Virus record (IMG/VR): IMGVR_UViG_3300012922_000007
Span: 1 to 64,000 of that record
Source of the DNA: a virus
Length of the DNA stretch: 64,000 nucleotides
Strand: one strand, 5' to 3'
The notes beneath the pieces were generated by a model. The model was not told the origin of the DNA. It saw only the letters and a program-made list of their open reading frames with translations, and ran no database searches. A program made the position numbers and the translations under genes. Positions 1 through 64,000 of the stretch are shown here, piece by piece (position 1 is the first letter of the stretch; every line of letters starts with the position of its first letter).

Positions 1-729
1 CGATTCGAGGTAAAGTTCAATCTGTGCAGTAGACCCGGCTCTAGCTGCCGTAGCCGTCTGTTCCGGCTTCATACCATGCCGCAACTCATACCAACGTTCG
101 TTGGCAGCAGCAGGGTCGGTCTTATACAGATCGTTAATCTCTTGAGCTTCTTGAGCAGTAAGCTGTCGTCCAGAAGCTGTAATACGAGCCGGAGGATTAG
201 GATCAACCTCAGTCGTATTAGTGCCAAGGCGTTCGGCCTTGGCCATCTGATGAATCTTCTTAGTTGCATTGACCTTGCCTACGGCAATTCGCTGCAACAG
301 TTCGGTCTCATCTTTACCGTAGAAATATTCGGGATTAGCCCCGGTGTTGCTATCCAACGTCGCTCGGAGGCCCTTACGAGTCTGCTCGAAGGTAATTGAC
401 GCGCCATCCTGAAGATCAAGGACCTTAGGATAAACCGAGGAAACTTCCTCGACCGGAGGCGCAGCCGGAGCACCTGAAGGATCTGCATGAACGATTTCAG
501 ATTCGTGCTCAATCTGCGTCATGGGATCAACAAAGGTCACTACGTCTCGACCGGCCTTGGCTTGGCGGACGCCGCTGAACAATTTGTCCACATCGGCATC
601 AGAAAGGTTATCTAGACCTTGGACAGGAAGGACAGAGCCTTCGGGAAGATCATCTTTTGTGATTCGTGTATCGACGCCTGCAAACTGGTCATCAACCCAG
701 GCGCTGTTATCAATATTAGGCATTTTCAT
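1..729 (-). CDS. Putative capsid scaffolding protein (runs off window start)
   Basis: Not in the ORF track. ATG at 729 follows a GAGGAG RBS and the frame stays open to position 1 (MKMPNIDNSAWVDDQF...). Acidic, Pro/Ala-rich, in the usual position downstream of portal plus a small gene. Confidence 0.5.
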   Translation of the reverse strand, partial: MKMPNIDNSAWVDDQFAGVDTRITKDDLPEGSVLPVQGLDNLSDADVDKLFSGVRQAKAGRDVVTFVDPMTQIEHESEIVHADPSGAPAAPPVEEVSSVYPKVLDLQDGASITFEQTRKGLRATLDSNTGANPEYFYGKDETELLQRIAVGKVNATKKIHQMAKAERLGTNTTEVDPNPPARITASGRQLTAQEAQEINDLYKTDPAAANERWYELRHGMKPEQTATAARAGSTAQIELYLES

Positions 730-759
730 TCTCCTCTAGTAATCCACTAGAACGGTGAT

Positions 760-1146
760 TTATAACATGCTCTCGGGCGGCGCAGGTGATACCTTTCGCA
801 ACCCGTCTTTTACTACATTTGGTGTCTTACGAGCACTATCTACTGCTTTTTGAACATCGTCTACAAGAAGATTACATATTCTAGTCGTAGTATAAGTAAT
901 CGCGTGTTCAGCTAAAATATCTTCTGTATCTTTTGGATCTGTAGCATGAAGTCTTCGAGCGGAGTCTGCTGCATACGAAGCCAGCATTTCCAGGATTACT
1001 CTCCATCCTGGCATACCCACAATTTGTGCCAAGGCCCGACCTTTGTTCCATAGATCTATTTCTGAGAGTTCTTCGGGGTCAAGTTCTTGACCTCGTATAG
1101 CTTCGAGCGTTTGTATTACATTCATCCCTGAATCCTTTGCAGGCAT
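760..1146 (-). CDS. Hypothetical protein (head module)
   Basis: 128-aa ORF with GAGG RBS, between the portal/tRNA and the putative scaffold. Confidence 0.7.
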   Translation of the reverse strand: MPAKDSGMNVIQTLEAIRGQELDPEELSEIDLWNKGRALAQIVGMPGWRVILEMLASYAADSARRLHATDPKDTEDILAEHAITYTTTRICNLLVDDVQKAVDSARKTPNVVKDGLRKVSPAPPESML

Positions 1147-1166
1147 TCTGGACCTCTTTTCTAAAT

Positions 1167-1242
1167 TGGAGCCACCGGGATGATTTGCACACCCGACATC
1201 CGAGGTACAAGCTCGGCGCTCTGCTCACTGAGCTACAGTGGC
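1167..1242 (-). tRNA. tRNA-Thr(UGU)
   Basis: Reverse complement folds into a 76-nt cloverleaf: acceptor GCCACTG/CGGTGGC, D stem GCTC/GAGC, anticodon arm CCGAG-CTTGTAC-CTCGG, T arm GGGTG-TGCAAAT-CATCC, encoded T-CCA end. Confidence 0.9.
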
Positions 1243-3306
1243 TTATTCTGAACTACCGAAACCCTGACCACCAGGTTCACCAGTAATCGCGAACGGCATA
1301 GCAGATTTCTCTAATGATTGGCGGAGAACATCTCTACCCGCCCTTGCAATATTTTCGGCATCAACAAGTTGAAGTTTATTGTTTTGTTGCTGCTGCGTCT
1401 GTTGTGCCTGAACCTGCGCTTTAGCCTGAACCTGTGCTCCAGGCTGCATGGCTTGCCATCTCTGCTGATCTTCCGGACTCATATCCACGATTACGTCGCT
1501 GAAGTTCTTCCAGTCGGAGACCTCGAACAACATACGGAGGACCTCGACCATATCAACTTTCTTACTTTGAATAGCGAGTTGATTTTCAGTCTGCTGGTTC
1601 GTAATGAACTGTATCATGATAGGTAAAGCCTGAGCCATGTTCTTACGAGCGAGAAGCTTAGCACCTGCTGAGATATTGAATCGTACACCGGCATTCAGGA
1701 TCTCGATGATATCGTTTTGACCCTGCATATACGCACTCTGCAACTCATCACTTAGAATGTACTTAATAGTTGCAGTAGGTAGCAACGAACGGTTAAGCTC
1801 GTGGGCTGCGTACAGGAAAGGAATAATAACCTGATTAGCAAGTTTCTCGACAAAGTCTGAGATCCGGTTGCCCTGACCACCGGAGAGCAGGTTCGCTCCT
1901 GCGGCGGTTCGGGCAAGATTCGAGTGTCCGCTTGATCCAGCGAACCCGGTTGCAGACTCGCCTAGTGCGGCGAATTGCTCGACTCTATTCTGAGATAACT
2001 GAAGGTGTTCACCGGCTTCTGGGACAGCGGGCTGACGTTCGAGGGGAGCAAAGTCGCCCTTAGCATCGACCTCGACTATCTTACCGGGAGAAATACGAAT
2101 ACTCTGTGTAGGAACGCTCTTGCCCTTGACTCGAATATAAACACCATTCAGGTTCAAGGTCGCTTGATCGATCCAGGTATTCGTGATACCCTGTTGCAGT
2201 CTTTGTTCCGGGCCAATGACCTTGCCTAGACCAAGACTCCAGAAAGCTTCTGGAACATCCCACCAACCTACGGACAAAAACGGGATTACGCCGTAGGGAT
2301 TATTATCGTTACAAATAACTAATTTCTTGTTGAGGACAACGATATAACTATCCGGGGTCCATCGCTCTAGAACTTCGAGAGGCTGGTCAAACGGATCAAT
2401 AGTCGTGTCCTCGTAGCGCATAGTTGCTCGTGCGTCCCACAATGGGTTACGCAACATGTTCTCTTGAGCAGCCTGCTCTACGGGTTCCTTAGGAGGAAGG
2501 AACAATTCGAGTAGTTCGCCTCGACTAGGAATCTCAAAGCCAGGACGTTCTCTAAGTTTATCGAGATCATTCCACGTAAGGTAAAGACGATGGATAACAT
2601 ACTTAGCCTTACGAATATCCGGAACCTGGAGACCTGGATCGATCATAACATGTCTCATACTGACGATATGTTCGAACGTCGGGCGGTCTACATATTCTTC
2701 GACAATCTCCTCGTCTATCTGATCGTCGTCAGGATGAATCGTAACACTACCACTGCTTACCTGGACTTGGGTAGTGTTGTCTTTACGTTTATAGACCTTG
2801 CGTTCACGAGTGAAAGTCTCCCATCCCCACTTCCAGATAGAAGTACCAAATAGGACAGCGTTGATAGTACCGAGGCGAATCTCTTCTTTAAAATTGATGT
2901 CTTGAAGCTGATAGTCTAGAAGATCGCCAATCGCATCGGCTACAATCTTTTTTGTCCCCGGACGATTCTGTGTCATGAACGGAGGATTGTCATAAAACAA
3001 TCCGTTCACGATCTGAGGAGTTATAGCATTAACCGCGTGTGCCACAGTGAAGAAAGGAACATTGGCTTTCTCAGTCTGCGTACCTTCCCAGTAGCGGGCA
3101 GTATAGGGGGATTGATAGAGCGTGTTAGCAGAAACCCAGCCTAAGACGAATTGTTTCGAACTTTCGAAAGATTCTGCTCTAATAGTATCTTGTAATACAA
3201 GGCGCAAAGCAGCGTCATCTTCCCACAGACCAGTAGCAAGAACATGTTTTGCTTGGTCAGGAGTTACTGGTCCATACGCATCAAATCCGGGGCGTTCGAG
3301 CAACAT
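1243..3306 (-). CDS. Portal protein
   Basis: 687 aa, downstream of TerL. Has portal-like segments (AVLFGTSIWKWGW, NPYGVIPF, GLGKVIGPEQ, RTAAGANLL) and a Gln-rich C-terminal tail. Confidence 0.85.
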   Translation of the reverse strand: MLLERPGFDAYGPVTPDQAKHVLATGLWEDDAALRLVLQDTIRAESFESSKQFVLGWVSANTLYQSPYTARYWEGTQTEKANVPFFTVAHAVNAITPQIVNGLFYDNPPFMTQNRPGTKKIVADAIGDLLDYQLQDINFKEEIRLGTINAVLFGTSIWKWGWETFTRERKVYKRKDNTTQVQVSSGSVTIHPDDDQIDEEIVEEYVDRPTFEHIVSMRHVMIDPGLQVPDIRKAKYVIHRLYLTWNDLDKLRERPGFEIPSRGELLELFLPPKEPVEQAAQENMLRNPLWDARATMRYEDTTIDPFDQPLEVLERWTPDSYIVVLNKKLVICNDNNPYGVIPFLSVGWWDVPEAFWSLGLGKVIGPEQRLQQGITNTWIDQATLNLNGVYIRVKGKSVPTQSIRISPGKIVEVDAKGDFAPLERQPAVPEAGEHLQLSQNRVEQFAALGESATGFAGSSGHSNLARTAAGANLLSGGQGNRISDFVEKLANQVIIPFLYAAHELNRSLLPTATIKYILSDELQSAYMQGQNDIIEILNAGVRFNISAGAKLLARKNMAQALPIMIQFITNQQTENQLAIQSKKVDMVEVLRMLFEVSDWKNFSDVIVDMSPEDQQRWQAMQPGAQVQAKAQVQAQQTQQQQNNKLQLVDAENIARAGRDVLRQSLEKSAMPFAITGEPGGQGFGSSE

Positions 3307-4141
3307 TTGACGTAGGCCCCTTTTCCTTAAATCTATGAATAGGGCGAATAGTCGCTCCCATTGTTTTAAGACGCTTCCATACTGTAGTTTGATTAGTATT
3401 CAAAATCTTGCCAATATCGGTTGTGCTGTAACCAGTTTGATACAATTTCAAAATTTCTTCGTTAGATAAATCTTTTCTGAAGAAAGGGTTATTTTCTCCA
3501 GTATAGTTTCTATTCTTTGTTACTTCTTTCATCTTCTCTAGAGTTTCGGGAGAAGCTTTCTTTCCCAAACGACCTTGTCTGTTTTTCTCTCGCCGCTCGT
3601 CAGTCATTACTGATTTGCCAACAGGACGACGACCAATCCCTGCTTTATCTAATCGTTTAATAATGGTTCGGCTTGAGCAGTTTAATTCTTTACAAATTTG
3701 TGGCAAACTCATACCACTAATATACATCAGAACAATCTGGAAAGTATTGAGGTCATCCCTTGTTTTGGAATGCTTAAAACTTGGATCGTTCATTGCTATA
3801 CGAACGCTCTTACTTCTCTTGGCTCGAACTTCTGGACTAAGACCTCGTCTACCGTCCCCACCCTCGGTCATTACATATCCGGAATCCGGATTGTTAGCTT
3901 TGAGGGCAGAGATCCACATCCATTCAAGGTATGCGGCATCTTCTGACGATTCGGTTGTATCAACGGTTTGAATATAGAAGTTCTCCAAACCATCTTTACG
4001 CATCGCTCTATATAAATACTGGTCAGTTCCTTTTGCCGCGTCTCGTTGGTGTTGGTTCCAACGACGAGCAATACCTTGACAAGTCTGGCCTACGTAACGC
4101 TTATCGTTTAAGCGATTAGTAATTACGTAGATCTCGAACAT
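3281..4141 (-). CDS. GIY-YIG homing endonuclease with NUMOD3/HTH repeats
   Basis: N-terminal EIYVITN...YVGQT...RW..H, plus GENNPFF and HTH-like C-terminal repeats. Overlaps the portal start. Confidence 0.9.
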   Translation of the reverse strand: MFEIYVITNRLNDKRYVGQTCQGIARRWNQHQRDAAKGTDQYLYRAMRKDGLENFYIQTVDTTESSEDAAYLEWMWISALKANNPDSGYVMTEGGDGRRGLSPEVRAKRSKSVRIAMNDPSFKHSKTRDDLNTFQIVLMYISGMSLPQICKELNCSSRTIIKRLDKAGIGRRPVGKSVMTDERREKNRQGRLGKKASPETLEKMKEVTKNRNYTGENNPFFRKDLSNEEILKLYQTGYSTTDIGKILNTNQTTVWKRLKTMGATIRPIHRFKEKGPTSNVARTPRI

Positions 4142-4605
4142 TAAGCGTTCTCGACGCCGACAGAAGCCGAACCAACGCCCTTGGTCTTAACACCAGGACT
4201 CGGCTTACCTTTGCCCTCGGGAATATGAACGTTCATGTCTGCGACAGAACCAACAGGAGAAACACGTTCCTCGTAACCATCCATCTTTCCAGTAACGAGG
4301 TTAACTGAATTTCCAAAACTTGGCGAATCGGCAGAGCTATTAGACTCGCCTCGATTTGTTTCGACGGTCCAAGTTGTCCCACCTTTGCCCCAGACGCTGG
4401 GAGTCTGATCGCCAGAGTCTTCGAGGTTGCGATTGCCGCAAGGCGCTTCGGCAAGCTCATTATGACCTTGAGCGAAACCATGTTCTTTACCAGCCGGGAT
4501 AAGGTCGGAGCCTTTTCCCGTAACTGGAAAATCTTCTCCACGAATGTAATAATTATCGACCTGAGTTATCGATTGATCAATTAGCTTATTTTTCTCGTCT
4601 GACAT
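4141..4605 (-). CDS. Hypothetical protein
   Basis: 154 aa with AAGGA RBS; its stop overlaps the next start. Confidence 0.65.
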   Translation of the reverse strand: MSDEKNKLIDQSITQVDNYYIRGEDFPVTGKGSDLIPAGKEHGFAQGHNELAEAPCGNRNLEDSGDQTPSVWGKGGTTWTVETNRGESNSSADSPSFGNSVNLVTGKMDGYEERVSPVGSVADMNVHIPEGKGKPSPGVKTKGVGSASVGVENA

Positions 4606-4626
4606 TTTATATCCTTTATAATTCTT

Positions 4627-6630
4627 TTACCAATCTATCATGCTACCAAGCCCATCCGAAAATTGATTATTTCGAGGCGCTGGTTCTGGTTCCGAAGGTT
4701 TGACCTCAACCAAAGGCTGAGGCACTTCACCGAATCCTAGTCTTCCGAAGGCATCTGCAGGTAATTCCGAGTCCGACAACCAGGGTCCGAACATGAGGTT
4801 ATACTCAGCTTGTGCTCGACTATTCGGCATCGGTGTCATCTGAGGACCGAAGTTCTTTGCCCCCGGTAGTCCAGATGCGGACAACATCCGATTCATTCGT
4901 GGCGCATACGTAAGCTGCCTACTGATAGAATCTGGAATGTCATTCTTAGTCTGTTTATGAAGCAAGCACTTCTGGAACTCAGAATACAGTTCTTTCAGAT
5001 ACGGTAGATGAGCCACAAAGCGAAGTTTGCTCTCAAAAAGATACGGATGAAGTGCCGCCATCCTCGTCTGTTTCGCGCCGTCTTCTTTAGTGGGCTTTAT
5101 CCAGTCGATTTTGCTGCAAACTGCAATAGTAGCCGGGTCCCCTGTCTTGAGAGCCTCGGATATAATCGTCGGTTCAATGAGATCGCTTCCAGCAGCGTTC
5201 TCGATTCCTATAACAAAAGGACGCCACTTGCGGGCGCACGAGACGACGGCTTTAGCGAGGTCAAGTGGTGTGAACCTCTGGCGGATAAGATCTATTACAA
5301 CCATCCCGCCTTTTTCATCCCAGACTACGGTGGAGCAGACACAGAAATCTCTGTCTTTCTTTCGACTAAAGGCAAAGTCCCAGGTCTGAGAAATTGGCCC
5401 TCGCATTGGCATTTCGCTAATCGGAATCGTATTTCTCTGAAGCAAGGGCAAATCAAACGCTGTAGCAGTCTGAATACGGGGGTTCTGATTATATTGACCC
5501 TCCATGATGAATTCATCATCACGCCATTCCATAAGCAACTTAGAATAATCTAACAGCTTAGGAAGAAGAAAGTCACAACCTTCTGGCCCTGCTTCTATAT
5601 AACTTACTTGTCGTCCTTCATCTTCAATTCTTTTCTTGACCTCGGGCTTAATTACAATAGCCCTAGCAATCATGAAAGAAGTCTTAAGCGAGGTATTAGT
5701 AATTATTTCTACGCAAGGACCATCGGTAGTAATTGTTACATCCCCGATATTTAGTTTCTCGATATCGATACCGTACATATCGTCATCGAGATAGCGAGTC
5801 CCTACTTTATATACATAACCCCACGGACGAAGTGTCTTTTTATTAATTCCAAAGTCTTTTGAAATCTTGGCACATTGTTCTACTGATGTAGCGTTATCAT
5901 TTGAAACTACGTCGTCTGCAATCATTACTTCATAGTGACGACCAGAAATATTAGCACCAATAGAAATAGCATTTACAGTGCTTTCTTTTCTCTTTGTGCC
6001 GGGATTCTTATTGTACCATTTTGGACAACGATAGCCCTGAGAGGCTACGAAATCCTCGTCTGATACACACCACTCTGGAAAGAACAGATTCATCAGAGTA
6101 GGCGTTTCTTCTCGCAACACAAAATGAGCTTTAAGCTCTTCGACTAGACCGAAAGCCAAAGGGTCAGTAGCAGTAATAAAACAAATACGAATATGAGGAA
6201 AATTTAATATCCATTGAACTGCTTCAACAATGGTTAGCGTGCTCTTTATTCCACCACGAGGCCACAACAATCCTCGTGTTTTAATATCCTTATCTTGATC
6301 GGCTAGAGCTTTTGTCTTGTCTTTCTGGACATAGAACTTGGCTATTCTACCGTGTGTATCTTCTCTAAGCGCGTTGTTTATATGCGGTTGACCCGCGCCT
6401 TCTGGATTTGTTTCCCAGCAGAACCACCCGGCCAACCACAAAACATCTTGCTCACAACGTCGGATTACTTCTTGCCCAAGAGAACTTGAAGAAAGAGCCT
6501 CAAATCCATTCTGTTGGACAAACTCGGTATATTGATCTCGGTTCTCTAAGAGCAGACTATAGAGCCGGTCATTAGGAACTTCGCGCAGAGTCCGGAATTC
6601 GGACAAGAGACTCTCGATTGTATCGGGCAC
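4627..6630 (-). CDS. terL: Terminase large subunit
   Basis: Walker A-like WPRGGIKST, Walker B VMIADD, GTRY coupling motif, RNase H-like nuclease WDFAFS...DF...IENAAG...DIPDS. Confidence 0.9.
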   Translation of the reverse strand: MPDTIESLLSEFRTLREVPNDRLYSLLLENRDQYTEFVQQNGFEALSSSSLGQEVIRRCEQDVLWLAGWFCWETNPEGAGQPHINNALREDTHGRIAKFYVQKDKTKALADQDKDIKTRGLLWPRGGIKSTLTIVEAVQWILNFPHIRICFITATDPLAFGLVEELKAHFVLREETPTLMNLFFPEWCVSDEDFVASQGYRCPKWYNKNPGTKRKESTVNAISIGANISGRHYEVMIADDVVSNDNATSVEQCAKISKDFGINKKTLRPWGYVYKVGTRYLDDDMYGIDIEKLNIGDVTITTDGPCVEIITNTSLKTSFMIARAIVIKPEVKKRIEDEGRQVSYIEAGPEGCDFLLPKLLDYSKLLMEWRDDEFIMEGQYNQNPRIQTATAFDLPLLQRNTIPISEMPMRGPISQTWDFAFSRKKDRDFCVCSTVVWDEKGGMVVIDLIRQRFTPLDLAKAVVSCARKWRPFVIGIENAAGSDLIEPTIISEALKTGDPATIAVCSKIDWIKPTKEDGAKQTRMAALHPYLFESKLRFVAHLPYLKELYSEFQKCLLHKQTKNDIPDSISRQLTYAPRMNRMLSASGLPGAKNFGPQMTPMPNSRAQAEYNLMFGPWLSDSELPADAFGRLGFGEVPQPLVEVKPSEPEPAPRNNQFSDGLGSMIDW

Positions 6631-7138
6631 TGTTGATGTACTCCGTGGCTTTATTCGCCCATTGTCGGTCTTTATCCAATCTCTCTAAAGAACGATTACA
6701 ATTAATACACAGAAGTCCGCGAACACACTTACCACAAGTTAGTTTTCCCGGACAACAGTTGTGGTCGTGATCAACACGAAGACTATTGTTTCCGCTCGGA
6801 CTCTCTCGGCATATGGCGCACCGTCCATCTTGTTTCTTAAGAAGAATTAGAAAATCTTCGGGAGAAAGTTTGTATTTCAAAAATCTCTGATAATCTGCAG
6901 AGTATTGTTTTGCATTAGCCCAAGGAATAGACGGGGAGGAGCCATTTAAAACGCCTTTACCGGGTCCAAAACCTCCGCATACACATTTTACTCTATAGGG
7001 TTTAAGACAGCCGCATCTTTTACAAAGAACTAATTTTCTTTGCCCTTTGTTAACAGGTTCCCGGCCTTTAAGAGATTGGCTAATTTTTATTTTTGTTTCT
7101 TCCCGCATCGGTTTGCGAGCATACATACCTTTAGGCAT
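6572..7138 (-). CDS. Endonuclease VII-family homing endonuclease
   Basis: QDGRCAIC...LRVDHDHNCC...CGKCVRGLLCINCN, with a NUMOD3-like N-terminus. Overlaps the terL start by 59 nt. Confidence 0.9.
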   Translation of the reverse strand: MPKGMYARKPMREETKIKISQSLKGREPVNKGQRKLVLCKRCGCLKPYRVKCVCGGFGPGKGVLNGSSPSIPWANAKQYSADYQRFLKYKLSPEDFLILLKKQDGRCAICRESPSGNNSLRVDHDHNCCPGKLTCGKCVRGLLCINCNRSLERLDKDRQWANKATEYINSARYNRESLVRIPDSARSS

Positions 7139-7212
7139 TTTTTCTCCACGAAAGATCGGATAGGCGGTGTTCGTGGCACCGCCAACCCTACTCAGGGTAA
7201 TTAGTCCTGAGA
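7139..7212 (-). promoter_or_regulatory. Hairpin plus H-type pseudoknot leader overlapping the RBS of the EndoVII gene
   Basis: Reverse complement reads CTCAGG-N9-CCTGAG, then GGCGGTG-CCACGAA-CACCGCC. The loop CCACGAA is exactly complementary to downstream TTCGTGG, which overlaps the GGAG RBS. Confidence 0.6.
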
Positions 7213-7216
7213 TTAT

Positions 7217-7426
7217 TTAAATTTTGTCTTGCTGTAATTCAGGATTAACAGGAACCGACCCTTTGGCCGCTCCGCTCGTTAATTTTTGTATAGCTCCTTG
7301 AACTTGTTCCGTTGTGCCGGAAACTTTCAGTTTAACCTTAACTGACTTCTTCTTCGAGGACTTTTTCTTTCCTGGTTTTGTCCTTGGACCCTTACGTCTA
7401 CCACCAAGCATCATGCCGACTTTCAT
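7217..7426 (-). CDS. Small basic hypothetical protein
   Basis: Lys-rich 69-aa ORF with ATGA overlap to the upstream gene. Confidence 0.6.
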   Translation of the reverse strand: MKVGMMLGGRRKGPRTKPGKKKSSKKKSVKVKLKVSGTTEQVQGAIQKLTSGAAKGSVPVNPELQQDKI

Positions 7427-7713
7427 TCTTCGTCCTCGTCTTTCCGGCCAACGCGCTCAACATATTCACAGCAGCCTTCAGGATCTACAACAACTCGCTT
7501 ATCTTCAGTTCGTGGTTCTTTCGACCACTTCATCATATCTTTTTGACCACACGAGTTATCGGACTTTTGAAAGTAAGAGCAGTTTTCGCATTCGAATTCT
7601 CCGAGGTCGTTTTCAGCCTCGTACCCAGTACCCGGCTCTCCATGAACCGATGCGGAGTTGATCTGGATTAGTTTCTTTTTGTTCTTTCCACCAAGGGTGT
7701 TTTTTACCGCCAC
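7423..7713 (-). CDS. Small Cys-containing protein (HiPIP-like Cys spacing)
   Basis: CENCSYF...C...VDPEGCCEY; translationally coupled to its neighbours. Confidence 0.5.
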   Translation of the reverse strand: MAVKNTLGGKNKKKLIQINSASVHGEPGTGYEAENDLGEFECENCSYFQKSDNSCGQKDMMKWSKEPRTEDKRVVVDPEGCCEYVERVGRKDEDEE

Positions 7714-8159
7714 TATTTTAGACCTTTTCTTCGGGCAGTATCGAGGGCGATTGCAACTGCTTGTTTCTGACTTGTTACCTTGGGGCCTTTCTTACTACCA
7801 GAATGAAGTGTTCCAGCCTTCCATTCATCCATGGTCCGTTTAATCTTCTTCTTAGCTTTAGCACTCTTTGGTGCTTTCTTTTTACCACCGAGGTTAAGTC
7901 CACCAGCACGATAATGTTTTGCCTCGTCTTTATTCAAGACGGCTTCATCTTTGTGAAGCTTTGCCATCCCTGTCTTAGAAACTCTCTTGGTTCCTTTCTT
8001 ATACGAGGGTGGTTTTCCGCCCGAAGGCGCTCCGCCGCTAGGATGCTTGGCATCCGCATCGGCTTGCTCTTTATCACCAATCTCTCCGAGGATAGCGCCA
8101 CCTAGACCACTAAGAGCGCCGCCCTGAAGCATTCGACCTATAAATTTTCCGACTCCCAT
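7713..8159 (-). CDS. Basic protein with a DUF6496-like C-terminus
   Basis: C-terminal MDEWKAGTLHSGSKKGPKVTSQKQAVAIAL. Also carries one copy of the SY..G...V...G.A.LH..E.V motif. Confidence 0.65.
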   Translation of the reverse strand: MGVGKFIGRMLQGGALSGLGGAILGEIGDKEQADADAKHPSGGAPSGGKPPSYKKGTKRVSKTGMAKLHKDEAVLNKDEAKHYRAGGLNLGGKKKAPKSAKAKKKIKRTMDEWKAGTLHSGSKKGPKVTSQKQAVAIALDTARRKGLK

Positions 8160-9421
8160 TAGACTTTCCCCGGATCTCTTGTAGCTACTTTGGGATCATT
8201 CCTCCAACGACCACCCTCGCCAACACCACTCTTGCGAATTGCATTTATTTCTTCACGAGTTTGTTTTTTCGTTGGACGATCTTTCTTTGGGTCTCCGGCG
8301 AATGGAGCAAAAGATTTTGGCTTTTGTTTCCCACCAATCGTAATGGCCGGATTCTGGATAACTTTATTAGCCTGATCTTTAGGGACAACAACTTCGCCCT
8401 CGTGTACTTGAGCCTGACCGCTCTTTTCAACTACTCCGCCATCCTCGAAACTAGAAGGCGAGGCCATCTGAGTTCCAGGGCCGCCTTCGGAACTTCCAGG
8501 CACATCGAAGTGCGGGGCCATACTCTCTGCAGCGCTATTAAAATCTGGGTGATGGTGCATTTCACTCTTACCGCCGTCGAAATGATGTTCGAGGACAACG
8601 CCGCCATTCGCAGATTTATGAACCGTAATCTTATGTGACTTCTTCTTGGAACCCTTCTTAGCGGCTAGTTTCTTCTTTCCTCCCATAGCACCCTTCATTC
8701 GAGTTTCAGGTTTGGCTTCGGAATCCGGATTCTGGACTTCCGGGACAACCTTCTCGCCTTCATGAAGCATCGCAGGGCCATCTTCAGGAACGCTTTCGAC
8801 ACCGTCCTCGTACGAAGGCAGCTTCTTAGTCATTCCAGAAACGTCGATTCGCTGTTCACCGGGTCTGCTACCATACGGCTTAGAACCGACTCGGTCTTTA
8901 GGAGACTTAGCGGCAGGCTTTGGTTCTGACGCAGGAGTCTGCATCGAACTCTGGTACTCGTCAATATTTGCTTGCTTAACTGCGAGGTCTTGGGCCTGAT
9001 CCTCGGGAGCCTGAACACCTGTAGCTCGACCCGCACTTCCAAGAGCAGACGCTACTTTACTAACTTTATCTGATGCCATATTCTTATCTTTAGAAACTAC
9101 TTTTTCGCCCTTGTGAAGAATAGCAGGACCGGACTCAGGCACGTAATCAGTGCCTTGCTCATATGACGGAATCTTGTGCTCCGAAGATTCTTTATACCAA
9201 TCTTTTGGAGGTTCTGAGGTTTTAATTTTGGGGGTTGGGCCGGGACTGAAGTCTACATTCTCTTCTTCATTCTTTGACCTCGGAAGAAGGAAAGTTTTAG
9301 CAACGCCCTTGGCTACAGGAGTATAAGTTTTTATATCCGAGGCTAAGGACCGAAGACCTCGTCCTAGCTTCTCGACGCCACTCTCTTTATCTGGCATATC
9401 AGACTCGGTAGTATATTTCAA
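8159..9421 (-). CDS. Low-complexity protein with three SY/FE.G...V...GPA.LH.GE.VV repeats (putative virion/internal protein)
   Basis: Three internal repeats are visible in the translation, separated by disordered linkers; lies in the head/packaging operon. Confidence 0.6.
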   Translation of the reverse strand: MKYTTESDMPDKESGVEKLGRGLRSLASDIKTYTPVAKGVAKTFLLPRSKNEEENVDFSPGPTPKIKTSEPPKDWYKESSEHKIPSYEQGTDYVPESGPAILHKGEKVVSKDKNMASDKVSKVASALGSAGRATGVQAPEDQAQDLAVKQANIDEYQSSMQTPASEPKPAAKSPKDRVGSKPYGSRPGEQRIDVSGMTKKLPSYEDGVESVPEDGPAMLHEGEKVVPEVQNPDSEAKPETRMKGAMGGKKKLAAKKGSKKKSHKITVHKSANGGVVLEHHFDGGKSEMHHHPDFNSAAESMAPHFDVPGSSEGGPGTQMASPSSFEDGGVVEKSGQAQVHEGEVVVPKDQANKVIQNPAITIGGKQKPKSFAPFAGDPKKDRPTKKQTREEINAIRKSGVGEGGRWRNDPKVATRDPGKV

Positions 9422-9758
9422 GGACGGCAGCAGCAGCGGTTACACCTGTAACAATAAAATCAGCCCAACCGGGGGGAGCACCTTCGAAATCAAATTCCAT
9501 TGGAGTGTTCGCAACGGTCGCGCCCACAACAATCTGCCACAATACAACGCCGGTAGTAGCCGCAGACGTAACCTGATTAATTTTAATCAACCCTGCAGTA
9601 TAGGCAGTTGCTAGAGGAGTAACAACAATCTTAACCGGACGGATACCGATCCCACCTGTAAACGCCTTGCCACCGCTCGCTCCGCGCCAATTAGTTCCGC
9701 CAACGACAGTAGTGTCCGTATCTATATAAATTGGATTGCTGGAAAAGACGTTCGCCAT
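9399..9758 (-). CDS. Putative virion structural protein
   Basis: Thr/Gly/Val-rich, beta-type composition, in the structural arm. Confidence 0.5.
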   Translation of the reverse strand: MANVFSSNPIYIDTDTTVVGGTNWRGASGGKAFTGGIGIRPVKIVVTPLATAYTAGLIKINQVTSAATTGVVLWQIVVGATVANTPMEFDFEGAPPGWADFIVTGVTAAAAVLEIYYRV

Positions 9759-9765
9759 TTAGAAC

Positions 9766-9909
9766 CTACAGTTTCTTAATTTCGTTGTTTACTGCGTCTT
9801 TTACTACCTTTTGGCTATACTCAACCCACAAGGCTTTAACTTTTCTTGCGAGCCCTGGAGCGAATACTCCGACCGCAAACCCGGCAACTAGACCTACAAT
9901 AAAACTCAT
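9766..9909 (-). CDS. Small membrane protein
   Basis: Not in the ORF track. AAGGAGG RBS, MSFIVGLVAGFAVGVFAPGLARKVK..., 47 aa with one predicted TM segment. Confidence 0.55.
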   Translation of the reverse strand: MSFIVGLVAGFAVGVFAPGLARKVKALWVEYSQKVVKDAVNNEIKKL

Positions 9910-9974
9910 AGGACCTCCTTATAATACGAGGCAAGGGCAGATATCTTTCGAAGTCTGCCCCGATAAAGAATTAT

Positions 9975-10568
9975 TTAAACCTGATCAAACTGAAGAACAA
10001 GGTTAGCCACAGAACCCGTATCAGCGGTTCCCGTCAAAGCTGTCACATAAAACTGTACAAGACTTTGAGAAGAAGTAATAGCTGTACCGGAATTGCCAAT
10101 AACATCTGTCGCTGCAAAAACAGCGGAAGTTCCTGAAATACTCTTTAGACCACCCGCTTCCGGATAGAAAGCAATACGACCCGCTGTTGCAGAAGTTGAG
10201 TTCCACAAGAACAGCCCAGAGATAGTAAAAGCCAATGTACCCGCAGCTCCTGTAGCCATGGTGCTGGTATTCAAGACTTTAATATCATTGGTAAAGGTAG
10301 TTAAATTTGTATTTGGAGTAGTGGCATTATTGAGGTATACCGCAAAAGTAATATTTTCCGATGCAGTAGCAGTAACGTTTCCGGAAAGGCGAACCACAAA
10401 AGGTCGTCCATCCCATCGCCCATTCTGTGCCAAATCAACATCTAGACCAAGCATAGAGTTAGCACGAGTTGTATCGGCGGAACGTCCGGGAAAGAGCGCA
10501 ATGGTTTCAGTTGCGGGGATAGGAGCCACCGTCAACTGAATAGACTGAGAACTATTAACGTTAGACAT
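9975..10568 (-). CDS. Putative virion structural protein (paralog of 12862..13536)
   Basis: Thr/Ala/Ser-rich. Shares PFxVRxxG, FLWNSTS/LFWDSTS and QFxxx motifs with the 224-aa ORF. Confidence 0.6.
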   Translation of the reverse strand: MSNVNSSQSIQLTVAPIPATETIALFPGRSADTTRANSMLGLDVDLAQNGRWDGRPFVVRLSGNVTATASENITFAVYLNNATTPNTNLTTFTNDIKVLNTSTMATGAAGTLAFTISGLFLWNSTSATAGRIAFYPEAGGLKSISGTSAVFAATDVIGNSGTAITSSQSLVQFYVTALTGTADTGSVANLVLQFDQV

Positions 10569-10650
10569 TTATTTTTATCCTTGTAAAACTTAATTCGTTA
10601 TTACATCTCCGAACAGGGAGCTTACCGCTCTCTACCTATCGGTAAATCTT

Positions 10651-11334
10651 TTAAAGTGTTTGTCCCTTGCCAGCTGTGAGGGCGACCTCAATCTGATCCG
10701 GGGTAAAATTCAATCCAAAACCTACAGTCGTTTTGTCATGTCCATAAGTTACGAGGGCAACGATCTTGCCATCCTCGCCGAATATAGCAGCTCCACTGTC
10801 TCCGGGAACATCATGCATCGAGAATTGCTGGATGTGCGCAGCTTGATCGACCTCGCTCTGAGAATCGAAATCAGGAATCTGGTTTCCGGACAACAAACGA
10901 GGAGGGTATGCTCCCGCTCCGCAACCGTACATATAAACCGCTTCGCCGGGAACAACTTCGCGGCTACTTTTGGATAGGTCTATATAATTAGTAAACTCCG
11001 GACCATCGACAGCCACCATGATGTGTTCTTGGTAGTCCTCGGTTGCCGCTAGTACGTGATACTTAAAAGTAGATAGATCTAAGGTAACAATCTTATCAAA
11101 CTCTTCAAAACAATGTTTTGCGCCTAGTAGCACATGTGGACCAATCGAAGTTACGGTGCACATGCCGTCGGGATGTTCGTTGCCCTCGGAATCAACCGCG
11201 ATCAGGTGCAACATGTGGGTTGCTTTTTGCTGGATAGAAATAGGGGCCGAGGGAAAACGAATCTTAACTTTTTTGGAACAAGAGACAAAAGAAAGAAGAA
11301 CGATAAGACAAACACTAGTAATTTTTGAGAACAT
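10651..11334 (-). CDS. Trypsin-like serine protease, predicted lipoprotein
   Basis: Catalytic GAKHC and GDSGA motifs; lipobox-like LLSFVSC after the likely start at 11334. Confidence 0.8.
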   Translation of the reverse strand: MFSKITSVCLIVLLSFVSCSKKVKIRFPSAPISIQQKATHMLHLIAVDSEGNEHPDGMCTVTSIGPHVLLGAKHCFEEFDKIVTLDLSTFKYHVLAATEDYQEHIMVAVDGPEFTNYIDLSKSSREVVPGEAVYMYGCGAGAYPPRLLSGNQIPDFDSQSEVDQAAHIQQFSMHDVPGDSGAAIFGEDGKIVALVTYGHDKTTVGFGLNFTPDQIEVALTAGKGQTL

Positions 11335-11395
11335 CGGGGCCCTAAACAGAGCATGTATTATTGTGGTTTCCCGAAGGAAGCCTCTGTTCCACAAT

Positions 11396-11716
11396 CTAGG
11401 GGAAGTAATTTCCACCGGGACCTAATTTTTTATTTCTTCTAAATTTCTCGGCGTCTGACTCTTTCGCTTCTTTGTTAATTTTTGTAAAATATTCTGATTT
11501 ATCCAATACGACGTATTCAGCCCAACAAACAGAACACACAACAGGATAGTCTCTATTTATAAAATGGGGTGATGGGGCACCTTCAGACGGATAACCGTTT
11601 TTATCGAGGTTATATACAAAGAACCCACAGCAGGAGCATTTCCAACTATCCCAAGGGTGAGCTGAACTTGGCTGTCTTTCTGGAACATCAGAGAGGATAT
11701 TCTCTTCGTCACTCAT
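11396..11716 (-). CDS. Zn-finger hypothetical protein
   Basis: CSCC...CSVC. Likely start ATG at 11716 after GGGGGTG. Confidence 0.6.
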   Translation of the reverse strand: MSDEENILSDVPERQPSSAHPWDSWKCSCCGFFVYNLDKNGYPSEGAPSPHFINRDYPVVCSVCWAEYVVLDKSEYFTKINKEAKESDAEKFRRNKKLGPGGNYFP

Positions 11717-11839
11717 TACACCCCCGAAGAAGAACCCCGCTGATCTTTCAATAATGTTCTGAAGCAGTCGGCGCACCACGGCAATCGTTGAACCCAATCG
11801 AACACGATGCGATTCGTAACCGTTCCGCAGTCCGAGCAT

Positions 11840-12313
11840 TTATGCTTCGCTAGAAACTGGCGATAATATTTGCTTTCCACGGTTTCTCCTGGACTTTTTA
11901 TCCGGTTTCGAGATAACTAGCTCGACGGGCGAACCATCGGTCAAGTAGAACCCGTAGCCAGTAAGCCATCGGTTTCCAGATCTGGACAGAGAGACTATAC
12001 CAAAAACTTGTTCAACAGGGGGTTCCGACGCTCCCTCTAAATCAGTCGGTGAAGGAACACAGGACCAGTTAGGGTGCGTATGAATCGTGCCAAGAAGAGT
12101 TTGACCATTGACCACATCTCCATACGAATAAGGAGATTCTATATCGAGGTCATCCTCATCATTCTCACAACCATAAGCTCGATCAATAACGGTAATTACA
12201 AAGTCTTCGTTATCCTTGCTTCCCCAGATGAATTCTCCATACTCCAGAGGGTAGAACAACTTGGCTCTGTTTTTAAATCCTAGAAGGACACCATCATCAA
12301 TCAGTACCTTCAT
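11840..12313 (-). CDS. JAB/MPN (Mov34-like) metalloprotease domain protein
   Basis: N-terminal Glu (LEYGEFIWG) plus LGTIHTHPNWSCVPSPTD, matching the JAMM HxH-x7-S-x2-D pattern. Confidence 0.85.
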   Translation of the reverse strand: MKVLIDDGVLLGFKNRAKLFYPLEYGEFIWGSKDNEDFVITVIDRAYGCENDEDDLDIESPYSYGDVVNGQTLLGTIHTHPNWSCVPSPTDLEGASEPPVEQVFGIVSLSRSGNRWLTGYGFYLTDGSPVELVISKPDKKSRRNRGKQILSPVSSEA

Positions 12314-12551
12314 TTTTGTCCCCGAGAAGTTTTTTGAAATCCAACGTCTTTTTCGGTTTCTGGTTTTTTAAATTCTTTGCGTTGCCCTTGCTTCCGGGGC
12401 GGACATTACGATGTTTATTGTACCAGTCCATGGCTTCTAGTTTCTGGGCTATAGTCGCGTCTTCGTCGGACATTATTTTTTTAGCGAGGTCAGCTAACAG
12501 TTTACATCTTGATAGCTGTTGATCCTCGGTTACCGACCTAGATTTCGCCAC
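12297..12551 (-). CDS. Hypothetical basic protein
   Basis: 84-aa ORF overlapping its neighbours in the operon. Confidence 0.55.
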   Translation of the reverse strand: MAKSRSVTEDQQLSRCKLLADLAKKIMSDEDATIAQKLEAMDWYNKHRNVRPGSKGNAKNLKNQKPKKTLDFKKLLGDKNEGTD

Positions 12552-12694
12552 TCGATACTCTTAATCTCTTGAATAGAGTTGAGCCGCTCCCAGAGCAAGA
12601 TCTCGTCCGAGGTCGCAGATTGCGTACTCAAAAGAGACCCTTTATCGGAACGGTATTCTTTAAGTCCGGATTCAGGATCAATAGAGAATGTCAT
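12530..12694 (-). CDS. Hypothetical protein
   Basis: Likely start ATG at 12694 (MTFSIDPESG...) after AAGGT. Confidence 0.45.
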   Translation of the reverse strand: MTFSIDPESGLKEYRSDKGSLLSTQSATSDEILLWERLNSIQEIKSIEWRNLGR

Positions 12695-12824
12695 ACAAAC
12701 CTTGGCCACCTTTTTTACATCCCGGTTGTTTAGGACGGCATAAAGGCATTGGATCAGTTCCGTCAGCAACGACTGCAGAAGCGAATACCAAAATAAAAAG
12801 AATAGTAATAAATGTTTTCTTCAT
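12678..12824 (-). CDS. Small secreted peptide precursor (48 aa)
   Basis: Not in the ORF track. MKKTFITILFILVFASAVVA-DGTDPMPLCRPKQPGCKKGGQGLYDILY is a classic signal peptide followed by a 28-aa two-Cys peptide. RBS is weak. Confidence 0.55.
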   Translation of the reverse strand: MKKTFITILFILVFASAVVADGTDPMPLCRPKQPGCKKGGQGLYDILY

Positions 12825-12861
12825 AGATGTAAAGGACTAACCGAAGCTAGCCCGAGAACAA

Positions 12862-13536
12862 TTAGCCCTGACTAATAGAGAATTCTGAAACGGTTGTAGT
12901 GCCTCCATTGGCGGCACCCCACGTCACAGAAAAGCAGAACTGAAGACTAGCGTTGGTTGTGACGCTGGCACCGTTGTTGGTAAGTGTTACCCAGCCAGAT
13001 TCAACTGGAGTCGTGCCGTTAGCATTAAGATCGTACCGACCCCTAACCGCTTGTGAAGTGCTATCCCAAAATAGAACCGCTTCTGCTAAAAATCCATACG
13101 TAGCTCCAGCTGCGTTAGTGTTAGCAACAGCTGCGGGAGAAACAAGAGCTGTGCCCGCTTTCGAGGTTCCGAGATAAATTTTAGGTGCCCAGGACACTGA
13201 ACTAGATCCAGTAAGTGGGGTGTAAGTCCCACAAACTCGAACTAAAAACGGGCGGCTTGAATCGAAAGCCGTATTAGGAAATGCGGGAATCGGAGTTCCT
13301 GGATAAGAATATCTATTAAAACCACCATCTAGCGCAGCAGAATTAGTGGAAATATCTAGAGGAGTTGTCGATCCCTGAATTAGAGACTGAGTGGGAATAG
13401 ATAGAACCGCAATCGTGGTGGCATTAGTATCTGTGCCAATTTTAACTTCCGTCTCAGTAGCTGTTGCCAAAGTCTGAGGAAGGATCTGACCTGTTTTTGT
13501 ACCACCAAAATAACCTACAACAACTGTTGAATTCAT
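12862..13536 (-). CDS. Putative virion structural protein (paralog of 9975..10568)
   Basis: Thr/Ser/Gly/Ala-rich with shared motifs; followed by the terminator-like hairpin GGGCTAGC-TTCG-GTTAGTCC-TTT. Confidence 0.65.
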   Translation of the reverse strand: MNSTVVVGYFGGTKTGQILPQTLATATETEVKIGTDTNATTIAVLSIPTQSLIQGSTTPLDISTNSAALDGGFNRYSYPGTPIPAFPNTAFDSSRPFLVRVCGTYTPLTGSSSVSWAPKIYLGTSKAGTALVSPAAVANTNAAGATYGFLAEAVLFWDSTSQAVRGRYDLNANGTTPVESGWVTLTNNGASVTTNASLQFCFSVTWGAANGGTTTVSEFSISQG

Positions 13537-13592
13537 TTTATTACCTTAGTTTGAAATCTGTCTTAAAAATCCATTGCCTCAACAGGCGAGAA

Positions 13593-13967
13593 CTAGATAC
13601 CTAAAAGCTTTTGCCATGCAGTCTTAGAAGCGTTTAAACTCGCCCCATTAGTCTCAAAGGCTTTCCTCCACTGCCGAACGGCCAGGAGGTGCTTCGCGCC
13701 GTCTACTGCGAGGACAACGCACGAAGCAGTCACAATTTGATAGTTGCTATGAAACGCAAAACCGGCTGCGGCAAACAATCCAGCGAAGAAGTAATTATAA
13801 AGGGATAGGTCGAAATACGAAGGCTTTTTAGTCTTGAAGATCGACGTAATTCGTTCGTTGGCTTCTTCGTAACCCTTAGCAAAACCTTCCTCGCTTATCG
13901 AGGCATCATAATGACCGGCAACGACATCAAATACGGTGGCGAGGGCAACGGCTAGGACAGAGATCAT
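13593..13967 (-). CDS. Membrane protein
   Basis: Two to three hydrophobic segments; AAGGA RBS. Confidence 0.6.
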   Translation of the reverse strand: MISVLAVALATVFDVVAGHYDASISEEGFAKGYEEANERITSIFKTKKPSYFDLSLYNYFFAGLFAAAGFAFHSNYQIVTASCVVLAVDGAKHLLAVRQWRKAFETNGASLNASKTAWQKLLGI

Positions 13968-13969
13968 TA

Positions 13970-14311
13970 TTAATCCTTACTGGCCCACGGAGGGCTAGAT
14001 TCACTAACGTCTTGGGAATCGACCTCGTACTGAGGAACTCGGGCCAGGATCTCTGCAGATAGTTTAAGGGCAGACAACTTATAGTCGGCGTAGGTTCGGG
14101 TTAGGGGGTTGGCACTGGATAGCCAGACTCGTATTCCATCGAGGTCGTTTTCCCGGTACAGGGAATCAATTTGACCTCGTGTCTCGTCAGACAACTTCCA
14201 GCCATACTCGTTCAGACTGTCGGGACGTTGGAGGTACTCGTGAGGACAAGCTGGAGACTGAGTCTCTAGACGGTAGTGCTGAGTACAGCTTGAACAGTAA
14301 AGGCTCGCCAA
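13970..14311 (-). CDS. Hypothetical protein with an N-terminal Zn-binding motif
   Basis: CSSC...CPH; first gene downstream of the ECF-type promoter at 14479-14515. Confidence 0.55.
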   Translation of the reverse strand: MASLYCSSCTQHYRLETQSPACPHEYLQRPDSLNEYGWKLSDETRGQIDSLYRENDLDGIRVWLSSANPLTRTYADYKLSALKLSAEILARVPQYEVDSQDVSESSPPWASKD

Positions 14312-14478
14312 CGGTTCGCCTCGGATTAGAAATTTGGGCCTGAATCGAAATACTCGACGGCGACGTAAAGTGTGTTCGCACAGGCCCGGTTCCCATTACT
14401 TATAGGGTTGGCTCTCGGCAGGAAGAGCAGGCCGCCACGGGAAAGGCGGGAAGGAAACAAACGAAGGGATTTAGCCTT

Positions 14479-14515
14479 CTATTTAATTAGACGAGGCAAA
14501 CGGGTGAAAAGGCGC
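14479..14515 (-). promoter_or_regulatory. Phage ECF-sigma-type promoter (site 1)
   Basis: GCGCC-TTTTCACCCGTTTGCCT(17)-CGTCTAATTAAATAG; one of five copies with the same spacing. Confidence 0.75.
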
Positions 14516-14528
14516 ATCATTTCAAAAT

Positions 14529-15349
14529 TTATTTTGTCCAGGGATCTCCAGTATCATACTGACAGCTTTCATACTTCCTGTGTAGACCCTCACAACGAGT
14601 ACAGGTATATAAAGCATCTCCCTCAGGGGACCATCCCACAGCCGTGCCAGCTCCCGGTCCTTGGGGCTCCGATGGAAAATTTCCGTAAACTGTTCTAGTC
14701 ATTAGTCTTATCTTCAATTCTGTTAGTAAGGTCGAGGGCTTGAGCAACTTGGTCTGTCCCAAATTCTAGGAACTCATGATCTGTAAAATCCTCGCCTTCG
14801 ATAGATTCATGGACTTTGGCATAAACCACAACAGCCGAACCAGTTTGTTTCAGCTTCAGAAGTTCTGAGAAGGTTTCCTTACTAACTCCCAATGTTTCAA
14901 GGACATAGCTAATACCAGCTTCATATCCATCGGAATATGTTTCCATTCCTGTCATAACAATCCTTTTAGTTTCAACAGATTAGCTTCCTTGGCGAAGTAC
15001 GTATAGACACCGATAAGGCCGAGGCTAATAATTCCACATAGAATTTGACCTCGCTGGAAGCAGTAGATGGCCCCAATGAACCATGTTCCGAAGACTGCTG
15101 ATACTGCGATAGTGCCGATTACCTTCTCTGTCTTAGACTTCTTCATTCGTCCTCCAAAGGTTCGGGTATAGATTTAAAGCCGACTGCATCTACTGCACTG
15201 TCCTTGCATTCTCGTTTCGAGGCCATTCCCTCGGGAGTAGACTCTATGAGAAAGACCTCGTGTATCGGAAGACCTTCGGCTAGGGATATAGCCTCTAGTA
15301 CAGAGGAGGCACGAACGTATTTTACGAGGCGGTAGTCTTGTGGTTCCAC
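14529..15349 (-). CDS. Cluster of four small coupled hypothetical ORFs (15143-15349, 14952-15146, 14695-14955, ~14529-14702)
   Basis: Start/stop overlaps and RBSs; downstream of promoter site 2. Confidence 0.55.
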
Positions 15350-15391
15350 GGGTCCTCTTTTGGGACCCCTATCAATGGGACCCTTTTACTT

Positions 15392-15428
15392 CTATTTAGT
15401 TAGACGAAAAAAGTCACCGATAAGGCGC
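15392..15428 (-). promoter_or_regulatory. Phage ECF-sigma-type promoter (site 2)
   Basis: GCGCC-TTATCGGTGACTTTTTT(17)-CGTCTAACTAAATAG. Confidence 0.75.
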
Positions 15429-15429
15429 A

Positions 15430-16277
15430 CTGTAAGATAAAATATCAACTAACTAGGTCACTACGGTAAGTAACTGATGGTCAAGGGGGCTTCCCCACTC
15501 CCACCCCCTGAGGCAATCAAGGGTCCCCTATCCTAACTCCTACTGTCTCACACACATACACTCACACGAATATAAATAACACACTCGAACACACGGGATA
15601 CCGCGATCACACACGCACGCATACATAACGCGCCCGCGAAACGAGTGTTGAAAACAAAGGCATTGCCGTAGGTTGATTGGAGTAATCAACCTCATCGAAA
15701 GTGACAGTAAAAACTAGTCTCGAAAATCAAAACCGCACCCACGTAACTCGTTTGCTTTCAATAGTTTGCCGCTAAGTGTATGATAACACGCGCACACGCA
15801 TGCAATCGAAGTGCCAACAAAATTTCCATTTCCCCTTGACACGTTCGCTCTTCCCCTACATTCGCATCATGAGTTCGAGGTCAAACGCGAGGTCATCGTC
15901 CAGATCTGGACAACAGCACGTAGAGATGAAAAATCGTGTAAAATTTTCCCGTTTGTTTTCATGCATTTGCGTCGAAAACGCTCGCATGTCGTTGAAAACA
16001 TAGGTGTGTAAAAAATACTCGAAAGCGGTAAAAATTACACGATATGAAAAATGGAAGTCGTTTGTTTTCATGCACTTGCGTTTGGAACGGCACCTGCACT
16101 AGCACTTGCGACCGACGGTTACACAGGCAGTCCCGAACCCGAGAGCTTCTCGGTCGATGAGAGCATAAGTACTCGGCAGTAGCGATAGCATACCGTATAC
16201 ACCCGCTGTCAAACGGTCCTGTTAACCCGAGGTCAAACGTTAGCTGGCGAGCTATAAACGCACGCGGAGAAAACACA
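15430..16277. other. Non-coding divergence region (possible genome end/terminal repeat or control region)
   Basis: Gene orientation switches here. Contains a CA-rich low-complexity tract (15545-15630) and five copies of a TGTTTTCA/TGAAAACA-core motif; no convincing ORFs. Confidence 0.55.
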
Positions 16278-16556
16278 ATGCCAACCGAACAAGAAATTCT
16301 CAAAGCACGTATCGCTGAACTGGAGAAAGCTCTGGCAGCTAAGAACGCACCCAAGGCTATCTCGTTCAAGGTCAGCGAGAAGGGCGCGGTTAGCGCCTAT
16401 GGTATCAACGCTCGCTTCCCAGTAACTTTATATGCGGACCAATGGGTTCGGCTAAGTGCGGCGATGCCTGCTCTTGGCGAGTTCATCAAGGCGAATGCAT
16501 CTAGCCTGTCAGTGAAACCGGCCAACCACGTCACGACTGTTCCGCCCACGAAGTAA
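16278..16556 (+). CDS. Conserved small protein (KVSEKGAVS.YG...RFPVTLY..QW type)
   Basis: GGAGA RBS, N-terminal coiled coil plus a recognisable conserved motif; first rightward gene. Confidence 0.75.
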   Translation: MPTEQEILKARIAELEKALAAKNAPKAISFKVSEKGAVSAYGINARFPVTLYADQWVRLSAAMPALGEFIKANASSLSVKPANHVTTVPPTK

Positions 16557-16631
16557 CACGGGTTTATTGCAAGCCGAATGATGACTGGCAACAGGAACTT
16601 TCGGCTTGACAATGCATCCGGAATGTGGACA

Positions 16632-17141
16632 ATGCGAGAAATTAAACTAACCCGAGGCTATGTCGCATTGGTCAGCGACGAAGACTATGACCGAATATCA
16701 GTGCACAAGTGGTGTGCTAGCGAGTCGTGGTCAAGAGGCAAGATGCATAACGTATACGCTATCAGAAGTGCGGACGGATATACGCTGCGGATGCACAGGT
16801 TTATCCTTGGCGTCGATGAACACAAGGTCGAGGTCGATCACATTGACGGCAATGGACTTAACAATCAGCGCCACAACTTGCGAACGGGCAGTAGATCAGA
16901 TAATGCTACGAATATGCCTAAGCGCAAGGATGCTAAGTGGTCTGAATTCAAGGGAGTGGTATTACACGTCCAAAGTGGATTGTGGCGATGTGAACTATCC
17001 CTTGGCGGAGTTCGGATATATTTGGGCTACTATCGTACCGAAATTGAGGCAGCTATGGCCTACGATATAGCGTCGCTGTTATTTCGAGGTGAGTTTGCGA
17101 GGTTAAACTTTGCCTCTGGCCCACCACTGCCAGTAATCTAA
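16632..17141 (+). CDS. HNH-AP2 homing endonuclease
   Basis: EIKLTRG.VALV.DED, MHRFIL, VDHIDGNGLNNQRHNLR, and AP2-like YLGYY..E.EAA.AYD. Confidence 0.9.
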   Translation: MREIKLTRGYVALVSDEDYDRISVHKWCASESWSRGKMHNVYAIRSADGYTLRMHRFILGVDEHKVEVDHIDGNGLNNQRHNLRTGSRSDNATNMPKRKDAKWSEFKGVVLHVQSGLWRCELSLGGVRIYLGYYRTEIEAAMAYDIASLLFRGEFARLNFASGPPLPVI

Positions 17142-17153
17142 TTCGAGGGCTAT

Positions 17154-18523
17154 ATGACACACTGTATCGAATGCGAGGGCAATTCCGAAGTAGGGCACGA
17201 GGCTACTTGCTACTATGCCCAAAACGAGGTCAATGTCCCTTGTGGGAAATGCGGACAGCATATGGCCGATGGGAGCGTCGTGGTTATGTCTTGGCAGAAC
17301 ACGGCTATTGAGCATGTTAACTGTCCAGAACCGGACGGGGAATACGAGGTCAGAACACGGACTGCTAATGTCCAGATTCCGGATACATGTGTGCCCGAGG
17401 TCATTCGCTAGGTCACTATCACGCATATAATGCCATGTGTGCGTGAGTAGTAATCTAATGCGAGGTCAAGTCTATGATCGAAGTCAAGACAACAACAACG
17501 AATTTACATGTTTTCCTGTCGCTAACTGGACACGCCTTCGACCAAACGACGCCAGATTCTGATAGGTCACATGGATTTTACTGGTCTATGCGTTGGCTTG
17601 CGCGTCAGGTTATTGGCCAAACTTGGATGGACTGGCTTATTACGTAATTTCAATGCGAGGTTAAACCATGAAAGCACTAGCCAAACTCCGAGCCATTGCC
17701 CGGCAAAAGCATGATTGCGGGGAAATGACTTACACTGAACTTCAACTAATCCTGCTCGAACTTGAGAAGCGCAAGCGAGCATTACGAGGCAAGCCTTAGG
17801 CGAGGTCAAAAATGAAAGACACGATTGTGTACATACTTGTAGCGGGTTTGTTGCTCCCTGTGTATACCATTGCTGCACTTGGTTTATGGGCTCTGGTTAT
17901 ACATGTATACACGGAACTATTTGTTCCGAGGTCAAAACCATGAAACTAAACACTTTGCTCGGATTGTTAGCGGCAGTTTGCCTTGGATTAACCCTGTCCA
18001 ACGTCGCCTGCCTAATCGCGTATACCGATCTGGACAAGGAATATTCACAGGAAATGGGCTTGCGGGATCAATCTGATTCAATGCTTAGAGCTTGTCAGGC
18101 GGGGAATTAACTCAATACGAGGTCAAAATATGATTGTGTACATCGTCGTTATCGTGTTCATGGTGCTGCTTTTCTCGTTCATGGGAATTGTAGTATACTT
18201 TGAACATGTGGAAGCAATGACATTGCTGAAAAACGCAGACGAAAACGAAGATAGTCTCTAGTTACGAGGAGTATGTCCGGATTATGGACCTTGGCATACT
18301 CTTGGCAACTAGCCAATTCGAGGTCAATATGCGTAAGAGTGTAATTCTTGTACTGGTCCTGTTCGCGGTCGGCGCGATGGCTGCTGAACGCGTGAAAAGT
18401 CTGTATCACGTCTCGCACGTGTCTGAATCCCTAGTCGGGATTAGCTGCCCAATCAATCATGCCGACGTAACAGTGATTGGCAACTATAATGGCGTGTTGC
18501 TTATTAGCTGTGGTACTCGGTAA
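17154..18523 (+). CDS. Array of early micro-ORFs (incl. 17154-17411, 17940-18110, 18329-18523 with a signal peptide)
   Basis: Short ORFs, most preceded by CGAGGT(C/T)AA-N1-5-ATG immediately after or overlapping the previous stop. Confidence 0.55.
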
Positions 18524-18860
18524 TCCCGTTTCCCTTGGTAGGACGCGAGGTCAATCTCGCGTAAGCTATTTAGTTTAACGTACTTAGTATAATTCAGCGA
18601 GTTGTGAAACGCTGTTGCTGAGGGACTAAGTAGCTTACGGAAGGTTGTCCAGTTCTGGACAGCTAACCTCGCCCTTGGCTTGGCGCCATCGGCTGATTCT
18701 GGCTGCTCAAGTGATTTCGAGGGCCGTTTAAATGCGATATGGCGAATCGAGGTCACGGAATGGGTTCGAGGCCGGAAACGAGGTCAAACGCCTCGCCTTG
18801 GCCTCGGAAACTAGGCTAGCGAACGTTTTACAGCACGGTCGGACGTGCGGAAAGCGGGTT
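18522..18860 (+). ncRNA. Candidate ~335-nt structured ncRNA
   Basis: Ends pair (CCCGTTTCC/GGAAAGCGGG). Contains a 17-bp stem CGTAAGCTATTTAGTTT/GGACTAAGTAGCTTACG with G-U pairs and several further hairpins. No sense ORF. Confidence 0.5.
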
Positions 18861-18862
18861 TT

Positions 18863-19051
18863 ATGACGGACGAAGAATTGGAAAACAGTTATTACGGCCC
18901 TGTATGTAACATTGCAGGGTGTGTCGAGTGTTATGTTATGGTAATCGAGTGTAACTTCTGCGGAGAGATTAGCACAGTCCAGAATCCGGATAATGCGCCT
19001 CGTATTAACTGTCCGAACTGCGGTATTTCTAATTCTGTACCTCGGGACTGA
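18863..19051 (+). CDS. Small Zn-ribbon protein
   Basis: CNFC...CPNC; lies between the two structured non-coding segments. Confidence 0.5.
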   Translation: MTDEELENSYYGPVCNIAGCVECYVMVIECNFCGEISTVQNPDNAPRINCPNCGISNSVPRD

Positions 19052-19059
19052 TATAACGA

Positions 19060-19635
19060 GATCATTGTAGTCTTGTAGTCTTAGGGCGGGATCGAATATG
19101 TACACAATGCTTCGCGCAAGCTGTTCATAATAGAGCAGCTTACGAGGTGCATACCTCAAGACAAGTTAGACGGACCTGCAAGCTAGGTAACTAGCAGCTG
19201 TGCAAAGCAGCATCGAGGCGACGTGGAGTTAACGTCGTGGTCCACAAATATAAGTCTGCGCAAGTAGCGTAGATACCACGAGATAGAACGGGCAAGCTTT
19301 GGGCCAAAATGTCCAGAGAATTGCACTCTACCAGCATATCAGGTAAGGAAATGCCTGACCCAAGTTTGATATGCGCCAGTTTGAAGAATATTGCGAACTT
19401 TGCAGCGCGGAGAGTGACCGTAACTGTGAGCGATAGCGGCTTCGAACCCTATACGCTTTGGATGGTAAGACCGCCAGCAGTTGAGTGTCTATTTCAAGAA
19501 GTATCCGCGAGGGCAGCAGCAAGGTTAGGTATAAGCGACCGATATAAGTGCTTATAGCTAATGCATTTACGAGAGAACCGAGGCAACTCGTGAGCGACCC
19601 GAACTGCATTAGACTATGCGCATTTTGCGTATACG
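19060..19635 (+). ncRNA. Candidate ~570-nt large ornate ncRNA
   Basis: More than ten helices, several with GNRA loops (GTAA, GCAA) and G-U pairs. Multibranch junctions are closed by GGACC/GGTCC, CACTCT/AGAGTG and CTAATGCA/TGCATTAG. Confidence 0.6.
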
Positions 19636-19645
19636 AGGTGAAAAT

Positions 19646-21223
19646 ATGCACTTAAGTAACGAAGATTTGCTCTTGTTTATGTTAGACGCTCATCGACGTA
19701 TTGAGGTATCAACTAACGCGTGCGAGGACGAAGAAGCCACTAAGTTATATAGATTATATCGCACAGAGGTTTTGAGGAGAATGAATCACGATGTCTAGTC
19801 TAGTTCTAAACGATGGCAACATAAAGACTTCTACTGGAGTTTTGGAAAGTAATTTGTCCTTTCAAGAAGCCATAGATTTCCTAGTTAATACTCCTAGTTG
19901 GTGGAGCGGGCCGAATGGCAAGGGACCGACATTGACCTTGGAGATTGTTAAGAATAGCAAGAATCACAACGGGAAAAATATTCTGATAGTTTCGGACGGC
20001 GATGTTAGTATTGAAATATCGGAACACGGTATATTTTGCTATGCGTGGTCAGGTGCATCCTAATGTCTGAAACTAAAGAAGTGCTCCTTGCTCGGATATT
20101 AGAGCTAGAGAACGCTTTAAAGCCTAAACCTAAATCCGAGGTCAAACGTAAACCTAGGAAACTAAAGGCTATACCAAATGGCCGCGTGAGTTTCAGATTT
20201 CAATTTTGAGGTGAACTATGTTCGGTCTTACCATGATCTATGACAGAGAAACTGCGAGGTTAATTGGTTATCGGATATCCGAGGTCGAAGCCTTGCTAGG
20301 AACTAATCGCAGACGTGAATTCGAGGAGTATATGCGAGGTAAAACCGTAGGTATTGCAAACGGGGAGCACATTGTCTATCCCAATGATTTAAAAGCATTT
20401 TTCCTGTACGGGAATTAAACACGAGGTAAAAATCATGTATGCTATCGTAATGGCGGAAGGTGACGATAAACAGTCTGTAATCAAGAGTTTGCTAGAAGCA
20501 ATTACAGACTTAGAAAAAACCAGCATTGACAACTGTTCAGCTCACAACTTTGAATACGAGATGTTCGAGGGAGAGATGCCTGCAATGGATATGCTCTTTA
20601 ACGATCATTTTGGAAATTAGCTACGAGGTGAATTATGTGTTACGACAGACCTTGGGGACACGGAAACAAAATTGGCGAAGTCTATGTTGTTGAGGAAAAT
20701 AGACTTGGTATCAACAATCATCAACCAAAAGATAAAAGTCTGGCTTTGTGTATAGAGCACACTGGAGACTATTTCTACGATTATATGCCAATAGTCGTAG
20801 ATAAAAAAGGCATAAGGGCAAAATTAAACAAACAATTTGGTTCGTACGCCTTCCGTAAATTGTCCAGATTCCGGAAATTCTCAGATAGAGAGTTTCATTT
20901 ACTTCTAGCTGGAGAGAATCTAAGCGAGTAACTACGGGGTCAATATGAATCGACACGAACAGAAAAAGTACGCCCATTTGATGCATTGGCACGAATGTGG
21001 TATATGCGAGAAAATGTCTGCTTGTACGGATAGTCCTTGCACACGCCTCGATATCTGTCGAGAATGCGAGGTCAATCCTATGGAACAAGTCCTTGGAAAA
21101 GAAAGATGCGAGGTATTTGAACAGGAAATGTCCAAGGTCAGAGCCTACGAGGTTAATATTAGTAAGTATCTTGACCTCGGAGATTCGTGGCGTGCGAGGG
21201 GAATGTCAATTTCACTAGAGTAA
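19646..21223 (+). CDS. Cluster of small early hypothetical ORFs (19646-19798, 19791-20063, 20218-20418, 20435-20620, 20635-20931, 20945-21223)
   Basis: Tightly packed, most with GAGGT-type RBSs. Confidence 0.6.
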
Positions 21224-21236
21224 CGAGGTTCAACTC

Positions 21237-21772
21237 ATGCCGTACTATCGCAGAGGTTCTTTGGAAGAAAGATTTTGGTGGAATGTAGACAAAAACGGCC
21301 CAAAACCCAGTTTAGAATCAATACAAAAATATCCAGAAATTGAAAACACAATATGTTGGATTTGGACTGGCCACACCATAAAACACGGATACGGAAGAAT
21401 GAAAGACAAATCCATAGGCACCCATTTAGCCCATAGAATTGCCTTTTATCTTGCTAACGGAAGATGGCCTAACACAACCACTCCTTTTATACTACATAAA
21501 TGCGACAATCCTCCTTGTGTTAGACTCGAACATTTAATTGAAGGAACTCATGCTCAAAATATTAAAGATTCGTATGATAAAAACAGGGGGGACTGAGCCG
21601 AGTTGGAGAAAATAACTTTTTTGCCAAAGTAACTAAAGACCAGGTAAAACAAATGCGTCAAATGTACGAAGAACAAGATGTATCGTATGCAAAACTTGCG
21701 ACGTTGTTTGGCTTAAAACCGTCTACGGTAAGCGATATTTTGAAAAGAAAACACTGGAAGTGGGTAATTTAA
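21237..21772 (+). pseudogene. HNH homing endonuclease, frameshifted before its C-terminal HTH
   Basis: CWIWTG...GYG...AHRIAF...LHKCDNPPCV...HL..GT...N stops at 21596. The expected GENNFFAK...HTH tail continues in the -1 frame after a G6 run (21586-21591) and ends at 21772. Confidence 0.7.
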
Positions 21773-21790
21773 ACTTAAGGAGGGAAACAA

Positions 21791-22012
21791 ATGTCGGATA
21801 CAGAAAATAAAGAGGTGATGCACGCAATAGCTAACGAGTATGGTTGCTTTTGTTTACCCGATCAGAATTGCGATCAATGTACGGAATATGAAATTGAGTA
21901 TCCGCATATCAACGATCTAAGAGACGAATCAGCCCACAAGTTAGTTGGCCCCGCTCTTCAGAATTACAATTCCCAACATTTTCATAGCTTTATCAGCCGA
22001 AAGTGTAGATAA
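21791..22012 (+). CDS. Hypothetical protein
   Basis: Strong AAGGAGG RBS. Confidence 0.6.
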   Translation: MSDTENKEVMHAIANEYGCFCLPDQNCDQCTEYEIEYPHINDLRDESAHKLVGPALQNYNSQHFHSFISRKCR

Positions 22013-22074
22013 GTTTCGTGTCAATCCGAGGCGATTGTCCTCGGGTTGTCAAGAAATTTACCTCGGAGTTAATT

Positions 22075-22356
22075 ATGCCTGAAGATGATCCGCAAATAGG
22101 ATGGGTGACGTTTTATCATGACAGGACAATAACTACCGCGTATGCCCGATGTTTTAATGAAGAATGTATGTCTAACCACCTGGTTATGAGAGCGTTATAC
22201 CTATCGCAGGTCGAAGGTAAATTCCGTGTTAAGTGCTCGACTTGCGGATTTGGTTTGTATTACGAACCAGGTTTGCCTCTTATATTTAATGCGGAAATAG
22301 TAAGAAATCTGACGGAAATCGAAATAATCGCCGCTATGATTGATGCCGAGATGTAA
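22075..22356 (+). CDS. Divergent member of the CxxC paralog family
   Basis: PQIGW...CFNEEC...LYLSQV...KCSTC resembles the family pattern. Confidence 0.45.
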   Translation: MPEDDPQIGWVTFYHDRTITTAYARCFNEECMSNHLVMRALYLSQVEGKFRVKCSTCGFGLYYEPGLPLIFNAEIVRNLTEIEIIAAMIDAEM

Positions 22357-22648
22357 ACCCCATGTCACCATTGCACTTAGATGGCCACTACTGCGATTTT
22401 GGCCTCGGGTTTACTTCTGGGCATCTAGCCTACGGAGGAAAGTTATGGCTCGTTTACCGGGAACAAAGAACAAGAAGTTTTCAATATTTGCATTTAAATC
22501 ATCCGAGGACAGGGCATATTTCATCAGGATGAATCTACCTACTGATGCGCCTTATACAGTTTATGTCCATCCCTCGCTATTTAACTCAGCAATTCAGTGG
22601 TATTATCTTCGCATTGAACTACCAGAATCTACACAGAAGGAGGTCTAA

Positions 22649-22978
22649 ATGTACGTAGCAATAGTATTTAGAAGTCTAAATGACGAGGCGGCAAATCCGA
22701 GGCCATTACCAGGAACAAACTATGCTCGTCTTGATCCACCTGATGTCGTTCCGGAAGAAGACGAGTTTCCATCGTCTGCGTCCGAACGGAGCGGATTTAC
22801 AGTTGCACACACAATCCTTAAACCTACCGCACAAGAAGCAGCCCAAGGTGCTGAAATTAAACGTCTTAGCCTTTCCAATTCTTATCCCAGTCGTAACTAT
22901 AGGATTTGGGTTGGTCTGCTTTCACACGAGGTCCAAAGACCAGAGCCTCGTCCTTTACAGCTTGTAGAATTGGCGTAG
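22649..22978 (+). CDS. Hypothetical protein
   Basis: AAGGAGG RBS, 109 aa. Confidence 0.6.
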   Translation: MYVAIVFRSLNDEAANPRPLPGTNYARLDPPDVVPEEDEFPSSASERSGFTVAHTILKPTAQEAAQGAEIKRLSLSNSYPSRNYRIWVGLLSHEVQRPEPRPLQLVELA

Positions 22979-22992
22979 AATTAACGCGAGGT

Positions 22993-23095
22993 TAGCGCCT
23001 TGCGTCCTACATCCTGAGTCACTTAATATGCGAGCGGGGCTTGCAGCGTGACGAGTAGGTTCGACTCCTATCAGGGTGTAGGGCGGAGGGCGCTA
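22993..23095 (+). ncRNA. tRNA-like element (T-arm on a 25-bp stem) in the leader of the 23095 gene
   Basis: T arm GTAGG-TTCGACT-CCTAT. Outer stem 22993-23017/23071-23095 has 24 of 25 positions paired, including three G-U. Confidence 0.65.
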
Positions 23096-23331
23096 TGAAA
23101 TACGTGGCACTGCTTTGCCTCGTTGCGTTCGCATTTGCACAAGAAACCGAGAAACAGGCTTATCAGGTATGGGACGCCTCGTGTATTGTATCTATTAGCA
23201 AGGGGATTCATACGAGGATGGAAGCTCCACTCAGGAGCGGCAAGCCAGATATGTCCGAGGTCAAAATCCTCGGAATTCACGCAGAATACGTGTCCGGATG
23301 TGGACATATTGAGATAAGGAAGGAGAAATAA
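23095..23331 (+). CDS. Small secreted protein
   Basis: Signal peptide MKYVALLCLVAFAFA-Q; GGAGG RBS. Confidence 0.7.
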   Translation: MKYVALLCLVAFAFAQETEKQAYQVWDASCIVSISKGIHTRMEAPLRSGKPDMSEVKILGIHAEYVSGCGHIEIRKEK

Positions 23332-23604
23332 TGCCAAAGTACGGAAAGAGTAAGAATCCCGGAGCAAGAGAAAGCTGGCTTCGAGCCAAGAAACAGAACC
23401 GCCCTCGTCAAGTATGGGTTAATGACCACTGGGAGAAAGTATACTTTTGGCCTTGTTCCTACTAAGCAATACATGCTGGCTCTGCGCTTATTTAGATCAG
23501 AGAGCGGATCTCGATTATCAATACGAGGTCAACCAAAAGCTAGAAAATAACCTCGATATTTGCAATACGGAGTTAAATCAGGCACAGCATAGGAGCGAGT
23601 TCGA

Positions 23605-24039
23605 ATGATTATTTACCTCGTATCAACAGGAGATTACAGCGACTATCATGTAGTCGGTGCCTTTTCTACGAAAGAAAAGGCTTTAGAAGCCTTTCCATCA
23701 AAGGATTATGGGATAGAGGAATACGAGCTTGACAAGCCAACCGTTGTATTGAAACGAGTTTACTCGGATGTAATCGCTATTAGTGACGGTTCTAGATGGA
23801 TTGGCTCTACTCCAGATCACGACGGAACAACACATTTTGCCTCGAAATTGGACGAGGTTGATATAGGATTTAGAGGGAAATATGACTTTTTGCAATGGGA
23901 CTGGCCCAAAAGTCATGGAACTAGCCACGTTTATGCCAAATCAGTGATTAGCCAAGAACACGCCACAAAGTTAGCTGCTGAAGGTCGTCAAGCTTTCCTT
24001 AGAAATGATAAGGCTTTATCGCACAATGTAGAGATTTAG
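23605..24039 (+). CDS. Hypothetical protein (IYLV..G.YSDY.V.G.FST.EKA type)
   Basis: Common small phage domain at the N-terminus; AGGAG RBS. Confidence 0.7.
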   Translation: MIIYLVSTGDYSDYHVVGAFSTKEKALEAFPSKDYGIEEYELDKPTVVLKRVYSDVIAISDGSRWIGSTPDHDGTTHFASKLDEVDIGFRGKYDFLQWDWPKSHGTSHVYAKSVISQEHATKLAAEGRQAFLRNDKALSHNVEI

Positions 24040-24106
24040 ATTCAAAATCGAGGGCATCTATACGTTGTCCTCGTTTGTGCATCTAAATCAGTTCGAGGAG
24101 AAAATA

Positions 24107-24373
24107 ATGAAAAAGCTAGTACAAGTCACCGAGGTAGAAGGCGAAGGACTTATGGCTCTTATGGGCCAGAAAGTGCTTCTTCTGTGTGCAAACTACTTTT
24201 ACACTGGAAAATTGATCGGGGTTAACGACACTTTTGTTCAACTTGAAGACCCGGCAGTAGTATACGAGACTGGTTCGTGGTCGGATAGTAAATTTAAAGA
24301 TGAACAGAAACTTCATACCAAAACATTCTATATTTCGACCTCTGCTATTGAATCGTTTGGAGTTTCAAAATGA
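24107..24373 (+). CDS. Small beta-barrel (Sm/LSm-like) protein
   Basis: LMGQKVLLL...YTGKLIGVNDTFVQLED...FYISTSAIESF resembles Sm1/Sm2 spacing; GAGGAG RBS. Confidence 0.55.
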   Translation: MKKLVQVTEVEGEGLMALMGQKVLLLCANYFYTGKLIGVNDTFVQLEDPAVVYETGSWSDSKFKDEQKLHTKTFYISTSAIESFGVSK

Positions 24374-24639
24374 AGGATTTACGAAATAAGTGTAAGAAGT
24401 TATACAGGTCCTGGTCCTGGTCCTGGTCCGGGTCCTGGTCCTGGTCCAGGTCCGGGTCCTGGTCCAGGTCCGGGTCCAGGTCCGGGTCCGGGTCCAGGTC
24501 CTGGTCCGGGTCCTGGTCCGGGTCCAGGTCCGGGTCCGGGTCCTGGTCCGGGTCCGGGTCCAGGTCCTGGTCCGGGTCCTGGTCCGGGTCCAGGTCCGGG
24601 TCCTGGTCCGGGTCCGGGTCCGGGTCCGGGTCCTATTAA
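24370..24639 (+). CDS. Ser-[Trp/Gly/Arg] dipeptide-repeat protein
   Basis: ATGA overlap with the Sm-like gene; encoded by the hexamer array. Confidence 0.55.
   Translation: MKDLRNKCKKLYRSWSWSWSGSWSWSRSGSWSRSGSRSGSGSRSWSGSWSGSRSGSGSWSGSGSRSWSGSWSGSRSGSWSGSGSGSGSY
24406..24633. repeat. 38 x NGGTCC tandem array (N = A, T or G)
   Basis: Read directly from the sequence; five invariant positions and one variable position per unit. Confidence 0.95.
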
Positions 24640-24708
24640 AAAAATCTTCAACATTACGAGCCTAGTGATAGGCTCGTATTGATGCAGATTTAATTCGGAG
24701 GTTAAAAC

Positions 24709-26341
24709 ATGGAACTTCAAATGTGTCGGGGAGCAAACTATCCGTATACGGACGAAGAGCTATCCCAAACTACTAGAGTTACACTACAATCGCCAATGTG
24801 GGGACCATTCTCAGGAACTATGAATATTTTCATAGAAAGGGATCGGTTGGCTAGTTTTATTTCCGGGTGGAGCAACCCCGATAATTTATCTAATAAAGAA
24901 TACGCGATGAATATTCACATCGAACCAAATTGGGCGTGTCCAGCAACTCCCTTAGTTAAAATAGATTGCCGATGTCAATTGCGACAGAGTTGCGCTCCTC
25001 TTCTAAATTGGCTTAGTTTGTGGGGCGAGTTTTATTGGGAACCCGAGGAGCAATCTAATCCACACGTAGAATCTCAGTTATGGCTGAGAGCAGACGGGTC
25101 AGTTGTAAAATACGAGTTTAATGATTCAGATGGAGGTTAAATCAGTGTTTTCAACAATTTGGGAAGCTCTATTCTGTTTTGAGCATGGAATCCTGTCCCC
25201 TAAAAATCTTCCGGCTGTCCTCGGACTTTGCGCCTGTCTCAGATGTACGTTCTATGGGATTAAATCGAAACTTGGTTGGTAACGAGGTCAAAATTATGGA
25301 AAAATCATTAACAGTTGGAGAACTTCGTCAAGCTTTGGAAAACATGTCAGATGATCTGCCAGTTTATATCCACATTCCGGAATACGTTAAATTCGGATCA
25401 CAGGAAGACTGTATGCGGTATGTAACCAAAGCACAATTTGTTCGAGAAGGAAGTATTTCCAATGCATGCTTCGATATCGAGGCGGGAGAAGGGTTTGGTT
25501 GGTAGTATGACTAGATTTGAGGAATTGCTAAAGCTGCGCCTCTTCGACGATTTTAAACCGTGTTGGAAAGCACCGGAACGTCCTCCGCCTATTGATGGGC
25601 ATTATTGGGATTGCAAATGCGAGGATTGTGCTTAATGTATCCCCAATGGCACGGCAAATCTTACTTTCGCCTCGCATATTTCTATGGAATCTCGGGGCTA
25701 ATCTATCAAATATGGTTCGATCTAAAGAATTGGAGGATATTGTGTCAAAAGACGTAGATGATGCTGTAGTTCGGCTCAAAAATGCAAGATTAGAGCTAGA
25801 ATTGCTACGGGAGCACGAAAATGACACCGCTCGTACTTTTCATGCGTTGGGCCTCGGAGTAATTGAAAACGCCATCTCTTACTTAAACTCGGGGAAGATT
25901 TACACGAGGCGAGGTCTACATACAGCCATACTTTTCGCCTTGGATTAAATATGTGGATAAATCTCATTAAACTGTGGGTGTTATTGGTAGTTCTCTCAGA
26001 GAAAATGCGAGGTAAAAATTATGTTAAAAACACCTGAAAATGCCAAGATGTCGTTAGAGGAGCTATTTAAAGATAGTTGGAGCGATGGAGAAGAAGTGAC
26101 GGTAAAGAAAGCAAAAGTATTCACATCTAAGGGAACCAAAAACGCCTTGGAAGTGAAAATTTCCCAAATGTATGAGTATCCAACCATAAAGAACTGGGAG
26201 GGCGGGGTTATATCAATGCTCCAGTCTATCGCTAAAGCCTGTGGAGGAAAGGATGTAAACAATGAGAATAGACATTCTTCATCTGGCTGCGAAACGTGCG
26301 ACTATGGCAGCAATTATGTATGGGAATTCGTAGTTTGGTAG
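24709..26341 (+). CDS. Cluster of hypothetical ORFs (24709-25140, 25296-25505, ~25712-25948, 26021-26341)
   Basis: Most have GAGGT-type RBSs. Confidence 0.55.
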
Positions 26342-26425
26342 TCCAGAATCCGGACTCGATAATCATGTCATTGGCCTCGTATTGGGCCAATGGCGAGCTT
26401 ATCGGCTCAAAGTAAGGAGGAAATA

Positions 26426-28081
26426 ATGCCAGCAAATAGGGCTAACTGCGGTTGTGCTTTGACCTCGGGTAACCCAGCTTGTACTGCTTGTATGCGATGT
26501 CCCGCGTGCTGCCGCAGCTATGGAGAGTGTCTTACATGCACTGGTCCATCCTGCGTAGATTCGAGACCAAGGCTTACGTATCGCCGAAGTCCGGATGTAT
26601 CAGCAGAATTTAGAGCTTGTCAATCTTGTGGATTTTGTTCTGCGTGTTGTTCTCAGAGGAATAGGTGCCACCGGTGCACAGGGTGTCACAGTAACTACGA
26701 AAGAACTCGTATTTGCGCAAATTGTAATATGTGTACAAATGGTTGTTGTCAATGTTGGAGTTGCGCGGGATGTCAGGTGAGGAGACCCCGAGGCAATCGC
26801 CAATGTCGTCAATGCGCTACTTGTATGCAGTGCTGTCAGTGTAGAACTTGTGAAAGATGCGAGGATCAGCGACGAGTCATTTGGTGTCCAGATTGCGAAT
26901 ATTGTTCTGGACATTGCAATGATCCGGAAAATCATACTGAAAGCTTTGTTGATCTAAGGCCGGAGCATCTTCGACCTAGATCGGCAATTATTGCTTTCCA
27001 AAAACGTGCGTTAAAGTTCTGGAACTCTGAACCTACGCAGTTCAAGAGAAATCCACTTAAACGCCACATTAGTGTTGAAATCGAGTGCGACAAGGTTAAT
27101 ACGTCCGGAAACGGAAAGAAATTGGCCTCGGTTCTCAAGAAATGGTCAGACTCTGTAGTGACAGACGGAAGTCTTTCCGGGGACTATGCACACGAGATCA
27201 ATACCTCACCCTCGAATGGTGATCTATTCGTTAACCATATCGAACAGATTACTGAAGCCTATAAAGACATAGATGGCAAGTGCTCAGTGAAGTGCGGCCT
27301 CCACGTCCATGTAAATTGCCAAGATTTGAAGTTCTATGATCTTCGCAAGGTCATTTTGCTGTATGCTAGGATTGAACGAGCGTTGTTCGAACTATGCAGG
27401 CCAGACCGGGTTAATGCCCAGTATAGCCGTCTGTGTGGCAAGAACTATGCCAACATGTCTCCAAATCCGGAAGAATTTCGCAGACAGCTGTTCGGGAAGT
27501 TCTACTGTGATTCGGAGAAACTTGCAGTTGCTAGACCAGATAAGAACGTTGGCCTCGCGATTAAGAAGAAGAAAGAGGGCAAATATGCTGGTGTTAGGTA
27601 TCGTGCTCTCAATCTTCACAGTTACTTTCTAAGGAAGACTGTGGAATTTCGGCATCATGAAGGGAGTGTTGACCCGGAAGTAATCATTAACTGGGCCGAG
27701 GTTTGTGCTTACATAATCGAAGCCGCGAATAAGCTATCCGAGGCGCAAATTCGAGCTTTACCAGATACCTCTCGCCAAGCTTTGTCCACAATTCTACCAG
27801 AGAATCTGAGAGAATGGTGTGACAAGATTTGGGAGAAATCTGTTGTAAAATGGGAGGAAGTGGAAATCAGCAACAATAGACCAGATCTTCCCCTCGTTCC
27901 AAAGGAGGAAAAACAGTTGGATAGACGAGCACTTCGCAAGAAACACAAGGCCGAAAGGAGAGCCAAGGCTAAAATTAATGAGTATAGGCTGATAGCTTTG
28001 CGAGCCATTATTTCAGGTCAGAGGTTGACTCCGCAACCGGTTGCTGCACAGTCCGGAACTGGACAATCAACTCCATTTTGA
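26426..28081 (+). CDS. Amidoligase (COOH-NH2 ligase, phiEco32-type) with a long Cys-rich N-terminus
   Basis: VEIEC, VTDGSL, EINT.P, CGLHVHV, RY.ALNL, TVEFRHHEG motifs. The N-terminal ~170 aa is tandem CxxC. AAGGAGG RBS before 26426. Confidence 0.85.
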   Translation: MPANRANCGCALTSGNPACTACMRCPACCRSYGECLTCTGPSCVDSRPRLTYRRSPDVSAEFRACQSCGFCSACCSQRNRCHRCTGCHSNYERTRICANCNMCTNGCCQCWSCAGCQVRRPRGNRQCRQCATCMQCCQCRTCERCEDQRRVIWCPDCEYCSGHCNDPENHTESFVDLRPEHLRPRSAIIAFQKRALKFWNSEPTQFKRNPLKRHISVEIECDKVNTSGNGKKLASVLKKWSDSVVTDGSLSGDYAHEINTSPSNGDLFVNHIEQITEAYKDIDGKCSVKCGLHVHVNCQDLKFYDLRKVILLYARIERALFELCRPDRVNAQYSRLCGKNYANMSPNPEEFRRQLFGKFYCDSEKLAVARPDKNVGLAIKKKKEGKYAGVRYRALNLHSYFLRKTVEFRHHEGSVDPEVIINWAEVCAYIIEAANKLSEAQIRALPDTSRQALSTILPENLREWCDKIWEKSVVKWEEVEISNNRPDLPLVPKEEKQLDRRALRKKHKAERRAKAKINEYRLIALRAIISGQRLTPQPVAAQSGTGQSTPF

Positions 28082-28147
28082 CCTCGTATTTAACTTCAAG
28101 CCCGGACTTCCCGAAAGCGAGGTCCGGAGCGTGCGGTTAGGAGGAAT

Positions 28148-28681
28148 ATGAAAGAAATAGAGTTAACCCAGGGCTACAAAGCTTTGGTGGACGACGAAGA
28201 CGAAGCCAAGGTAAATCAGTTTACTTGGTGTGCTATGGTTAGAAATAATAAAGACGGCTCGTTTCGTACAGTCTACGCACAAACATCTCTTGGAGTGGAC
28301 GAAAAAGGAAAAAGTGTTAGGATATATTTACATCGGTTTATACTCGGTATAGTTGATCCTAAAGTTTTAGTGGATCACAAAGACTATAACGGATTAAATT
28401 GCCAAAAAGAGAACCTCCGAATTGCAGCTGATGGCCAAAATCCATGGAATGCTCGGATTTCAAAAAGCCATAAGACAGAATCTAAATACAAAGGCGTAAC
28501 GTTGTATAAAAGCCACGGCAGAGTCATAGGATACAAGTATAATATATGCAAGAAAGGTGAAAAGTTTTCGGAACGGGGATTTGAAACCGAGGATGAGGCT
28601 GGTCGAGCTTACGATAAAAAAGCCAAGGAGCTTTTTGGAGAGTACGCTTATCTAAACTTTCCGGATGAACAGGAATCTTAA
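28148..28681 (+). CDS. HNH-AP2 homing endonuclease
   Basis: EIELTQG.KALVDDED, LHRFIL, VDHKD.NGLN...NLR, EA..AYD..A..LFGE.A.LNF. Confidence 0.9.
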   Translation: MKEIELTQGYKALVDDEDEAKVNQFTWCAMVRNNKDGSFRTVYAQTSLGVDEKGKSVRIYLHRFILGIVDPKVLVDHKDYNGLNCQKENLRIAADGQNPWNARISKSHKTESKYKGVTLYKSHGRVIGYKYNICKKGEKFSERGFETEDEAGRAYDKKAKELFGEYAYLNFPDEQES

Positions 28682-28703
28682 ATTAAACTAACGGAGGATG
28701 TAT

Positions 28704-30068
28704 ATGTGCGGTATTTTTTGTGTTGCAAATAAAGAGGGTTACGAGCCAAAATTGGATATAGCCATTCCAATTATGGCATTGATAATGGAAGAGAGGGGTA
28801 GACACAGTTTTGGCCTCTCTGATGGTGTGGAAATTATCAAAGACACGGGGCCAATTTCTTCTGGATTGACTGTAAACATGTTTACGGGAAAGAAGGAGCT
28901 AATAGCCCACACTAGACACGCCACTCACGGTTCTCAAACTAAACAAAACGCGCATCCTTTTGAATTCGGAGAAGGAGAAAATAAAATTATTGGTTTGCAC
29001 AATGGAGTATTAGTTAATCACGATAAGATGAACGAAGAACACAACAGAAAATTCGAGGTTGATTCTTGTCACATATTTCAGCATATTCTTGAAAACAAAC
29101 CACTTAAGGACATCCAGGGCTACGGTGCGGTAGCTTTCTTCCAGCGTGGTAAAATGTATCTTGGTAGATTTAATGGAGGCCAGCTGGCTATTGCAAGAAC
29201 AAAATTTGGAATAGTTGCGGCTTCGACTCAAGAAGCTGTTTACAAAGCTTTAAAAATATCCGGCTTGGAATTGGAATGTTTTTATGAGGTTCTGGATGAA
29301 AAACTTTATATGGTAGAAGAAGGTCTTTTATTTAACACTGACAGAGATTTCCGCTTCGGCTCTCGCTACCAGCCCATAACCAACAACTATCACGGACATT
29401 ACGAACCCCATGATTGGAGGCAAGGTTCGAATTACTATGAAGGAGCACGAGGCCGATGGATCAACAATCACTGGGAAGAGGGTAAATGGATCAACAAAGA
29501 TACATTTGTCCCAGGAGAATGGAAAACTGGTAAATTCACTCCGAATGACGAGGGCAAGGCTCAATTATTTCTCCTCGGAGATGGTAAATCTAAGAAGGGA
29601 AAGCAGAAGACCAAGAGGGCTGTCGCTGACTCAGATGCAGATAACTGCTGTCTATGTCAGTGTTTGTTCTCAGTCGAGGAAGAAACTTGGGACAGTCCCT
29701 TCGGTGAGTTATGCGATAGCTGCATGATGACTTGTTTTCGGGCTCAAATGGAAGAGGAGACCGAGGTCATTGAACTTGAAGCAACTATCGAGAACTCAGT
29801 AGGCGAGGGTATCCATAAACTGGACGATCCGTTTATTTCTACAACAGTCCGAGACTTTCTAAAGGAGCTAACAGATAAAGAAGCAGCAAGCAATAGATGC
29901 AATAAAGAGACAATGCAAGGATCGTGTGACGAATGTGCAGTTACAGTTAGCAACGATGATAAGATATTTGTTGATAAAGCCGACGGCCACATAGTAAAAT
30001 GGATTTTGTGTGTTGGATGTCATCATCAACTAACAACTCCATATAACACAGAATTTCCAATCTGTTAA
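28704..30068 (+). CDS. Class II (Ntn) glutamine amidotransferase with a Zn-binding C-terminal extension
   Basis: MCGIF start 6 nt after GGAGG; RG..S.G, HTRHATHG, NAHPF, HNGV, VDS motifs. Confidence 0.9.
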   Translation: MCGIFCVANKEGYEPKLDIAIPIMALIMEERGRHSFGLSDGVEIIKDTGPISSGLTVNMFTGKKELIAHTRHATHGSQTKQNAHPFEFGEGENKIIGLHNGVLVNHDKMNEEHNRKFEVDSCHIFQHILENKPLKDIQGYGAVAFFQRGKMYLGRFNGGQLAIARTKFGIVAASTQEAVYKALKISGLELECFYEVLDEKLYMVEEGLLFNTDRDFRFGSRYQPITNNYHGHYEPHDWRQGSNYYEGARGRWINNHWEEGKWINKDTFVPGEWKTGKFTPNDEGKAQLFLLGDGKSKKGKQKTKRAVADSDADNCCLCQCLFSVEEETWDSPFGELCDSCMMTCFRAQMEEETEVIELEATIENSVGEGIHKLDDPFISTTVRDFLKELTDKEAASNRCNKETMQGSCDECAVTVSNDDKIFVDKADGHIVKWILCVGCHHQLTTPYNTEFPIC

Positions 30069-30099
30069 GTCTTGAATCTGGATATCGAGGTCAAACTCC

Positions 30100-30408
30100 G
30101 TGTCCAGAATTGAGGATTTTATGGATAAACCTATTGGATTAATGATATACTCCAAAAACGAGGGAAACAAATATTATGTGTTTTGTAGTGTTTGTTCCAA
30201 AAATAATAAGATGTACTGGAGTAGCTTAGAACCCTTAAAAGGAAGATCGTGGCCAATTTACAGAGAGAATATCGGAGTTTTTGGCCAGAAATGCCATTGG
30301 AACGGATGTAGAAATTTTTTAGTAGAAGGTCATCTTGATTTATTTCCTAATCCGAATGACGAGCACCTCAGTCTAAACTCTCCCTCGGAGATACTAAATG
30401 GCGGATAA
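30100..30408 (+). CDS. CxxC paralog family member
   Basis: PIGL...YYVFCSVC...WPIYRENIG.FGQKC..C. Confidence 0.75.
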   Translation: MSRIEDFMDKPIGLMIYSKNEGNKYYVFCSVCSKNNKMYWSSLEPLKGRSWPIYRENIGVFGQKCHWNGCRNFLVEGHLDLFPNPNDEHLSLNSPSEILNGG

Positions 30409-30679
30409 ACCAATCGGCTACCTCGGATTTAATCGAAGAAATTGCGATCATCTGTGCTATTGGTGTATAAGATGTTACGAGCATTATAGTATAGCGAGGC
30501 GGAGTTATTGGAGTAACAACACGTGGCCGATATTCGAGGATCATCTCCAGAAGTTTAGACTTAAATGTCGTCAAGGATGTGGGAATATCCATAATCCGGA
30601 CGAGCCAGAAGAATTTTTAAATAGTGAACTTGTTGAAACTCTTGTCCCCGAATTATTCGACGAACCGGAGGAAGACTAA
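30398..30679 (+). CDS. CxxC paralog family member
   Basis: PIGY...WCIRC...WPIFEDH...KC..GC. Confidence 0.75.
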   Translation: MADKPIGYLGFNRRNCDHLCYWCIRCYEHYSIARRSYWSNNTWPIFEDHLQKFRLKCRQGCGNIHNPDEPEEFLNSELVETLVPELFDEPEED

Positions 30680-31068
30680 TGCCTTACGTTCCAGCGGGTA
30701 ATGCAACAAATAGACAGGCGACCTCGTATGTCCCTCTAGCACCTAGAGAATGGATTGATGATCCCGAGGGCATTGGATTTATATTGTATTATGCACCGTA
30801 TAGGAGGTATCACTGGTTTTGTAAGAAATGTTATTTAACTGATGAAAAATCATGGGATGCGTATAAAAGCGTGGATAGTGACGAGGGAAACGGTTTATTT
30901 TGGTCGTATAAGGACCAATTCAAAAATATGAGGCAAATTTGTGGTGTGGGGTCATGTACGTTTATTTTGGAAGGGATGGGTTTAAATACGTTTCCCAGTG
31001 ATACTGGAGCTTTACCCTCGCCTACCGAAATTTTAGCTCAAATTACGGGGAGAAACAATGTCAGGTAG
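30679..31068 (+). CDS. CxxC paralog family member
   Basis: GIGF...WFCKKC...QIC...C...LPSP.EI. Confidence 0.7.
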   Translation: MPYVPAGNATNRQATSYVPLAPREWIDDPEGIGFILYYAPYRRYHWFCKKCYLTDEKSWDAYKSVDSDEGNGLFWSYKDQFKNMRQICGVGSCTFILEGMGLNTFPSDTGALPSPTEILAQITGRNNVR

Positions 31069-31543
31069 ATCAGTAGTAGATGTTTGGTACCACGGTTGCC
31101 GCTACGAGGTTCTACGAGGTCAAGCACCTGGATGGGGACTAAGAATCTTCTTTAACGTAGAAGATGATGAGGATCTGTGGGTTCTCGACTCCAGTTCATC
31201 TGTAAAAACTAAGATTGATCCGATGGGAACATACTATGTCTCGCATTATGAGAGATTTTACTCTATCTCTAAGAAAGTAATAGGTTTCCGCAAGGAAGGT
31301 CCGAGGGTAACGCATATCAAGAGCGGGGATAAATTCGATAAATACGTAGACCGTCCGACGAAATGGACTCCGAATAACCGAGCAATCCTGAAGGATTTGG
31401 ATAGATATCGAATCTGGTTGACCTCGCAACCTGAATTGGTCGAGGCGGCTCGTAAAGAGTTGAAAAACAAGGTGTTAGGTTGCTGGCATAGTCCGAAGGC
31501 CGGATTTGCAGATATTTTGCTGAAAGTGGCTAACGAGGAATAA
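31058..31543 (+). CDS. DUF4326-like domain protein
   Basis: C-terminal DKYVDRPTKW.P...Y..WL...LKNKVLGCWHSP...ADIL...AN; appears degenerate at the usual Cys/His positions. Confidence 0.65.
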   Translation: MSGRSVVDVWYHGCRYEVLRGQAPGWGLRIFFNVEDDEDLWVLDSSSSVKTKIDPMGTYYVSHYERFYSISKKVIGFRKEGPRVTHIKSGDKFDKYVDRPTKWTPNNRAILKDLDRYRIWLTSQPELVEAARKELKNKVLGCWHSPKAGFADILLKVANEE

Positions 31544-31718
31544 CATGAAAAAGCCAAAGTTTCGTTCTGATCCGTTGACTAAAATTAGAGAACTTCTGGA
31601 TGAAAATAACCGCCAAAAGGAAGAAATATCAAGGCTCGAAAACAGAATATTAACCTTGGAAGCTAGAGTTCATATTTCTAATCTTCGAAACGAAATTGAC
31701 GATATTTAAAGGAATAAT

Positions 31719-31982
31719 ATGCCAGATACTCCTGTAGGATATCTACTGTGGTGGCCGAGGACAAAGAAATATTACCTGTATTGTACTATATGTGCAAGTG
31801 GGCCTCGAAGAGAACGTTGGACTACTGCACGAGGACCAAGTTGGCCAATCTATAAAGAACTAGTTGGAAATTATTCACAAAGATGCCACGATTGTGGAAG
31901 AATAACTTTTATGGGCGAAGATTTTCTGTTTCCGGACGAATTTTTGATAGGTTTACCCGGACCTGAGGCCATAAATGCCTGA
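31719..31982 (+). CDS. CxxC paralog family member
   Basis: PVGYLLWW...YCTIC...WPIYKE.VGNYSQRCHDC...LPGPE.I. Confidence 0.8.
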   Translation: MPDTPVGYLLWWPRTKKYYLYCTICASGPRRERWTTARGPSWPIYKELVGNYSQRCHDCGRITFMGEDFLFPDEFLIGLPGPEAINA

Positions 31983-32250
31983 AGAACCAATAGGATATCT
32001 GCTCTGGTGGAATCCGCAAAACCGATGGTTTTATTATTGCCCAGAATGTTCAAAAGTAAATATAAACCATTGGAGACAGCAGGAAGCCAAGTTTTGGCCA
32101 GTATACATTGAACATATAGGGAAATATTCTCAAAAATGTGGGAATTTTCACGAAAATGGTCGTTATAGTTTGTGCGGAGAAGTCTCTACTGTACTATTTG
32201 ACCAAGAATCACTTTTTACTTTGCCTAGACCCGAGGATATTCATGCGTAA
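31975..32250 (+). CDS. CxxC paralog family member
   Basis: PIGYLLWW...YCPEC...WPVYIEHIGKYSQKC...LPRPEDI. Confidence 0.8.
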   Translation: MPEEPIGYLLWWNPQNRWFYYCPECSKVNINHWRQQEAKFWPVYIEHIGKYSQKCGNFHENGRYSLCGEVSTVLFDQESLFTLPRPEDIHA

Positions 32251-32469
32251 AGACGCTCTTTTTCCTACTAAAACTAGCCTCGTGTTTAATTTCCGAGGTC
32301 TGCCCTCCTACACAGGAGGACATCGTTTTATTTGTGGCCATATTCAAATATGCGGGGATCATGTCCAACGAATCAAAGAACCCGACGTTTGCTGGGATTG
32401 TTTCAAGGCTATCCGTATTCTGGAAAGTTCTAAGAGTCATAGGGTAATTCAGAAAAGAACGAGGTCAAA

Positions 32470-32895
32470 ATGAGCGAGCCTGTTGCGTATTTGTTTTGGT
32501 ATACTTATGGGCCTAGGTGGTATATATTTTGTCCTAGATGTTATAGGGACAGCTGGACCCAAGAATCAAATAAGAAGTACATCTATCCGGTATTCGAGGA
32601 GTATGTTCAGAAATTCCATCTAATATGTCATTCTGGTTGTATTATATCAGGTAAAGAGGAAGATCCTATTTTTGTAAACGCAGATACTACCTCTTTGCCG
32701 TCTCCAAATGAAATTCGAGATGAAATTCGAGGAGAAAATCAGGCAGGCAGTAGTCCGAGTTTCAGAGTTCTGGAACCAATGATATTTAACATACCTGCCG
32801 AGCAGCCATCTCGGAATTATCGAAATTACTTTTCTTATTCTACTAGCACTGATATCTCCAATATCAGGATTGTTCCTAATACAGAGGAAATATGA
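32470..32895 (+). CDS. CxxC paralog family member
   Basis: PVAYLFW...FCPRC...YPVFEE...ICHSGC...LPSPNEI. Confidence 0.75.
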   Translation: MSEPVAYLFWYTYGPRWYIFCPRCYRDSWTQESNKKYIYPVFEEYVQKFHLICHSGCIISGKEEDPIFVNADTTSLPSPNEIRDEIRGENQAGSSPSFRVLEPMIFNIPAEQPSRNYRNYFSYSTSTDISNIRIVPNTEEI

Positions 32896-33048
32896 ACCTC
32901 GGAGACATTGGAGCTTGGGCAGGCGCTATTTTATCTTTAGTCTCGGCTATAGGCTACGCCTTCGCCGGGGATTATCGAAGGGCCTTGTACTTTGGATTCG
33001 CATTTGCTTTGACGTTAACGATTATCTGGAAATAACGAGGTCAAAAAC

Positions 33049-33861
33049 TTGAAATACATTCTTAGACGCCGAGGTATGGGCCGAGACTCGTGCCGACTGA
33101 TTGCACAACACAGCACCACGGGTCTCAAAGTTATTCGTAATGACAAATATCAACCCGAGGCCAATTTCCTATTCCGGTGGGGAACTCTCTCAAATGTCCG
33201 GAATCCGGAAAGAGAGATTAACTCTTCCGAGGCTATTCACCTAGCTGCGAATAAGGCAGAGTTTAGGAAGGTATTGCAAGAGGAAAATTTGGCCCCGAAG
33301 ACGTGGTACAATGGATTTGTGTCTTATCCTTGCATAGTCCGACCTTTGCAACATAGCGGAGGACAGAATTTATATGTTTGTAAGGACAGCCTCGATCTAC
33401 AAGCTGCAATTCGAGCGTGTAACGGACAATTTTACGCCTCGGAATTAATAAACAAGAAAGCCGAGTTTAGAGTATATACAGTATCTGGACGAGCCATAGG
33501 TGTGTCCCAGAAATTCCCTCGGGATGCTAATTCGGTTGCTTGGAACGCTAGATGCGGCGGTACGGTGCAGACTGTTAGCTGGGATAACTGGCCTCTACGT
33601 GTACTTAAGTCGGCTATTCGGGCTGATGAACTCTCTGGTTTAGATTTTGCTGCCCTCGATTTGATTGTGGATAACGAGGACAAAGTCTATGTCCTTGAAT
33701 CTAACAGTGCTCCGTCGGTGTCAGATTATCGTGCTAAGTGTTTTGCGAGAGCTTTCGATTATATTATTGCTAACGGAAAAACTCGAATTCCTCTTGTGGG
33801 GCGTCTTGGAGGATGGAGAAAATTTCTCCACCCGTCCTTGTCCTCGGAGGTTTGGCTATGA
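33049..33861 (+). CDS. RimK-like ATP-grasp ligase
   Basis: RWG, INS.EAI...ANK, YP.IVRP..H.GG, EFRV, GLDFAALD, VLESNSAP. Confidence 0.88.
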   Translation: MKYILRRRGMGRDSCRLIAQHSTTGLKVIRNDKYQPEANFLFRWGTLSNVRNPEREINSSEAIHLAANKAEFRKVLQEENLAPKTWYNGFVSYPCIVRPLQHSGGQNLYVCKDSLDLQAAIRACNGQFYASELINKKAEFRVYTVSGRAIGVSQKFPRDANSVAWNARCGGTVQTVSWDNWPLRVLKSAIRADELSGLDFAALDLIVDNEDKVYVLESNSAPSVSDYRAKCFARAFDYIIANGKTRIPLVGRLGGWRKFLHPSLSSEVWL

Positions 33862-34121
33862 ACGATCGAGTAGGGATATTACTGAAGGATACGCAGAAAC
33901 TATACTTCTTTTGTGCTTTCTGCGCCACTGGCTACGAAAACCTGAAAAGAAGGTATGGGTCGAACTGGGATATTTGGGATGTCTTCGAGGATCAAATCCC
34001 GGAGAACTGGGGCCAACCTTGTCAATCTGGAGGATGTACTAGAACACTAAGGGAAGGAATTCCTTTATTTGCCTCGGAGCTACAGATACAAGAGTTCTAT
34101 GAAATGGTGCAACTCGTATAA
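33858..34121 (+). CDS. CxxC paralog family member
   Basis: VGILL...LYFFCAFC...WDVFEDQIPE.WGQPC...C. Confidence 0.7.
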   Translation: MNDRVGILLKDTQKLYFFCAFCATGYENLKRRYGSNWDIWDVFEDQIPENWGQPCQSGGCTRTLREGIPLFASELQIQEFYEMVQLV

Positions 34122-34371
34122 TTTGTACTTCTTCTGTAACTTCTGTAACGATAGATATGATTTTGCAGGAGATAGAAACGAACGTTGGAAAATTTGGCCT
34201 GTATATTTAGAGCAAATACCAGAGCTATTTGGACAAAAATGTCATCAAGATGATTGTCTTCAGATACTAAAACCAGGTCCGTCGTTATACGAAACGATCT
34301 CGGATATGAGAAAAGATTATAGCATGGTGTCTTTGTATAGGAGGAATAGTGCATCCTCTGGACAGGTTTGA
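34099..34371 (+). CDS. CxxC paralog family member
   Basis: LYFFCNFC...WPVYLEQIPELFGQKC...C; closest to the preceding copy. Confidence 0.7.
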   Translation: MKWCNSYNLYFFCNFCNDRYDFAGDRNERWKIWPVYLEQIPELFGQKCHQDDCLQILKPGPSLYETISDMRKDYSMVSLYRRNSASSGQV

Positions 34372-34776
34372 TAGTTTCGAGGGCATTTCTAATGAGGAAT
34401 TGGCCTCGGTTTATTATGAGGCGCTTAGAGAAAGTGACCTCGATTTACCATGGTTAGAGAAAGAGATGCAAAGACGAGGATTACTTGGAATTACATAGGA
34501 GGAAATATGTTGACTTGTTCGTGCGGTTCAGTACTTGTAAGTGATGGAACTACGTTTCGATGCCCCTGGGCCTCGGATAAGAATTACCACACCAAACCAC
34601 CTGTTGACCTCGCAGATCTCCGAGTTACCACAATAGACGGACAAGCGAGGATAAAGGGAAAGAAGATCGGGAGGTTAATCAATGTCTAAGCCTAGTTACT
34701 TTTGGACGTTTATTGAAGGATTTTTCTTTGGATTTCTTTTAGCTTCATTATTGGGAATAGTGAGGGAGGTGCTTCG

Positions 34777-35127
34777 ATGAGAGGACATCCGGCGCAAAAA
34801 GCCTTTGAAATTGACCTTTCGGATGCCCTCGCGAAATTTAACGCTAAAACACGAGGTCGAAGCACTGAAGCGCAGCAATGGAAGCAACTTTTCGTGGCTG
34901 CGACCCTCTGCGGATTCGATATTCAGGTCTTGGACGTTGACCTCGTAGTAGTCACAGAAATCCAGAATCCGGACAAAGATATGACGGATAGATGGACGAG
35001 GAACAGGGACTTGTATTGTCAGCAGCGGGCTATTGTACAGAACGATATCAACAGTTCATATCCGGAACGTTGGCAACCTAATAGCCTCGATTTAGAAATA
35101 ATGAAGGACCTCGGAATTAGTGTTTAG
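34777..35127 (+). CDS. Hypothetical protein
   Basis: GGAGG RBS, 116 aa. Confidence 0.6.
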   Translation: MRGHPAQKAFEIDLSDALAKFNAKTRGRSTEAQQWKQLFVAATLCGFDIQVLDVDLVVVTEIQNPDKDMTDRWTRNRDLYCQQRAIVQNDINSSYPERWQPNSLDLEIMKDLGISV

Positions 35128-35378
35128 TCCTCGGAAATAGACGGAGCTTGAACCGGGTCTGGTAATTTGACCACGCCCGCAACAAAGCCGTTTGGATCGG
35201 CGGGCAAAACTACGGCAATTTGGATAACAATCACTGGTTGTCTGGCAGGAGTCCCGTCTAACCCGAGGCCGGAAGATTCATCAATTATAGAACCAAAGGC
35301 TGTGTTGCCAAGACCCATTGAGAAGGCAATTCGGCTATTCTTGGAAAGTATTTGTCCACTAGTATCACGAAAAACCAT
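35124..35378 (-). CDS. Hypothetical protein (lone leftward gene in the rightward arm)
   Basis: GAGGT RBS on the minus strand, protein-like composition, and leftward promoter site 3 upstream. Confidence 0.55.
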   Translation of the reverse strand: MVFRDTSGQILSKNSRIAFSMGLGNTAFGSIIDESSGLGLDGTPARQPVIVIQIAVVLPADPNGFVAGVVKLPDPVQAPSISED

Positions 35379-35394
35379 TGAAAGGACCTCGTAT

Positions 35395-35883
35395 ATGATT
35401 GATATTAAAACAGCTATTGAAAAATATGGAGCTTGTGAGCACGGGATAATGCCTTATGATACTCCCGATCCGATAAGTCGAAATAATCCTTGCATTTTAT
35501 GCAAAAGAGAATCAACTCTATTAGCACTAAGAAAACGATTTTTATCGGGTAAAACCCAGGCCGATGTAGCTAAGCGTCGAATGCACATATGGAACGCAGG
35601 AGGCAATTTTACTCCAGAAGAATGGCTAGAACGTTTTGACTATTGGGGTAAATGTTGTGTTTTGTGTAATATAGAACTAACCTTACAGAAAAAACACTCT
35701 AATACTGCAACTGTGGGTCATTTGATCCCGGTATCAGAAAAATGGCCGAATAGCAGCAACGAAGCTTGGAATATCGCTCCAATGTGTAAATCTTGTAATT
35801 CCTCTCAAGGAGACCGATATGCTTTAGAAGAATATCCTAAGGGATCTAAAATACTTAGAAAATTCTACAAACACTCTATCTAG
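35395..35883 (+). CDS. HNH endonuclease
   Basis: GNFT.EEW...CVLC...TVGHLIP.S...N.AWNIAP.CKSCNSSQG; likely start 35395. Confidence 0.8.
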   Translation: MIDIKTAIEKYGACEHGIMPYDTPDPISRNNPCILCKRESTLLALRKRFLSGKTQADVAKRRMHIWNAGGNFTPEEWLERFDYWGKCCVLCNIELTLQKKHSNTATVGHLIPVSEKWPNSSNEAWNIAPMCKSCNSSQGDRYALEEYPKGSKILRKFYKHSI

Positions 35884-35912
35884 TTAGACGAAGAGAGCAT
35901 AGAAAAAGGTGC
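35876..35912 (-). promoter_or_regulatory. Phage ECF-sigma-type promoter (site 3, leftward)
   Basis: GCACC-TTTTTCTATGCTCTCTT(17)-CGTCTAACTAGATAG. Confidence 0.7.
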
Positions 35913-35930
35913 GAAATGTTGTCTAAAAAC

Positions 35931-35967
35931 GCGCCTTTTTGTACGTTTTGATCGTCAAATTAAACAG
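35931..35967 (+). promoter_or_regulatory. Phage ECF-sigma-type promoter (site 4, upstream of the sigma operon)
   Basis: GCGCC-TTTTTGTACGTTTTGAT(17)-CGTCAAATTAAACAG. Confidence 0.75.
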
Positions 35968-35979
35968 AGAAAGGTTCAC

Positions 35980-36144
35980 ATGAACGACTTTCCATATCTA
36001 CATTCCGAGGACATCGGCACATCTCCAGTCGGGTTCGTATATTCACAGCCAGTGTTCTACTACTATCCTCAATCTGCTGAAAATAGAGAGGTTGTGCGAC
36101 GGCGTCAATTAATTGACCTCGGACGAGGTGAGACTCGTGACTGA
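35980..36144 (+). CDS. 54-aa leader ORF coupled to the sigma gene
   Basis: Not in the ORF track. AAAGG RBS, MNDFPYLHSED...; its stop overlaps the sigma start region (GTGACTGA). Confidence 0.5.
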   Translation: MNDFPYLHSEDIGTSPVGFVYSQPVFYYYPQSAENREVVRRRQLIDLGRGETRD

Positions 36145-36712
36145 ACTATTGGGCGAAGTTTTATCATACGATCCATCAGGAGTACGAGAAGATACGGAAC
36201 TGATTGAATCCTACAAAAACGGAGATACCGAAGCATTTGGTAAGCTATTCGAAAAATACAAGCATTTTGTCTATAATTGCTGTATTAAGGCACTAAAAAA
36301 TCCGGAAGATGCCGAGGATGTTTCTCAGAATGTTTGGGTTCATTTTTCAGCCTATCTCTTTCAATTTAAAGAAGATTGTTCTGTTCGCACGATTCTTTTC
36401 CGAATTTCAAAAGATCGCTCCATAGACTATATTCGTCAGAAAGATACGAGGTCAGAAGAAGAACAATATTCTCCTGAAGACTTGAAGGAATTATATGCCT
36501 ATTCCAAAGAATCCCCCGACCAGGATCTCCTAGTAAATGATATGCTTAAGTCGCTTGAACCCGAGGAAAAAGCCCTCGTAATTGCTATGGTATTCGAGGG
36601 TCATACAGGCGAGGAAGATGATCTAGCAGGCAAACTTGGAGTTGCGAGGTCAACCGTAAGTCGCAGATTAGACAGAGCTTTAGAGAAATTACGAGGTGAA
36701 ATTAATGGTTGA
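36137..36712 (+). CDS. ECF-type RNA polymerase sigma factor
   Basis: Region 2 (GD.EAF..L...Y, DAEDVSQ, LFRI...R.IDYIR) and region 4 HTH (LAGKLGVARSTVSRRLDRALEKLR). Start probably GTG at 36137. Confidence 0.9.
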   Translation: MTELLGEVLSYDPSGVREDTELIESYKNGDTEAFGKLFEKYKHFVYNCCIKALKNPEDAEDVSQNVWVHFSAYLFQFKEDCSVRTILFRISKDRSIDYIRQKDTRSEEEQYSPEDLKELYAYSKESPDQDLLVNDMLKSLEPEEKALVIAMVFEGHTGEEDDLAGKLGVARSTVSRRLDRALEKLRGEING

Positions 36713-37041
36713 CCATGAATTCTCAGACTCAGTTGAGAAGAATAAAGAACTATTGACGAGGTTGGTCGATTGTAACGATTGTGCTGTTAGGTGGAGTTGT
36801 TCATTAGAGGCGGATGGCCCCTAGTTCGGAAAATGTCCGAGGCATAAAAACGAGCCACAGGAGAAGCCGTGAGCGAGACTGTTAAATGTCCTAGGTGCGG
36901 CGGGCCAGGGCGACACTCAGGCCCAATCTGTCCGTTCTGTGACGATTGTTGTGCCCAGGAGGGTTACGAGGTCGCGCTCGACCCGTTCTCGCGATTCTTT
37001 GAGAAAATTCGCTGGATAGCCCGACACTGGAGAAAACTGCT

Positions 37042-37707
37042 ATGAACGAAGATTGGTCGAATAAGAACGATTTCGCGTCGGGGCAAAATGCGGGGCACAC
37101 CTCCGCGCCGCCCGCTCCAGAGTGCACTTGCGGCTCGCATCCATTGGCTCCTCTTTATCACACGCCAACTTGCCCGAAGGCTTCTGCGGCACAACGCAAG
37201 CCCGCTCCTCCCGCACCCGCAGAATGCCAGAATTGCGATGAGCCGAAAGAGTGGCATGGCTCTGAAGCAGGGAAGATGCATCACGAATTTAATCCCAAGA
37301 GCGCACCCGCGGCGCCCTGCCCAGAATGCAATCGTCCGACTGTTCACACGGCCACAATCTCAGGAATATGCCTATGCGTCTGCAACACATGCAAGCAACC
37401 ATTTATCGGCGCACCCGCAGCGCAAGAGACGGCGGACATTTGGAAGGAATGGGATAGCGACTCGCAACTTGTTAAATGGGCGGATTCTCGTGCCGCTTCT
37501 CTGAAAGACTCTCTAGAAATTCTCGGAGGTCGCGCCGACTTGGAGAAAATGCGAGCAGATATTGCTGAGGAGAAGGTAGAGAGTCTACAACGAGACAATG
37601 TGGTATTACTGGATGCGTTAGAGAAAGCGCAAGGTGAAAAGATTGAGGCCGAGATTAGTATCCGGAATCTGGAAAATACCCTCGAACAGAGCAAGGGAAA
37701 AGATTAA
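37042..37707 (+). CDS. Mosaic hypothetical protein (Cys/His modules plus coiled coil)
   Basis: GGAGA RBS; locally higher GC; modules separated by APAA/PAPA linkers. Confidence 0.55.
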   Translation: MNEDWSNKNDFASGQNAGHTSAPPAPECTCGSHPLAPLYHTPTCPKASAAQRKPAPPAPAECQNCDEPKEWHGSEAGKMHHEFNPKSAPAAPCPECNRPTVHTATISGICLCVCNTCKQPFIGAPAAQETADIWKEWDSDSQLVKWADSRAASLKDSLEILGGRADLEKMRADIAEEKVESLQRDNVVLLDALEKAQGEKIEAEISIRNLENTLEQSKGKD

Positions 37708-39786
37708 TTGATACATTGTCATGTAGATTTCGAGAGTAGGTCGCTAAAGGACCTTACTGAAGTGGGAATTGACGTGTATTCAAACGATACGAGTACGCAG
37801 GCGATTCTCCTCGCTTGGGCTATTGATGATGAGCCGGTTAGCATAGTGAGTCTTCTCCGGGATTCTCTACCTAACCGGCTGCTGGAGGCTGTCCATAATC
37901 CGGATGTTATAATGGTAGCCTGGAATTCAATGTTCGAGCGCCACATATTTGCCAAGTGTCTTGGGATAGTGATACCTATTGAACGGTGGCACGATCCGAG
38001 GATAACTGCGAGGTTTGCCTCTATTCCTGGAAGCCTTGAAGAATGTGGGAAGATTTTAAATCTTCCCCTCGAACAACGAAAACTTAAAGAGGGCCATGAT
38101 TTAATCCAATTGTTCAGTATGCCTTATAGAACCGGAGGCGAAGAGACATTATTTGGAATCCAGCCTGCGGAATTCCACGATTGGAACGATAGACCGGAAG
38201 AGTGGAGCCGGTTCGAAGAATATTGTAAACAGGATGTAGCCTGCGAGCGCTTTATTATGAAGGCGTTGCGGGGATTTAAGCTACCTGAAAAAGAGATTCG
38301 AGGATGGTGGTTGGATCAAAGGATTAATGATCGTGGCTTAAAAATTGGATTAGATTTAGTCGGAAATGCTCTAAAACTAGCCGAAAAAGAAAAAGAAGAT
38401 ATTTTATCTAATTTATCAGAAAAAACTGGTCTGGCAAATCCTAATTCTAATCCTCAGATGCTTGCGTGGATAAAAGAGAGAGGATATGTTTTCTCTAGTA
38501 TGGGTAAAGCTTTTGTTGCTAGAGCGTTGGCGGGGGAAAGTCCTCTTACGCCGGAATGTAAAGAGGTCCTTGAACTACGACAGCTATCCTCTCGAACCAG
38601 CTACACCAAGTATATTAATATTCAGAATAGAACTGGACTGGATGGACGACTTCGAGATCAATTTTCATTTTTAGGTTCATCTAGGGCCGGAAGATGGGCA
38701 AGTTTAGGCGGAGCACAGCTCCACAATCTCCCGAGACCTACTAAAGAAGTTAGCAAAAATATGGATTTAGCTGTGGATCTGCTTAGAAAAGGAAATTTTG
38801 AAGAGATTAGATCAAAATTTTCTGATCCAATGGCACTAGCGGTTAGCTGCGTGCGCTGCGCTATTGTTGCAGACAAAGATAAAAACTTGGTGGTAGCGGA
38901 CTATGGGGCTGTGGAAAACAGAGTATTAGGATGGGTGGCGAGGTGCGACGGTATTCTAAAAGTTTTCCGAGATAATCTTGATCCATATGTTAGTTTTGGT
39001 ACATTTATGCACGGTAAATCTTATGAAGAATTAGATCCAGAAGCAAAAGGAATTACGGAGGAAGAAAAAGCAGCTCGAAAAGAGAAAAGACAAGAAGCAA
39101 AACCTGCGGTTTTAGGAGCAGGCTATCGCCTTGGAGGCGGACAGCTTGGTACAGATAAGTTTGGGAACGAAATTCGCACGGGGCTTTGGGGATATTCGAA
39201 GGCTATGGGAGTCGACCTTCCTCAAGAAGAATGCGAAAGAATTGTAGCAGTATTTAGAGCTGCCTATCCTGAAGTTTGTCATCTTTGGTACGATCTTGAA
39301 AATGCTTCTTTCGATTGTCTGGATGGCGGTAAGCATGAGGCCGGCCGATGCGTATTTGAAGCATTCGGAGGCGTGGATAGATTTGATAGAAAGCTCATGC
39401 GAATTACTTTGCCATCCGGCAGGGGGCTTCACTATATAAGACCTCGTGTTGAATCAAGGGAATTTTTCGGTAAACCAAAGAAAACACTAGTATACGAGGG
39501 CATTCATCAGCAAACAAGGAATTGGGAACCTACCACTACACACGGTGGAAAATTAACAGAGAACATCGTGCAAGGGATAGCAAGAGATCTTTTAATGGAA
39601 GCAATGCTTGCTGCAGAAGAAGAAGGATATTTTATTGTTGCCCATGTTCATGATGAAATTGTGTGCGAGGAAAAAGAATTAGGTTTAGAAGGTTTGATTA
39701 AAATAATGATTAAACCACCCGATTGGGGGCAAGATTTACCTTTGTCGGCAGAAGGCTATATCAGTAAATATTACAAGAAAGGGTAA
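37708..39786 (+). CDS. Family A DNA polymerase with 3'-5' exonuclease
   Basis: DFESRS (ExoI), YCKQDV (ExoIII), GRW, QLHNLPR, ADYGAVENR (motif A), RQEAKPAVLGAGY (motif B), ENIVQG.ARD, HVHDEIV (motif C). Confidence 0.95.
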   Translation: MIHCHVDFESRSLKDLTEVGIDVYSNDTSTQAILLAWAIDDEPVSIVSLLRDSLPNRLLEAVHNPDVIMVAWNSMFERHIFAKCLGIVIPIERWHDPRITARFASIPGSLEECGKILNLPLEQRKLKEGHDLIQLFSMPYRTGGEETLFGIQPAEFHDWNDRPEEWSRFEEYCKQDVACERFIMKALRGFKLPEKEIRGWWLDQRINDRGLKIGLDLVGNALKLAEKEKEDILSNLSEKTGLANPNSNPQMLAWIKERGYVFSSMGKAFVARALAGESPLTPECKEVLELRQLSSRTSYTKYINIQNRTGLDGRLRDQFSFLGSSRAGRWASLGGAQLHNLPRPTKEVSKNMDLAVDLLRKGNFEEIRSKFSDPMALAVSCVRCAIVADKDKNLVVADYGAVENRVLGWVARCDGILKVFRDNLDPYVSFGTFMHGKSYEELDPEAKGITEEEKAARKEKRQEAKPAVLGAGYRLGGGQLGTDKFGNEIRTGLWGYSKAMGVDLPQEECERIVAVFRAAYPEVCHLWYDLENASFDCLDGGKHEAGRCVFEAFGGVDRFDRKLMRITLPSGRGLHYIRPRVESREFFGKPKKTLVYEGIHQQTRNWEPTTTHGGKLTENIVQGIARDLLMEAMLAAEEEGYFIVAHVHDEIVCEEKELGLEGLIKIMIKPPDWGQDLPLSAEGYISKYYKKG

Positions 39787-39787
39787 A

Positions 39788-40330
39788 ATGCCTTCAAAAG
39801 AAGAATACGCGAACATGACCGAGGAACAAAAAAATATCATATTAGAAAGAAATAACAAGTGGAGAGAAAACAATAAAGAGGCTTATGCGATTTCACAAAG
39901 AAATTATAGAAAAAGAAACAAAGAGAAGATAGCTTCGTTGAAAAAGACGCAATATGAGGAAAATAAACATGTTGTTTTATTAGCAGCTAAAATAATTTAT
40001 TATTTACGCAAAGCTCTTATGCCGAATACTTTAGCAGAATCAGGGTCTAGGCAGCAGAGGAAGACTCTTTATAAAATGACTCCAGAACAGCTAGATCAGA
40101 TGTGGAGCGAGCAAGGCGGTGTTTGCAAAATGTGCTCTCTTCCTACTAACAAATTATGCGTAGATCACGATCATAATTGTTGCCCCGGAAAAGCTTCGTG
40201 CGGTAAATGCATCCGTGGCATTTTATGCCATACGTGTAATATTGCTCTGGGGGTATACGAAAAACACAAATCAAATTGCGAAGATTATTTAATAAACTTC
40301 CTAAGAAAACGCGATACGAGGTCAATCTAA
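39788..40330 (+). CDS. Endonuclease VII-family homing endonuclease
   Basis: QGGVCKMC...LCVDHDHNCC...CGKCIRGILCHTCN. Confidence 0.9.
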   Translation: MPSKEEYANMTEEQKNIILERNNKWRENNKEAYAISQRNYRKRNKEKIASLKKTQYEENKHVVLLAAKIIYYLRKALMPNTLAESGSRQQRKTLYKMTPEQLDQMWSEQGGVCKMCSLPTNKLCVDHDHNCCPGKASCGKCIRGILCHTCNIALGVYEKHKSNCEDYLINFLRKRDTRSI

Positions 40331-40692
40331 TGCCTTCACCCAAGAAGATCGGCATCCTGATATTTCACGAGGAATACCGTCATTATTTAACACTTTGTAC
40401 GGAGTGTTTCGAGGGGCATAATTGGTTAACCGAAAACAGAAATTGGCCGATTTACGAGGGGGATTTCGGAATGTTTCGTCAACCATGTGACTATTGCCAC
40501 GAAGAAATGAATCCCGAGGCCAGTCCTACAATGTCTGAACTATTTACCATCAGAAAACTTACAATTACGAGGTATGATAGTTACACGAGAACTACGAGGC
40601 CAAAACTTCCTGCCCCTCGAACTATTGAAAGGATGGTGAAAAATGAAACTATTGGCGACCTTAATATTCCTGTTGTTCCTAGCACCCAATGA
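40330..40692 (+). CDS. CxxC paralog family member (dispersed copy)
   Basis: KIGILIF...LCTEC...WPIYEGDFG.FRQPCDYC...LPAP. Confidence 0.7.
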   Translation: MPSPKKIGILIFHEEYRHYLTLCTECFEGHNWLTENRNWPIYEGDFGMFRQPCDYCHEEMNPEASPTMSELFTIRKLTITRYDSYTRTTRPKLPAPRTIERMVKNETIGDLNIPVVPSTQ

Positions 40693-40855
40693 TGTCCGGA
40701 ATACGGATTCTTGCCCTAACTGCGATTGTCATAATTCTAATTGGTATCATTGTTCGGCTTACTGCTATACGAGGAAAAATTCACGAGGTCAGCCGACTTG
40801 TATGAATCAAGACGAATTTAAGGCTTGCACAAAGTTGTGCGCGAGGTCAAAATGA
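40643..40855 (+). CDS. Small Cys-rich exported protein
   Basis: Hydrophobic N-terminus and eight Cys in about 50 aa. Confidence 0.55.
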   Translation: MKLLATLIFLLFLAPNDVRNTDSCPNCDCHNSNWYHCSAYCYTRKNSRGQPTCMNQDEFKACTKLCARSK

Positions 40856-41067
40856 GCGAATACCAAGAAGGTTTTGTAGACGGTATTTCTTCAATGGAGG
40901 GACGAATAGATAACTTAAAGGAGGACTTGGAAGCATTAAAAGAAGAAAACAGGATTCTAAGAATTAGGTTAAATATGTGTCCAGAATGTGGACTTACAAA
41001 ACCAGACCATAAAATGAGTTGTGATACACGATAATGGGCCACTCCCCATAAAATAAAAAGGAGAACT

Positions 41068-41517
41068 ATGAAACTAATCTCTGTTATTATCCTTGCCCTT
41101 GCGAGTTCGTTCGCCTCGGCTCAGACTACATACACAACCACACAGGACGCTTGTAGCGGAAAGGCTAATCAAGCGTGTTTCAACATTCCAGTAGTTGATC
41201 AGAATAACTTTTCCGGGGTCATTTCTATTGATAACCGATCTGTGCAGTACGGTGGATCGCTTTACCTCGGGCCATTCGGGGTCAATGGATATCACGGAGT
41301 TTATGCCGGATTTGTCGCTAATCCGGATGGAACCAAGAACGATTTCAACGGTATCGGATCATTTGAATCTGACGACACAAGCGTAGTTGGGCAGTTTCAG
41401 TTCCACGCTTACTATGTCAAGTCTTGTTCAGGGCGAGGCTGTGGTTCGACCTTGGGCTGGCATTTCCGTATCTTGGCGGGAAGTACAGTAACTGTCGGTG
41501 CAACGCAGCCCGACTAA
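41068..41517 (+). CDS. Secreted beta-rich protein
   Basis: Signal peptide MKLISVIILALASSFASA-Q; AGGAG RBS; two Cys pairs. Confidence 0.75.
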   Translation: MKLISVIILALASSFASAQTTYTTTQDACSGKANQACFNIPVVDQNNFSGVISIDNRSVQYGGSLYLGPFGVNGYHGVYAGFVANPDGTKNDFNGIGSFESDDTSVVGQFQFHAYYVKSCSGRGCGSTLGWHFRILAGSTVTVGATQPD

Positions 41518-41773
41518 TAGAATACGAGGTTCACGATCCGGCTAACCGGCTTGGTCGTGAACCATGTGTTTTTATAGGAGGTTAAAGAATGAATCACAAA
41601 TGTGGTGCTGTAGACGACGAATCGTGTTTGTTTGGCTCCGTACACCGCTGCAAGTTTTGGTGTCCTGAAGATAATACTATATGCGGCGGACCTCACACGT
41701 GTCTATGCGGATCAAAGTGGCAATATTATGAACCTAGTGGTCTTTATCAAAGTTCAGACGATTCGAGACCGTA

Positions 41774-42619
41774 ATGACATTCGAAACCTATGTAAATTAC
41801 TTCAACGAAAGTATTTTGGCCTTGGGTAAGACTTCGTCCATAAAAAGTTCGAGGTCAAGGCTAAAGAAATGCGTAGAAGTCTTTGGTAAAGAAGAACTTC
41901 CCCTAGATCCTAGGCGCGTTCAGAAGTTCATTACTCAGCTTAGTCAGAAATATCCTAGCCAAACAGTGGCTAATGTCTGGGGAGCGTTTAGAGCTGTACT
42001 TATGCGGGCAAAATCTGAGGGATTAATCTCCTCCGTCCCCTCTCCTCTATTACCAAAGATAGAACGATCAGAACAGCCTTGGTTTACAGTCGAGCAGATG
42101 CGAATTCTTTCGAGGTACGAACCAATCTACGCATTCGCTTCTGAGACTGGCGCGAGGATAGGCGAGATCTTAGCGATCCAGATTCCGGATATTGACTTCG
42201 AGAACAAGACGATCCATATAAGACGCAACGTGTATGACGGGGTTATTTCAAGTCCTAAAACGAGGGCGGGGACAAGGTTAATTTCAGCCTCGACTTGGCT
42301 CTGTGATATTCTAAAGAAAGAATGCGAGGGCCGCGAGGATGGTTTTATATTCCAATCGCTTGGAGGAGGGCCTCGTAATCCAGATTCTGAGACTAGAAAA
42401 TTGCAACATGCGTGTACAGTGTTTGATATTCCGTATGCAGGGTGGCATGGATTTAGGCGTGGAAATTGCACGCTTATGGCGATGACTTTAGGAATAGCGG
42501 AGAGCCTAATAGAGTACAGAGTTGGACACTCTGTTAGAGGCGTTTTGAGCCGGTACATACATTTTTTCCCTGGCGAAGACCGGGAAATTTCCGAAAGGAT
42601 ATCAGAGGTATTACGATGA
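41774..42619 (+). CDS. Tyrosine recombinase/integrase
   Basis: Complete catalytic set: TGARIGE (R), SPKT (K), HGFRR (HxxR), VGHS (H), RYIH (Y). Confidence 0.9.
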   Translation: MTFETYVNYFNESILALGKTSSIKSSRSRLKKCVEVFGKEELPLDPRRVQKFITQLSQKYPSQTVANVWGAFRAVLMRAKSEGLISSVPSPLLPKIERSEQPWFTVEQMRILSRYEPIYAFASETGARIGEILAIQIPDIDFENKTIHIRRNVYDGVISSPKTRAGTRLISASTWLCDILKKECEGREDGFIFQSLGGGPRNPDSETRKLQHACTVFDIPYAGWHGFRRGNCTLMAMTLGIAESLIEYRVGHSVRGVLSRYIHFFPGEDREISERISEVLR

Positions 42620-43532
42620 CATATAAACCTAGATACTCAGGACCAAACAACTCGGGGGTGTGTATATGTGGTCACGACTGGACCGAACATCATCTAGGCG
42701 TGATTATGAACGAGGATTATTTCGAGGCTACTGGAGAGTCTTATCTACCTGAAGAATGCGAAGCATATGGATCGAATGAAATGGGTGGATTGGATTCCGA
42801 GGGCAACAATCATTGCCAGAGATATAAAGATTCAGGAGAATAAAATGAAAATAATTTTAGGAATTACATTTGCGGGGGGTGGAATAATGCTGGGAGTCGT
42901 GTCCTTAACCATCGGATCGTTTCAAAACACAATTACTGGAGCACCAGTGCGTTGGATATTTCTTCCAATAGCGGCGGGATTGCTAATCCTTACTAGCTAT
43001 TATTTACTACGAGAAGAGAAAGGCGAATGATCTTCGACACCCAAGACTTACTGTACATAACCTCGGTTCTATTATTGATCTGGTTTGGATTAGTAGAGGA
43101 TCGGTTGAATAATGCGAGGCGAATTTTAAATCCGAAAGAAAAGAACGAAGCTATTAAAGACTTGCTGAGGACATATGTATGGAAGACATGAACAAATAAC
43201 TAGGACACTGTGTCCATATTGCAAACGTGTTATAGAATGTAAAGAGGTATGGGTGGATGGATATCTCGTTCACCTCGATTTACTTCCCCATAATACATGT
43301 AGTAATCATCAGTTGACTAAATAAAATACGAGGTTAAAATTATGCTCGTAGTGGTAGACTCACGAAAGTTTAAGAAGCTTATGGACGATGTTCGAGGTTT
43401 GCAGCGTTATGAAAGTACTTCAGATCAGTATGATGCGGGGACAAGGGATGGTTCTAATTCGTCCGTAATCCGGATTCACGAGATGTTGACCTCGTTTTGG
43501 AATGAACTTACCAAGGAATAACAGGAGAGATA

Positions 43533-44453
43533 ATGGCTTATACAGAAGCAGAACTAAAAGCAATTCGCGAGGTCCATGCAAAGGACGCTACCGACGCACA
43601 GTATGAAAATTTTATCCGGGAATGTAGCGAGAGAAATCTCATGCCGGGTCGTCATGTCTATTTCCAACTGCGGTCTCAGTCCGAGAAGGATGAAAATGGA
43701 AACTGGGTTAAGTCCAAGAGACCTATTCACATAAGCTCTATCGACGCTATGCGTTTGATTGCTCAGAGAACCGGGCAATACCAAGGTCAGGCTCCTCCTG
43801 TTTACATTTACCTCGATGAGAATAATTTTCCAAGTATCAAATCCGAGGTCATGCTCCCTGATAAGGACAACCCTGACATTCCTGCCAAACCGTATGCCGT
43901 TCAGGTATCAGTGTTTAGAGCGGGATTTCAACGCCCGTTGACTGCTACTGCTAGGTTCGAGGCATACGCTACTAAGAAGTTCAATGGCGGGCTGACGGAT
44001 ATGTGGGATCGGCGGGGTCCTGAGCAGTTAGCTAAATGCTGTGAATCGTTGGCTATTAGGCAAGCTTTCCCTGAGGAGCTGGCAGGGGTTTATATCGCAG
44101 AAGAGTTCAAGGACGAACCAGAAACACAGGAAATTCTAATAGAATCTGCAAAGACCTCGAAGAAAAAGGAAGCCAAAATTGAGCCTAGTCCTATTCCTGT
44201 TAGTGATGGTGTTGTTGCTGACGACAAGCCGGGTCAAGTATTAGCAACTAAAAACGAGGTCATCCCCTGGGCTAAGAAACTTAAAGCCCTGGGTGTGGAA
44301 AAAGAAAGATTGCTTAAGTACGTAGAGAAGAAATACAAAGTATCCAAGACCACAGAACTTACTCTAGAACAACTTAACGAGATTGTGCAAAAATGTCTTG
44401 CATCGAGAGAGAAAGGACTCGATACTCTAAATATAATGTTAGATTCTGAATAA
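43533..44453 (+). CDS. bet: Bet/RecT-family single-strand annealing protein
   Basis: AT..Q...F...C....L.P....VY, SID..R.IAQRTGQY.G, MW...P..QLAKC.E.LA.RQAFPEEL.G.Y..EE. Confidence 0.85.
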   Translation: MAYTEAELKAIREVHAKDATDAQYENFIRECSERNLMPGRHVYFQLRSQSEKDENGNWVKSKRPIHISSIDAMRLIAQRTGQYQGQAPPVYIYLDENNFPSIKSEVMLPDKDNPDIPAKPYAVQVSVFRAGFQRPLTATARFEAYATKKFNGGLTDMWDRRGPEQLAKCCESLAIRQAFPEELAGVYIAEEFKDEPETQEILIESAKTSKKKEAKIEPSPIPVSDGVVADDKPGQVLATKNEVIPWAKKLKALGVEKERLLKYVEKKYKVSKTTELTLEQLNEIVQKCLASREKGLDTLNIMLDSE

Positions 44454-44478
44454 AAACAGGCCGAACCAAGGAGAATTA

Positions 44479-45546
44479 ATGAAGTCAATTACGAAGTTGC
44501 TCGGCACGACCGGACTAGCCTTTTTCTTGTCCCTTTCCCTCGGATGTTACGGGGTTAAGAAAGTAGTAATTTCACCCCCACCGGGACTAACCGAAGCACC
44601 TTCCGGATTTGATAATGAAACTAATGGTTTTGTAGATCAGGCGAGGCACGATGCAGATCGAGATCAATTCGAGGAAGACGCGGGAGATGAAATTGGCCCT
44701 GTGTTTAATCATAGGTCTTGCCTCGATTGTCATTCTAGTCCAGTAACCGGAGGCTATTCTCAAGTATTTGAACACAGAATTGCAGCCGGTGCGAGGTTAA
44801 TTCACGATCAAGTTGTCCCTGGAACTGCACAGGAAGTATCTCCCGCAGGTGCACACAATGCTCTACGAGCCTCGATTTCTCTTATGGGTGATGGGTTTGT
44901 AGAACAGGTTCCGGATAGTTTGTTGAAGTATATCGCATCGGTTAACGGCGGGGTTTTTGTCCTCGTAGATAACGGACGGGTAGGCCGGTTTGGTCACAAG
45001 GACCAGCACGCCGGTCTATTTGAATTCGCAGGCGATGCAGACTTCAACGAGAAGGGAGTAGGCAACAGAGTTAATCCAGATCCGGACAATGGTATCGAGG
45101 ACCTGGAACCAACTTGTCTTGGTGGTGGAGAGGATATTGACTGCTATACGAGGTTTATGCAGGCTCTTAAGGCTCCACCTCGTGGTAAGATCACTGATCA
45201 AGTAAACCAGGGCGAGGAAGTATTCTATAAAATTGGTTGCGCATTTTGCCATACACCAACCTTGTATACTAGCAAGAACGTGTTCCATCCTTATGGGGAC
45301 TATTTGCTTCATAACATTGGGACAGGGGATGGTGTTGCACAAGGCGCGGCTCCTGCTAATGTTGTTCGTACCGCGCCTTTGTGGGGACTTAGAACCAAGT
45401 CTCGCATGTTGCACGATGGTCGTGTGTTCGATGTCCTTGCAGCTATTAAAGCGCATGAGAAAGAGGCTGATAGGTCCGAGGACAAGTTCGAGAGGTTGAG
45501 TAAGAAAGACAAAGAAAATTTGCTTGTGTTTTTGAATTCACTTTAA
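44479..45546 (+). CDS. Di-heme oxidoreductase (DHOR)-family lipoprotein
   Basis: Lipobox LSLGC; two CxxCH motifs (CLDCH, CAFCH); GPVFN, GRFG, RTAPLWGL, LHDGR, L..FLNSL. Confidence 0.85.
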   Translation: MKSITKLLGTTGLAFFLSLSLGCYGVKKVVISPPPGLTEAPSGFDNETNGFVDQARHDADRDQFEEDAGDEIGPVFNHRSCLDCHSSPVTGGYSQVFEHRIAAGARLIHDQVVPGTAQEVSPAGAHNALRASISLMGDGFVEQVPDSLLKYIASVNGGVFVLVDNGRVGRFGHKDQHAGLFEFAGDADFNEKGVGNRVNPDPDNGIEDLEPTCLGGGEDIDCYTRFMQALKAPPRGKITDQVNQGEEVFYKIGCAFCHTPTLYTSKNVFHPYGDYLLHNIGTGDGVAQGAAPANVVRTAPLWGLRTKSRMLHDGRVFDVLAAIKAHEKEADRSEDKFERLSKKDKENLLVFLNSL

Positions 45547-45558
45547 GGAGAATAAATA

Positions 45559-45990
45559 ATGGGTAAGTCAGTAAACCGCGTAACTCTTGTCGGGAACCTT
45601 GGTAAGGACCCGGAAATTGTAAACTCAAACAGCGGAACAAAGATTGCAAAATTTTCCCTCGCTACTAATGAAAGTTTTAAAAATAAAGAAGGTTCTTGGA
45701 CTGAAAGAACAGAGTGGCACAATATTGTGGTCTTTGCCCGGCTAGCCGATGTTGTTGAGTCGTATGTTAAGAAAGGAAGTCAGGTCTATATCGAAGGAAA
45801 GATCCAGACTCGGACATACGAGAAAGATGGGGTCACCAAATATTTTACAGAAATTGTAGGTAACGAGCTGGTGCTATTAGGCAGTAAGGGATCATCTTCT
45901 GATATTTCTGGAGATGAACCTCGTGCTGTCGCTGCTAGTCGTCCGGTTACTAAGTCTGATCCGATCGACGATAGTGATTTGCCATTCTGA
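45559..45990 (+). CDS. ssb: Single-stranded DNA-binding protein
   Basis: SVNRV.LVGNLGKDPE, TEWHNIV, KKGSQVYIEGK.QTR, C-terminal DDSDLPF. Confidence 0.97.
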   Translation: MGKSVNRVTLVGNLGKDPEIVNSNSGTKIAKFSLATNESFKNKEGSWTERTEWHNIVVFARLADVVESYVKKGSQVYIEGKIQTRTYEKDGVTKYFTEIVGNELVLLGSKGSSSDISGDEPRAVAASRPVTKSDPIDDSDLPF

Positions 45991-46025
45991 TAAGTCCTTT
46001 ATTATGTATAACTTAGAAAGGACTT

Positions 46026-46919
46026 ATGCCTCGTAACAGAGTAGAAACAGAAGATAGTTTGATTTACCAGGGCCGCGCACTAATCCATTTCTATCCGAAT
46101 AGTCATAGATACCGGGTTAGTGTACCTGCCTTGGATAAATGGCGAGTTCCTGTCATCGGCGTTACTACGATCCTCGGTGTCAAGGACAAATCATCTGCTC
46201 TCCAGAAATGGACAGCAGATATGGCTGAGCTATATGGCCAGATTCAGGTCGCAGAGAATCAAAAATCCTGGATGTATAATGACCAAGTTTTAAAGATTCT
46301 CAGAGACATGAAGACTCACTATCGTCTTGTCAAACAGCAGGCGGCAGATGTGGGGGTAGTCGTTCATGACTACCTTCATTCTGTGCTTCTTGCGAGGCAG
46401 AATTCTTGGGACGAACCATGTCGTCCGGAACTGGACGAACGGTTTAACTCGAAGATGCGAGGTCAGGTCGATGCAGCAATTGATGCTGGCCTAGAATTTT
46501 TCAGCAAACATAAACTAGTACCATGGACTATGGAAAAACCCGTATGGTCGCCCTCGAATTCTTACATCGGTACGGACGATTTTATTGGAACTCTGGACGG
46601 AGAATTAGTTTGCCTTGATTTTAAAACTAGTAAATATTTATACAGCGAAGTATTCCTCCAGACTATGGCTTATCAGACAGCATACAAAGAAGAATTTCCA
46701 GATTGTGGACAATTCGAAGCTAACTGGGGGGTTCAAGTTGCTAAGGACGGAAAGCTTAATGCGGTACGTCGAGGTAAAGAATATTTTGAAAATGATTGGC
46801 GGGCATTCTTAGGAGCAAAGACTTTGTATGAATGGGACCGAATAGAATCGGGGTCAAAACCCATGGTTAACCTCGGATCTCTAGACGCGATTCCAATACC
46901 TAATGAGGAGGAATGGTGA
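46026..46919 (+). CDS. PD-(D/E)xK exonuclease (recombination partner of Bet)
   Basis: GVTTIL, G..VH, YIGTDD...LDFKTS, Q..AY. Confidence 0.8.
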   Translation: MPRNRVETEDSLIYQGRALIHFYPNSHRYRVSVPALDKWRVPVIGVTTILGVKDKSSALQKWTADMAELYGQIQVAENQKSWMYNDQVLKILRDMKTHYRLVKQQAADVGVVVHDYLHSVLLARQNSWDEPCRPELDERFNSKMRGQVDAAIDAGLEFFSKHKLVPWTMEKPVWSPSNSYIGTDDFIGTLDGELVCLDFKTSKYLYSEVFLQTMAYQTAYKEEFPDCGQFEANWGVQVAKDGKLNAVRRGKEYFENDWRAFLGAKTLYEWDRIESGSKPMVNLGSLDAIPIPNEEEW

Positions 46920-47094
46920 GATTTATATATGAAGCATGGTGTATAATTAGAGGTTATCACAAAACAAAAGGAATACACACCGAGTCGGGGGTACTTACCC
47001 AAACTTGTAGATGTGGTGAGGAGAAGAAGACTTCGTTCTTTCCTAGACCAGGGGCTATTATCAACTATAACACTACATGGAGGATATTTAGTTA

Positions 47095-47661
47095 ATGGAA
47101 AAAAGATATTATGGAATTAAAGCAATTCCAACTATATTTAAGGGAATAAAGTATGATTCTCTTAACGAAGCACGATGGGCCGTATTCTTTGATGCTTTAA
47201 ATATTCCATTTGAACCTCAGCCTAGAGGCGATATGATGGAGACTCCCAATGGGACAACATATTATCAACCGGATTTTCGTATTAAACTGCCCCACAAAGG
47301 GTGCAATTACACAACAGATTCATATTTTGTAGAGATAAAACATTCAGCACCAGTAGAAGAGGAAGTATACAAGGCCCAACAATTGGCTATTTTAAGTCGA
47401 TATCCTGTGTTTATTCTTACTGAACAGCCGTATGATAATCTGTACGCCTCCTCCGATAAAGGTTGGAAGTTTGATATTTACGGAGACTCAGATACCGGAC
47501 ACGTGTTTACAGAATGCTGCAAATGTGGGTCGATAAATTTAGTTTATGGGGGGTATACAAACGAATTACCTTGCCCTCACGATACTGGTCGAGGAAACGC
47601 TTCTTATAAAATCACCGCCGCTGCTATTACCGCGAGGGGGTTTAATGGCCGGGATATCTAA
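47095..47661 (+). CDS. PD-(D/E)xK nuclease-like protein
   Basis: Y.S..EARWAVFFD.L...Y.PDF...VEIK. Confidence 0.7.
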   Translation: MEKRYYGIKAIPTIFKGIKYDSLNEARWAVFFDALNIPFEPQPRGDMMETPNGTTYYQPDFRIKLPHKGCNYTTDSYFVEIKHSAPVEEEVYKAQQLAILSRYPVFILTEQPYDNLYASSDKGWKFDIYGDSDTGHVFTECCKCGSINLVYGGYTNELPCPHDTGRGNASYKITAAAITARGFNGRDI

Positions 47662-48064
47662 GAGTGACCCGCATCGAAAACCAAATTATTTTCCATGGAA
47701 CGAAGATGATTTTAGTGGAAACATAAAAGTTAGATTTATGACACCGGCACAAAGATGGATGTACCGAACTTTACTCTGCAGTGCATTTTTTGAATCCACG
47801 AGACCTCATTTACCAGACGACGATTCTGTTCTTTGGATGATTGCCGGGTGTGAGAGTCAAGAACAATGGAATGAAAATAAAGAACCGGTTCGTGCAATGT
47901 TTTTTCAGATACGAGACGGTAGAAGAAAATTGTTGGGCCATCCTCGACTCGTAAGTGATTGGAATGCCTTGGTTAAAACACGTTTGGATTGGATAGAAAA
48001 ATCTCGAAAAGGAGGGGCCGCTTCTGCTCAAGCAAAGGTTGAGCAAAGGTCAACCACCGGTTAA
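47645..48064 (+). CDS. YdaU/DUF1376-like replication initiator N-terminal domain
   Basis: YFPW..DDF......MT...R..Y..LL...LPDD...L..., ends in GG..S..A and an iteron-like tract. Confidence 0.6.
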   Translation: MAGISKSDPHRKPNYFPWNEDDFSGNIKVRFMTPAQRWMYRTLLCSAFFESTRPHLPDDDSVLWMIAGCESQEQWNENKEPVRAMFFQIRDGRRKLLGHPRLVSDWNALVKTRLDWIEKSRKGGAASAQAKVEQRSTTG

Positions 48065-48128
48065 CCAAAGGTCAACCATTTTCAACTAAGGTAAGTAAAG
48101 AGAAGTATAAGTGTAAGTAAAGTGAAAG
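48033..48128. repeat. 11-bp iteron-like repeats plus purine-rich tract (candidate origin)
   Basis: CAAAGGTTGAG CAAAGGTCAAC CACCGGTTAAC CAAAGGTCAAC CATTTTCAAC, then GTAAGTAAAG twice. Confidence 0.5.
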
Positions 48129-48135
48129 GAACTTA

Positions 48136-48726
48136 ATGGCTTTATCGGAAAAGTTGCGTAGTTTGGTTTACGAGAAAACAGGAAAAGCTGCTCACATAAA
48201 TGATTGGGCGGTCACAGCTTTTAGAAACGGGCTAGGTGGAGAGAAAGTAATGCTTGCCCGCTTCCGTGATTGGTTAGACAATAATCCGGATTCCGGACGA
48301 CCTCTACAAGACTTCCTAGATGTGTCCGATGAGTTGGCTGAGGAAAGTCCGAGGGAAATCGTCGTAGGCGGGATCATTAAACAAGACGAGGTCAAGCATC
48401 TAGGAGTTAAACTCTTTGCAATTACAGAGTTAGCATTGTCCGGAAAGAATCTACGACCGGCAGCTAACCTTCTCGACTCATATTCCGAGGAAGAGATACT
48501 CAGTGCTTTCAAATACTTCTACGTGAAACTGGATGACTTTGCGAGGAAAAATTCTTTGACCTCGTTCTTCAAAGACGGCGGCGGAGAGATAGTTATACTC
48601 AGTCTCAGGGAACAGAAAGCTCGTCAGGACGAGGTCATGCGCTTAGCCTCGGCTCCAACTGCGCCTTTGGTCGAAGCAAACGAGGTCAAGGACGAGGACG
48701 AAAATTCAATTGAGGTGGACTTTTAG
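48136..48726 (+). CDS. Hypothetical protein (replication module)
   Basis: AAGGA RBS, 196 aa, acidic tail. Confidence 0.65.
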   Translation: MALSEKLRSLVYEKTGKAAHINDWAVTAFRNGLGGEKVMLARFRDWLDNNPDSGRPLQDFLDVSDELAEESPREIVVGGIIKQDEVKHLGVKLFAITELALSGKNLRPAANLLDSYSEEEILSAFKYFYVKLDDFARKNSLTSFFKDGGGEIVILSLREQKARQDEVMRLASAPTAPLVEANEVKDEDENSIEVDF

Positions 48727-48884
48727 TCCGGAATATGGACCTACGTAAAACAGGCTAGTTCTATTCACAGAAACGAGCGTAAACCAAAGAATGGACCTAA
48801 GGACCACCCTAAGGTCAAACGTTGATTCTGTAAAGAGGAAACGCAGGGAATCATGGTGTGACAGAACTTTTAAAAGGAGATCCA

Positions 48885-49112
48885 ATGGCGAGAACACTAG
48901 ACGAGGAAATTGAACGAGCTTTAATAGAATGCGAAGCGGAAGGGGTTGATCCGAGACCATGGATGAGTGGGGACCATAAGCTATCCATGAAACACTGGTC
49001 TTTAGTCCAAAAGAAACTCAATGCCAAGTACGAGTTTAAACCTCGCAAACCATTGTCTCCAGAACACAAGGCAAAACTTAAAGCTGGGCGAGAAGCCGCG
49101 AGGTCAAAATGA
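48885..49112 (+). CDS. Hypothetical protein
   Basis: AAGGAG RBS before ATG at 48885. Confidence 0.6.
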   Translation: MARTLDEEIERALIECEAEGVDPRPWMSGDHKLSMKHWSLVQKKLNAKYEFKPRKPLSPEHKAKLKAGREAARSK

Positions 49113-49723
49113 TTACCATGCCAAAAAATTCCATCTGCAATCGTATAGGAATTACAGATTTTTTGGAAACAGATTTGCATAAATATTTGCAAAGACTTCC
49201 AAATATAACAAAAGAAGGTCCTTGGATTGCGGGCGGAGCAGTACGAAGAACTTTAACTCGTATTCCCTTGACAAGTGATTTGGATTTCTTCTTCAAGGAC
49301 GAGGCCCAAGAAAAGAAATTTGTCGAGGATATTATTCGTATTGGAGCTATTAAGAAATTTGAGAACGAGTTCAATTCTACGTGGATTATACCCGCAATTA
49401 TAGATTCTCCAGAACTTAAGATTCAAGTAATAAAATTTCGATATTATAGTAATCCTTTGGAAGTTATTGATAGCTTTGATTTTACGTTGTGTCAATTTGC
49501 GTATGATAGTGAAAATATTTATATGTCTGATTTTGCCATGTGGGATGTATCCAGAAAACGGATAGTTCCACACAAACTAACGTATGCTACAGCTAGTCTC
49601 CGTAGATTATTAAAGTATATTAATCAAGGATTTACAGTATGTAACGGAGGATTAGCAGACATCCTAAATCAAGTATCAACAAATCCACAGATAATTGAAG
49701 CCGATATAAAATACATAGATTAG
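49109..49723 (+). CDS. Nucleotidyltransferase (PolB-superfamily, CCA/poly(A) polymerase head-like)
   Basis: WIAGGAVR...SDLDFF...FDFT.CQ...R..KY...GF. Confidence 0.8.
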   Translation: MITMPKNSICNRIGITDFLETDLHKYLQRLPNITKEGPWIAGGAVRRTLTRIPLTSDLDFFFKDEAQEKKFVEDIIRIGAIKKFENEFNSTWIIPAIIDSPELKIQVIKFRYYSNPLEVIDSFDFTLCQFAYDSENIYMSDFAMWDVSRKRIVPHKLTYATASLRRLLKYINQGFTVCNGGLADILNQVSTNPQIIEADIKYID

Positions 49724-49952
49724 CATTCGAGGTCAAAATGACACAGAAACGATTCCGGTTTGTTCAAGATGATTCTTTACATTGGTATGCTATACCCGAG
49801 GACAAGCGCGAGGCGTTCGATAAATGGATTGAGTATATGTCTGATGAGAGCGACGACGAGCCATATATTAAATACAGAGGCGAGTCATTCGACGTTTTTC
49901 GCCTCGGAATGCATATAAGTAACTATACATTCACAGACTTGAAGGAGGGCAG

Positions 49953-50516
49953 ATGAACTATCTAGCAATCGACAATGAGACTGGCGGGTTAGGCGAGGTT
50001 AGTCTCCTAACTTCCTACTTCGCAGTCCTAGATTCGAACCTCCGGATTCTGGACGATTTGTATCTGTATCTCAAACCCGAGGACGGCATCTATCGAATCG
50101 AACCGCAAGCTCTTGAAATCAATGGAATTAACCTCGTGTCTCACGACAAGATCGCCGAGACTAAAAGTACAGCAGGGAATAAACTATATCGATTCCTGAA
50201 ATCTTATAGCAACGATGGAGCAGATAAGCTAATTCCCCTCGGACATAATGTCACATTCGATGTCATAGGGATATACGAGGGCATTCTCAATCGAAATATA
50301 TTCGAGAAGTTTACCTCGTATCGTAAACTAGACACAGCAGTTATTGCTCAGTTCCTTAAACTTGCCGGAAAGATTCCAGACGAGGTTAGTGGAAGTCTCG
50401 GCAGCCTCGCAACCTTCTTCGGGATTGCGAACGACAAAGCACATGACGCAAAGGCGGATGTCCTCGTAACTATCGAAGTTCTCAAATCTATGTTAAAACT
50501 TGTGGAGGGGAAATGA
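49953..50516 (+). CDS. DEDDh 3'-5' exonuclease
   Basis: IDNETGG, AL.INGI, GHNV.FD, LDT, AHDAKADV. Confidence 0.9.
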   Translation: MNYLAIDNETGGLGEVSLLTSYFAVLDSNLRILDDLYLYLKPEDGIYRIEPQALEINGINLVSHDKIAETKSTAGNKLYRFLKSYSNDGADKLIPLGHNVTFDVIGIYEGILNRNIFEKFTSYRKLDTAVIAQFLKLAGKIPDEVSGSLGSLATFFGIANDKAHDAKADVLVTIEVLKSMLKLVEGK

Positions 50517-50872
50517 ACGATATTGATAAGTACGGAGAATTCACTGTAGACTTATGGGCCAGTGGAAACTATACTATAGACACTATCTGGAATATGGAAA
50601 CACGGGTAGCAGCTGAACGATCCCTGTCAATTATGGCCTTGGGTGCTGCAGGAGAAACAGGCGAGGTCATTGAACACGTCAAGAAGTTTCTAAGAGATGG
50701 AAAGCTAGACAGAGAGGCTTTGTTGAAAGAATTCGGTGATCAAGTTTACTACTGGGCTAGACTGGTTAAGTTCTTTGGATTCTTGCCTTCGGAAGTCCTC
50801 GCAGCTAATATAGAGAAATTAGAATCGAGGAGAGCCAGAGGCGTAATTAAAGGGTCAGGTGACAACCGATGA
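50513..50872 (+). CDS. MazG-like nucleotide pyrophosphohydrolase
   Basis: LGAAGETGEV...KK..RD...KEFGD..YY...NIEKL.SR..RG.I.GSGDNR. Confidence 0.88.
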   Translation: MNDIDKYGEFTVDLWASGNYTIDTIWNMETRVAAERSLSIMALGAAGETGEVIEHVKKFLRDGKLDREALLKEFGDQVYYWARLVKFFGFLPSEVLAANIEKLESRRARGVIKGSGDNR

Positions 50873-51494
50873 AACTAGGTAAAGACTTCATTCAATGGTA
50901 TTTAAATAATCTATGCCATCATTCTGTAGATAGTATTGTAATACACGGCAAGCAAATGATGTGTCTTAGATGTGCTAGGACTATATTCATAACGAACGAT
51001 CTTTTAGAGAGATACAAGAAAGATTGCAAAGAACGCGAGGAATTTCTTAATGGTTCTTAACCTCGGACCCAGCAGATATGCCTTAGGAATCATAAATATA
51101 CAAGAAGAGATTGAGGAATACGAGAAAGAACACCGAATCTGGAGACAAGCTGGATCTGTTAGCAAACCATATTCGGACGACGATGATCCAACATATGATA
51201 TCTGGTATAGGCATCATTGGTCCAAAGAAGATCTTGCGAGGTTAAAAACAGAAAGAGAACAGGAAAAATACTACAAAACTCACAGAGTTGGATTGATAAA
51301 AATTGAGGAGTTTTAATGGGTCATGTTGTTTCTAAATTAAACTTCAAAAATGTATACATCAACATATCTCCTACTTCTTTATTTGTACACGAAGATGGTA
51401 CAAAAACAACTTTTGAAATAGAAGGAATGAAACCCGGATTTTTTATAAATGTAGATATTGAAATGTTGCAAGAAGATAAAGAGGACATAACTTA

Positions 51495-53414
51495 ATGTCA
51501 GATGAGAAAGATCTTCGTGCTTTAAAGAGTAATCCCAAAGTCCTCGAACTGTATGCTAAACACGTTCAGTTACATCGCGAGGGCAAGGGATATCGAGGAC
51601 GATGTCCTTTCGGTTCCCGACATGCTAGGGGGGAAGATCGCACACCAAGCATGGATATATGGGCGGCAGAAGACGGAAGTTTTATTTTCAAATGTCTTGG
51701 ATGCGGGTCTTCAGGCAATATTATGCAGTTTGTTATGGATACAGAAAAAGTTAAGTTCGACGAAGCAGTTTCCAGAATCCGGACTTTCCTTAAAGATACT
51801 TGGTTTGAGGGCCGAGATACAGTAGACGAAGTGTTCCGGTCTCCTGTCCTCGAAGAACCCAAGGAATTCATTACCTTCCCAATAAGTAACTGCGAAAAAT
51901 TTACTCAGGCTTTGCGCGAGTCGAAAGATGCGAGGGCATTTTTAAATAGCAGGAAGATTGACCTCGATACTGCATGTCGTCTACATGTTGGATTTCGTCA
52001 GGCGATGCCCTCGGAAGTAAACGTCCCAAACGATGTTAGAGATAAAGGCTGGTTGGTATTTCCATACATCGAGAAAGATAGGGTAGTCCGGGTCAAGTTT
52101 CGGTCCATCGTATCTAAGGTCTTTACACAACAGAGAGCAATGAAACAGCAGGGATTCTTCAACTCCAATGCGGCAGATCCCCTCAAGCCCTTGTTTTTAG
52201 TTGAAGGTGAACTCGACTGTTGTGCTTTAGAATCAGCGGGTTTCAATGCAGTTGCAATTCCAAATGCCTCGTACAAAGTAACTCCAGCAGACAAAGATGT
52301 GCTTATGTCCTCGTCTGAACTTTTTCTTTCAGGCGATAACGACCAAGCAGCCGGAACCGAGGCTATGAAAAAACTTTGGTCGGAACTCCAGGATAACGTA
52401 TATCTCTTGCAGTGGCCCTCGGATATCAAAGACGCTAATGAACTTCTTATGAAGTGCGAGGACCTCGGAGAGTTCAAGGCCAAAGTCCTCGACCTCGCGA
52501 AGAACGCCAAGGCCCAACCAATGCCGGGAGTATTCTCCTTGCAAGAAGCGATGCTAAATTCCACGAATACGGATATGGCTAATCATCCGAATCGGCTACA
52601 CTTTCCGTGGCCCTCGGTTGATTCAATGGCAATTTGTTTGCCGGGGTCGGTAGTTGCTTTTACAGCCTCATCCTCGGGTATGGGTAAGAGCCAGATGCTT
52701 ATGCAAGCTACTCTAGATTCAGCAGTTAGACACGGCGAGGTCGTTCTAAACTACCAAGCTGAAATGTCTCCGGACGAAATTGCCAACATTGTAACGGCGC
52801 ACGTCCTCGCAAAAGATCGAAATGAATTGTCCTCAAACGATTATCAGGAGGCCGCAAGACGAATTCGATGCGCAAAATATTATATCGGATGTAGCCCGGA
52901 TGCACAAAACTCAACTCAAGTTCTTGATTTAATTGAACATGCAATACGTAGACTCAGTCCTACGATTGTTGTCCTCGATCATCTGCACCATATATGTGCT
53001 AATGTTTCCAACGAGATACAAGATCAGTCCAACGCAATGAAGCGTATTAAAGGCATGGCTCAGAAATATGGATTGAAGTTTATTGTTGTCGGTCAACCTC
53101 GTAAGAGCAATCAGCAGAATCGAGGCAAAGATATTTATGCTTCGGACATCAAGGGATCAGAGAGCATCGTAAGTGCTTCAGATGCAGTGTTTATCATACA
53201 CCGGGAGATCATGAAAGACTTTGACCCAGCTCACCCGCCTTTAGATATCTTCAGTCCGGAGATAAAAATAACCCTTCACAAAGGCCGAACCAAGGGAAAA
53301 GGGGCGGCGGCATGTAGTTTAATTTTTCGAGGGAAAATAGCCACATTTGTGGATGCTTTGGAGTTAGAAGCAGGGGTTAATTTGCCCTCGAACGAGGAAA
53401 GTTTTTTCTCGTAG
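51495..53414 (+). CDS. Primase-helicase (CHC2 Zn finger, TOPRIM, SF4 helicase)
   Basis: CPF...H...FKCLGC, LVEGELD, DNDQ.AG, KDANE, SSGMGKS, VVLDHL, QPRK, DIKGS. Confidence 0.93.
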   Translation: MSDEKDLRALKSNPKVLELYAKHVQLHREGKGYRGRCPFGSRHARGEDRTPSMDIWAAEDGSFIFKCLGCGSSGNIMQFVMDTEKVKFDEAVSRIRTFLKDTWFEGRDTVDEVFRSPVLEEPKEFITFPISNCEKFTQALRESKDARAFLNSRKIDLDTACRLHVGFRQAMPSEVNVPNDVRDKGWLVFPYIEKDRVVRVKFRSIVSKVFTQQRAMKQQGFFNSNAADPLKPLFLVEGELDCCALESAGFNAVAIPNASYKVTPADKDVLMSSSELFLSGDNDQAAGTEAMKKLWSELQDNVYLLQWPSDIKDANELLMKCEDLGEFKAKVLDLAKNAKAQPMPGVFSLQEAMLNSTNTDMANHPNRLHFPWPSVDSMAICLPGSVVAFTASSSGMGKSQMLMQATLDSAVRHGEVVLNYQAEMSPDEIANIVTAHVLAKDRNELSSNDYQEAARRIRCAKYYIGCSPDAQNSTQVLDLIEHAIRRLSPTIVVLDHLHHICANVSNEIQDQSNAMKRIKGMAQKYGLKFIVVGQPRKSNQQNRGKDIYASDIKGSESIVSASDAVFIIHREIMKDFDPAHPPLDIFSPEIKITLHKGRTKGKGAAACSLIFRGKIATFVDALELEAGVNLPSNEESFFS

Positions 53415-53417
53415 AAT

Positions 53418-53454
53418 GCGCCTTTTTACCTATTTGAATCGTCCAATTAAATAG
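53418..53454 (+). promoter_or_regulatory. Phage ECF-sigma-type promoter (site 5)
   Basis: GCGCC-TTTTTACCTATFTGAAT-type 17-nt spacer (TTTTTACCTATTTGAAT)-CGTCCAATTAAATAG; heads the operon containing the lysis genes. Confidence 0.75.
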
Positions 53455-53466
53455 AAAGAACAATAA

Positions 53467-54129
53467 ATGACAATCGAAGCCATTATAGAACAACCATTTA
53501 CCGATACCGAACTCGCAGAAGCCTCTCGTCTCAAGTCTGAGATCGATGAACTCCTCGGCTCGATCACTAGCCTCGAACGAAGTCTTCTGCAGGGTTGGGC
53601 GAGGTTAAGTTCTAATCTATACGAGGTCAGGGAAAAGAAGTATTGGCTTGAATATGGGTTTAACTCCTTTGGAAAGTACATCGTGGAGATAGGGGACAAA
53701 GTTGGCAAGGGTCGGTCGCAATTGTATATGGGAGTGAGAATTGTCGAACAATTGCCCGAGGTCAGTTCCGAGGATTTGACACAGATTGGTATCTCAAAAG
53801 CTGCAGAACTATGCAAGATTCGATCTGCGGGTAAAGCCGTGCCTCGTGAACTGATCGAACGAGCTAAGCGATCCGATGTAACGATCGAAGAAGTTCGGGC
53901 CGAAGTCTTCAATACTCTTCATGCAACTCCGGAAGAACGAGGTAAGTTCTTCGATCTAAGCGGGTTCCCAGTTACGGAAGACGAGCGTCTTCTCCTCGAA
54001 CATGCAATTGAAGTTGCCAAGAGGACCCCCCCAACAGTTCGCCACGACATTCCCGAATACATGCAGAAGAAAGAATGCTTCATACGTTTTGCCATGGAGT
54101 ACCTGAGTCAATACGAGGATGGTCAGTGA
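53467..54129 (+). CDS. Hypothetical protein (helical, possibly DNA-binding)
   Basis: 220 aa; L..V....YW...GF.SF..Y and IGISKA.EL segments. Confidence 0.65.
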   Translation: MTIEAIIEQPFTDTELAEASRLKSEIDELLGSITSLERSLLQGWARLSSNLYEVREKKYWLEYGFNSFGKYIVEIGDKVGKGRSQLYMGVRIVEQLPEVSSEDLTQIGISKAAELCKIRSAGKAVPRELIERAKRSDVTIEEVRAEVFNTLHATPEERGKFFDLSGFPVTEDERLLLEHAIEVAKRTPPTVRHDIPEYMQKKECFIRFAMEYLSQYEDGQ

Positions 54130-54497
54130 AGACACGAGGTCAAAGGAATCACGTATGGGTAGAAGTGTCCGGATCTGGACTTCCAATTCGTATCATAAAA
54201 CACTGGAGCGAAGCCAGTCAGTTGCCCTCGGATCTAGTCCGATTCGTAAATAGAACTTGGGCCGTAGGAGAGATACGAAGACAAGTATTCGAGAGAGATA
54301 ATTATGAATGTAGACGGTGCGGAAAACGAGGCAATGCGCAAACTTTGGAAATGGATGAATTTATATCTAGAGGCGAGGGAGGAATGATCGGATTAGATAA
54401 TTCCTGGACCCTGTGCCACAGTTGTCACACGGGGTCCTCGACCTCGGAACATGGAAATAGGAGACTAATGTTTAGTAAGAACGAGGAACGGCGATGA
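54126..54497 (+). CDS. HNH endonuclease
   Basis: R..VFERDNYEC..CG...LEMDE..SRG.GG....DN..TLC..CH. Confidence 0.8.
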   Translation: MKTRGQRNHVWVEVSGSGLPIRIIKHWSEASQLPSDLVRFVNRTWAVGEIRRQVFERDNYECRRCGKRGNAQTLEMDEFISRGEGGMIGLDNSWTLCHSCHTGSSTSEHGNRRLMFSKNEERR

Positions 54498-55651
54498 GTT
54501 TTTGCCCTCACCATGTGTGGAGTTCTAGATATTGCCAGCAATGCACTCCAAATTCTGGAGGTGGAATCTATGTTCCTCCAAAGATATCAACCGAGGAAGA
54601 AGACCTCGAACTTAAAAAGTGGTTCTGTAAGAAGTGTTTAGGTAAGCATTTGGCAGCATACGAGGCGGGGTTATTTTGTCTGGATTGTGGACAAGAGGAT
54701 AAGGAGCGCTAAGTGGGAGCAGAGAAAAATCAACAACTTACATTAAAGAATTGGCCAAACACTGGAGTAGATACTGATCTCGAACCAGGAACGGAGCTGG
54801 TCGGAAGGACCACGTTTAGAGTTTTTTGCGATTCGCGAACATGTAAAAATTCCGTACAATGGGTGCTTGAGACAGCGGGGGAAAACGCCGAAGGCGTGCC
54901 TTGTGATGCTTGGCGAATTCTTATCCTCGAACAGTTCGAAGGCCAGAAGGAAACATTCTGTTCCAAAGAGTGTCTGATTCGTTGGTTGAAAAATTATGTT
55001 CCTCCGTTGTCTCCAAAGGAGAAAGCAATGATTGAAACTAATAATTCCAAGGTCGAAGCTAAGAAGAATATCGTCAAAGTTCCGGTTCCGGACATTCCTG
55101 GAATCGAAGAGTCTACATATGTTAAGGTTCTACGAGAGCAAACTAAAGAACGAGCGGAGTCTGCTGCGCTTAGTCAGCCGGACGGCTTCGCCGAGGAATC
55201 TTCGAATGAGTAATGAATACCTAGTAGTAGTTGAGGCAGTTGACTACGTAAATGTAGAGGCAGAAGACATAGACTCTGCAAGTAGAGAAGCAATCGAGAT
55301 CTTTAAAACTAACCCCGGTTCTGCCGCATTTAACGCAACTATCGTTCGAGAGACTAAAGACGGGGAAGATACTTTTCCTAAGGGAGAGACTGCATAATGT
55401 CTGAATTCACAGTACACGATCTTTTGAAAGATGTAATTATGAGTTCTGTTACAGACGAGGGAATGCCGGTATTTCTTATCTACGAGGAAGTTGCTTGTTC
55501 AGTAAATGACCTCGCATTTAGCTATGACCAGTTTATGGACTCTGTAGGATGCCTTGTAGAGAATAAGTATCTTAACGCAAACGAGGTTGATGGAGTTACG
55601 GAACTGTCGTTGTCTAAGGAAAACACTACGCCTAGGTTGGATGTCAATTAA
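54494..55651 (+). CDS. Cluster of coupled hypothetical ORFs (54494-54712, 54713-55213, 55206-55397, 55397-55651)
   Basis: Adjacent or overlapping start/stop codons. Confidence 0.55.
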
Positions 55652-56085
55652 TGGCGACCTTCGCAGATTTCGAGAAATCGATTGTCGCGTTAACTTGCCT
55701 TAGAGAGATGCGAGGCGAAGGAATAAATGCTATGTTGGCGGTAGCTTTTGTTCTTCGCAATAGAGCACAAGCTGGTTGGCACAGAAGCAGTCCATATCTT
55801 AACGCTATTGCAGCTAAGCAGTTTAGTTCTCTAACAATTTTAGGAGATCCTAATACTGTTTGGTTCCCCCCAGAGCCAAATGATCCGGAATTTGTTCAGC
55901 TCCTACATCTTATGGATGAAGTGTTTGATGAGAACAATCCTCGTGTAGATAATATTACTGGGAAAGCTCTTTACTATTGGGTTCCAGAGAATTCTACACC
56001 AAATGGTTGGTTTGCTAGAAATATAGCTAATAACCCAGATCATGCTCGGTGCGCGGTTATAGGTAGGACGGTTTTCTACAAATGA
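55651..56085 (+). CDS. Cell wall hydrolase (SleB/Hydrolase_2-like), probable endolysin
   Basis: REMRGEG...AVA.V..NR...QFS...T..ALYY...IG...FYK. Confidence 0.85.
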   Translation: MATFADFEKSIVALTCLREMRGEGINAMLAVAFVLRNRAQAGWHRSSPYLNAIAAKQFSSLTILGDPNTVWFPPEPNDPEFVQLLHLMDEVFDENNPRVDNITGKALYYWVPENSTPNGWFARNIANNPDHARCAVIGRTVFYK

Positions 56086-57683
56086 AAAAAATCTTCCTGG
56101 TTCTTTTCCTATTTCTAGGAACTGCATTTTCTCAGACATTCGACGGTCCGGCTGAACTGCCTCGATCCATTCCCTCGGTAGTAAGTGTTTCTCCGAATCC
56201 TTCTAAGATAATTGGGCCATCAGATAATCTTCAGGAGGCGTTGAACACCGCAGTATGCGGGGACTATTTCAGTGTACATCCGTCGTTATTGATTACTGGA
56301 GTTCTCATTCTTCCCACTCTTGCCTGCGATGACCAGCATTGGATTACTATTACTAATGGAAACATGACTGCACTTGATGCGCCCATCCGCATACATCCGA
56401 GTGTACCCATGCCGAAGATCACTGGCTCAGTGAAATCGGGATTACAGGTCAGGTTTATAGGATTTGAGGTCACTAGGACAGGAACTGGGGTAGTTACTTC
56501 GTTAATTATACCCGGATCTAACATGATCTATGATCGTCTCTATGTGCATGGTTCTCCTACTACGGAAACAGTGCGAGGAATAAACCTATCTAACTCTGTA
56601 AATGTTGCGATTATTAATTCATGGTTCAGTGATTTCCATTGTTTAGCTGTCGCAGGGGCATGTGGCGACGCCCAGGCAATTGTCGGAGGATTAAGCAACT
56701 CGCAGGACGGTAACTATCTGATCCAGAATAACTATCTAGAAGCTTCCGGGGAGAACATTTTATTCGGCGGTGGTTCTGCGACTGTAGTTCCGACAAACAT
56801 TACGATTCGATATAATGATTTTGCAAAACCTGATTCGTGGAACCCGTCCGATTCAAGCTATGCTCCAGTTGTAGGTAAAGATGGCCTTGCACATCCTTGG
56901 ATCGTGAAGAATCTGTTCGAGTTAAAGAATGCGCAGAGAGTGCTCGTCGAAGGCAATCGAATGGTTGGATCTTGGGGAGGCTTTACCCAAGCTGGAACTG
57001 CAATCTTGATGGGACCAAAGAATCAGGCCGGGGCCAACGGTACGAATCTGTGCTCAATTTGTTCTGTTGAAGATGTGACGTTCCGGAACAACTGGATATC
57101 TAAGACAGGTGGAGCTTTAGTTATTGGATATGGGGCTTCGGATAACGGTGGGTGGCCTACGGCATCAGATCGATTCTCAATTCATGATAACCAGTTTGAT
57201 AGGTTGCAGTATGCAACATGTTCCCAGTGTACTCATTACCTAATCCAGATTGGATCGGGGTATGATGCAGTTCATCCCCCGCCCTCGGTTCTACATGATG
57301 TCAGTATTAAGAACAACGTGTTTTATTTGGATGGAACTGGGTGGCTTCCGCCTCGACCTACCGATGGTGCGGCACACGGGTTCCTTATAGTTAGTGCCCC
57401 TCCAGGAGGAATATTCAATATAGTTTACGAGAACAACGTTCAGCCGGGTGGCAGCAATCCGATCTCTTCCACGGGCGGTGGTTCAAATAACTGCTTTACG
57501 AATCAGTTGAAATCGTATAGCGCCGGGTTAGCCTTATGCTGGACAGGTTCATCCTCGTTCACTGGGAATGTAATCTTCACACAAGGTAGTTTTAATACGA
57601 CTTGGCCAGCAGGAAACTATCCAATTCCAGTAGGCAGTAATCAGAATACGCTTCAATTACAGTTAGGAAATAGAAAACCATGA
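56082..57683 (+). CDS. Secreted right-handed beta-helix (pectin-lyase-like) protein
   Basis: Signal peptide, DGPAELPR, and repeated I.NN beta-helix rungs (NNYLEASGENILFGG, VKNLFELKNA.RVLVEGN). Confidence 0.8.
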   Translation: MKKIFLVLFLFLGTAFSQTFDGPAELPRSIPSVVSVSPNPSKIIGPSDNLQEALNTAVCGDYFSVHPSLLITGVLILPTLACDDQHWITITNGNMTALDAPIRIHPSVPMPKITGSVKSGLQVRFIGFEVTRTGTGVVTSLIIPGSNMIYDRLYVHGSPTTETVRGINLSNSVNVAIINSWFSDFHCLAVAGACGDAQAIVGGLSNSQDGNYLIQNNYLEASGENILFGGGSATVVPTNITIRYNDFAKPDSWNPSDSSYAPVVGKDGLAHPWIVKNLFELKNAQRVLVEGNRMVGSWGGFTQAGTAILMGPKNQAGANGTNLCSICSVEDVTFRNNWISKTGGALVIGYGASDNGGWPTASDRFSIHDNQFDRLQYATCSQCTHYLIQIGSGYDAVHPPPSVLHDVSIKNNVFYLDGTGWLPPRPTDGAAHGFLIVSAPPGGIFNIVYENNVQPGGSNPISSTGGGSNNCFTNQLKSYSAGLALCWTGSSSFTGNVIFTQGSFNTTWPAGNYPIPVGSNQNTLQLQLGNRKP

Positions 57684-59010
57684 TTAATACTGATGCAGAT
57701 CTTAGAAACGTTTACAAACGGCTGTCTTTATCTATGACAGGAGGTACTATGTGTCCAGTTCCGGACAACACTTCGGATAGGATCGAGGTCTTTGCCTCGC
57801 CCTCGGGAAGCACAATCGTATTCTGCGGACGATGTAATGACAATACATATTCCGGACAACCCGCGTGTTGTAAATTTATGATTGACATGTTAACCAAGTA
57901 TTTTGGGGGTAGAGAATGTACGTCCTTGTCCTGTATATAAAAAGACAACCAGATCAGTTAATTGGAAAACCTAAGACTTATAACGAGGCGTTTCGTAAGT
58001 ATGAGAAATTGACCTCGCAGTATCCCGACCGACGATACGCATTGAGGAGAGTATGAAGGCCAAGGACCGTTGCAAGGATTACTGTCAAGGTGATCGATGT
58101 AAACTTGAGCCGGGGCACGGAGATTCGCACGTCGGTAATTTTGTTGCGTGGGATCGTGCTGATGCTCCAATGGAACTTTATCCTCGTGAACATCGGAGGA
58201 ATCGCCTCGCAGCTAAACAAGATCAACAGCAGAAGTCTTGGATTAAAAATATGACTTTGATGATTCGCCTCGGAGCTTTAGCCGAGATTTACCTCAAACC
58301 ATTTATGAAGGAGCCGGAGGAGAAATGACGATAGAAGAAAAGAAGATTCTACTTGAGTTTGTTACTTCTAATACATTTCATGATTCTATGATGAGCACGG
58401 ACAAGATCTTGAATGTAAAAGCTTTGATAGAATTATTCTCAAGTCCGACGCTAGCAGAACAATTGATTCTAGATAATCCGAATCCACGTCCGAAACCCGG
58501 ACAGCTTTTGCCCCGTTAGGAGACGATTGTGCTATATCAAAATCGCACATGGACCTGCCCCGCTAGCAGTAATACAGATGATAAGACTTGGGACTTTGCA
58601 TTCTTGAGCAAGTCAGAGTTTATGGAACGTTACTCGGTGACTGAAAAAGAATATAATGATCTCGCATTGAAAGGCACGAAGTGATAGAGAATATTGCCCT
58701 CGTATTCTCCTCAGTCATTATCGGCGGAGGACTAATGTACGGAGCTATTTATTGCTATGGAAGGATTGCCCATTGGAAGGCTTTGTACGAGCAGTCTGAA
58801 GATGATTTTGAGGAAGTCCTCGTACGAGCAACCAAGGCCGAGAGAGCGGCGCAGGCAACAACAGACAAATACGTGGCGATAACTGAATTGATAAAGGCGC
58901 AGATGGAAAGACCGGTAGTTTGCGCTCTAACGGAAACTCAGATACAGACTATCGCCTCGGTTCTTTCTCAGTTGGTTATGGTTAACCAAGGAGTTAATAG
59001 GCTTAACTAA
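57680..59010 (+). CDS. Cluster of small hypothetical ORFs (57680-57940, 58053-58328, 58325-58519, 58681-59010 TM plus coiled coil)
   Basis: Packed ORFs, several with RBSs or coupled starts. Confidence 0.5.
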
Positions 59011-59417
59011 TGAATAAACAGGAGAAGGTAAAGGATCGTCGATTACAGAAACTGTTCCGGACGACCTTGGAAGAATACCGGAAGATCGAGGACTTCCAGA
59101 AGAATAGTAAGTTCAAGATCCTTCTAGGGAAAAAGAATGGGTATGACCATCATCATGCTTCCGGGCGTTGCCGAGGAATCCTGGATTGGAGATTGAATAG
59201 GGCACTTGGCCTCGTAGAATCCGTTGCAAAGAATGAAGGGGAAGCGGCGGAAATTCTCTACGTATTGTCTGAATATCTCGTGTCTCCACCAGCAGTCGAA
59301 GTTATCGGAGAACGGTTCGGATTGATAGGTCAAGCTAAGGTGAAGCGTCGTATGATTTATGGATCTAAAGACGGACCAATTTTGCCCCCGAAGAAAAAGA
59401 GGAAACATGTTGGCTAA
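59010..59417 (+). CDS. Endonuclease VII-like protein (degenerate Zn sites)
   Basis: L.EY......Q...DHHH.SG.CRG.L....NRALG. Confidence 0.6.
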   Translation: MNKQEKVKDRRLQKLFRTTLEEYRKIEDFQKNSKFKILLGKKNGYDHHHASGRCRGILDWRLNRALGLVESVAKNEGEAAEILYVLSEYLVSPPAVEVIGERFGLIGQAKVKRRMIYGSKDGPILPPKKKRKHVG

Positions 59418-60111
59418 AATCTCGGCGTACTTGCAGTCTCATGAAAAATTGATCCTAGGGGTTGGCACTCTCGTCATTGTACTGTACCTCGGTAATCGTT
59501 GGATAAATTCGTCCGAGGTCAAAGCAGATGAGGCTAATCAAAGGGCACAAGCGGCTCTTGTGGAACAAAAAAAGATTGTAGATAATTTGACCTCGTCTTT
59601 ACAAGACGCACAGAAGAGAAGCGATGCAGTAGTGACCCAGTCGGCTATGCAGGTCTTTAATTTGCAACAGGAAATCGCCTCGCTTCGCAACAGCCTCGCA
59701 TTAGAACAGGAGGCTATTCGGACTAAGCCTATTAGTGCAATCGCCTCGGACTGGAACCAACTGATCCAGATTCCGGACGGAGTAACTAACACGAGTATCG
59801 GGATTACGGTATCGGAGGCTGCCGCTCGTGCGACGTTGTCAACGTTGGTTGAGGTTCCGGTATTGCAGAAGACGGTGGATAATCAGAGTAAGGAGTTGGC
59901 TAGCAAAGACCTAGCGCTGTCTGCACAGGCGGCGACTATTAAGGCATCGGATGACCTCGTATCCGGCTTACGTGTCCAGATTGTGGATGGTCAGACTGCG
60001 TGTACGAAACAAGTGGCGTTGGAGAAGGCTAATGCTCGCAAGGGTAAGCGTACGTGGTTTTTGATTGGCTTCGCCTCTGGCTTAGCAACCCGAGTTCTGG
60101 CACATTTTTAG
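59407..60111 (+). CDS. Membrane-anchored coiled-coil protein (possible spanin-like lysis protein)
   Basis: N-terminal TM, long coiled coil, hydrophobic C-terminus. Confidence 0.5.
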   Translation: MLAKISAYLQSHEKLILGVGTLVIVLYLGNRWINSSEVKADEANQRAQAALVEQKKIVDNLTSSLQDAQKRSDAVVTQSAMQVFNLQQEIASLRNSLALEQEAIRTKPISAIASDWNQLIQIPDGVTNTSIGITVSEAAARATLSTLVEVPVLQKTVDNQSKELASKDLALSAQAATIKASDDLVSGLRVQIVDGQTACTKQVALEKANARKGKRTWFLIGFASGLATRVLAHF

Positions 60112-60171
60112 ACTAAGGCACTTATTAGTCAGTATTTAACTTATAAATATAAAGAAAATAAAGGACAATAA

Positions 60172-60942
60172 ATGTCTAGTAATTCACCTCGGATTCTGCT
60201 CTTAGACCTAGAGACGTTACCTCACCTGGGATATTCCTGGGGCAAGTGGGATCAGAATATTATTAGGTTTGCCCAAGAAACTTGTATCGCCACTTTCGCT
60301 GCGAAGTGGATGGGAGATGGTGGAGTATTCGGAAAAAAGCTTAATGACTATCCGGGCTACAAACCGAATTCATATGACGACAAGAAACTCGTTAAAGATT
60401 TGTGGGATCTTTTGGATGAAGCAGATATTGTGATCGCTCACAATGGAAAAGATTTTGATGTCAAGGTGTGCCGAGCACGATTCTTGTTCCATGGGATGCT
60501 GCCGCCCTCGCCGTTCAAAGTAATCGACACGAAGAATATTGCTAAGAAAGTAGGACGGTTTAGTTCAAATTCTTTAAATGACTTGGCCAGTTACCTCGGG
60601 TTTGGTTCGAAGATTAAAACGGACTTCGATCTGTGGTTAGGGTGTATCGCAGGCGACGCGGATTCATGGAATAAAATGCTTCGCTACAATAAACACGACA
60701 TACATTTACTGGAAAAATTATACAAGCGATTGATGGCCTGGGCCGGAAATCATCCTAACTTGACTTTGTTTCGCAAGGATGCCGACTGTCCCAAGTGCGG
60801 CTCGAAGCATGTTACCTGTCGCGGAGTTGCAACTCTGGTGTCCGGACAATATCAGCGCTATCAATGTCAAGATTGTGGTGGATGGAGCCGTTCTACAAAA
60901 CTAATCAACAAGACCAATAAAGTTAATGCACAGACTGATTGA
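60172..60942 (+). CDS. DEDD/RNase H-like exonuclease with a C-terminal Zn ribbon
   Basis: LLDLET, AHNG..FD, IDT, YNKHD, CPKCGS...YQCQDCG. Confidence 0.85.
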   Translation: MSSNSPRILLLDLETLPHLGYSWGKWDQNIIRFAQETCIATFAAKWMGDGGVFGKKLNDYPGYKPNSYDDKKLVKDLWDLLDEADIVIAHNGKDFDVKVCRARFLFHGMLPPSPFKVIDTKNIAKKVGRFSSNSLNDLASYLGFGSKIKTDFDLWLGCIAGDADSWNKMLRYNKHDIHLLEKLYKRLMAWAGNHPNLTLFRKDADCPKCGSKHVTCRGVATLVSGQYQRYQCQDCGGWSRSTKLINKTNKVNAQTD

Positions 60943-60948
60943 GGATAA

Positions 60949-61935
60949 ATGGGACTTAAAGAAGAACTAGTTTCTATAGAAAAACAATTTGGAAAAGGAT
61001 CGGTTTTTTGTCTAGGAGATAAAGAAGCCGTTCGAATTCCAGCGATATCTACAGGGTGTTTAAGCTTAGACAGAGCAATTGGAATTGGAGGGTTTCCTCG
61101 TGGTCGTATTGTAGAAATTTTTGGTCCAGAATCCTCTGGAAAAACTACACTGGCTCTTCAAACTATCGCTCAGGCCCAACTAAATGGAGGCAAGGGAGCA
61201 ATTATTGACGTTGAGCACGCTCTAGATTTAATTTACGCCAAAAACTTAGGCGTTAAAACAGATGAATTATTAGTTTCTCAGCCGGACTACGGAGAAGCAG
61301 CATTAGAAATATGCGAACGATTAATTAAATCAGGAGAACTGGACATTGTAGTAATAGATAGTGTGGCCGCTTTAGTTCCCCGCTCAGAATTAGAAGGAGA
61401 TTTTGGCGACGCACAGATGGGGCTACAAGCCAGAATGATGAGCCAAGCCATGAGAAAACTTACCGGTTTAGTACATCGGTCTAATTGCTGCCTCGTGTTG
61501 TTGAACCAGTTACGAAGTAAGCTGGGTGTAATGTATGGATCAAACGAAACCACGACCGGTGGGAATGCTCTAAAATTTTATGCTAGTTTGAGAATTGATA
61601 TGCGCAGGATTCAAACAATTAAATCTGGAGATGATGCAGCGGGTTCCAGAATAAAAATTAAATTAGTCAAGAACAAAGTTTTTCGTCCTTTTGGATTCAC
61701 AGAAGTAGATTTAATGTTTGGAGAAGGGTTTTCTAAAGAAGCGGATCTATTAGATTTAGCTATTTCTGGCGGTATTGTTGATAAATCGGGTTCTTGGATG
61801 TCATTTCAAGGAGAAAGGCTCGGACAAGGGCGAGAACAAGTTTGTTCAGAACTACGAGAAAATAAAAATCTTTATGACAGAATCTACAAAGCCGTTGACA
61901 GTCTTGCTGTATATGATTCGAAATCGAGTAAATAA
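60949..61935 (+). CDS. recA: Recombinase RecA
   Basis: [65 protein letters not shown]. Confidence 0.97.
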
Positions 61936-62533
61936 TAAAGTCTATATTGGACAAACGCAGCGTTCTTTAACTCGTCGGTGGTTTGAACATTGTTGGGAAG
62001 CTGATAATGGTTTTACTAGAACTATTTGTAAAGCTATAAGAAAATATGGAAAAGAATCTTTTAGTGTACTTCCTTTGATTCGCTTTGAAACTTCCGAGGA
62101 AGCAAATGCCGCTGAACAATTGTGGATAAAGGCGCTGAAGACACAGAGAAAAGGTTATAATATATCTCCTGGTGGTCCGGCTCCTATGAAAGGGCGGCAT
62201 CACACAGAAGAATCAAAAAAGAAACAAAGCAACAGCATAAGTGGAGAAAAACACCCATTATGGGGTAAAAAACACTCACTTGAGTCTAAAGAAAAGATGA
62301 GACAATCTCAGCTTAGAGTAGCAAAACATGGTAAAGATAAACTCAATTTTCGTCATGACGTTCCGGCCAGCGTAGTAATGATTTTATTTGCTGATGGTAT
62401 TAAAAGACGAACTATGTCGAGATTGTTAAATATAGAAAGAACTAGCTTAGATTCTAGAATTAGAAGCAACAGTTTAGAAAAATTAGCCAAAGAGAACCCT
62501 GAAGTTCTTGCGAGGTTAAAAGATAAACTATGA
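61874..62533 (+). CDS. GIY-YIG homing endonuclease with NUMOD3 repeats
   Basis: [15 protein letters not shown]...RW.EH...GYN...HTEESK...[12 protein letters not shown]. Overlaps the recA 3' end. Confidence 0.9.
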
Positions 62534-62706
62534 CTGCTCAAGAAAAGAAAAAGATTCTTCTAGACCGCGCTATTATTAAATACAACGAAACTCGTCAGAA
62601 GTTTTATCTAAAACGAATCAAGGCTCTTTCAGAAAGTCTTGAAACTGGAAATCCTATTACGGTTGTTGATGCTGATATTGAGGTCAAGAATTCTTAAGGG
62701 GGCTCT

Positions 62707-63459
62707 GTGAGTGTTCGTCTATTTGTGGCAGGAGATGTCCATGGTTCGATCCACGAGATGTATCGTATGGTTAAGAAGTACGAGGACAGGGGTCTAAAAA
62801 TAGATGGGATCGTCCAGGTTGGTGATTGGGGTGTGTTTGTAGATGTAGGAGATTGGAAAGATTACTGGAGCGGATCATCCATAGCTCCTAAACCAACTCT
62901 TGTAATTATGGGAAATCATGAAGATCCGAGGGCAATTCTAGATTGGCAAGCAGCTCCAAATCAAGTTCCTAACATTACCCTCGCACCAGACGGGAAGATT
63001 ACAGATTTCCTAGGTGTGCGACTAGCTTGCGTATGGGGTAACTACAGTCCAATAAGTTACATGAACCCGGATCGAGTTGTCCAGAACCGGAAATCCGGAC
63101 AAAATCCTCGAATTGCCGCTCATATCAATCGTTATGCTGTGGAGAATCTCCTCGCACAGGAGGGACCTATGGACATGCTGATAACTCACGACAGTGCGAG
63201 GGTTTCGTTCCCAGCCGGGTTTGGACCTATGGACCCGCTTATTGGAGAAATTCTTGGACTACGAGGTCGAGAAGAGATGTCTATGGCTAAAGGCTGTCCG
63301 GGGTTTGATGATCTGCTTAGGAAATTTAAACCTCGCCACTACCTATTCGGTCATCTTCATTCCTACGAAACTCAACAGATAGGTGGCACGGAATCAACAC
63401 TGCTTCAATGTATTGAATATAACAAAGAGAATAATTTCTTTAAAGTCCTGGAGTTCTAA
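62707..63459 (+). CDS. Metallophosphoesterase, Dbr1-like
   Basis: GDVHG, VGD, GNHE, ITHD, FGHLH. Confidence 0.85.
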   Translation: MSVRLFVAGDVHGSIHEMYRMVKKYEDRGLKIDGIVQVGDWGVFVDVGDWKDYWSGSSIAPKPTLVIMGNHEDPRAILDWQAAPNQVPNITLAPDGKITDFLGVRLACVWGNYSPISYMNPDRVVQNRKSGQNPRIAAHINRYAVENLLAQEGPMDMLITHDSARVSFPAGFGPMDPLIGEILGLRGREEMSMAKGCPGFDDLLRKFKPRHYLFGHLHSYETQQIGGTESTLLQCIEYNKENNFFKVLEF

Positions 63460-63581
63460 ATGAGTGATCGAACAATGGCAACAATCAGGACTATCGGAGC
63501 TATCGCTTCCCCGGTGATCTCGGTTCTGTCTCTGATAGTCCAACTTTACATACTAACCCATTTACACCGATAGGAGAAAGA

Positions 63582-64000
63582 ATGGCAGGGAAGATCGAGG
63601 TCGAATCAAAGGCAATTAGCACTAATCCAAAAGATATTCTTGGTGCTAAAAAGATCTCACTTACTAAGATTCCTAGCACCGCTTTGCTTCATGAAGCGCA
63701 GGCTATGATGAACGGGGCAGATAAATATGGATCATATAATTGGAGAGCAAAATCGGTACTTGCGAGTATATATGTGGACGCGGCTCTACGGCACCTCTTA
63801 TCTTGGTTTGAAGGTCAGGAGGTAGCTGAGGATAGTGGAGTTCATCATCTCGGACACGCTAGAGCTTGTTTGGGAATTTTGCTTGATGCTCTAGAAACAG
63901 GAAATCTCGTTGATGATCGTCCAGTTTGTGGACAACCAGATTCATTCGATAAAACTCAATCTAGACTGGCAGAGATTGTAAAGAAGAAACGAGGTGTATA
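63582..64000 (+). CDS. DUF5664 dATP/dGTP diphosphohydrolase-domain protein (runs off window end)
   Basis: Not in the ORF track. NPKD..G.KK..L..IP...M..GA.KYG.YNWR...YVDAA.RHL..WFEG.E...DSG.HHLGHA.A; AGGAG RBS. Confidence 0.85.
   Translation, partial: MAGKIEVESKAISTNPKDILGAKKISLTKIPSTALLHEAQAMMNGADKYGSYNWRAKSVLASIYVDAALRHLLSWFEGQEVAEDSGVHHLGHARACLGILLDALETGNLVDDRPVCGQPDSFDKTQSRLAEIVKKKRGV

What the first reader, a model, noticed from the sequence alone, without database searches (positions are those of the whole stretch)
19060..19635. ~570-nt ornate non-coding RNA candidate (ROOL/GOLLD size class or a new class)
Seen: a long gap in an otherwise densely coded region, packed with helices. Examples: AAGCTGTTC/GAGCAGCTT (19118-19141); GAGGT/ACCTC; a junction closed by GGACC/GGTCC holding GCTAG-GTAA-CTAGC, a GCAA-loop hairpin and CGACGT/ACGTCG; TCTGCGC/GCGTAGA; GCATATCA/TGATATGC inside CACTCT/AGAGTG; TATAAGC/GCTTATA; CTAATGCA/TGCATTAG around CGAG-GCAA-CTCG. 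5' TAGTCT may pair with 3' AGACTA. GNRA loops and G-U pairs point to a + strand RNA. Established: phages carry large ornate RNAs (GOLLD, ROOL) of unknown function. Inference: with the 335-nt element and the Zn-ribbon ORF between them, this may be an undescribed RNA or RNP module; it is my best candidate for a novel system here.
Basis: partly seen in the sequence, partly recalled or inferred. Interest (0 to 1): 0.8.

Follow-up and report, generated by a model that had tools for sequence, protein, structure and literature searches.

The report
Orphan hairpin-rich non-coding phage gap
A 594-base stretch without a convincing gene in the early region of an uncultured soil phage folds into + strand hairpins better than chance, but it matches no known RNA family and is not conserved in related phages, so it stays an unproven, strain-specific RNA candidate.

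Summary
The gap is real. It runs 19052-19645, between a small Zn-ribbon ORF and the next gene (ATG 19646).

What supports an RNA:
- The + strand folds better than shuffles (z -4.15). The - strand does not (z -1.32).
- The signal is concentrated in a 180-nt 5' hairpin domain, 19101-19280 (z -4.57).
- No ORF in the gap has this phage's near-universal CGAGGT Shine-Dalgarno.
- The 82-aa ORF has no credible homolog.

What weakens the claim:
- Against the phage's own + strand windows the gap ranks only 11th of 208.
- The proposed 5'/3' closing stem is no better than chance (10 of 71 shuffles).

No Rfam family matches, including ROOL, GOLLD, OLE, HEARO and group I/II introns.

Two close variants in soil metagenomes are identical over 19064-19100. 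They become unalignable exactly at 19100. A phage with 77% TerL identity carries its own unrelated 740-nt gap. Family-level relatives match neither by BLAST (30 records) nor by a covariance model (40 records).

Best reading: a strain-specific, hairpin-rich non-coding cassette in a recombination-prone early region, acting at RNA level. It is not a conserved ornate RNA class. Covariation could not be tested. Interest is modest. The scan found no look-alike on other DNA.

The parts
19052..19645 (+). 594-nt gap without a convincing gene; candidate structured RNA region inside the early + strand transcription unit
   Evidence: ORF list and SD scan. Fold z -4.15 on + against -1.32 on -. Period-3 signal at the 8.6th percentile of + arm windows. 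IMG called no gene here.
19064..19100 (+). 37-nt block with no listed difference in two related phage variants; all similarity ends abruptly at 19100 (a recombination joint)
   Evidence: read laying. Contigs of runs X1 and X3 match 19022/19042-19100. They then run on unlike, with the same foreign hairpin sequence in both (tables 3, 7, 8). The block has no other copy in the genome.
19101..19280 (+). 5' hairpin domain. It holds hairpins 19118-19141 and 19144-19157. A multistem junction is closed by 19172-19176/19239-19243 and holds three hairpins (19182-19195, 19197-19211, 19218-19238). A further hairpin lies at 19254-19274.
   Evidence: z -4.57 with 0/200 shuffles on +, -1.49 on -. Pair probabilities 0.79-0.99.
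19281..19615 (+). 3' part with weaker structure: hairpins 19297-19318, 19334-19374, the 19416-19489 domain and 19530-19556
   Evidence: z -2.53 on +, +0.45 on -. Ordinary against the genome's own background.
19309..19557 (+). 82-aa ORF, probably spurious
   Evidence: No SD. Not called by IMG. No Pfam or PHROG hit. phmmer against 1.84 billion representatives gave only two multi-stretch hits, which I read as repeat-type; I did not inspect them. Codon-usage likelihood ratio real/spurious 1.04, i.e. uninformative.
19616..19648 (+). Hairpin 19616-19632, then SD GAGGT (19634-19638) and ATG 19646 of the next gene (50 aa)
18863..19051 (+). 62-aa Zn-ribbon ORF (CxxC pairs) upstream of the gap; no SD; orphan
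   Evidence: Weak Zn-ribbon Pfam hits, all below their cut-offs. Codon-usage likelihood ratio 9 for a real gene. No homolog among 5.8 billion clusters. The X3 variant replaces 81 nt with 135 nt, an in-frame difference of 54.
18524..18862 (+). Upstream 339-nt structured gap, partly conserved in variants, with indels
   Evidence: z -6.19. Helices listed. The X3 variant keeps 18519-18568, 18652-18703 and 18753-18865, and lacks 18704-18752.

Best explanation
The stretch is a strain-specific, non-coding, hairpin-rich cassette. It lies in the recombination-prone early region (many 40-90-aa genes) of an uncultured ~80-kb soil phage.

Inferred: it is transcribed with its neighbours from the + strand as part of a long early RNA, and it acts at the RNA level. 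The well-folded 5' domain (19101-19280) and the hairpin just before the next gene's ribosome-binding site would give a stable, untranslated, G-rich structured segment. Such a segment can resist Rho and ribonucleases, serve as a processing or stability element, or be cut out as a stable small RNA, and it can tune the gene that follows.

Shown: no canonical gene; + strand-specific folding; an abrupt exchange joint at 19100; no conservation in relatives.

Inferred: transcription, processing and any regulatory effect.
For: - No ORF over 21 aa with this phage's near-universal CGAGGT(C/G)AA SD.
- The gene caller left the gap empty.
- The 82-aa ORF has no family and no credible relative.
- Folding exceeds shuffles on the + strand only.
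- No terminator-like site lies between 16 and 20.8 kb on +, so read-through transcription is plausible.
- Variants are identical over 19064-19100 and then unalignable, the pattern of cassette exchange.
- The relative with 77% TerL identity carries a different 740-nt ORF-poor gap in its early region.
Against: - No transcript data exist.
- Against the phage's own + strand background the fold is only in the top ~5%, and the 3' half is ordinary.
- No homolog was found, so no covariation supports any helix.
- Codon usage cannot exclude the 82-aa ORF.
- The neighbouring Zn-ribbon ORF shows that genes without an SD exist here.
Confidence: 0.4

Rival explanations
1. A free-standing large ncRNA of a new class, analogous to GOLLD or ROOL. 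It may work with the Zn-ribbon protein and the upstream 339-nt element as one RNA-protein module.
For: - Size 594 nt, close to the ROOL average of 581 nt (PMC5737381).
- A multistem junction and two GNRA tetraloops.
- + strand-specific stability.
- A second structured gap lies 190 nt upstream (z -6.19).
Against: - No Rfam match of any kind.
- No own promoter or terminator predicted.
- Not conserved in close variants past 19100, in a relative with 77% TerL identity, in 30 relatives by BLAST or in 40 by covariance model.
- The Zn-ribbon ORF is an orphan.
- The end-to-end closure is at chance level.
- Known ornate RNAs are widely conserved.
Confidence: 0.15
2. Cryptic or decaying coding sequence. 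Either the 82-aa ORF (19309-19557) is a real gene without an SD, or the gap is the remnant of one or more lost early genes.
For: - The ORF's codon score lies inside the range of real small genes (12th percentile).
- The neighbouring Zn-ribbon ORF also lacks an SD yet looks real.
- Early regions of such phages turn genes over quickly.
Against: - No SD.
- No homolog except two multi-stretch hits among 1.84 billion representatives.
- Not called by IMG.
- Its AUG sits in a hairpin with pair probability 1.0.
- An 82-codon ORF is not unexpected in 594 nt: the opposite strand has a 107-aa ORF that overlaps it.
- The ORF leaves 19052-19308, the best-folded part, unexplained.
Confidence: 0.2
3. A DNA-level element: a replication origin, or a small mobile or exchange cassette with imperfect terminal inverted repeats (19076-19094 against 19595-19616).
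For: - An imperfect inverted repeat lies at the two ends.
- There is an abrupt joint at 19100 in variants.
- Two HNH homing-type endonuclease genes lie nearby, at 16578-17141 and 21237-21596.
Against: - Structure is strand-specific, which points to RNA and not DNA.
- There are no iterons or direct repeats and no second copy in the genome.
- The 5' repeat arm lies inside the block shared with variants that lack the interior, so it is not the insertion boundary.
- The end pairing is at chance level.
Confidence: 0.1
4. Functionless filler left by recombination. It is tolerated only because a structured, G-rich untranslated stretch does not trigger Rho-dependent polarity.
For: - No conservation anywhere.
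- The structure is only in the top ~5% for this genome.
Against: - Phage genomes are tightly packed. On the crude map of SD-led + strand ORFs of 40 aa or more, this is the longest uncovered stretch of the 16-64 kb arm.
- The 5' domain's z of -4.57 is hard to obtain without selection.
Confidence: 0.15

Closest known systems
ROOL RNA (Rfam RF03087; PMC5737381) and GOLLD RNA (RF01998)
   Same: It is carried by a phage. Its length (594 nt) is close to the ROOL average of 581 nt. It is hairpin-rich, has a multistem junction, and encodes no protein.
   Different: - No covariance-model match even at E<=10.
- Not next to tRNAs: the only tRNA of the window is at 1167-1242.
- Far fewer junctions in the predicted fold than ROOL's six junctions and three pseudoknots.
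- No conservation across phages, whereas ROOL and GOLLD span several phyla.
Mobile regulatory cassettes (PeSLs) and hyperplastic regions of T4-type phages (PMC2839356, PMC4122927)
   Same: Short, strongly conserved non-coding blocks (19064-19100 and 18519-18568) sit exactly at the borders of segments that differ between close variants. This lies within a run of small early genes of unknown function.
   Different: - The blocks are not repeated elsewhere in this genome.
- No sigma-70-type promoter was predicted in them.
- The exchanged segment here is non-coding rather than a small gene.
RNase III processing hairpins between T7 early genes (my own knowledge, not tested here)
   Same: Stable hairpins lie between cistrons of a long early transcript, with one hairpin directly before the next gene's ribosome-binding site.
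   Different: T7 sites are single hairpins of about 50-60 nt. Here about 15 helices fill 594 nt. The host and its RNases are unknown.

Membership tests
ROOL RNA (RF03087) | Match to the Rfam covariance model | tested here: not met
   cmscan of the window at gathering scores found only a tRNA. 18400-19800 at E<=10 gave no ROOL hit.
ROOL RNA (RF03087) | Often near tRNA genes and in prophages (PMC5737381) | tested here: not met
   The only tRNA in 64 kb is at 1167-1242, 18 kb away. The element lies among small early genes.
ROOL RNA (RF03087) | [quoted passage not shown] | tested here: inconclusive
   The length fits (594 nt). The predicted fold shows only one well-supported multistem junction, 19172-19243. 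Pseudoknots cannot be predicted with these tools.
GOLLD RNA (RF01998) | Match to the Rfam covariance model | tested here: not met
   No hit at E<=10.
Group I intron (RF00028) | Match to the model, and insertion inside a gene whose exons join in frame | tested here: not met
   No hit at E<=10. The flanks are two complete ORFs: one with its own stop (19051), the other with its own SD and ATG (19634/19646).
Group II intron (RF00029 and domain models) | Domain V/VI match | tested here: not met
   No hit at E<=10.
OLE, HEARO, raiA and self-cleaving ribozymes (Rfam 15) | Match to any of the 4227 models | tested here: not met
   The only hits were three chance-level ones (E 2.8-7.4, far below gathering scores) on the - strand.
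PeSL-type mobile regulatory cassette borders (T4-type phages) | A conserved short non-coding block at the border of a variable segment | tested here: met
   No listed difference over 19064-19100 in variants from two soil runs. Total divergence follows from 19101.
PeSL-type mobile regulatory cassette borders (T4-type phages) | The block is a promoter plus stem-loop, repeated many times in the genome | tested here: not met
   No other copy with up to 2 mismatches per 12-mer. No sigma-70-like promoter at 19064-19100. The host's promoter type is unknown.

The most novel reading that the evidence does not exclude
The 19101-19615 segment is an exchangeable cargo RNA. It may act together with the 339-nt element and the orphan Zn-ribbon protein. 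On this reading, each phage lineage carries a different large structured RNA behind the same conserved 37-nt entry block. That would be a hypervariable RNA cassette system, for example decoys or counter-defence RNAs, and not a conserved ribozyme-like class. The variants' foreign sequence after 19100 also begins with a GNRA-capped hairpin, and the relative with 77% TerL identity has its own 740-nt structured gap. Both observations are compatible with this reading.
Probability: 0.12. Interest if true: 0.65.

Novelty: new member of a known kind. Interest (0 to 1): 0.3.

Why it matters
Large structured phage RNAs such as GOLLD and ROOL still have no known function, although they have been shown to build RNA-only cages (bioRxiv 10.1101/2024.12.08.627333). 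A new one would therefore be of real interest.

This candidate lacks the property that made those RNAs credible, namely conservation with covariation. Its value is narrower:
- It marks a poorly sampled clade of soil phages. The nearest cultured relative by TerL is an Acidobacteriota phage at 29% identity.
- In this clade the early regions hold long, strain-specific, structured non-coding stretches bounded by sharply conserved blocks.
- If these prove to be exchangeable RNA cassettes, that would be a new mode of phage early-region variation.
- If not, the stretch is an ordinary untranslated spacer.

Tried and rejected
Searches that found no homolog of the element
- GenBank phages, blastn of 18400-19800: no match.
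- IMG/VR with the Zn-ribbon ORF, the 90-aa ORF, TerL alone, alignment A1, and the 23-nt conserved block: no relative.
- Genome contigs with A1: none.
- The scan's own look-alike index: none.
- The variants' foreign 27-mer: absent from the window and from all loci.
- blastn of the gap against the whole phage: no paralog.
- All-against-all blastn of ORF-free gaps from 19 relatives: no shared family. Some of those gaps are tRNA arrays, and my 60-aa criterion also flags runs of small genes.

Relatives that gave no usable copy
- The metagenome-contig scan with A1 gave one 1.7-kb contig (L002). It has ordinary small genes, and no long gap, upstream of the 90-aa homolog.
- The 90-aa downstream ORF has three relatives on 1.5-8.4-kb Logan/ENA contigs. 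This blocked the most direct route to a covariation test.
- The two base changes in variants at 18682 and 18690 do not fall on a predicted pair.

Other
- No RNA holder was listed among sequencing runs. Only three soil DNA runs hold the stretch, one of them the probable source.
- Run X3 has no cover after 19100 in read laying.
- I considered a TnpB/omega-RNA remnant because of the Zn-ribbon. I rejected it because no OrfB_Zn_ribbon hit appears in Pfam at E<=0.1.
- I considered a permuted group I core because of the TAGTCT...AGACTA order. I rejected it for lack of any model hit and of exon context.

Full report
**Setting.** The window is the first 64 kb of a 78.5-kb IMG/VR virus record from soil. 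Structural genes (portal, large terminase, tape measure) lie on the - strand up to about 15 kb. From about 16 kb, small early genes and then replication genes (family A DNA polymerase, primase-helicase, UvsX-like recombinase) run on the + strand. The nearest cultured phage by large terminase is Tunturiibacter phage Tunturi_3, at 29% identity. The clade is therefore poorly sampled.

**The observation.** The Zn-ribbon ORF stops at 19051. The next gene starts at ATG 19646, behind GAGGT at 19634, so the gap is 19052-19645, 594 nt. Most appear in the thermodynamic ensemble with pair probabilities of 0.8-1.0. These include:
- hairpins 19118-19141, 19144-19157 and 19254-19274;
- a junction closed by GGACC/GGTCC (19172/19239) that holds three hairpins.

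Only two loops are strict GNRA tetraloops.

**Is it more than chance?**

| Region | + strand z | - strand z |
|---|---|---|
| Whole gap 19052-19646 | -4.15 (0/100) | -1.32 |
| 19101-19280 | -4.57 (0/200) | -1.49 |
| 19281-19645 | -2.53 | +0.45 |

This asymmetry argues for RNA on the transcribed strand and against a DNA structure. Shuffles overstate the case, however. I folded 208 + strand windows of the same length across this phage and regressed energy on composition. The gap ranks 11th, at z -1.6. In 300-nt windows only 19052-19351 stands out (z -2.1), and the 3' half is ordinary. The proposed end-to-end closure (TAGTCT/AGACTA and neighbours) is not significant: 10 of 71 dinucleotide shuffles have at least as many 5'-3' end pairs.

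**Coding or not?** Nearly every early gene here has CGAGGT(C/G)AA 7-8 nt before its ATG. Inside the gap only GTG-started ORFs of 11, 14 and 21 aa have any SD. For the 82-aa ORF (19309-19557):
- it has no SD;
- IMG did not call it;
- it has no Pfam or PHROG match;
- against 1.84 billion representatives it gives only two hits, each matching in several stretches (9 and 3). I read these as repeat-type matches and did not inspect them further;
- its codon usage is uninformative, with a likelihood ratio of 1.04.

The gap's period-3 signal is low, at the 8.6th percentile. I conclude the gap is probably non-coding, but this is not proven. The neighbouring Zn-ribbon ORF also lacks an SD yet scores as a real gene (likelihood ratio 9).

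**Known families.** cmscan against Rfam 15 finds only a tRNA at gathering scores. At E<=10 over 18400-19800 there are three chance-level hits on the wrong strand. ROOL, GOLLD, OLE, HEARO, raiA, group I and II introns and the small ribozymes are therefore excluded as far as their models reach.

**Relatives.**
- *Close variants.* Logan contigs from two soil runs (X1 minor strain, X3) match the end of the Zn-ribbon ORF with scattered differences. They show no listed difference over 19064-19100. At 19100 both switch to the same foreign sequence, which itself starts with a GCAA-capped hairpin. The same variants keep islands of the upstream 339-nt element, with a 49-nt deletion, and show an in-frame replacement inside the Zn-ribbon ORF. 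This is the pattern of cassette exchange at sharp joints, not of gradual drift.
- *The 77% relative.* One IMG/VR contig with 77% TerL identity (L003/L005) reaches into its own early region. After the homolog of ORF 17154-17411 it has a 740-nt stretch with no evident gene. That stretch folds well on both strands (z about -3.75). It shares no significant similarity with our gap (local alignment z 0.6).
- *Family-level relatives (38-47% TerL identity).* Thirty records gave no significant BLAST match to 18524-19645. A covariance model of 19116-19276 found only itself in 421 kb of fetched DNA and nothing in 40 whole records.
- *Neighbouring genes.* The Zn-ribbon ORF has no homolog at all. The 90-aa downstream gene has three relatives. 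The only retrievable one (L002) has ordinary small genes upstream.
No covariation test was possible.

**Interpretation.** The data fit a strain-specific, non-coding, hairpin-rich cassette in a hyperplastic early region. It would be transcribed with its neighbours, since no terminator-like site lies between 16 and 20.8 kb, and it would act at RNA level. The closest parallel in genome dynamics is the T4-type hyperplastic region, whose variable segments are bounded by short conserved regulatory blocks (PMC2839356, PMC4122927). Here, though, the blocks are not repeated in the genome. In size and carriage the closest RNAs are ROOL and GOLLD (PMC5737381; bioRxiv 10.1101/2024.12.08.627333), but every testable defining feature except length fails.

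A free-standing new ornate RNA remains possible but unsupported. So do a cryptic 82-aa gene, a DNA-level element and plain filler. I give the RNA-level cassette reading 0.4.

**Verdict.** The 'ornate RNA class / RNP module' reading is not supported by comparative evidence. The scan had noted the same stretch once more from an overlapping window, and found no look-alike elsewhere. Interest 0.3.

Noticed in passing
window 16200-22000 (e.g. 17462, 17801, 18118, 18317, 19631, 20206, 20623): The iterated 9-mer CGAGGTCAA, flagged elsewhere in this scan, is the extended Shine-Dalgarno of the early genes. In 16.2-22 kb, most SD-led ORF starts carry CGAGGT(C/G)AA or a one-base variant about 7-8 nt before the ATG. 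Copies inside the 339-nt gap (18547, 18779) are not followed by a start codon.
   Followed up: partly
window 18524-18862: The upstream 339-nt gap folds even better than the finding (z -6.19). It has a 16-bp helix (18561-18576/18623-18638) and a tiny SD-led 19-aa ORF at 18760-18819. Variants keep three islands of it and delete 18704-18752, which removes that ORF's SD.
   Followed up: partly
window 18863-19051: The 62-aa Zn-ribbon ORF has no SD and no homolog among 5.8 billion protein clusters. A soil variant replaces 81 nt of its 5' part with 135 nt (an in-frame difference).
   Followed up: partly
L005:1657-2395 (IMGVR_UViG_3300032893_000360): A phage with 77% TerL identity has its own ~740-nt stretch with no evident gene in the early region. 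It folds at z about -3.75 on both strands and is unrelated in sequence to the window's gaps.
   Followed up: partly
L117:8988-9045 (G025, 105.8-kb relative): A type-P5 twister ribozyme scores above the Rfam gathering score (57.3 bits) in a family-level relative. The same stretch carries 22 tRNA genes. Other relatives carry 19-25 tRNAs, and one carries a tmRNA-like call (L111:4015-4324).
   Followed up: no
window 16578-17141 and 21237-21596: Two free-standing HNH_3 endonuclease genes, the first with an AP2-like domain, lie among the early genes. The relative with 77% TerL identity lacks the first one at the equivalent place.
   Followed up: no
window 26390-30068: Amidoligase-like and glutamine amidotransferase-like genes lie side by side (PHROG hits). 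This may be a DNA or metabolite modification module.
   Followed up: no
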